Positions 1 through 64,000 are shown, counted from the stretch's first letter. The stretch: DNA of 64,000 nt from Macrostomum lignano (GCA_002269645.1 NIVC01000181.1:523693-587692); one strand, 5' to 3'. Numbers and translations: made by a program. Notes: generated by a model from the letters alone, not told the origin.

Positions 1-875
1 ACATGTAGGAGATGCGTGGGGCGCCAATCTGCATGTGTCACTTTCTGATCACAGGCCGGTTTTAATTGAGTCGGCAACTCAAGGCAAATGATCAATCTAT
101 TATAGTAGTCAGGCCGGGTATTTTTGTGATACATACTGCACATGAGTATAGTTGAGTTGCCTATTGCAATTGAAAGAAAGCTTTTGATTACAACCAATTT
201 ATGTAACCAGAAGTTGCAAAATTCCAAATTTTTGCTGGCCTGGCTTACAGGTAAACAATTGTTTGTTTGAAAATTCCTGCTATTATATAATTGAGTCTCT
301 GCTGAAACCTAGACCATCGCTGCAAAATTTCAGTCATAAATGTTTTCTCTAATGAATTTAGAAACCCAATATTCAAAATATGATTTTATTCATAAAACCT
401 TTTTAGCATATATAGGATTTAATACAGTTCCTTGATACTTCCTTTGATACATGTACTTTGAGCCTCTTCGTTTAACAATGAAAATTAAATGAAGATTTAA
501 TGGGGCAAATTAAATGCCCCAAAAACTCTAAAATATGCAAAGTTGTACTTAAAGTAACAGCGGAATGGAGGGCTCTGGAAGGCTCTGGAAGCTAGGCTCT
601 GAAGGCTCGACCCAAGTACAGAATCAACGTACTACATAAGAATGATACATGTAAATTGTAATGTAAATTGCATGTCGGACAAATCGTCTAAAATCCAGCA
701 AACTTTTTAGCGAGTTTGGACTTTCTCGGGTAAATAGAGAATTTAATTATTAACTGTCCGTAGGGTCCGAAGCTCAAATTAACTTAGATAAGAATATAGT
801 AGATTCTTGAGAGGTGAAATCGACCTATAAGTGTCATATTGTGCATATCTTAGGAGGATTCCTTGATCAGGCAAA

Positions 876-2107
876 TACACCATTTTACCTCCTATTTTGA
901 ACAAAGTCTTGTTCAAAAGAAACAAGCAGAACTTCAATTCAAACACTTTAAGAAATATCAGCCCTTGCGGAAATTCAATTCAAACAAAGTCCCTTTCTAT
1001 TGAAACAGAAGAACTTCAATTCAGACTGTCTGTGGCAAAAATTGTCCTTGAGTGACGCGCATGCGCAAACTTGAAATTCAAAAGAAACAAAGTCGCATTC
1101 TATATTCGACAGAGGGATAAAACACAGCATATCGACGAACATAAGAGTAAAATGAAAAACAGGAACAAGACAGTGTCAGTTGGCCAACTTGAGACACCTA
1201 ATCATCAATTGCCTGTCCACCAACGCAGCGAGGTACGTATGTAAACACATGGTTGAACCACTCAGTGCACTTGTCCACAGAGATGCAGCCAATGGTTTTG
1301 TCCACCATGTTGTACAGAATGTCTCGCCGATAGGCCGCCATTGACTGATTCCTGTGCTGCTCAGCTATCGGAGTGATGAAATTTTGCTGGTCTGCTGCTG
1401 CCAGTTTTCTCTTCAGAGTGTTCTTCCAACAGGAGATTGAGTTCTCCACAGGAATAAAAAATGGACTGTATGGTGGAAGCCACTTGACCTGAATGGTGTC
1501 CGGAATCTCGTAGGCTGCTTTTCTGCTCTCCCTGACCTCACGATCATGTTCGCTGTTGACCTCTTGACTCCAAGTTGGCGCGCCAGTTCCACAAGTCATC
1601 CCCAACAATCAGCAGCCCTGATGATACGGTCTCTGTCACTGTTGCTTAAACAATAGTGCACTGCCAAGGCTGCTGTTCCATGATATCTTCATCGAATTCT
1701 GCTTCAAATTCATCGATTCCATCTTCCAGCAATTCATCGTCTTCTTCAATCTGATCTTCAGCATTAATATCGTTTCTTGTTGCGCAACGATTGTACAGTT
1801 ATGCAGTACAGGGACAACAAAAAAGTTAGATTAATGTACTTAAATGTACTTGTACCCATGTGCGAAAATCTCTGTCGAAATAGAATGCGACTTTGTTTCT
1901 TTTGAATTTCAAGTTTGCGCATGCGCGTCACTCAAGGACAATTTTTGCCACAGACAGTCTGAATTGAAGTTCTTCTGTTTCAATAGAAAGGGACTTTGTT
2001 TGAATTGAATTTCCGCAAGTGCTGATATTTCTTAAATTGTTTGAATTGAAGTTCTGCTTGTTTCTTTTGAACAAGACTTTGTTCAAAATAGGAGGTAAAA
2101 TGGTGTA
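876..2107 (-). mobile_element. Internally deleted Tc1/IS630-type DNA transposon with ~238-bp TIRs
   Basis: Left arm 876-~1114 (TACACCATTTTACCTCCTATTTTGAAC...) is the near-perfect reverse complement of ~1869-2107 (...GTTCAAAATAGGAGGTAAAATGGTGTA), with TA at both ends. The minus strand inside encodes a frameshifted HTH-like N-terminus (DRDRIIRAAD..VELARQLGVKRSTANMIVR) joined directly to the C-terminal DDE motif KWLPPYSPFFIPVE. Confidence 0.9.
1198..1650 (-). pseudogene. Transposase remnant (HTH N-terminus fused to LPPYSP C-terminus; catalytic middle missing)
   Basis: ORF 1198-1608 contains LPPYSPFFIPVEN, matching the Tc1/IS630 LPPYSPxLNPIE motif. The HTH segment lies in other frames around 1530-1650. 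Confidence 0.8.
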
Positions 2108-2180
2108 AAATACAACACAACATATTATAATAAGCTGAAAAAATTAACAGAAATTGTCACAATGGATTCTGAGACGACAA

Positions 2181-2425
2181 TACACCTTTTCACATTCAAT
2201 TTTGATCAGGGTCTAGTTCTAGAAAAACTAGCGATAATTCAGACAATTCAGACTGGGGATAATTATGTCTATGGCTAAACATTGCTTCGGTGGCAGTATT
2301 TTTTAACTGGGGTTTGTTTCTATTGATTTTCCGCAAGCGTTGCCCCAGTTTGAATTGTCTGAATTGAATTTCTGCTTGTTTTTATAGAACTGGACTTTGA
2401 TCAAAATTGAATGTGAAAAGGTGTA
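2181..2425. mobile_element. MITE, 245 bp, TACACC termini
   Basis: TACACCTTTTCACATTCAATTTTGATCA at 2181 pairs with TGATCAAAATTGAATGTGAAAAGGTGTA ending at 2425. Further internal inverted matches (AATTCAGACAATTCA / TGAATTGTCTGAATT). No ORF. Confidence 0.85.
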
Positions 2426-2732
2426 CCAATTGATCGTAATAGAATTATGAGCGAAATGACTTTCCTATTAAGATCCGTAAGAAATAATTTGGTTTGCTAA
2501 AACAAATTTTCTTAACAAAAAACTTAAAAAAACAGTAAATGTTTATGCTAAAATTTTTAGTTTGTGAAGAAAACTTAGCTCATCAGCCTAAGTCAACTAA
2601 TTCTAGAGTTGGTTCTTACAACTTATTGCAGAGCAGCATTTTAAATTCACGGAATTACACGAAAATATCTACAGTCATCAATGTGAGTTCTGTACCGTTT
2701 GTTCGTCAGTCGTGCTTTTATGCTCTTCAATC

Positions 2733-3731
2733 ATGAGGCGGCAAAAAATAGCCAGAATTGTTGTTGTCATTCTTTTACTTATCTGCGGTCTGCTTGGACT
2801 TATAGCTATGCTAACGGACCAATGGGTCACAGGCACTTTTGAGAACATCGTCTTTAAGCAGGATATCTGGGGCTCTAAGTGGGTCTATGATCGTAAGTAA
2901 ATTCTGATTTTGCAGAAATTTTTCTTTTAGTTTCATTATTTTCCATAATATCATTTCATGTCTTTTAAAATCTTTTTCTTTTTTTAGAGCGGATTTTGTG
3001 TGCCCGTGTATCCAGTGTAATGATGATCAGCAGTGCTGGTATCGCTCTTCTGGCCATCCCTGCAGAGGCCTGCCTAATGGAATGCAAAAACAGCACATTT
3101 TTGAAGATTGTGTCAATCATAAGCACTGTTCTGGCTTGTAAGTTTTTGTTTAATGCTTCCAATTTTACTTGGTCATTCATTTAACAAAACATCAAAAGTA
3201 TGCAAAATAGTTCCTCTAAGTCTAGTTATAAAATAAATACTTGATTTAATTTAAGTACTAGCCAGAAGAATAAAATTATTCAGATAAGCATAAACTTATA
3301 TTTCAAATTTTCTAAAAATGTTATTAGATAAATGGCCCTAGGGCCTACATCTAAATATTTTGGTGTTTATATACTTATAGGATGTTAGATATTAGATATT
3401 TTATATTTTTTGTTTTAAATTTACTGGAAATATTCTGTACCTAAATTTTATGCCAACAGTCATCACCAACATGAGCATGTGGTCCTGCATGCTAGACTAC
3501 ACACGCCACCTTGTGGAGGACACCCGTGGCACTAGCAATGTGCAGTTTGGCTATAGCCTAGCCTTGGCTATTATAGCGTGTCTGGGCTTCTTAGCTGCCG
3601 CTATCATTACAGGGCTGCTAGTCTGTATGAAGCTGATCAACAACGATGCAGAAGGCAAGCGAGCACTGCAGATGGGCCAGCAGCCTTATCCAGATGTGGC
3701 TGAGAGTGAATTTGAAAGTCCAAAATGGTAA
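2733..3731 (+). CDS. Claudin/PMP22/EMP superfamily four-TM protein, 193 aa, 3 exons
   Basis: Exons 2733-2892, 2988-3137 and 3460-3731 have GT-AG boundaries and consistent phase (582 nt). Four hydrophobic segments, DQW...DIWG after TM1, and FGYS before TM4. Confidence 0.8.
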
Positions 3732-4377
3732 GGAAGACATTTTTGATATAGAAGCTGACTAATAATTGTAGAAAAGTGTGACATTAAAGTATACTTTGGC
3801 TCTGTTTTAGAAAAATCCAGAAAGTTTTAAATTAAATTTATTCTTGTGTACAGTGCTCATATTGTAATTGTCAACAACAAATGGACTGTTTTTATTATAA
3901 AAGCTATTGTTAACAAACTGGACCAATTATTCATCATTACTATTTTGAATTGTTACTTGTAACTATAAATTGAATGCTTTTTATTTGCAGTGTATGCAAC
4001 AAAAGTGCATGCAATGCTTAACATTCTGCTTTAAACACATTCCATTTTTAACACTAGGGTTCTCTAATCTTGAAGAAATGGTTGATTTTCTCAAGATTAT
4101 TTTATGTAATTTAATTTTCGTTGTATTTACAAATTACCTAATCAATAATAGTTCCAAATTAACATTCCTTTGAAGTTTTGTGACCCCTTTAACATTCATA
4201 TAATAAATTATAAGTAGGTGCAAATTTTAATGCATATTAACTAAAAATGCAAACAGAAAATAAAATCGCATCAATGACATTCTAAATTTAGTTTTTCACG
4301 CAAAAACTGTTGTAATTTGCTATGGGAGAAATATTAATCCTATTTATTTATCCAATACCTGCCGTTGTGATGGGACA

Positions 4378-4649
4378 GTGGTATGTCAGGTAAGGCAGTG
4401 GTGTGTCAGGTGAGGCAGTGGTATGTCAGGTAAGGCAGTGGTGTGTCAGGTGAGGCAGTGGTGTGTCAGGTAAGGCAGTGGTGTGTCAGGTGAGGCAGTG
4501 GTGTGTCAGGTAAGGCAGTGGTGTGTCAGGTAAGGCAGTGGTGTGTCAGGTAAGGCAGTGGTGTGTCCGGTGAGGCAGCAGTGTTTCAGGTAAGGCAGTG
4601 GTGTGTCAGGTGAGGCAGTGGTGTGTCAGGTAAGGCAGTGGTGTGTCAG
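4378..4649. repeat. 20-bp minisatellite (GTGTGTCAGGTAAGGCAGTG), ~13 copies
   Basis: Direct reading. Confidence 0.95.
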
Positions 4650-4721
4650 CTAGGCAATAAACGCTAATAAATGTAAATTCCACCGGCAGAAGTGTACGCA
4701 TGTAGAGATGTACAACAGTAG

Positions 4722-5168
4722 TCAGGCACTTGCCGAAATGCTGCTAGGGATTCTGGCTGACCGGTGCGAAATCCGGCTGGCAGTCTGCGTGGAGCAGGCG
4801 GGGCACTTGGCGGTCAGCGGCATGGGCAGCTGGGTGCGGCTCAGGCAGGTGGACTGGTTGCGCTTCCGGCGCTGCACCAGGCAGTGGCGCAACAGCTGGC
4901 GGAACTGCCGCTGCCGGTCCGACACCCGGTAGTAGCAGCCTGTACAGCTGCGGCTGCGCCAGTCGACCCGGGGCAGCGCCAATGCCGCCGCGCGCGCCGG
5001 GTTCCGGCGACATAAACCATTGGTGACGTCGGCATCGGCGGCATTTTTGCAGACTTTGACTTCGGTCGGCTCCGCCGTCAGCATGCGAACGAATGGCGCG
5101 ATGGCAAAACCGCCCCACATCAGAGAGAGAACTAGCAGGAAGAATACTGCGGGTTTCAGGGTGTGCAT
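4722..5168 (-). CDS. Putative secreted or membrane-anchored Cys-rich protein, 148 aa, family unknown
   Basis: GC-rich island between repeat arrays. N-terminal hydrophobic stretch (AVFFLLVLSLMWGGFAIAP) and 8 Cys. No family recognised. Confidence 0.4.
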   Translation of the reverse strand: MHTLKPAVFFLLVLSLMWGGFAIAPFVRMLTAEPTEVKVCKNAADADVTNGLCRRNPARAAALALPRVDWRSRSCTGCYYRVSDRQRQFRQLLRHCLVQRRKRNQSTCLSRTQLPMPLTAKCPACSTQTASRISHRSARIPSSISASA

Positions 5169-5384
5169 GGTTCGATCTGGGTGTCCTGGGTGATCTCGTC
5201 AAATGTAGCCTTTAGGGCAGGGCTCGGCTAAAATTTTTACCTCAAGGGCCAGATCATGGGGAATGCAGCTCTTGTGTCTGCGGGCCAGATGAGAGTGGAA
5301 AGGAAAGGGAACGAAAGATGAGAGAAGAGAGGAGAGGGGGAAAGAAGAAGAGAAGAGATAGAGCTGAGCAGAGACAAATTGAGC

Positions 5385-5860
5385 GGGCCGGATTGCCATT
5401 GTGATCAGTTTCAAAGGACCCGAGGGCCGGATTGCCATTGTGATCAATTTCAAAAGACCCGATGGCCGGATTGCCATTGTGATCAGTTTCAAAGGACCCG
5501 ATGGCCGGATTGCCATTGTGATCAGTTTCAAAGGACCCGAGGGCCGGATTGCCATTGTGATCAATTTCAAAAGACCCGATGGCCGGATTGCCATTGTGAT
5601 CAGTTTCAAAGGACCCGAGGGCCGGATTGCCATTGTGATCAGTTTCAAAGGACCCGATGGCCGGATTGCCATTGTGATCAGTTTCAAAGGACCCGAGGGC
5701 CGGATTGCCATTGTTATCAGTTTCAAAGGACCCGAGGGCCGGATTGCCATTGTGATCAGTTTCAAAGGACCCGAGGGCCGGATTGCCATTGTGATCAGTT
5801 TCAAAGGACCCGAGGCCGGATTGCCATTGTGATCAGTTTCAAAGGACCCGAGGGCCGGAT
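5385..5860. repeat. 39-bp minisatellite (GGGCCGGATTGCCATTGTGATCAGTTTCAAAGGACCCGA), ~12 copies
   Basis: Direct reading; explains ORFs 5199-5894, 5379-6062 and 5401-5832. Confidence 0.95.
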
Positions 5861-6054
5861 AGAGAGGCTTCAAGGGCCGCGTATGGATTGCCACTGTAGG
5901 GTGATTGGGATGTCTGCAGATATCTGCAGATTGGGATGTCTTGGCGATTGGTATGTCAGATATTGGGTGATCGGGGTGTCAGATATTGGACGAGTGAAGT
6001 GTCAAGTATCAGTTGGGTGTGGTGTCAAATATAGGGTGAGTGGTGTCTCAGATA

Positions 6055-6188
6055 TTGGGTAAGTGGGGTGTCAGATGTAAGGTGAGTGGGGTGTCAGATG
6101 TAGGGTAAGTGGGGTGTCAGATGTAGGGTGTGGGGTGTCAGACGTAGGGTGAGTGGGGTGTCAGATGTAGGGTGGGTGGGGTGTCAGG
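6055..6188. repeat. ~23-bp G-rich minisatellite (GTGGGGTGTCAGATGTAGGGTGA), decaying leftwards to ~5900
   Basis: Direct reading. Confidence 0.85.
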
Positions 6189-7262
6189 TATTGCATCAAT
6201 CAAGGCCTCGCTTACCGCAGACAATCTGAACAGTTTGTAACTCTTCATTGACAGCTTGGGTCGGAGTCATAATGACGCGCAGTCTTGTCAGACTATAGTA
6301 TCTTGCTAATCGATTTACGATGTCATTGCCTTTAAAAATAAACCACTAATCCCACACAGCTGATTTATCTGACATTCTATGGCCGAAGTTGCGAGACTAG
6401 CTATACAATACATGCTACTTGTTGCAAGTTGACTTCATAAGTAATATTATAAGCACCACGTGGAAATAATTCTAATGTCAGGAATAAAGTCTTATTATTT
6501 TTCAATACACTCGCATGTAGAATAAGCAACAGAAACGGCCAAAAATGTTTAATTATATTTGTCTTTGCTATACGAGTAGGTAGTCAGGTGAATCTCTGCA
6601 ACAATCGTAGTTCGTAAGCCGAGAAATTAGTGGGCGCTATTAATCGATAAAGCCAATTGCTACATCTATAAGTACACTTACTCCTTGCTATATTTGAGTT
6701 CCACCATGCAAAATGAAACATTTTCGGTAACATTATTTCACGATTTTGTTGAGCTTTCAAAAACCGTTTATGGAGTGTCTTGACTTCTAAAAATAGTCTT
6801 GTCTGTTAGAAATTAACCTTAAGAACCTCATTCTGTATTTACCATTTTACGGATATTTTTGCAAGTCTACCTGTGTTCACAGTGCATCTGATCGCATGGA
6901 CAACTTAAGCATGGGGACGCTACGCATGGCAACCAGTTCACTATAGTATCACGATCTCTAACACCACTGACATAGTGGTCAACTTAACGATATCTCAGGT
7001 TAGAAAGTTGGTAATGTCTTTGATTGAAGGTCGTGTTACAACTCAAACGGTAATATAGTTCTTGATAAAAATATCTCTGGGTCTCACTGCGAAAGTCTCC
7101 CTGTAGCGATGGGAAGAGCTTAATTAATGAAGCAATATTTATCAAATAATTCGAATCCTTTTCGGTATCTGCACAGTGAAGTACTTCATGGTCTGACTCT
7201 CTGATGAAGCTTTGATCACACAAGATAACACATGCTACTAGCAGTAGTGCGAGTTCAGGCTT

Positions 7263-10200
7263 CTACTCTGCTCGGGACAGCAGCCTATCCAGCTTGTCGT
7301 CTATGTTAACCATCCGAGCTTCAGCCTCCCGGATGCGGCTGTGCAGCTGCTGCACGCCGGTCAGAATGAAGCCCTGATTCTTGTGTACCTCCAGCAACCC
7401 GATTGAGTTGTCGGCCAGTCGGCGCTGGTCGCTCCTGAGCTGCCGGATTTGATAGATCGAATGCAGCAGCTTTCTCTGGTGCCGAAGGCTGGCAGCCGCG
7501 TCTCCCGAGCGCCTGAATTTGTAAGCCAACCAGCCCTCCTTCAGGATGTTGGCAGCCGAGTGTCGCATCCGCTTGTCCAGCTCCGTGTCAATCACAAAGT
7601 TGTGCACGTACTTTTCCGCGCGGGACAGTTCGAGGCGGCGAGCGAGAACGGCCACGACTAGGGCAGTGACTCCCGTGCCGAATATGCCTGTGGGTGACGG
7701 AGTTAGGAGGCTCACTCTGTGGTGATGGTCCTTCAGCGCTGGCAACAACCCCCCCTTCCCCGATCCTTCAGTGGTGGCAGCAACTCCCCAGGTCCTTCAG
7801 CGCTGGCAACAACCCCCCCCCCGGATCCTTCAGTGGTGGCAACAACCCCCCCCAGATCCTTCAGTAGTGGTAGCAATTCCCCAGATCCTTCAGTGGTGGC
7901 AGCAACTCCCCGGATCCTTCAGTGGTGGCAGCAACTCCCCGGATCCTTCAGTGGTGGCAGAAACTCCCCGGATCCTTCAGTGGTGGCAGCAACTCCCCGA
8001 TCCTTCAGTGGTGGCAGCAACTCCCCGGATCCTTCAGTGGTGGCAGAAACTCCCCGGATCCTTCAGTGGTGGCAGCAACTCCCCGGATCCTTCAGTGGTG
8101 GCAGCAACTCCCCGGATCCTTCAGTGGTGGCAGCAACTCCCCGGATCCTTCAGTGGTGGCAGAAACTCCCCGGATCCTTCAGTGGTGGCAGCAACTCCCC
8201 GATCCTTCAGTGGTGGCAGCAACTCCCCGGATCCTTCAGGGATGACAGCAACTTCCTTCCTTCCTTACTAGTTTTTCAACGATAGTCACTAGCTTGAATA
8301 TTGACTCCAGTATATGTTCGAGATGTAGTTCAAGCTGAGAACAGCTGAATTCAACACAGCGTGCAGCTGATCAAAGTGCATCGGGCAGTGATGAAGGATC
8401 CGAAATGAAATGGGCTGCTCAAACGAAAGATCCGTCGCTGATAGCTTTCGCGGCGATCGCACTTGCTTCATGGAAACTGTCGCCGGGGATTAGGCTGAAC
8501 CCCAGGGAGGCATCGCGAGTTTTCCACGCTTGCATAATTTTCCCGGGACAACTTTGAAGAAAGGAATTTAGACAGAAAGGGAAAACCAGGGGGATTTGGT
8601 CTTGATGGGACTGTGGAGCATTCTGGTATAAAGAGAAACTTTGCTGCAATTCATCTGCGTTAAGGAAGCGCATTTTCTGGGCTGGACCAGCCAGTTTACC
8701 GGGGTTAACTGGCAGTTTACCAGTGCAACTGCTTTGCTCAGCGTATCTGATATTTCTGGGAAGGCAGAAACTCCACCCCGTTCTTTCAATAGTGGCAGCA
8801 AGTGTTCCAGAGCCGAGCTCCCAGATCGCATAATTGGCTGGCGTCTCGTGCAATGCTAATTTAATTTCCGAAGATATTTAAACAGAGAAAGTTACTAGAG
8901 TACTTTAAACTATTTGGCTTGGTGCCACTGACATAGAACTGTACTTGGCCATAGAAGATAAAGCCAATCCAGTGGACAACTTGAAATTTTAAGCTGCAGA
9001 GCTGCAGTGCAAACCTGCTCTGCTCTGCTCTGCTCTGCTCTGCTCTGCTCTGCTCTGCTCTGCTCTGCTCTGCTCTGCTCTGCTCTCTGCTCTCTGCTCT
9101 CTGCTCTGCTCTCTGCTCTGCTCTGCTCTGCTCTGCTCTGCTCTGCTCTGCTCTGCTCTCTGCTCTCTGCTCTCTGCTCTGCTCTGCTCTGCTCTGCTCT
9201 GCTCTGCTCTCTGCTCTGCTCTGCTCTGCTCTGCTCTGCTCTGCTCTCTGCTCTCTGCTCTGCTCTGCTCTGCTCTGCTCTGCTCTGCTCTGCTCTGCTC
9301 TGCTCTGCTCTGCTCTCTGCTCTGCTCAGGGAGGCTGAAGCTTCCCTAAACTTGCGCACCGAGCTGAATACCAGTGACTTCTGGAGATTTTCACAGGTTT
9401 AATTTGTTTTTCATGTTGTGCAATGGGAGTACAGATTGAAAATCTGTTGCCCAAATGACTGAATTAAAAGCTTGATAAACTTCAACTTAGCTTAAAACGA
9501 CCTCAAGTGTAAAAATAAACAAATAAATTGCCATCATTGAAGGTCGGTCAGTCACAGAGAACTCCACCGCACCTGTGAGCACTGCGACTCCGCGGCTGCA
9601 GTAGGTTTCCGGCACAACGTCCCCGTAGCCAACAGTCAGAAAGGTGATCGCAGTCAGCCACATGCTGTTTAGAAAGTTCCGATGCTTCTTGCCGCGGTAC
9701 ATCTCACAGGCCCGCGTAGCCCAGCTGGCCCAGATGAACAGCACCAGAGCCGCAGCTGTGAGCACGTACTCCGGGTACATGCTCATCATGGACTTGAAGA
9801 TGAACCGGAAATTGAACGGCACCCGGTTCAGAGCGCCCAGGCTCTGCGACGAAGCGTCCTGGAACAGGCGGCTGTGCAGCATCAGGACGCGGCAGATCAG
9901 GTAGAATCGAAGGAACATCGGCAGGCCCAGTATGACGTCAAAGGGCACCAGGTGCTGATCCAGCTGGCCTTCTCGCGGCTGATGAGTCTGCTGCAGCAGC
10001 TGCGCCTCGTCCGTCCGGTTGGTCGGAGGCGGGTGCACAGCGCACACAGCCAGCTCCAGGGCCAGTCGGAAGACCCGACCGGCGTCTAAAACTAGTCGGT
10101 AGTTCTCCATTGAGTTGTCAATCATAAAGACTTGAAGGTCCAACCAGTGATACAAGACGATGAAGCCTAGAAGGATTGCAGTTGAGAGGCTGATGAAACT

Positions 10201-11123
10201 CTTCAGAATGGCGGATCCTGCCTGGTCCTTGCGCAGCGTCCCCGCCATGCAGAGCTCCGCCTCTGCCACCATGAGAGCCACACCCAGCAGGGCGAACAGC
10301 AGGCTGAGGTCGGCTAGCATCTTGCGCCTACGGATCGGGGAGTAGGATTCGAATATCGAAGAGTGGGATTCGAATATCGACGAGTGGGATTCGAATATCG
10401 AGGAGTGGGATTCGAATATCGAGGAGTGGGATTCGAATATCCAGGAGTGGGATTCAAACATCGGGGAGTGGGATTTTTATATTGGGGAGTGGGATTCGAA
10501 TATTGGGGAGTGGGATTCGAATATTGGGGAGTGGGATTCGAATATTGAGGAGTGGGATTTTAATATCGCGGAGTGGGATTCGAATATTGGGGAGTGGGAT
10601 TCGAATATTGGGGAGTGGGATTCGAATATTGGGGAGTGGGATTCGAATATTGAGGAGTGGGATTTTAATATCGGGGAGTGGGATTTGAATATTGGGGAGT
10701 GGGATTCGAATATCGGGGAGTGGGATTCGAATATCGGGGAGTGGGATTCGAATGCCGGAATTTCGCAGTCGACATGAGCACGGAGTCTAATTAACCATTG
10801 CATTACCTGGTGAACAGCTCCTTTCTGCGGGCCAGTCGAGCTCCCACATTTTCGTATTTGAATGCCCGTGAACTGGCTGCCACCCCATTCGCTGCCGCCG
10901 CCGAGGCCGCCGCCGAGGCCGCCGCCGAGGCCGCCGCCGAGGCCGCCGCCGAGGCCGCCGCCGAGGCCGCCGCCGAGGCCGCCGCCGAGGCCGCCGCCGT
11001 CACCACGGAGCCTCGAGCTCCAGAGCCGTAGCCCAATGTGCCGTTGGGACCCGCGCCAACCAGCGGGATGGCCGGGTCGTCCATCGTCGGGGTGGCGGTT
11101 GGCGTTGCCTCGACGGAGTTCAT
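7263..11123 (-). CDS. KCNN: Small-conductance Ca2+-activated K+ channel (SK/KCNN), 498 aa, 3 exons
   Basis: Exons 11123-10807, 10327-9573 and 7687-7263 are GT-AG and in phase (1497 nt). Motifs: ENVGARLARRKELFTRRKMLADLSLLF, pore WLTAITFLTVGYGDVVP, and CaM-binding LELSRAEKYVHNF. The start codon is tentative. Confidence 0.93.
7731..8240. repeat. 29-bp minisatellite (GGATCCTTCAGTGGTGGCAGCAACTCCCC) in SK intron 2
   Basis: Direct reading. Confidence 0.95.
9016..9327. repeat. (TGCTC)n microsatellite in SK intron 2
   Basis: Direct reading. Confidence 0.97.
10340..10752. repeat. 21-bp minisatellite (GAGTGGGATTCGAATATTGGG) filling SK intron 1
   Basis: Direct reading; runs to within ~10 nt of the acceptor AG at 10328-10329. 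Confidence 0.95.
10893..10998. repeat. 12-bp coding repeat (GCCGCCGAGGCC) encoding (AAAS)n in the SK N-terminus
   Basis: Lies in frame within SK exon 1. Confidence 0.9.
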
Positions 11124-11177
11124 GGGAGGCTGGCTGCTAAGAGTAACGAGAGTGGTAAAGTTCTGTGGAGTCTTCAG

Positions 11178-11771
11178 TCTAGGTCTAGTGTCCACTGCCT
11201 AGGTCTAGTGTCCGCTGCCTAGGTCTAGTGTCCGCTGCCTAGGTCTAGTGTCCGCTGCCTAGATCTAGTGTCCGCTGCCTAGGTCTAGTGTCCGCTGTCT
11301 AGGTCTAGTGTCCACTGCCTAGATCTAGTGTCCGCTGCCTAGGTCTAGTGTCCACTGCCTAGATCTAGTGTCCGCTGCCTAGGTCTAGTGTCCGCTGCCT
11401 AGGTCTAGTGTCCGCTGCCTAGGTCTACTGTCCACTGCCTAGGTCTAGTGTCCATTGCCTAGGTCTATTGTCCACTGCCTAGGTCTACTGTCCACTGCCT
11501 AGGTCTACTGTCCACTGCCTAGGTCTATTGTCCACTGCCTAGATCTAGTGTCCACTGCCTAGGTCTACTGTCCACTGCCTAGGTCTATTGTCCACTGCCT
11601 AGATCTAGTGTCCACTGCCTAGGTCTACTGTCCACTGCCTAGGTCTAGTGTCCATTGCCTAGGTCTATTGTCCACTGCCTAGGTCTACTGTCCACTGCCT
11701 AGGTCTACTGTCCACTGCCTAGGTCTATTGTCCACTGCCTAGATCTAGTGTCCACTGCCTAGGTCTAGTGT
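11178..11771. repeat. 20-bp minisatellite (CTAGGTCTAGTGTCCGCTGC), ~29 copies, just upstream of the SK start
   Basis: Direct reading. Confidence 0.95.
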
Positions 11772-12315
11772 CAAACCACTAATAATAGAATTCTATAATT
11801 CTATTTATAGAATTCCATGGTCTAACTTTTGCTTTTAACTGTCCTCTGTCTGCCCCTGACCAGCGACTTTGCACTGTTCATAATGATACATTGTAATCAC
11901 ACGGTCTAATGCTACAGTACAGCACTCGTAGAGTATTGGATAATCTCAGGCAATATATTGAACTCTGGTTTGAAGGCACTTGTACCAGACGGGGACTCAA
12001 TAAAACTAGAATGCCCAACTCTGGATAACACCAAAAATAAAACTCACCCCACTACTCTCAAGACTTTTATCCGACAGCTGTGCCACAGAAAGCGAAAGTC
12101 TTCAAGCCTGAGTCAGAGTCTAAACCAATGTGCTTTTACTTCCCGGATGCTCAACGCTCTCAGACGGGGCCAGTTTATGAGTAATGCGGGACTATTTTAG
12201 TTACCACCAGGTAAACCAAACTGCTTGGATTTGAAGAAAATGGTCTCAAAAAATCCAACCAAGTCATTAAATTTCACGCTTTATAATTTTATAAGTCGTC
12301 CAATAAAATTCGGCC

Positions 12316-13016
12316 ATCAGATTAGCAGCATAATTCAAGGAAATGAGTCATCAGATTAGCAGAATCATTCAAGGAAATGAGTCATCAGATTAGCAGAATC
12401 ATTTAAGGAAATGAGTCATCGGATTCAGATTAGCAGAATCATCAAGGAAATAAGTCATCAGATTAGCAGAATCATTCAAGGAAATGAGTCATCAGATTCA
12501 GATTAGCAGAATCATCAAGGAAATGAGTCATCAGATTAGCAGAATCATTCAAGGAAATGAGTCATCAGATTAGCAGAATCATTCAAGGAAATGAGTCATC
12601 AGATTCAGATTAGCAGAAACATTCAAGGAAATGAGTCATCAGATTCAGATTAGCAGAAACATTCAAGGAAATGAGTCATCAGATTCAGATTAGCAGAAAC
12701 ATTCAAGGAAATGAGTCATCAGATTAGCAGAATCATTCAAGGAAATGAGTCATCAGATTAGCAGAATCATTTAAGGAAATGAGTCATCAGATTCAGATTA
12801 GCAGAAACATTCAAGGAAATGAGTCATCAGATTCAGATTAGCAGAAAAATTTAAGGAAATGAGTCATCAGATTCAGATTAGCAGAATCATTCAAGGAAAT
12901 GAGTCATCAGATTCAGATTAGCAGAATCATCAAGGAAATGAGTCATCAGATTAGCAGAATCATTCAAGGAAATGAGTCATCAGATTAGCAGAATCATTCA
13001 AGGAAATGAGTCATCA
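12316..13016. repeat. 34/40-bp minisatellite (TCAGATTAGCAGAATCATTCAAGGAAATGAGTCA)
   Basis: Direct reading. Confidence 0.95.
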
Positions 13017-13621
13017 ATTTATATTAATCATTGAAAGCAAATACTAACTTATGGCAGTTAGCCATCAAAGGAACGATTTCTGCAACAGAGGTCAGAGCAA
13101 GGGCTCAAAAATCGATATTTTGCATATGCATCGGCACATTAAGCACTATTATTATCGCTTCTAAATCTGCTTAAAGTGTGGCAGCTCGCTAGCTCAGCAA
13201 CTGCTCTCCCAATTGTCTCGGTGGGATCATCCGAGGTCTCTAGGAAAATTCCAATCCAGTCAGCGGGAGGCTGCCTCCCGCCGCTGTATATTTATACTGC
13301 CTTTTTCTGGTTCGGTCGGCCTCGCCATGAGCTCTGCTGCGATGCCTCCGGCTGCCTCCTCCGTCCCTTGGGGTGCCAGAAAAGGGGTGCAACAGAATTT
13401 TTTATTTTTAAAATGGAACGAGGAGGGGGGCTTTTTGAACCGCCTCGGGGCGTCTGCTGACGAGCTTGTTAAAGTAAGGCATTGCCAGTTACATAGTACA
13501 TCGAAGTACATCGAATTAGGGCTGCGGTCCGTGTGAAACTCCAGTGCTCTCCTGTGAGCTCTAGCTTGAGTACTTCACTAATAACTAGTGCTTGAATCTC
13601 TAAATCCACAAATATCAAATC

Positions 13622-14101
13622 CCCATCACCCGATAATCAAATCTCATCCGAAAATCAAATCTCACCCGATAATCAAATCTCACACGATTATCAAATCTCA
13701 TCCTCAATAAAAAATCTCACCCGATAATCGAATCCACACCCCAATAATCGAACCCCTACCGTGATAGTCAGATTTCATCGGATAATTAAATCTCGTCCCA
13801 TTATCAAATCTCACCCGATAATCAAATCTCATCTGAAAATCAAGTCTCACCCGATAATCAAATCTCACCCGATTATCAAATCTCACCCGATTATCAAATC
13901 TCATCCGATAGTCGATTCTCACCCGATAATCAAATCCCCGCCCTCTATAATCAAATTTCGTCCCTTAATCAAATCTCATCCAAAAATCAAATCTCATCTG
14001 ACTATCAAACCTCATCCGATATAATCAAATCTCACCCGATAATCAAATCTCATCTGATAGTCGATTCTCATCCGATAATAAAATCTCACCCGATTTTCAA
14101 A
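13622..14101. repeat. 18-bp degenerate minisatellite (TCAAATCTCACCCGATAA)
   Basis: Direct reading. Confidence 0.9.
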
Positions 14102-14504
14102 TCCCTAAAACCGTCCCGCCCCAGTCCGAGCCCGGGTCCTCACTCTCCTACCGCAGTATCGATTTATGTCTCCCAAAAACCCCAAAAATCAATCTCCAAG
14201 TCCAGACAGACATCTAATCTCCCGAAAATCGGTTGTAGCCAAAGACGGATTAGCAACAACGATGGGGATGTAAGACTGAAGTAAGGCTGTGCTGCTATTT
14301 TAAACACGAGATTAGCAGCAAGTAGCGCTGGTCCATGGGGATGACAGATGTTCTCCGTACGAAGTATTCTAATGCTGAGATCTCACTACTAATTGAGTCT
14401 ATTTTCGATACCTAGCCTTCGCCGAGAGAAATTTCCTCTTTTTTCAGCACTCGATGTCTGGATGTCTAAAAACATTCTTCTTACATGTAGTTGTCTGTCG
14501 CTGA

Positions 14505-14935
14505 GTAGTCTATGCTTGAGTAGTCTGTCTTTGAGTAGTCTGTCTTTGAGTAGTCTGTCTTTGAGTAGTCTGTCTTTGAGTAGTCTGTCTTTGAGTAGTC
14601 TGTCTTTGAGTAGTCTGTCTTTGAGTAGTCTGTCTTTGAGTAGTCTGTCTTTGAGTAGTCTGTCTTTGAGTAGTCTGTCTTTGAGTAGTCTGTCTTTGAG
14701 TAGTCTGTCTTTGAGTAGTCTGTCTTTGAGTAGTCTGTCTTTGAGTAGTCTGTCTTTGAGTAGTCTGTCTTTGAGTAGTCTGTCTTTGAGTAGTCTGTCT
14801 TTGAGTAGTCTGTCTTTGAGTAGTCTGTCTTTGAGTAGTCTGTCTTTGAGTAGTCTGTCTTTGAGTAGTCTGTCTTTGAGTAGTCTGTCTTTGAGTAGTC
14901 TGTCTTTGAGTAGTCTGTCTTTAAGTAGTCTATCC
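14505..14935. repeat. 15-bp minisatellite (TTGAGTAGTCTGTCT), nearly perfect
   Basis: Direct reading. Confidence 0.97.
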
Positions 14936-15219
14936 TAGTCTATCTACACTAATAATGAGGTACAATTAATATGGAAAAACTGTTGTTTAAACGCTTCCAT
15001 CAAAATTCATGAGGGAAATTCACCCAAGTTTTCAGTTTCCTTATAGAGCAAGACCGAATCCTACTGCTCAGCCATCTTTGAGGCCATAAAGGTGTCCACA
15101 GAATACAAGCAACAGTGCTTCCGATAATGGCTATGCTTTCACGCTAATGGATCCCAGTTCTGCGTCAATGGCGGCTTTCTGTCAGACGTCACAATTTGAT
15201 TTGCTTCCAACTCATTCCT

Positions 15220-15615
<396 letters not shown>

Positions 15616-17056
15616 CAGAGAAAGCCTTACCTCCCTGCGTCTCAGAAGGCTGTCGGAGCTCCCATTGAGTTGTCCTTCATAGTTCTAGCGATGCTTCAAT
15701 CGGTCTCACGCAGTCTCCTCTCTCTTAGTTCCTATCTTAAAATCGAGCGAAGCCACCCTGGGAGAATCGCTACTAGTTAAGCCAGTCGCTCCCACCAGTG
15801 TGCGAGCTGCCCACCGCCCTCCCAGCTGATTCCCATTGGCTGGTTGTTCCTGCCGTCTCACTCTGCCCCTCACACCGCCACATACCAAACACGAACCCTT
15901 CAAATCTCGGAAGTCAGTCTGTCCTGAACCAAGCCAACCATTATTGCTGTCAATCCTGATCTCTCATAACCCGTTAATTTCGTTGAAGCTCATCAGAAAG
16001 TTTGGACACATGAAGCACATTATCGCCCATTGTTTCAAGTTATTGTCTGTACATAGCTCTCGGCTTTTTCAATTCAGTTTTTTAAATAAATTCCAATAAA
16101 ATTTGTGATTTTTAATAAAAACTTCTAACCGTCCTACTCGCAGTAGTCACCTGTGAAAAAGTTGCGGTAACATTTTGAAAATCATTTTTCGCGCATTCGC
16201 AGAAGAGGTGATTCAGAAAAGATGATTCACAAGAGGTGATTTATTGTAGAAGAGGTGATAACTCTTCTCAATAATATTACAAAATTATACTTTTTAAAAC
16301 ATACGATTGAGCAGAGTCGATTCAGAATGAACCGCAAAGTAGTGAATTCAAAAATAGATTTTTCCGGTTTCGGGCAATGTGGCAAAGCGGTCTTGAACTG
16401 CACAGCAGGGAGCCTACTCAATTTTAAGAAGCGGCCCTCTAGAAGCAGAAGAAGACCGAGCTCGTAAAAAAGCGCGGGTTATTTCGCCCGAGTCTGTGAC
16501 TGGACTTAAAAGACTCGCCAAGCGGGGGAGCTTTTTCGCCGAAAGCAAAACAGCTGCCAGGCGAGTGCAGGGCACTAGCTATCTACCTACGCGATGCTTT
16601 TTGCAGCCGGTCAAAGATGAAAACCCGAGGGGGCTGTGAGAGCCGGAAAAAATATAATGGCGCTCAGCATCAGCTGCGGATGATGCGAGCTCGTGAGAGA
16701 CTTTCTTATAGGGTCAGATGTGCGTGTTTGAGAATTCTAATACCCTTTGCCGTCTGCTGTAGCTGGCTGAAGTTTTTTTGTAAACTTGAGCCAGCAGGCA
16801 AGTGCATTGTTGGCTAAGTAGGGGGGGGGGCTGCAGTGTCAGAGAGAGAGAGGGAGTCGGTTGAGTGGCCCCAAGCAGTGCAGCTGTCTTCTCATTGGTC
16901 CAGTTGGAATTTCGCTCTTGCGCATAAATTCCAACCAGCATTCGCCGAGACAGAAAGCCAGGTAAGGCACAGGTAGATACCCGGCCAGACAAATCTGTTT
17001 TCTACAGCTGCCCCCCCCCCCCCCGGCAGCAGCATCCGATGCAGCGACATCAGTCG

Positions 17057-20000
17057 ATGGCTCTGACGGACTCGCAGCTTCCTCTCGGCCTGATTGACAG
17101 CCTGCTGAGCTTCCTTGGCGAGGAGCTCGAAGGCGAGCGGCTGAGCCAGCCTGCCAGAGAGCGGCAGCGAAGCCTGCTTAGCCACCTTCGTCAGCAGGTC
17201 GGTCCGGGCAGCCGCGGCGGCAGCAACGAGGCGTCGCCGAGAATTGGTGAGCTGAGCAGCTTTTGGTGGCTTCTTGGAGTGACAAGTTAGATATATTAGT
17301 AGCATGCGCTGGCGAGATAGGCGCTCTGGGGTGAAACAATTTTGTCTTTTAGCGTCAAAATTGGTGTTTTCATGTGAGGCCAAAATTTGGGTGTGCCTGT
17401 GGCGCCAAAATTCCTGTCTGTGGCGCCAAAGTTCCTGTCTGTGGCGCCAAATTTCCTGTCTGTGGCGCCAAATTTCCTGTCTGTGGCGCCAAAGTTTCTA
17501 TCTGTGGCGCCAAAGTTCCTATCTGTGGCGCCAAAGTTCCTGTCTGTGGCGCCAAAGTTCCTATCTGTGGCGCCAAAGTTCCTGTCTGTGGCGCCAAAGT
17601 TCCTGTCTGTGGCGCCAAAGTTCCTGTGTCTGGCGCCAAAGTTCCTGTCTGTGGCGCCAAAGTTCCTGTGTGTGGCGCCAAAGTTCCTATCTGTGGCGCC
17701 AAAGTTCCTGTCTGTGGCGCCAAAGTTCCTGTCTGTGGCGCCAAATTTCCTGTCTGTGGCGCCAAAGTTGATGTCTGTGGCGCCAAAGTTGATGTCTGTG
17801 GCGCCAAAGTTGATGTCTGTGGCGCCAAAGTTCCTGTCTGTGGCGTCAAAGTTCCTGTCTGTGGCGCCAAACATCCTGTCTGCAATACTAGCATTGTTTA
17901 ATTCCTTGAGACAAAAAATTCGTGTGTGCCTTTGACGCCAAATCCAGCAGGCCAGCATCTTCAAGTAGGTTCAGCTTCATTAAAAATAAGGTAAAAGATT
18001 TTGTTTCCCAAGAAAAAGTCTACATAGCACCGCTGGATATTGTTTAATTCTTAGAACAATGTCTGGCACGAGCTTGTGCTTTCTATGTCAGGGCTTAGTT
18101 CGGCTAAATTCCGAATATGGGCTACTGCTAAGAGTTGAGCAATTGCGCAATAGAGCAGTACAAGCGCCTAGAATGACAACAACAAGCTGTGATAGACAAG
18201 GCAGAGGGGTTGACTCAAGAAAAAATTCGCTAAAAGATATTCTGCTCACCGGCGAGTGTTATTAAAAGAACTGCTTGCGCATCGCTTGCGCGCCTGTGGG
18301 CTGTCCAGAATGGAATTAATAGCTTGAAGAACTGCGTTGCAGAAGAAAAAGCAAGAAAACCCTGCCCCCCCCCCCAAGCAGAGTAGAGTTGCTAGCCGCA
18401 TGAACAAAGTTAAGCTCTCTAACGATTGCAGGTGGGCCCAAGGCGAGGCTGTCTCTGCCGCCGCAACTGTACGATTCCAAGTGAGTTTACACTGCGTGCA
18501 GCATTCAAGTTCGGAATGCAGTGAGACTCCAGCCATGGCGAGCTGGAAGTGCTGTCTGGAGTTACAATTTTGAGAAATCCTCAGGAAAATTGCCACACAA
18601 ATGGACAAGAGCTGTCACTGCAATCTCTGAATCTGAAAAATCAAGTGGACTATGGGGTATTTTCTTTCAGAAATGACTAAAACAATAATACTTGATGACA
18701 TCATTCCCTTCTACAATTTGCAGTTTTAGCCATGGCTCAGATGGCAGCGAGCAGTCTCTCGAAGGTAAGAGCCAGCAGTTGAATTATTCATCCTGACATG
18801 CAATTCGATTTTAAAATACTATTGCTAATTCAAATTTTGTGTCATTCTTTGCAGACTACGAAATCCCCGGCGCGCTTGTTGCAGAATCCATTCCGTAAGT
18901 CGTTGACTTGCTGGCTCACTTCCTTCCTCTGGGCCGAGCTGGGCTCCGGAACTCGGTTATTAGTCCCCTCCCCAACGCCCCCGATTCGTGTGCCAGCAGT
19001 TGACCCAATTTCTGTCCTTGGCTTCCCGGCCGACCACACCTCCAGCGACTTGGCGGTGACGTAAATCCGGATTGGGCAACAATTTCAGTCCTGTAATTTT
19101 TTCGACTCATCGCGTTGCGTGTTCAAAACTTCTTGTGAGAGTTGACTCTGTCCACTTCCCGTCAAACAGACAAACAAGCAGTGGACACACTGGTTGAACT
19201 CATCAGACACAATGACCGTTGGCTCAACCAAGAAACCTTATTCTGTACGCCCAAAAAACAATCTTTACTTAAAAATCAAAAAAATATTTATACTCGTATG
19301 CTAAAAACATCGACACAATATTCTAAAAAATGTCAGACCACACAAACTCCGCAGACACAACCGACACCAACTCCCCAGACACAACCGACACCAACTCCCC
19401 AGACACAACCGACACCAACTCCCCAGACACAACCGACACCAACTCCCCAGACACAACCGACACCAACTCCCCAGACACAACCGACACCAACTCCCCAGAC
19501 ACAACCGACACCAACTCCGCAGACACAACCGACACCAACTCCCCAGACACAACCGACACCAACTCCGCAGACACAACCGACACCAACTCCCCAGACACAA
19601 CCGACACCAACTCCGCAGACACAACCGACACCAACTCCCCAGACATAACCGACACCAACTCCCCAGACATAACCGACACCAACTCCCCAGACATAACCGA
19701 CACCAACTCCCCAGACATAACCGACACCAACTCCCCAGACACAACCGACACCAACTCCCCAGACGCAACCGACACCAACTCCCCAGACGCAACCGACACC
19801 AACTCCCCAGACATAACCGACACCAACTCCCCAGACATAACCGACACCAACTCCCCAGACATAACCGACACCAACTCCCCAGACACAACCGACACCAACT
19901 CCCCAGACGCAACCGACACCAACTCCCCAGACGCAACCGACACTAACTCCCCAGACACAATTAAAACCCCTTACCAAATACGTACAATGAACTTTCTAAA

Positions 20001-22931
20001 CTCTTGCTACGAGTACAATGAATCAAATGAAGCATTCCCTGTTACGGTTTACAACTGTAGTTTATAACAGAAGTCTCTGTGGCTTATTTCGTTACTAGGG
20101 CCGCCAGTTGCTCTGTCATACGCAATTTTCAGACTGCCATCTCGTCGTCGGGTCAGCGCTGGAGCCCGTCGAATGTCGGCGCTGCCTGAACAGCAGCAGC
20201 ACCAGCAGCAGCAATATCAGCAGCAAAAACAACAGCAGCAGCACCCAACTCATGGTGGAGTGAGCATCGTTGGTCCTTTGTGGCACAGACGCCGTTCCTG
20301 TCGCTGGCAGCGGCTCCCTTACTGCGCCCTGCACCCGACGGGTCTGCACTGTCACAAGAGTCGCAGCGCCGGATTTCAGCAGCAGCAGCCGACACTGTCG
20401 CTGGCCCTTGCAGGTTACACCGTGCTCTACGTGCAGCGGGAGTCACAGGTGAGTTCACTTTTCAGTACTGCAAAGCCATTTTTGGGTGCGACATGCGAAT
20501 TGCCTGCAGATTATTTGGTGCTCACCACTTAATTGATAAAATAGTAGCTGAGTTTTGGACTCAGTAGCTGAGTTGGGGACTCAGTAGCTGAGTTGGGGAC
20601 TCAGTAGCTGAGTTGGGGACTCGGTAGCTGAGTTGGGGACTCAGTAGCTGAGTTGGGGACTCAGTAGCTGAGTTGGAGACTCAGTAGCTGAGTTGGGGAC
20701 TCAGTAGCTGAGTTGGGGACTCAGTAGCTGAGTTGGGGACTCAGTAGCTGAGTTGGGGACTCAATAGCTGAGTTGGGGACTCAGTAGCTGAGTTGGGGAC
20801 TCAGTAGCTGAGTTGGGGACTCAGTAGCTGAGTTGGGGACTCAATAGCTGAGTTGGGGACTCAGTAGCCCAAATACATGCAAAAACAAGTAACCAAAAAA
20901 TCATTCTGCCGCAGGCGGATCACGTTATCAAGCTGGCCCACCCCAGCCTGCCAACGCACGCTCTGGCGGCGGACACTGAGGAGCAGGCCCGCACCTGGGT
21001 GCGCCATCTGGCGGCGCACGCGGCCGGCCTACCAACGCCCGCCTTCTGCAGCTTCCTGGCGAGTCCGACGTTGAATTCTGGTCTGCCTGCGAAGAACACA
21101 ACGATGACAGCTGCTCTGGCAGACATGGAGCCCACTGACAGCGGCTTCTCCGGGCCCGTGTCGTCCAGCTCGAATGACGACACCTGCGAGCCGCCACCGC
21201 ATCAGCCGCAGCAGACTCAGTCGCAGTCTTCAAACTTTTACGGCGTCGATTTGCGTCGAAAATCGCTGGCAAAATCGGCGAGTTTTTCACCTGGAGTTGG
21301 TTAGTTGTTGCTGTCTGTGAGATGTCTTGCATTTACCTGGATTGTGGTTGGTGTTTAGTGTCTGTGAGATGTCTTGCATTTACCTGGATTGTAGTTGGTG
21401 TTTGGTGTCTGTGAGATGTCTTGCATTTTCCTGGATTGTAGTTGGTGTTTAGTGTCTGTGAGATGTCTTGCATTTACCTGGATTGTAGTTGGTGTTTGGT
21501 GTCTGTGAGATGTCTTGCATTTACCTGGATTGTAGTTGGTGTTTGGTGTCTGTGAGATTTCTTGCATTTACCTGGATTGTGGTTGGTGTTTGGTGTCTGT
21601 GAGATGTCTTGCATTTACCTGGATTGAGGTTGGTGTTTAGTGTCTGTGAGATTTCTTGCATTTACCTGGATTGTGGTTGGTGTTTGGTGTCTGTGAGATG
21701 TCTTGCATTTATCTGGATTGTGGTTGGTGTTTGGTGTCTGTGAGATGTCTTGCATTTACCTGGATTGTGGTTGGTGTTTGGTGTCTGTGAGATGTCTTGC
21801 ATTTATCTGGATTGTGGTTGGTGTTTGGTGTCTGTGAGATGTCTTGCATTTACCTGGATTGAGGTTGGTGTTTAGTGTCTGTGAGATTTCTTGCATTTAC
21901 CTGGATTGTGGTTGGTGTTTGGTGTCTGTGAGATGTCTTGCATTTATCTGGATTGTGGTTGGTGTTTGGTGTCTGTGAGATGTCTTGCATTTACCTGGAG
22001 TTTGGTTGGTGGATTCCAGCTGCTTATCGACCCCGGGCTCCACCAAACGCCGCCTTTATCCTCCCCAGAGCCGGGCCCGACCGCGTCTCTCCCTGCAGCC
22101 GCCAAAGCGTCTTCATCGACCACCGCTGGCGGGCTGCTCCGTCGCTTTCGCGAGTCCTTCAGCCTGGGTGCGGCGGTGATCGCCAGACGCCGGAAATCCA
22201 AGCTTGCGGACGACGAAGATTCAGCCGCGGCGGTGGCGGCAGCGGCAGCGACATCCAGCGCAAATCAGTGTCAGCGTTGGGATCCTGACGCTCTTCTTTC
22301 AGCGCAGACGGAAGTCAGACTGGGCCAAGAGACGGTCTGGCGTCGAAGGCAGCTGCAGCTGCGTGCCGACGGTCGGCTATACGTCTCCGATCTCTTGTCC
22401 TCGTCGATGTCTTCGGCTGCCCAGCCTTCGACCTGCATTGAGCTGAATGGCCTGCTGTTGGCACCCGCGGCAGCGCCCGGAAACTGCGGCTTCCGCCTGG
22501 CCACGGCGACATCGCCGGAGTGGACGGCACTTGAGGTGCGCGGCCTCGGAAAGCTGGAGATCGGCGCCTGGCTCAAGCAGCTGGCCTTGGCCACTGGCCT
22601 TGTGTCCGCCTACGAGCCGCCAGCTGAGCTGCTCGACCTACCGAGCGCTCGGGCGGCTGCCCTCCGTCAGCGACTTATGGAGGACAACGGTGGCAGAGCC
22701 GCTGTAGGACGAAGAGCCTCAATGCCCTCGGCTGCGATGGCCGAGCAGCTCCAGCAGCTGCAGCAGCAGGTCGCGCAGCTTCCCATGATGATGATGATAC
22801 AGCAGCAGCAGCAGCCGCCAGTACTGGAGCGGCAGCACTCGATGATGTGGCGGCCGCTGCCGCCGACGCCAGTTGAGGCGCAGAGGCGGGGCTCGCTTCT
22901 GTTGCCAGCTCAGTCCGCGAGCTACTGGTAG
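17057..22931 (+). CDS. AFAP1-like adaptor with two PH domains, ~612 aa
   Basis: In-phase model: exons 17057-17246, 18855-18894, 20133-20448, 20915-21295, 22020-22931 (1839 nt). The N-terminus LIDSLLSFLGEELEGERLSQPARERQRSLL resembles the AFAP1 N-terminal helix, followed by a DYEIP motif. PH1 is PLWHRRRSCRWQRL..QQPTLSLALAGYTVLYV..HVIKL..ALAADTEEQARTWV; PH2 lies in the last exon. Extra small exons (e.g. 18730-18764) are possible. Confidence 0.75.
17397..17870. repeat. 21-bp minisatellite (CTGTGGCGCCAAAGTTCCTGT), intronic
   Basis: Direct reading. Confidence 0.95.
19334..19959. repeat. 24-bp minisatellite (CCCCAGACACAACCGACACCAACT), intronic
   Basis: Direct reading. Confidence 0.95.
20543..20868. 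repeat. 20-bp self-complementary minisatellite (AGCTGAGTTGGGGACTCAGT), intronic
   Basis: Direct reading; CTGAGT/ACTCAG inverted halves. Confidence 0.95.
21289..22010. repeat. 47-bp minisatellite making up almost the whole intron 21296-22019
   Basis: Unit ACCTGGATTGTGGTTGGTGTTTGGTGTCTGTGAGATGTCTTGCATTT, ~15 copies. Confidence 0.95.
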
Positions 22932-23065
22932 ACCAGTCTCAGCAGCAGTGAATCAACTAACCTGATAAACTAATCCGCTTCGCTGCTTCATCACTTGCAA
23001 AAGTCAACTTCCCGAAATTCCAGCCGCTATCTGTCCTGGCATTTGACGGCCTCACCCGAAACCCA

Positions 23066-23606
23066 CGACATTACCTGGAACTTATGACGTCTTCACTGGG
23101 CCCACGACATCCCCTGGAACCCAAGACCTCCCCTGGAACCCACGACCTCCCCTGGAACCCACGATCTCCCCTGAAACCCACGACCTCCCCTGAAACCCAC
23201 GACCTCCCCTGAAACCCACGACCTCCCCTGGAACCCACGATCTCCCCTGGAACCCACGACCTCCCCTGGAACCCACGATCTCCCCTGGAACCGACGATCT
23301 TCCCTGGAACCCACGATCTTCCCTGGAACTCACGATCTCCCCTGGAACCCACGACCTCCCCTGGAACCCACGATCTCCCCTGAAACCCACGACCTCCCCT
23401 GGAACCCACAACCTCCCCTGGAATCCACGATCTCCCCTGGAACCCACGACCTCCCCTGGAACCCACGACCTCCCCTGGAACCCACGACCTCCCCTGGAAC
23501 CCACGACCTCCCCTGGAACCCACAACCTCCCCTGGAATCCACGATCTCCCCTGGAACCCACGACCTCCCCTGGAACCCACGACCTCCCCTGGAACCCATG
23601 ATCTTC
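23066..23606. repeat. 19-bp C-rich minisatellite (ACCCACGACCTCCCCTGGA)
   Basis: Direct reading. Confidence 0.95.
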
Positions 23607-24399
23607 TTTGGAACCCAAATTCTACCCTCCAACAGGCCTCCCCAGATATTTCTTCTAGTTTCTATTTAATGTCAATGTCAATCTCAAACACGGGATTTCA
23701 AGATTTTGTCAATAATCAATCGATCAATCGATCTTGACTAAAAGTGTAATGGTTCTCAACCTTATGTTAAATCTACAATCCAGTGTTTGAAAACAATTGT
23801 TATAATTATGAACTATATTTCAAACCCATGTTCACAGTCTGGAGTATGAATGTAATGCTAATAACTTCAAAACGAAATCAAATAATTTCGAAGCAATCCA
23901 TACTACTGAAAATATTGTCATGAGTAGAGGGTAGTGCCCAAGCATAGTCTTATTATTTTTCACCTCTAATGAGTTTGTAGAAAGCTTATACTAATATTTA
24001 ATTACAGCAGACTCTTTATTACTTTATTTTCATTCATTTTTTCCTCACTCAAAGCGCCTCAACGTCATTAACTGGAACTTCTTTCAAAGTGTTTAGTTAA
24101 AAAGTTTTTTGCAAAAGCATTGCTTTGAAAAGAAGACGCCAGGCCTTCGCAAAAAGATTTTTCTGTAAGTTTTGAACAGCACTGGTTCGCGACAGCCTTC
24201 CCCGTTTCTTTTTTTCAACTTTCGCAGCAGTGGGGAGACCGCTGCACGTTCGCGTCCCTGTCGATTTCTTCGCATTATTCGAATAAATTTTCAGCAATAC
24301 TCAATGCTGAAATTGTTTGTCAGAGTTAATTATTCATTTCTGCAGCAATCCAAAACTTTGAAAGCATCGATTGCACAACACAGATGCCTCTGAAGTTCG

Positions 24400-26180
24400 C
24401 TTGCAAATGTCAGTTAATAGCCATGCAGTTGCAAATGTCAGTTAATAGCCATGCAGTTGCAAATGTTAGTTAATAGCCATGCAGTTGCAAATGTCAGTTA
24501 ATAGCCATGCAGTTGCAAATGTCAGTTAATAGCCATGCAGTTGCAAATGTCAGTTAATAGCCATGCAGTTGCAAATGTTAGTTAATAGCCATGCAGTTGC
24601 AAATGTCAGTTAATAGCCATGCAGTTGCAAATGTTAGTTAATAGCCATGCAGTTGCAAATGTCAGTTAATAGCCATGCAGTTGCAAATGTCAGTTAATAG
24701 CCATGCAGTTGCAAATGTCAGTTAATAGCCATGCAGTTGCAAATGTTAGTTAATAGCCATGCAGTTGCAAATGTTAGTTAATAGCCATGCAGTTGCAAAT
24801 GTCAGTTAATAGCCATGCAGTTGCAAATGTTAGTTAATAGCCATGCAGTTGCAAATGTCAGTTAATAGCCATGCAGTTGCAAATGTCAGTTAATAGCCAT
24901 GCAGTTGCAAATGTCAGTTAATAGCCATGCAGTTGCAAATGTTAGTTAATAGCCATGCAGTTGCAAATGTCAGTTAATAGCCAGTTGCAAATGTCAGTTA
25001 ATAGTCATGCAGTTGCAAATGTCAGTTAATAGTCAGTTTCGAATGTTAGTTAATACTCGTACAGTCAGTTGCAAATGTCAGTTAACAGTCAGTTGCAAAT
25101 GTTAGTTAATAGTCAGTTGCAAATGTAAGTTAATAGGCATGCAGTTGCAAATGTCAGTTAATAGCCATGCAGTTGCAAATGTCAGTTAATAGTCATGCAG
25201 TTGCAAATGTCAGTTAATAGTCAGTTTCGAATGTTAGTTAATACTCGTACAGTCAGTTGCAAATGTCAGTTAACAGTCAGTTGCAAATGTTAGTTAATAG
25301 TCAGTTGCAAATGTAAGTTAATAGGCATGCAGTTGCAAATGTCAGTTAATAGCCATGCAGTTGCAAATGTCAGTTAATAGTCATGCAGTTGCAAATGTCA
25401 GTTAATAGTCAGTTTCGAATGTTAGTTAATACTCGTACAGTCAGTTGCAAATGTCAGTTAACAGTCAGTTGCAAATGTTAGTTAATAGTCAGTTGCAAAT
25501 GTAAGTTAATAGGCATGCAGTTGCAAATGTCAGTTAATAGCCATGCAGTTGCAAATGTCAGTTAATAGTCATGCAGTTGCAAATGTCAGTTAATAGTCAG
25601 TTTCGAATGTTAGTTAATACTCGTACAGTCAGTTGCAAATGTCAGTTAACAGTCAGTTGCAAATGTTAGTTAATGGTCAGTTGCAGATGCTAGTTAATAG
25701 TCAGTTGCAAATGTTAGTTAACAGTCAGTTGCAAATGTTAGTTAACAGTCAGTTGCAAATGCTAGTTAATAGTCAGTTGCAAATGTTAGTTAACAGTCAG
25801 TTGCAAATGCTAGTTAATAGTCAGTTGCAAATGTTAGTTAATAGTCAGTTGCAAATGTTAGTTAATAGTCAGTTGCAAATGTTAGTTAATAGTCAGTTGC
25901 AAATGTTAGTTAACAGTCAGTTGCAAATGTTAGTTAACAGTCAGTTGCAAATGTTAGTTAATAGTCAGTTGCAGATGCTAGTTAATAGTCAGTTGCAAAT
26001 GTTAGTTAACAATCAGTTGCAAATGTTAGTTAACAATCAGTTGCAAATGTTAGTTAATAGTCAGTTGCAAATGTTAGTTAATAGTCAGTTGCAAATGTTA
26101 GTTAATAGTCAGTTGCAAATGTTAGTTAATAGTCAGTTGCAAATGTTAGTTAACAGTCAGTTGCAAATGTTAGTTAATAG
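24400..26180. repeat. Compound satellite: 28-bp unit, then 188-bp higher-order repeat, then 24-bp unit (GTTGCAAATGTTAGTTAATAGTCA)
   Basis: Marker TTTCGAATG recurs at 188-bp spacing (C at 25040, 25228, 25416, 25604). Confidence 0.95.
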
Positions 26181-26594
26181 TACACATTTACCTGAGCATT
26201 CCGCTGTCCGCTGGCTAATTTCGCTGTCAAGCCGTGTCTGCAAAACAAATGCTTTTTCCCTCTCGACTTTCCACTCCACTGATTGATATCATTGGGCTCC
26301 GTCGCCACCCGACGCCACTAACCCCCACAAATCCATTGGAAGGGGCGGCTTGCCTGTGCAAATATTAATGTCGTAGCATCTCTCTCACTCTCTCTCTCTC
26401 CGCGCTTGCGCGCTTGACTGAAGATCGCACTGGTTCGAATGCATGCAGAACTCGGAAGGCAACCCGGGGATTCTGTCTGGACCGGAATTTAAAGTGCGCC
26501 CCATCCGGTCACGCACGGATTGCAGTGGTGCTGCGAAATACTTTTGCTGAAAATGTCATTGGGGGTGGGCGAGACAGCGAACGTTTGAGAGACA

Positions 26595-27225
26595 GAGTGA
26601 GAATGCGCAAGAATGTTTAAGAAAATGTGAGAGAACGTTTGAGACTGTGAGAGAATGTGAGAGAATGTTTGAGAGAATGTGAAAGAATATTGAGAATGTG
26701 TGAGAACGTGTGAGAATATGTGAGAATGTGAGAGAATGTGTGAGAATGGGACAGAATTTGAGAGAATGTGAGAGAATATGTGAGAATGTGACAGAATTTG
26801 AGAGAATGTGTGAGAATGAGTTAGAATGTGAGAGAATGTGAGAGAATGTGTTAGAATGTGAGAGAATGTGAGAGAATGTGAGAGAATGTGTGAGAATATG
26901 TGAGAATGTGAGAGAATGTTAGAGAATGTGAGAGAATGTGTGAGAATGTGAGAGAATGTGAGAGAATGTGTGAGAATGTGAAAGAATTTGAGAGAATGTG
27001 AGAGAATGTTAGAGAATGTGAGAGAATGTGTGAGAATGTGAGAGAATGTGAGAGAATTTGTGAGAATGTGACAGAATTTGAGAGAATGTGAGAGAATGTG
27101 ACAGAATGTGAGAGAATGTGAGAGAATGTGAGAGAATGTGACAGAATGTAAGAGAATGTGTGAGAATATGTGAGAATGTGAGAGAATGTTAGAGAATGTG
27201 AGAGAATGTGTGAGAATGTGAGAGA
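26595..27225. repeat. 10-bp minisatellite (GAGAATGTGA)
   Basis: Direct reading. Confidence 0.95.
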
Positions 27226-27744
27226 ACACTTCACACTTCAGAGAAGACCTCTTAGCGCTGAAGGCCGCGATTAGACTTCTCCCCGGCAGACTGGCTGCAA
27301 ATATGCTAGATTAGCCTGTGCAGAACTCGGTGCAACTTCGGCATCAGGAGGCCAGCATGCACTCGTGAGCCACCCAATCAGCTACATTCTTTCATTGTGT
27401 GCCCTCGCGGCAGCTTCCGGGAATCTTTATTGGGGGGAGGGAGAGGGAAACAGCTGACTGTCCAGAGTCTTCCTCCAAAAGCAGAAATCTGCAACGGTCA
27501 ACAGAAGCAGCAGCAACAAGGCTCGCACAACTCGATCCTGGGGAAGTTAAAAAGTTCTTGTTTTCTCGTGTTCCCACTGGCCACCCAGTAGACGCCAGCA
27601 GCTCTTCTTACCAACGATTTATACATGCAGTTGCCGGGGGGGGGGGCTGGGAGCAGAATTGATTTTCATTGATTTTGTCATGGAGTACTACATCTGAGAT
27701 CTGGGGTGGAACTAGACTCGAGTCCGAAATACACTTTCCAACTA

Positions 27745-28625
27745 ACTTTGTAGCCAAAGGGATTGTAGCCAAAGGAACTGTATCCAAAGGTGTTTTAGCC
27801 AAATGGGTTTTAGCCAAAGGAGTTGTAGCCAAAGGGGTTGCAGCCAAAGGGGTTTTAGCCAAAGGGGTTGTAGCCAAAGGGGTTTTAGTCAAAGGGGTTT
27901 TAGCCATAGGGGTTGTAGCCAAAGGGGTTGTAGCCAAAGGAGTTGTAGCCAAAGGGGTTGTAGCCAAAGGGGTTTTAGCCATAGTGGTTGTAGCCAAAGG
28001 GGTTGTAGCCAAAGGAACTGTATCCAAAGGTGTTTTAGCCAAAGGGGTTGTAGCCAAAGGGGTTGTAGCCAAAGGGGTTGTAGCCACGGTTATAGCCAAA
28101 GGGGTTGTAGCCAAAGGGGTTGTAGCCAAAGGGGTTGTAGCCAAAGGGGTTGTAGCCAAAGGGGTTGTAGCCAAAGGGGTTGTAGCCAAAGTGAGTTGTA
28201 TCTACAAAATGAGTTGTAGCCAAAAGGGGTTGTAGCCAAAGGGGTTGTAGCCAAAGTGAGTTGTATCTACAAAATGAGTTGTAGCCAAAGGGGTTGTAGC
28301 CAAAGGGGTTGTAGCCAAAGGGGTTGTAGCCAAAGTGAGTTGTATCTACAAAATGAGTTGTAGACAAAGGGGTTGTAGCCAAAGTGAGTTGTATCTACAA
28401 AATGAGTTGTAGCCAAAGAGGTTGTAGCCAAAGTGAGTTGTATCTACAAAATGAGTTGTAGACAAAGGGGTTGTAGCCAAAGTGAGTTGTATCTACAAAA
28501 TGAGTTGTAGACAAAGGGGTTGTAGCCAAAATGAGTTGTATCTACAAAATGAGTTGTAGCCAAAGGGGTTGTAGCCAAAGTGAGTTGTATCTACAAAATG
28601 AGTTGTAGACAAAGGGGTTGTAGCC
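27745..28625. repeat. 15-bp minisatellite (GGGGTTGTAGCCAAA) with longer composite units at its right end
   Basis: Direct reading; the last unit is the 5' end of the SINE at 28614. Confidence 0.95.
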
Positions 28626-28745
28626 TAATGATTAGAGCGTCGGATTCTCGACTGAAAGGTCGGGGGTTCGATTCTCGACCCACTCGGAACAATTTGTGTC
28701 CTTGAGCCCAGTCCTTGGACTGAACAGCCGTATGCCCATTATGGC
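28614..28745 (+). mobile_element. tRNA-derived SINE, internally deleted
   Basis: A-box-like TAGCCTAATGATTAG and B box GGTTCGATTC. Shares GGGGTTGT, GCGTCGGATT, GTGTCCTTGAGC and CCCAGTCCTTGGACTGAACAGCCGTA with the copy at 50895-51072. Confidence 0.75.
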
Positions 28746-29452
28746 AGGTGTGATAAATATAAGCAACTAATTGTTTTGAGGTTTGAGTGTTCCTATTCCA
28801 GCATCGTCAAAGCCGCATCGTCAAAGAAAATGAAGAAGCAGCTGATAATTCGCTCATTAGTTAAGTTTCTCTCCAGACAATTGATCTGGTACTCCATGAT
28901 TGAGTACTCAGCTCCATGCAGCCCTGCCTACGCCTATGGGCGCCACAACAGCTAACGCAGCTATTGTGCGGCCTCAGCTCCGCAGAACTGATCGATCAAT
29001 CATTGATTGCAGCTCGGCCGGGGTCGATCTGGCCCAGACCTAATGAGAGCTCACCAGTTGCTTGAGTAAGTGCCGGCGCGTGTTTTTCCCAAACTCCGAC
29101 CAGCTCCGAAGATGAGGAAGCAGGATTTTCAAGGGGAAAGAAGGAAAAATTGAATCCCAAGTTCAGCAGACAGCAAGGCCGGACAAATTGCCAATTAATA
29201 ATTCGCTCAATCACAGAAATCTTTATTGAGCATGAGGTCTCTAGTGAAATCTGTTTCTTTCACGGCGGAGACCATCGAAGCTGAAGAGCCGCTGCCGCTC
29301 AGCCTCCGCTGTCGCTCTCTTTGGCCCGCTCGCATTGGTCAGCGTCGGAACTTGCGAGGATCGAATGGCCAAGCTGGCATATGTAAGGGGATTCCAAGAT
29401 TCTATTGGGACTGCCGCCCAGCTTGACAGATTCTGCGTCACTCCTCGCCAGC

Positions 29453-30137
29453 ATGACAGGCACCGGCTATGATCAGCTCAACAGCAGCTTGGCGCCCAAC
29501 AAGTCCGTGTTCGACTCCCAGCGCCTGGCCAGGCCGTCGGTCTACCGGCACTGCGGCCGAGCCAGCCTGGCCATCGGGTCGTCTGCCTGCTGGCCGAGAT
29601 CTCCGTGTTCGTGGTCAAACGCGGCCTGAGCAGCGCCGGGGTCGGCATCTGGACTGGGGCGCCGTTCGTCATCTTTGGCGCAGTGACCCTGGCGGTGCCG
29701 AGGACTCGAACGGTGTGCTCGGTGAACACCTGCTTCGTGCTGGGCCTGGTCTCCATGCTCATGTCGGCCGTCGGTGCGGCAGCCTGCGCTCGGCACATCG
29801 GCGAGCTGGCCGACATTCTGGACAGTCGTTCTACTCCGCAACCGAACTTTGAGCTGTCCTGCCGAGCGTGCGGGTACTACATCATACTGAAGGAAGTTGT
29901 GCAGATCGGCCTGCTGCTGCTACAGCTGGCGGTTTCAGCCGCACTGGCCTGCTTTGCCTACGCCGACTGTTTGTGCTGTCAGGCCACGGAGACCGAGGTC
30001 ATCCTAGGCGGCAACGGTGGCTGTGGCGATGGCCGAGGCGGAAGCGGCGGCGGTGGTGGTGCGTCGACAACTGTCATGGAGAATCAGAACACCTCTCCGG
30101 CTCCACCGCCACTGCCCAGACCAGCTTTACTGGCCCA

Positions 30138-30170
<33 letters not shown>

Positions 30171-30324
30171 GCAGCATCAATATTCTGCGAACGCGGCTGG
30201 GTCTGCAGCCACTGCGTCATCGTCCGTGTCCTATGTTGGACAGCGTCAGGCGGGGGGCAGGTCCGCCGCACAACCGCATCCTGGCGGCAGTTTTGGCCCG
30301 CCACCGATGCTCTACGATTTGTGA
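29453..30324 (+). CDS. MS4A/CD20-like four-TM protein with a 1-nt frameshift near 29577
   Basis: MTGTGYDQL...RASLAIG in one frame continues as VCLLAEISVFVVKRGLSSAGVGIWTGAPF in the next if a base is restored in GGG at 29576-29578. Four TM segments, GIWTG motif, Gln/Pro-rich tail. Confidence 0.7.
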
Positions 30325-31024
30325 TGATGCTCTACGATGTGTGATGATGCTCTACGATGTGTGATGATGCTCTACGATTTGTGATGATGCTCTACGATTT
30401 TTGATGATGCTCTACGATTTGTGATGATGCTCTACGATGTGTGATGATGCTCTACGATGTGTGATGATGCTCTACGATTTGTGATGATGCTGTACGATTT
30501 GTGATGAGGCTCTACGGTTTGGGATGGTGCTCTACGGTTTGTGATGATGCTCTACGATGTGTGATGATGCTCTACGATGTGTGATGATGCTCTACGATGT
30601 GTGATGATGCTCTACGATTTGTGATGATGCTCTACGGTTTGTGATGATGCTCTACGGTTTGTGATGATGCTCTACGATGTGTGATGATGCTCTACGATGT
30701 GTGATGATGCTCTACGGTTTGTGATGATGCTCTACGATTTGTGATGATGCTCTACGGTTTGTGATGATGCTCTACGATTTGTGATGATGCTCTACGGTTT
30801 GTGATGATGCTCTACGATTTGTGATGATGCTCTACGGTTTGTGATGATGCTCTACGATTTGTGATGATGCTCTACGATTTGTGATGATGCTCTACGATTT
30901 GTGATGGTGCTCTACGATTTGTGATGATTCTCTATGGTTTGTGATGATGCTCTACGGTTTGTGATGATGCTCTACGGTTTGTGATGATTCTCTATGGTTT
31001 GTGATGATTCTCTATGGTTTGTGA
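30305..31024. repeat. 20-bp minisatellite (GATGCTCTACGATTTGTGAT), ~35 copies, starting inside the MS4A-like CDS
   Basis: The first copy supplies the last codons M-L-Y-D-L and the TGA stop. Confidence 0.95.
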
Positions 31025-31284
31025 TATAGTCAATTCTCTACAAATTTTATCTGCGGTTTATCAACACTAATTACAAACTTATCCACCATTTTATACTTCG
31101 ATGTACTGCATATGTTATTAGAAATGCTCTAAGATTGGCTGGACCGTCAGTATTGACTTGTTTTGGGTGACTTACTTAGGTGAAAATCTGACTTAGAAAA
31201 GTTCCTAAAGTTTCTTTCTAAAAGAATTGACTACTAATAATCATATTTTTACATTGCTAAAACATTTTATAGTATGAATGTCGT

Positions 31285-31748
31285 AGAGTGGGGTTGTTTG
31301 CGGAGTGGGGGTTGTTTGCAGAGTGGGGGTTGTTTGCAGAGTGGGGGTTGTTGGTGGAGTGGGGTTGTTGGCGGAGTGGGTTGTTGGCGGAGTGGGGTTG
31401 TTTGCGGAGTGGGGGTTGTTTGCGGAGTGGGGTTGTTTGCGGAGTGGGGTTGTTGGTGGAGTGGGGGTTGTTGGTGGAGTGGGGTTGTTTGCGGAGTGGG
31501 GTTGTTGGCGGAGTGGGGGTTGTTTGCGGAGCGGGGGTTGTTGGTGGAGTGGGGGTTGTTGGTGGAGTGGGGGTTGTTGGTGGAGTGGGGTTGTTTGCGG
31601 AGTGGGGGTTGTTGGCGGAGTGGGGGTTGTTTGCGGAGTGGGGTTGTTTGCGGAGTGGAGTTTTTGGTAGAGGTTGTTGGCTTAGTGGGGGTTGTTGGCT
31701 GAGTGGGGGGTTGTTGGCGGAGTGGCGTTGTTGTCGGAGTGGGGTTGT
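31285..31748. repeat. 17/18-bp G-rich minisatellite (GGAGTGGGGGTTGTTGGC)
   Basis: Direct reading. Confidence 0.93.
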
Positions 31749-33118
31749 TGATGGAATTGAAAATTCCGCGTAAAGCAAAACATATTTCTCTTTTTTAAAT
31801 TAAGCAATGAACAATCCTTTTGATATGTACTTTTTGTACATATACCTGCCTACTAAAAGTAAACGTTAGCGAATTTTCAAAGAAACGAACTTACATAATT
31901 CAATAATCGTGCATATCCTACAGTTGAAATTTGATGTAAGCACAATTTCCATTTCGGTGCCTCCTTCGCCTTTTTGGAATTTGCAAACAATAAAAAACAA
32001 GAGGTCATTAGTAGCAGACTTGACATAGGGAAAAATATTGATTTACTGACCGAGACAGAGTATAATATATATTTACTTAAATATAGAAACAATCCACAGC
32101 TGAACTCGCGACCAAACTGTGCGTTCAAGCTCGGATCGCGCGTAAATAGACAGGACGCAGTGTACTAAAGAATAATGCCGAGATCGGTAGAGGTCAGTCA
32201 AGCAGGAGGCACACGGTTTCCTGGGCCGCAGGTATCAAGGCTGTACAGGTCAGCGTCTGTGGCGCAGAAACCAACCTAGAAAGTCGTTGATGAGGTCTTG
32301 CTCTGATGAAGAAGGAACCATGCAGTGTTCATCAAAAATAGCATAAGTGCAGGCTAGCCGATGTTCGGTGAGTTAAAAAATAGAAGTGCAACGCTGTGAC
32401 ACAAAAGCAAGCAATCGGTCACAGAGAAGGTAAATAGCATGCGAAGGCAAAGCATTTCTATACGGTAATTTAGTGACGATTAATTCAGCATAATGCTTAC
32501 GACAGTAGAATTTCCAACGCAATTATGAAGGAGTAGCTTTGCAATATAGGCTCAAAACATTCGACATCAATTGCGAGTGGAACTGCAAGTGAAAAGTTAG
32601 AAAATGATGCCAAAAAAATAACTGCGTCTTCAATCTTTGAGACTCCCATTGAGACTCGATAGAGTCTCGGTGTGTCTATCATCTGTCCGAACTTCAATAA
32701 ATGCAACACACTGGATGACATCATAAAATAGTTGGATGAACGTATAAAATTCATTAATTTGCAAACAGATAAAAAAGAAACTGATAATCACATGCATTGT
32801 TACATTTTCGCTATTGGAATGCTGGGCTCAGTTAGATGTGTAGCTTCCAAAACGATTTGTGGACGGACAGAGCAAGTACATGTAGTGTCGTGTGCGAGCG
32901 AGTAAGGGTGACAGCTCTACAGTTTATCGAATTGTCCAACAATGCCTGTTGGATTTAAGCAAACTGCTTTATCGTGAAGAAACCGGTATTGGGGACTTTT
33001 GAAAAACTGACTTCTTATAGTTTCTCAGAGACATCTCGGACTGCTGTCTGCGGATCAAGGATGTTGTCGAGAAGGGGAACTATCGGAAGTGAACTCTTTC
33101 GATGCGTGGCTTCGTGCA

Positions 33119-54564
<21,446 letters not shown>

Positions 54565-55261
54565 CTGATGGAACTACCGGATGGGTCCGGCCTGGGCTGA
54601 GACTCGGAATTGATTAACTCGGTCAGCAGGTGGGGGTGCCTCGCTGGGAGAGAGTTCTCAGCAGACGGGTCGGTAGAAGAGAACAAAGCTTTGGAAAAGA
54701 GCTGACTGCGAGTAGCTGTCCACAATTTACGGCCTCAGCAGTCGTGGGGGATGCGCTGCATCACCGGATGGAGGATGGGGCAGCTGGGACCACAGACGGG
54801 GCAGGGCCGCGACCAAGACAGCGCTCATTCGCTCGAAGCCGAAGGCCCCGGCAAGGGAAGAGCGCAGACAGGGGCAGAGCTGGGACGGGGAAGAAAAGTG
54901 GTGAGACAAAAATTAAAAGCTTGGGCGTTGCCGCTCGAGAGAGAGAGAGAGAGAGTAGACGAGAACCGAGGGAGCTTCTAATGGTCTCTCCCCAGTTGGG
55001 CAGACTACAGGTGGGGAGATACAAGCGATCGTTTGTCTCCAGGTGGAACAAAACACTATAGGAAACCGGATGCCGGATGCAGGGCTTCGATGGCAGCAGT
55101 GCTTTTCAATTGTAAAATTACTAGTATACAGTTTACAGAGAATTCATTTTAATAGGAATCATGCAAAAAAACAAAAATCTGCCTGTAACAGCAGCAGGCG
55201 GCAGTCATTGCTTCATCACTGCGTCAGTGCAAATGTTTTTCTTCTTATCTTAGCTTCTTAC

Positions 55262-55432
55262 GGTCACAAACTGTCTCTCCACTGTCACAAGCTGTCTCTC
55301 CACTGTCTCAAACTGTCTCTCCACTGTCTCAAACTGTCTCTCCACTGTCACAAACTGTCTCTCCACTGTCACAAACTGTCTCTCCACTGTCTCAAACTGT
55401 CTCTCCACTGTCTCAAACTGTCCCTCCACTGT
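55262..55432. repeat. 21-bp minisatellite (CTGTCTCTCCACTGTCACAAA)
   Basis: Direct reading. Confidence 0.93.
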
Positions 55433-55647
55433 AAAAAACTGAGAAAGCAGCATTTTAAGTAACACAAGTTACAGTGCAGGCAGTGTACCGATCGCATCTG
55501 AGAGAGATCTCCGAATCTTCGCAGCTAATGAGCAAAGGATGCGGTTGCTGCAGCAATCGATTTTCGATCGCCAGACGGCCTGTAAGACGAGAGCCCGTAG
55601 TACTTTTTGTTCCACAGAAAATCGATTCGTCACCTGCGTTTTGACCG

Positions 55648-56249
<602 letters not shown>

Positions 56250-57044
56250 GAAAATTAGATTTCTCGGTAGTTGCTCGCACTCTTTTGCACTACTTGAGTA
56301 GTCTGATTTTCGTTCGGCATGGCTGGTTCCAGCAGGTAGTTCCTCTGGATAAAAGCGCTTACCGCGCCCATTGGCTTACCAGCTGCCTTAATCGTTTCCG
56401 GTGATCTTGTGTGCGTGCTTTCAGCTTGATCGGCTGCGGCAAGCAAGCTCGAAAGATCTATCTATCTATCTATCTATCTGCTTGACCCGCTCTGCTTGAT
56501 CCGCTGCGTGCGGTAAATGCGTATGATCAATGTAATCGCATGTAAGACTTTTACTGCACACCTTAGCAGGTCTGGGGGTTAACATTGACTGGGGCTGAGC
56601 CAACGGGGCCGTCTGAAGCGACCGGTTGGGGGCTCGGCTGTCCAAAGAGGCTTAGGCTGGGGATTAACAACTTTCAAAGCGAGCGCCAAAGCCCCTGGAA
56701 ATGTGCTATTGATCCACAGTCTGTGCTCGCCTCTTTCAATTTTCTTTTCCATCAGCTCCCTCTCCTATCTCTGCATTCGTTCATTGACTTGGGACTTTGG
56801 ACTATTGGGCTGGCGAACTCAAGTCTGACGATAGTGCTTTGAGTCTTCTGAGTTCTTATGAGACTGAAAGCGCTGAGAAGTTTGGCGACAGAAGTGAGAC
56901 AGAACAGGGTTTATAGTGCAGTCGGAGCGGTGATACATCCAGACTCTTACACCAAAGTCCTGGGTTCGATTCTTGAGTAGACAGGGACTGGCTTATCTTA
57001 GTTGGCAAGTGCTAGATTACTACGAACTAAGGACGTTGCATAAG

Positions 57045-57345
57045 TGCATGTACTCAGACAGGACAGAGGTTGCATATGTACTCAGACAGGACAGAGGTTG
57101 CATAAGTACACAGACAGAACAAAGACAGGACAAAGGTTGCCAAAGTACACAGACAGAACAAAGACAGGACAAAGGTTGCCAAAGTACACAGACAGAACAA
57201 AGACAGGACAAAGGTTGCAAAAATACACAGACAGAACAGAGGTTGCAAAAATACACAGACAGAACAGAGGTTGCGAAAGTACACAGACAGGACACAGGTT
57301 GCAAAAGTACACAGACAGGACACAGGTTGCAAAAGTACACAGACC
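57045..57345. repeat. 28/39-bp minisatellite abutting the SEL1L3-like exon
   Basis: Direct reading. Confidence 0.9.
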
Positions 57346-57652
57346 ACAGCTCGCCCTACAGAAGCCCCATCCCAAGCCAGTGCTCACAGCCTGTACAGTC
57401 GAAACGCGGCTCTCGCCCGTGTTCCCATCAACAGCCAGCTAGGATCGCCCTCGCCGTCGCCCTCGAAGGCGTCGCCAGTCAGCTGGTTCGCCGTACTCGG
57501 CGACAGACGGCCAGCCTCGGCCAGGACGGCCAAGTTAAAGGCCGCCTCCGGGTCGCCCTTGGCAACCGCGCGAGTGTAAAAATCCACGGCGGCGCTCAGG
57601 TTGGAGGCGTGCGCCAAGCCCAGGCTGTGGTAGTCTCCCATGCGCGTCAGCG
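57345..57652 (-). CDS. Internal exon of a Sel1-repeat (SEL1L3-like) gene, probable 1-nt frameshift near 57385
   Basis: Acceptor TTCCTCAG, then LTRMGDYHSLG..NLSAAVDFYTRAVAKGDPEAAFNLAVLAEAG...AAFRLYRL. This resembles the last Sel1 repeats of SEL1L3 (MGD..YG..DL..SV.MY..AA..GD..GFFNLA). Other exons were not identified. Confidence 0.65.
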
Positions 57653-58825
57653 CTGAGGAAAGAATGGTTATGCCCCGCTTAGACTACTCTCGGGTTTCAT
57701 TCAGTAGTGTAACTGGCGCTGGTAGCCCAGCTATTGTTAAATTATTTGCGTGCATTCAATCTATCAAATTAGATAAATTCTCGTATTTCCTGCATCTCTC
57801 GCAACTGTCTGTCGTATATGTCGTGCTCGTTCCGTCTTTGTCAATTCGCTTAAACTCTAATTCAAAATATTCGGTGGGATCTGACGATCACTCTTCTATA
57901 ACTTGAAGAGCAGCCAGTCAACTTCTATAGGTGAAGTATTCATACATTTTAGCAGCCAAGTTGGTGTCTTAGACATAATCCATTGTATTACTAATAGAGC
58001 CCAAAATCTCTCGCCGTGACCTCTCGTTGGCTGAAAGAGGCCGTTGACATAATTAGATACAAGTTAAAATACAAGGAGTTGGAAATGATGGTCGCGAAAA
58101 CACACTTTAAGCCTAATTTCAACACAAATTGGAAACGATGGTCCCTAGGCTTGTTAAGAGACCAAAATTATTGGGCCGCACACAGGATTGAACCCAGAGT
58201 ACATGAATGAGTACTGTGGCGCGAGATTAAAACGTGTTGCTGTTGACTCTATTTTGCTCCCTCTGCAAAGAGGCGAACAAATCCAATTGTTCGCTAATTC
58301 AAATAGGTCTCATCGACACTGAAGTATTTTTGTGTTCCAAATGGCCCAGAACTTGGATATTCCATGCAGTAAACTATTTGCCGTAGGAATCCATTCCAAA
58401 TAGCTCACTTAAACTTACCAAACAGCTTGTTTCATTTAATAAAATGGATCAGTGCTCGGAGTGTGGAGTTCACTTTTTCTGCTGGAAAATTGGGCAGATC
58501 CGAATCGGATTTTAGCGACTTCGATGCACGATGCGGCATGAGAGCGACAAATCAATATCTGCAAGTAGCTCGTAAATGTATCTACCAGTCTTCCACATGA
58601 CCACTTGCAACTTTAAAAAAATTACAAAGCTCAAAAAACACAAATATTGATATTATCGTTGCATTCGGTGCCTAATTAGATTATGCTTGTTGTTATATTT
58701 TATATTTAGTAAAATTAACTGATCAGTGAATAGGGGCTGTGAAGAGTCAGAGATCAAAATCCGGTCAGCTATGAGTTGTCAATCTTCCGATCCATGATGC
58801 GACTTCGATGTGCGATGTGGCTCAT

Positions 58826-59008
58826 CTAACCATGAAAATGAACGTGGAAGCCCTTCTTCCTCAACTTCGGGAACTGCTCCTCCGACAGCTTGGAATCGTC
58901 GGAGTCGGACGGATCCTCCTTCGACTCGATTTCGGCCTTGGCCTCTGAGGGTTCGACAACGACCAGGGCTGCGAGCACCAGAAGTCCGAGAACCAGTTGC
59001 CACTTCAT
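58826..59008 (-). CDS. Secreted peptide precursor, 60 aa, copy 1 (signal peptide, acidic spacer, RKK, GFHVHFHG)
   Basis: MKWQLVLGLLVLAALVVV signal-like N-terminus; an intact near-identical paralogue at 62492. Confidence 0.75.
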   Translation of the reverse strand: MKWQLVLGLLVLAALVVVEPSEAKAEIESKEDPSDSDDSKLSEEQFPKLRKKGFHVHFHG

Positions 59009-59740
59009 GATTGCTTGAGTCGAGTCGATTCTTCGAGTTGTGCGTAGATTGAGTCGAGTCTGAGCTTGTTGCTCTGAGCAGTCGGCAGCTTCGAATATAT
59101 GCGCATCGGATCGGCACGTGTTTCCGTTCCGTTGAGAGGCGTTGTTTGAGTTGAAGACTTTCGCATGAGCAGAGACAGGCGTTGTTTCAAACGAATATCA
59201 TGTAGCGTTTGTTTGCTTGTTGACACCCGAGCAATCAAACGAGTACCGCTCTAGCTTTTTCTCAGTGCAAATTTATCTAACGCACGGCACTGCACTGCAG
59301 TCACTTGACTCAGTCGCATATTGAAGCCCAATGACGCTATCTATCGACCGTGGATAATAAATGCATGAAATCGAGATATCTACAGATTTTTCGGCTACTG
59401 TGTGTTGATTTCTGCAGTTTCCAATGGTAGTTCTGATTTGTCAGACCACGCTCGTGTTCAGAATTTCTTTGATTTTATTCCTTATTCGGTCAAGTACGCG
59501 GATTTCAGTCGCCGATTTCGTGTGATTGAGCGATGCGGAGAAACCAGACGCATGTCCAGAAATGCATGGAAGCGTGCAATATGCCAGCTTATATTCTGAC
59601 TTCGCCTTGTTCCGTCTACCGTTTTGCAACAACTGCCGACTTTCCGCGTTTCCTTTGACACTCGCTTTGAACGTGACTGGATATTTTTTAATCATTTCAA
59701 CTCCACTAAGCTCTCATTAAAGGATTTGAATGGGGTTTAA

Positions 59741-61500
59741 CAGTAGAAAGACCATGGGGTGTATTTCAAATACACACATTTTTCCTTTGTCTGGATCTCC
59801 AAAAATTTTTCAAACAATTGCCATGAAAATCCAGAACACGGTCTAAAATTTTCCGCTCTATGCGATGAAGCAACTTCGAGAATCACGAAAAATCGGCATC
59901 GTCGAGATATTCAACAAAAACCACCAACATTGAGAAAAATTTTCTTGCTCACAAAATCTCCTCATGAAACCACGTCGGCTCAGCAAATTATGCATATCAG
60001 TTGCAAAAACTTTTTCTCTCAGAATCCCAGGCACCAGGGTCCCCTTCATCAACGTCTGGAGCATCGGCGGCGACCGTCGGGACCTTCAACAAAAGCACCC
60101 GATCGGCATCTCAGAGACGGCTGCGTTCCCAAAACTGAAATGGAAGAATCCTCTTCTGCATGCAGCATTCAGTCAGTAGACAATCGGTGAATGAAATGGA
60201 CGATGGCGACCCTCTAGGCTGACCTGTAGACATACAGGCGACCTTCGGGACCTTCAACGGATTGCCACCACGCGGCCCTGACGAGCTGGCACCCCCAACA
60301 TCGTAATGTTTCTATCAAGGCACCAAACCAGGCATGTTTGCATATTATACAATGGTCCTGCACTATGTTCAACATTCAGCTCTGCCTGGACGACTTTCGG
60401 GACCTTCAATGGAGTGCTACCACGCGGCCCTGACGAGCGGGCACCCCAACATCGTGATTTTTCTATCAAGGCACCAAACCAAGCATGTTAGGGTATTATG
60501 CAATGCTTTTCCACTATGTTAAATTGGAGAGTTGCAGATTTAACTGGCGACTGAAAGTCTATAATTATAATCCCGTCATAAAACACACGCGTCTGCGTCC
60601 CACAATGAAATCAATACATCCCCGTAGGCACAATATATAAGTAATCACAGAACTTTCAGAGCAGCCATCGCGAAGCCCTCAGGCTCGGCAATCAAGAAAG
60701 AATAACCGCCCGGAAGAAAGGGAGGCACAGCGATGCGAGGTATTGCACTGTTACAAAAACCAGCACATCTTCAGTTCTTCAGTCTTTCCATCACAAATTT
60801 CCGGAATCATACTAAAATCGTATTCATAAACCGGTTGCGTTCTTACACAATGGCAGTCACTGAGGCGCAACTGTTGCACAGATATCTCACAAAAAATGGA
60901 GCCACAGACAACGACGCCAAGGGCTTCATTTCCTGGTGCGAGCGCTACAGAAATTGCAACAGCAAAGCTGGCAGACATGATGCCTGTATGTCTACAGGTC
61001 AGCCTAGAGGGTCGCCATCGTCCATTTCATCCACCGATTGTGTCTACTGACCGAAGAGGGTTCTTCCATTTCAGTTTTGGGAACGCAGCCGTCTCTGATG
61101 TCGGGTCGGGTGCTTTTGTTGAAGGTCCCGACGGTCGCCGCCGTCCAGACGTTGATGAAGGGGACCCTGGTGCCTGGGATGCTGAGAGCAAAAGTCTCTA
61201 CGACAGATGGACCCAGATTATTGAGCCAATATGGATTCACCATAAAGGTTGATAAAGTGTAGTGTTGGTTGTCGTTGCCACCAGTGTCTTCGACAAGAAT
61301 CGTTGAATATCTCGTCGATGCTGACGTCGGATGACTTTGAAAGTTAGTTCGTCGGAAAGGGGGGGATTTTGATCCATATGGTTGACTTTTACGAAAATCG
61401 GTAATTCGGTTTGCGAGCTATCGTGAAATAGGTCGTGTGTATTTGTAATACACCCCCGTGGTCTTTACCCATGGGGAAAAATAGCGTGGTCTTTCTACTG
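59741..61500. mobile_element. Non-autonomous DNA transposon with ~500-bp imperfect TIRs, CAG termini and TTAA target duplication (Sola3-like)
   Basis: TTAA|CAGTAGAAAGACCA at 59737-59754 and TGGTCTTTCTACTG|TTAA at 61487-61504. Arm 59741-~60238 is inverted-homologous to ~60985-61500. Internal ~152-bp tandem duplication at 60244-60530. The superfamily assignment is inference. Confidence 0.75.
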
Positions 61501-62491
61501 TTAAGAGATTTGTACTAAACACTCTTGATCCCTGTAGTGAGTAAACTCCTTGAGGTGCTGCCAGATGGACTTGGTATTAGAAGAGTCTCTGTCTCTCAGC
61601 AGGATCGGCGAACGATAAACAATATACACTGACAACGAAGCTTGGAAGCAACCAGTGGGGTAGCTGACAATTGGCGTGAGACTGCCAGAAATTTAATAGT
61701 CAAGTGTGTCCAATCTGATTGGGTTCAAGCTGTTTAAGAGACTAGGAGGCAGCAAACGGTGATTGTCAACCAGAGAATAGCCTCACACTGGCAATAGTCG
61801 CTACACGAGAAAAATTTAAGGGCTTGTGCTAGGCATATTGATTCTCGATTGACTAGAAAGCGGGGTGGACGTACGGGCGTTAGCGAAAAGTGGTAATGAC
61901 TTGCAATGTACGATTTAACAACTCAGAATACGGAAAGTTAGAAAAGTGGCGCGACACGAAGACGGCAGGTGGAATAGGCGATTTTGAGTGAGAAATACTT
62001 TTTTCTTTAAACCATATCTCCCTTCTTGGCTTGAGCACATGCCTACAAAAACAAAGAGCACATCGAAAAAAGCTCCTAACGTTTGAAACATTAAAATTAG
62101 AAGCGAGTGCCTTTCATGAACAAAATTGAATCGCTGGGATATAATATTTCCGAACAAATCACGGAGAATAAAATTAGGATTGAATGATCGGTGAAGTAAA
62201 TGGAGTACATGGCGGTGCGGTGGATATATTTGCACTGAGAAAACCGTAGAGCTGTACTCGTTTCATTGCTCAGGCGTCAACAAGCAAACAAACGCTACAT
62301 GATATTCGCTTAAAGCAATGCCTGTCTCTGCTCACGCGAAAGCCTTCAGCTCAAACAACGCCGCTCGACGGACCGGAAACACGTGCCGATCCGATGTTTA
62401 TAAATTCGTAGTTCCCGACTGCTCAAAGCAACAAGCTCAGACTCGACTCAATCTACACACAGCTCGAAGAATCGACTCGACTCAAGCAATC

Positions 62492-62674
62492 ATGAAGTGG
62501 CAACTGGTTCTCGGACTTCTGGTTTTCGCAGCCCTGGTCGTTGTCGAGCCCTCGGAGGCCAAGGCCGAAAGCGAGTCGAAGGAGGATCCGTCCGACTCGG
62601 ACGATTCCAAGCTGTCGGAGGAGCAGTTCCCGAAGCTGAGGAAGAAGGGCTTCCACGTTCATTTTCATGGTTAG
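62492..62674 (+). CDS. Secreted peptide precursor, 60 aa, copy 2
   Basis: Differs from copy 1 at two residues (L/F in the signal, I/S in the spacer); mature region identical. Confidence 0.75.
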   Translation: MKWQLVLGLLVFAALVVVEPSEAKAESESKEDPSDSDDSKLSEEQFPKLRKKGFHVHFHG

Positions 62675-64000
62675 ATGAGCCACATAGCATATCGAAGTCG
62701 CTTCATCGATCGGAAGATTGACAACCCACAGCTGACCGGACTTTGAACTTGGAATTGCGACCCACCAATTTTGAATGGCAAACAAGAAATCAACGCAGCC
62801 CGTATTCACTGATCAGTTTTAAAAATATAACAACCAGTGCCATCTAAAAAGTCACCCAATGCAACAATACTATTTGTGTTGTTGAGCTTTGTAAATTTTT
62901 TCAAGTTGCCAGTCGTCATGTGGAGGACTTTCAGATAAAAGTTTTTGCATTAAAGTAGTCAGAAAAGTGTTGATGCGATAAGGTACTCATTCGGCACATA
63001 TGGATTATATACTCGTATATTCGTTTTTGCCAAACTTTACCATTTGAAATAAGTTCACAACATAATGGGCGATTGTGCAAATACGCGTATACAATAACAT
63101 TTCCTAACTTTTCCGTTTGCTTTATGAATTCTTGTGACGATTCTTAACTCGTCACAAACAAGTGACTAAAGATGGTAAGCAGCTAACTAACTGTAGAGTT
63201 AACAGAATGTTCTCTTCTTGTTGTGAAAAATCGGTTATCAAATGTGCGAGCTGATTTAGGAAACGTGGAGCCAATTCGATCTATAGAACTATCATGGAGC
63301 TGGTACCCATTTTGTGAGAAATCTCCAAGAGATAGATGTGACAACTTGATGATTGATAACTTAGAGAACTAGTATTGAAGCCCCACACATTGAAGTCAAA
63401 GTAGCGAGAAGGAATGTTGAGCAACTTACTGCTGCCCATTCATGGTTTCCGGATCAGGATGACGACAGGGTGATCAGGATGACGACCGGCCTTTACAACT
63501 GGCCATCGTCATCAAATTTACTAAAGCAAGTTCACAATGCTTTAAATATATTTCTAGACATTAGCTCCTTTTAGCAGTGTGGAGCTTAGCCATACTGTAC
63601 AAAATTCAAGTTCTGAGGCGATTTTCGAGGCTATCAAGGAGACTAGACAGCAGTTCATCCTCGTCTCAGGCCGTCGGGGTTTTTCCTGTAGGTGGGACTT
63701 GGTCGACGTCCATGGTCTCCTCACCCCTCAGCCCCCGACAGATTCTTCAAGCTCCGATGACGGAATGGAGGAGGTTTCTTCATCTTGAGCTTTTCCCTCG
63801 GACCCCACCAAAGTAGCCGAGAAAAGCACGGGCTTCGAACTTCAACTTCCGAACACCCGGCTTTGTTTTCGACACCATTTGGCAGGTTTTGCGCCCTGGG
63901 CCGGGTCACAGCCGTCGCTACGGTCGCCGAACCGCCGCTTGCAGAAGGGCCAAGCACAGCATCGGCTTTGGTATCGGCCAGTGCCTTTCCTTTGGCCTGT

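Follow-up and report, generated by a model that had tools for sequence, protein, structure and literature searches.

An inverted pair of genes for a predicted histidine-alternating heptapeptide amide in a clustered secreted-prepropeptide family of Macrostomum lignano, with a possible role in defence

The inverted gene pair and its surroundings

The window, that is, the whole stretch of 64,000 nucleotides analysed here, comes from the Macrostomum lignano contig NIVC01000181.1. Two inverted paralogous blocks of ~740 bp each carry an intact 60-codon ORF (Table 1); both ORFs are as given in the preliminary description of this DNA. The C-terminal ends of ORF A and ORF B are alike (LRKKGFHVHFHG, followed by the stop codon), and the two proteins differ by two residues only, L12F and I27S, leaving the predicted mature part identical, again in line with that description. 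The GenBank product of gene B has 118 amino acids and starts at an in-frame upstream ATG at 62318.

Table 1. Features of the gene pair, in window coordinates
Feature	Position	Strand	Remark
Block A	58579-59309	-	promoter, 5'UTR, ORF, 3'UTR; inverted-duplication arm
ORF A	58826-59008	-	60 codons + stop, MKWQLVLGLLVLAALVVVEPSEAKAEIESKEDPSDSDDSKLSEEQFPKLRKKGFHVHFHG; no GenBank transcript model
Gly amide donor, gene A	58829-58831	-	
GFHVHFH codons, gene A	58832-58852	-	predicted mature peptide
RKK, gene A	58853-58861	-	
Promoter core, gene A	59095-59120	-	TATA-like CATATAT 59095-59101; E-box CACGTG 59115-59120
Inner rearrangement	59996-61208		between and outside the genes; marks inverted-duplication junction
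Block B	62191-62937	+	promoter, 5'UTR, ORF, 3'UTR; inverted-duplication arm
Promoter core, gene B	62374-62405	+	CGGAAACACGTGCC 62374-62387; TATAAAT 62399-62405
ORF B	62492-62674	+	60 codons + stop, MKWQLVLGLLVFAALVVVEPSEAKAESESKEDPSDSDDSKLSEEQFPKLRKKGFHVHFHG; longer product in GenBank
RKK, gene B	62639-62647	+	
GFHVHFH codons, gene B	62648-62668	+	predicted mature peptide
Gly amide donor, gene B	62669-62671	+	
Stop codon, gene B	62672-62674	+	

When aligned in reverse complement, the two blocks are 82.5% identical over 766 columns, with a 559-nt core at 91%. The 5' flank (263 nt) is 89.7% identical and gap-free, the ORFs are 96.2% identical with seven differences (five synonymous and two non-synonymous by the Nei-Gojobori method), and identity drops to 82.3% in the 3' flank, which has indels of 35, 12 and 7 nt. 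The claim that the ORF has diverged less than its flanks thus holds within the pair but does not extend to all copies of the family, among which the mean pairwise identity of the proximal promoter and 5'UTR is 93-96% versus 85-94% for the ORF. Paralogous blocks at other loci have the same boundaries as in the pair (equivalent to ~62212-62930, in every copy).

The inner rearrangement consists of two inverted arms (59996-60239 and 60982-61208, 86.9% identity) and a direct duplication of 151 nt spanning 60239-60523. At the matching junction, a homeologous contig holds about 14 kb that include another family gene.

Copy number, selection and precursor layout

The divergent pair does not stand alone but belongs to a large multigene family arranged in clusters. 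An array with alternating gene orientations (- + - + -) begins on its left with the pair and runs past the window, and no family member other than genes A and B was found in the window. About 150 kb of related loci carry 27 intact His-type copies, ending in GFHVHFHG (21 copies) or FHLHLPGK (6 copies), together with two pseudogene copies. Profile searches placed these genes in a wider superfamily, found in M. lignano only, with about 20 more distant paralogue clusters beside the His-type copies; all relatives in the databases are unnamed or hypothetical proteins of this species. On these searches, the family appears to be an undescribed, clustered multigene family seen so far only in M. lignano. 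Among the members scanned against Pfam, no family was found at its curated cut-off. One member, P0044, has a duplicated propiece through which it just reaches the 27-bit cut-off of a Pfam domain unrelated to the family.

The His-type ORFs are under purifying selection. All 24 coding sequences compared are distinct at the nucleotide level, and among the first 18 GFHVHFH genes the variable sites fall 11/6/24 on the three codon positions, the third being the highest. Indels within the ORFs are codon-wise, in multiples of three; 10 of 16 indel events in the 5' flank and 23 of 29 in the 3' flank are not multiples of three. The pooled dN/dS, which combines pairwise values from non-independent and possibly gene-converted copies, is ~0.37 for the whole ORF and 0.24 for the RKK-plus-mature part. 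In the mature codons, comparison within peptide types gave four synonymous and no non-synonymous changes where about two of the latter are expected, a result that is suggestive and not significant alone.

The superfamily shares a layout of signal peptide, acidic propiece, KK site and hypervariable cationic C-terminal peptide. The signal consensus is M[KR]WQ..LGLLLCAALAVA, with eight invariant positions (M1, Q4, L7, G8, L9, L10, L15 and P20) among 12 aligned members; by inspection of the sequence, the signal of the pair comprises MKW, a 15-residue hydrophobic core and EPSEA, in which positions -3 and -1 are occupied by small residues. RKK, KKK or EKK precedes the peptide in 27/27 His-type copies, KK is present in every superfamily representative bar one, and a C-terminal G, alone or followed by one or more basic residues, was found in 20 of the 22 tabulated members. 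The layout of an amidated precursor, as proposed from the pair, is thereby seen to persist over the 27 His-type copies and about 20 clusters, and the constancy of G/GK while the preceding peptide changes completely is what an amidation signal predicts. Mean pairwise identity falls from 78% in the signal to 50% in the propiece and 32% in the mature peptide.

Predicted mature peptides range from 6 to 32 residues. The short ones include the amides of FVRVRVRL, IFRVHVRF, FIHIHF, FVRVHVRF, IFRVRVRI and WLRVRARVRI; long Arg-rich peptides (18-32 residues) as well as Pro-Arg-repeat and amphipathic members occur too. The charge of the propiece follows that of the mature peptide: its net charge at pH 7 is -2 to -6 where the mature peptide has +3 to +5, and -7 to -11 where it has +7 to +13. 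In the three His types, the mature charge is only +1 at pH 7. All short peptides have a beta-strand hydrophobic moment of 2.5-3.3 and a low helical moment. The strict alternation of hydrophobic residues and His noted earlier is real: GFHVHFH-NH2, a predicted product with [M+H]+ 879.437, has a beta-strand moment of 2.70, a helical moment of 0.43, and a charge of +1 at neutral pH and +4 in the His-protonated form. For FHLHLP-NH2 the expected [M+H]+ is 762.441. The mature ends of His and Arg genes can be aligned codon for codon (GGC TTC CAC GTT CAT TTT CAT GGT TAG versus TTC GTC CGT GTT CAT GTT AGG TTC GGT TAG). Sister genes thus have Arg at the positions homologous to His, so that what is conserved is a beta-strand face of cationic or polar character and not histidine itself.

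Promoter and transcript evidence

In gene B, TATAAAT lies 93 nt upstream of the ATG, and the transcript models of several paralogues begin at the position equivalent to ~62437. CGGAAACACGTGCC and the TATA box are kept in every M. lignano subfamily aligned; in one Logan contig (L006) the motif is degenerate (AGGAAAAACGTGGC). This common promoter core suggests that the subfamilies may be co-regulated. The compact conserved promoter, about 300 bp long, is directly testable as a reporter in M. lignano.

The gene models of the M. lignano relatives derive from RNA-seq-based transcript assembly (PMC5730564), and gene B and many paralogues are included in the resulting GenBank annotation. Exact-sequence look-ups retrieved no RNA-seq-derived Logan contig matching the 60-aa ORFs. 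The sole in situ record found for the family is that of Mlig001477.g4 (P0035, probe RNA815_1838.3), a distant Arg-type paralogue annotated as 'gonads' in Table S11 of PMC7336406, where a screen for socially sensitive genes is given as the source. The forward primer translates as ATQLNQES and ATQLNQ occurs in P0035, so the mapping of the probe holds. This entry was also the only match in supplementary files, where further family identifiers gave negative results; none was found in the supplements of PMC12896417, PMC12732829, PMC5816591, PMC5977470 and PMC5946080. Neither the peptide sequences nor strings from the signal peptide nor family gene identifiers turned up in full-text searches, and a search combining Macrostomum with antimicrobial peptides returned nothing relevant.

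Possible roles and relation to known systems

The pair consists, in the reading that we favour and to which we give an even chance, of functional, selected members of a clustered family of secreted prepropeptides whose most likely role is host or chemical defence. The combination of a conserved signal, a hypervariable mature part, a propiece charge that tracks the mature charge and amphipathic beta-strands follows the logic of antimicrobial peptides. Judged from sequence, the family resembles the precursors of cationic antimicrobial peptides in its conserved signal, its hypervariable mature region and its anionic, charge-balancing propiece. The cationic amphipathic mature peptide of such precursors is found in the Arg-type paralogues; GFHVHFH-NH2 is amphipathic, with a charge of only +1 at neutral pH. 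The earlier suggestion of a secretion or defence product rather than a classical neuropeptide fits this context of cationic, amphipathic and hypervariable paralogues. Against this reading count the very short length of seven residues, the charge of about +1 at pH 7-8 without any Arg or Lys, which is weak for an antimicrobial peptide, the lack of an annotated transcript model for gene A, the -RFamide ending of classical neuropeptide type on some paralogues, and the 'gonads' record, which points at least partly to reproduction. Neither the Pfam scan nor the database relatives, all of them unnamed M. lignano proteins, revealed homology to any described antimicrobial peptide family.

From the precursor layout we infer the following route. 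The first 20 to 23 residues or so, the signal peptide, would be removed, an enzyme of the prohormone-convertase type would cleave after RKK/KK, any basic residues would be trimmed by a carboxypeptidase, and the terminal Gly would be converted to a C-terminal amide, yielding GFHVHFH-NH2 from the pair and FHLHLP-NH2 from sister genes. Until processing, the acidic propiece may hold membrane-active amphipathic beta-strand peptides inactive. The exchange of Arg for His would leave a nearly uncharged peptide (about +1) at seawater pH that could turn cationic, with about +4, upon metal binding or in an acidic compartment, and the free N-terminus would make Gly-Phe-His an ATCUN motif for Cu(II)/Ni(II). 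If cleavage occurs exactly after KK, Gly-Phe-His has the free alpha-amine, the His at position 3 and the absence of Pro at position 2 that define this motif; FIHIHF fits likewise, and in FHLHLP the His is found at position 2. We regard as doubtful, though conceivable, the more specific proposal that an Arg-type antimicrobial family gave rise to the His-alternating amides GFHVHFH-NH2, FIHIHF-NH2 and FHLHLP-NH2, acting as pH-gated beta-sheet fibrils or by metal coordination, through a His-Zn 'zipper', an N-terminal ATCUN site for Cu(II), or both.

Several other roles must be weighed against defence. Amidated FMRFamide-like peptides are in use among flatworms, and a signal peptide followed by an acidic spacer, a dibasic site and a terminal Gly is equally the layout of a neuropeptide or hormone precursor, from which GFHVHFH-NH2 would signal through a peptide-gated channel or a GPCR. 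Both peptide types are invariant across their copies (21 and 6), and the paralogues FVRVHVRF-NH2 and IFRVHVRF-NH2 terminate in RFamide. The RFamide ending is not kept across the family, however, whose peptides end in RF, RI, HI, RL, HF, FH or LP, the pair itself ending in -HFH-NH2. The mature part, moreover, is the least conserved region of the superfamily and varies between 6 and 32 residues in length, the propiece charge follows the mature charge, tandem and inverted copies occur by the dozen, the long Arg-rich, Pro-Arg-repeat and amphipathic members are unlike ligands of a single receptor family, and the family sequences are absent from searchable papers; we therefore consider a neuropeptide role unlikely. 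A secretion from or around the gonads that acts on gametes, eggs or the mating partner (in germline protection, sexual conflict or egg coating, with antimicrobial chemistry as an option) would account for the in situ annotation. Reproductive genes typically diversify fast and expand in copy number (PMC7336406), which also speaks for this reading. Yet Mlig001477.g4 belongs to another subfamily and is only about 39% identical to the pair, and the gene identifiers searched, six His-type ones included, were found neither in the supplements of the prostate/seminal-fluid screen nor in germline/neoblast tables, both being files whose coverage may be incomplete; such a role seems rather improbable. 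It should be noted that a reproductive secretion overlaps with the defence reading and is compatible with it.

The preliminary description raised the idea of a metal-binding, self-assembling secretion. In this reading the peptide might instead be a material: Zn/Cu would bridge beta-sheet fibrils with a use as mucus, adhesive, metal buffer or catalytic surface. The strict alternation, the high beta-strand and low helical moments and the His at position 3 of a free N-terminus agree with this. The designed 7-mers IHIHIQI and IHIHIYI, which have the same pattern and to which the paralogue FIHIHF-NH2 comes closer still in the case of IHIHIQI, form Zn- or Cu-dependent catalytic amyloids (PMC8431744). 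But sister genes swap His for Arg, which is unable to coordinate metal, and the designed peptides are N-acetylated whereas no acetylation is predicted for the flatworm peptide, and we hold this role to be quite unlikely. We find it very hard to believe that the blocks are non-functional, whether as a transposon-borne repeat or as a degenerating segmental duplicate whose ORF is fortuitous. The sharp boundaries shared by every copy, the repeat-rich and rearranged surroundings and the missing gene model of gene A could be taken to indicate this. Copies, however, are confined to clusters (the window's first 58 kb hold none), TE protein domains are absent, reading of the block ends revealed neither terminal inverted repeats nor target-site duplications, and the block corresponds exactly to a promoter, 5'UTR, ORF and 3'UTR; a transposon identity of the block was rejected on these grounds. 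In addition, 27 of 29 copies are intact, with an excess of third-position variation and only in-frame indels in the ORF, and the annotation is based on RNA-seq.

If host or chemical defence is indeed the role, the family would be of interest in Macrostomum, a transgenic model flatworm for which the searchable literature describes no gene-encoded antimicrobial or defence peptide family. Its Arg-to-His series within a single gene family would amount to a natural experiment on how such peptides are tuned by charge and by dependence on pH and metal.

Among known systems, the flatworm FMRFamide-like peptides (YIRFamide, GNFFRFamide) are, like the present ones, short amides cut from small precursors at basic sites, and two paralogues share their -VRFamide end. 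The peptides of the pair end in -FHamide, the C-termini of the family are not conserved, and its gradient of conservation, signal > propiece > mature peptide, is the opposite of that in neuropeptide families. Closer in organisation are the preprodermaseptin-type precursors of frog skin, which likewise combine a conserved signal, an acidic charge-balancing propiece, a basic site, a cationic, hypervariable and often Gly-amidated mature peptide and multigene arrays; the charge-neutralised propeptides of defensins are comparable as well. No sequence homology to the preprodermaseptin type was found (no above-threshold Pfam hit), the family being of the flatworm lineage. The frog peptides are helical, whereas the short flatworm peptides are far shorter (6-10 residues) and of beta-strand type, that of the pair having His and no Arg or Lys.

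With piscidins 1/3, histatin 5 and clavanins, host-defence peptides that depend on metal or pH and some of which are amidated, the His-type peptides share their richness in His. ATCUN sequences among such peptides are FFH/FIH (piscidins 1/3) and DSH. These peptides have at least 22-24 residues, are helical and also contain Arg/Lys, and they are unrelated to the flatworm family in sequence and precursor. Host-defence peptides bearing an ATCUN motif have picomolar affinity for Cu2+ and increased lethality (PMC6862162).

The pattern also resembles that of minimal designed peptides. IK8L (IRIKIRIK) is C-terminally amidated, as predicted for the flatworm peptides, and like FVRVRVRL-NH2 and IFRVRVRI-NH2 it has about eight residues in strict hydrophobic/cationic alternation. 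This designed beta-sheet-forming 8-mer is broadly bactericidal (PMC4330034). It is synthetic and has Arg/Lys at the polar positions, where the natural peptide of the pair has His, so that activity of the latter would need low pH or metal. The family would thus supply natural 6-10-residue peptides near-identical in pattern to independent designs of the IRIKIRIK and IHIHIQI types. The latter are N-acetylated and carry a C-terminal amide. GFHVHFH probably differs from them in its free N-terminus, its His at position 3 (ATCUN) and its three His on one face. It resembles Ac-IHIHIQI-NH2 and IHIHIYI in its seven residues and in the hydrophobic/His alternation, which in the designs coordinates Zn2+/Cu2+ across the beta-sheet (PMC8431744). 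Should the doubtful proposal of metal-coordinating or fibril-forming His amides hold, these ultrashort peptides, encoded by a dedicated and highly amplified array, would be nature's equivalent of the amyloid heptapeptides designed for catalysis and antimicrobial action.

Two precursor genes within a larger array

The preliminary description of two intact 60-codon ORFs in inverted blocks, laid out as amidated peptide precursors, was correct. Both ORFs encode a signal peptide, an acidic spacer, the basic site LRKK and GFHVHFHG followed by a stop codon, and their products differ at two residues, L12F and I27S. The surrounding blocks share 82.5% identity across 766 aligned columns, with a 559-nt core at 91%. 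The ORF is the best conserved part of the pair (96.2% identity; 7 differences, 5 synonymous and 2 non-synonymous), followed by the gap-free 5' flank (89.7% over 263 nt) and the 3' flank (82.3%, with indels of 35, 12 and 7 nt).

Features of the window and of related sequences (positions in the window unless another sequence is named)
Feature	Position	Strand	Remark
Homologous block A	58579-59309		inverted relative to block B
ORF A	58826-59008	minus	intact, 60 codons
Promoter core and TATA box, gene A	59095-59120
Inner inverted repeat	59996-60239 / 60982-61208		86.9% identity
Direct duplication	60239-60523		151 nt
Homologous block B	62191-62937		inverted relative to block A
Gene B, GenBank model	62318-62674	plus	118 aa; NIVC01000181.1 (GCA_002269645.1) 586010-586366
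Promoter core and TATA box, gene B	62374-62405
ORF B	62492-62674	plus	intact, 60 codons
SK-channel-like ORF	9487-10461	minus	PF03530, E = 2.3e-33
Cornifin/SPRR-like ORF	19330-20067	plus	PF02389, E = 1.6e-12
Tandem arrays	52220-54221, 55649-56249, 57045-57362		just upstream of gene A
Pseudogene copies	L003 2-190; L005 11569-11756		homeologous
Logan contig member	L006 541-813

Gene B lies within an annotated product of contig NIVC01000181.1, which puts the window at about 523.7-587.7 kb of that contig; the model begins at an in-frame ATG upstream of the MKWQ Met. As this start would make the signal peptide internal, the N-terminus of the model is probably over-extended and the conserved Met of MKWQ is likely the true start. 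M. lignano gene models were built from RNA-seq-based transcript assemblies, with experimental transcript ends where data allowed (PMC5730564), so that the annotation of gene B and of many paralogues is indirect evidence of their transcription; gene A has no model in the GenBank record.

The inverted pair noted previously is present, but it does not stand alone, as the array runs on just outside the window with alternating orientation (- + - + -). In the window and in related loci that span about 150 kb across four contigs, we counted 27 intact His-type ORFs (predicted mature peptide GFHVHFH or FHLHLP), 21 with GFHVHFHG-stop and 6 with FHLHLPGK-stop, as well as one pseudogene of the family in two homeologous copies (on the related sequences L003 and L005), in which ATA replaces the ATG start, the propiece is frameshifted and the downstream frame would give FHFHLPGK. 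Because the assembly is redundant (PMC5730564) and kilobases of the related contigs match the window at 93-98% identity, the copy number per haploid genome is below these totals. Arg-type genes, with Arg at the polar positions, and FIHIHF genes share contigs with the His-type arrays.

The repeat unit is constant, every copy consisting of a block of about 720 bp, along which mean pairwise identity drops from 93-96% in the proximal promoter and 5'UTR to 85-94% in the ORF, then to 70-86% in the 3'UTR and to about 45% outside. That the block might belong to a transposon was rejected: copies are confined to clusters and absent from the remaining 58 kb of the window, TE domains were looked for and not found, and the block makes up a whole, compact gene. 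We likewise rejected the head-to-head pair as a special regulatory unit. The 2.9-kb intergenic span holds an inner inverted repeat and a direct duplication, and a homeologous contig carries about 14 kb more at this junction, including another family gene; the pair is therefore a product of local array rearrangement.

Elsewhere in the window, the tandem arrays (a 27-nt unit in about 62 copies, a 25-nt unit in about 12 copies, (CTAT)150 and 28/39-nt minisatellites) account for long multi-frame 'ORFs' at 52-54 kb. The long exon-like ORF matching a calcium-activated SK potassium channel and an ion-channel pore domain is a neighbouring gene unrelated to the peptide family, and the repeat match to the Cornifin/SPRR family is probably due to low-complexity sequence.

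Selection on the ORF and a shared promoter core

The nucleotide comparison covered the first 24 coding sequences collected, all of which differ from one another. Overall, sites that vary at the three codon positions numbered 15/14/34, and 11/6/24 when only the first 18 GFHVHFH genes were taken. Indels within the ORF involve whole codons only; 10 of 16 indel events in the 5' flank and 23 of 29 in the 3' flank are not multiples of three. Pooled Nei-Gojobori dN/dS was 0.37 for the whole ORF and 0.24 for the RKK-plus-mature part. Inside each peptide type, mature codons show solely synonymous changes (CAC/CAT and CTT/CTC). The copies behind all these measures are not independent of each other, and gene conversion among them is likely, one sign being that some join an A-type propiece to an FHLHLP end. 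Despite this non-independence, the measures agree in indicating that the protein is under purifying selection.

The promoter core CGGAAACACGTGCC combines an ETS-like GGAA with an E-box and is followed about 12 nt downstream by a TATA box, the whole spanning about 115 to about 90 nt before the ATG. Aligned between genes A and B and the related sequences L002, L007 and L006, it is kept in all M. lignano subfamilies compared, and the Logan contig L006 has a degenerate but still discernible form, AGGAAAAACGTGGC with CATAAAT. This conservation across subfamilies suggests that one shared regulator may serve the family.

A superfamily with hypervariable predicted products

Protein searches matched hypothetical proteins of M. 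lignano, a free-living flatworm, and no others; no Pfam family fitted. The search for paralogues, by an exhaustive profile search and a second, word-indexed one, recovered about 20 further clusters, all from M. lignano save one 929-nt Logan contig of run SRR31628392. This contig (SRR31628392_42504, L006) carries the sole member that the searches placed outside the NCBI annotation of M. lignano; its (P)RVRL-repeat peptide comes after the family's signal peptide and propiece. Common to the relatives are an acidic propiece, a KK site and a signal peptide of the form M[KR]WQ[LFI][AV]LGLLLCAALAVA; the part downstream of the KK site is hypervariable.

Predicted products by class
Class	Products
Short alternating amides	FVRVHVRF, IFRVHVRF, IFRVRVRI, IFRVRVHI, IFRVRARIHI, WLRVRARVRI, FVRVRVRL, FIRARVRVRL, FVRVRARIRL, FIHIHF
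Long Arg-rich	WRIRFRRIRIRWRRVYRVVRTAYRIYRHLPFP, WLLRRIRIRWRRVLRVASRVYRIYRYLPI, FRIRIRWGRVARNVLRLL
(P)RVRL repeat	FLRVRLPRVRMPRVRLPRVRLPRLRVRFRWSKK
Two-Cys	WRIKSACKIFRRLLHLARKCYAKKG

In 20 of the 22 tabulated members the C-terminus is G, alone or with basic residue(s) after it, which constitutes an amidation signal. Mean identity falls from 78% in the signal peptide to 50% in the propiece and 32% in the mature peptide, which is 6-32 residues long. The net charge of the propiece follows that of the mature peptide, being -2 to -6 where the latter is +3 to +5, and -7 to -11 where it is +7 to +13. All the short peptides have the character of amphipathic beta-strands (moment 2.5-3.3 at 170 degrees versus 0.2-1.3 at 100 degrees). 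In the codon alignment, the His residues of GFHVHFH sit at Arg positions of FVRVHVRF, and the computed charge of His-type peptides rises from about +1 at neutral pH to +4 on protonation.

Probable function and known counterparts

Taken together, these genes are very probably real, under selection and encode secreted, processed peptides. The identity gradient, the charge tracking between propiece and mature peptide and the amphipathic beta-strands all fit precursor families of cationic host-defence peptides or of toxins, and by this analogy a host-defence function of the family has about an even chance of being correct. A signalling role is conceivable, as two paralogues are predicted to end in RFamide, but the mature peptide is the least conserved part of the precursor, the opposite of neuropeptide families, in which the gradient is reversed because the mature peptide is the part conserved. 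A role in reproduction, which might be to protect the germline or the eggs, is a live rival to the defence reading, or a refinement of it, owing to the in situ record 'gonads' for Mlig001477.g4, a distant Arg-type paralogue and the only member with such a record (PMC7336406 Table S11). The assignment of this gene to protein P0035 is sound, the forward primer translating to ATQLNQES and ATQLNQ occurring in P0035; the table entry traces the record to the screen of Ramm et al. (2019), which looked for socially sensitive genes.

A secreted amidated precursor family with AMP-like logic is of a known general kind. What is new, with family sequences and gene IDs absent from searchable papers, is the gene family itself, along with the series from Arg to His and the predicted products, which are ultrashort beta-strands of alternating pattern. 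IRIKIRIK, a designed beta-sheet antimicrobial (PMC4330034), has close natural analogues in the Arg-type octamers; the His-type peptides would be the pH- or metal-switchable variants within the family. Cleavage after KK would expose an ATCUN motif, Gly-Phe-His in GFHVHFH and Phe-Ile-His in the case of FIHIHF; piscidins with such a motif hold Cu2+ at picomolar affinity and gain an oxidative mode of killing (PMC6862162). The likeness to IHIHIQI proposed in the preliminary description is genuine in residue pattern, GFHVHFH resembling the Zn/Cu-dependent amyloid heptapeptides of that class (PMC8431744), from which metal binding and self-assembly may be suggested by analogy.
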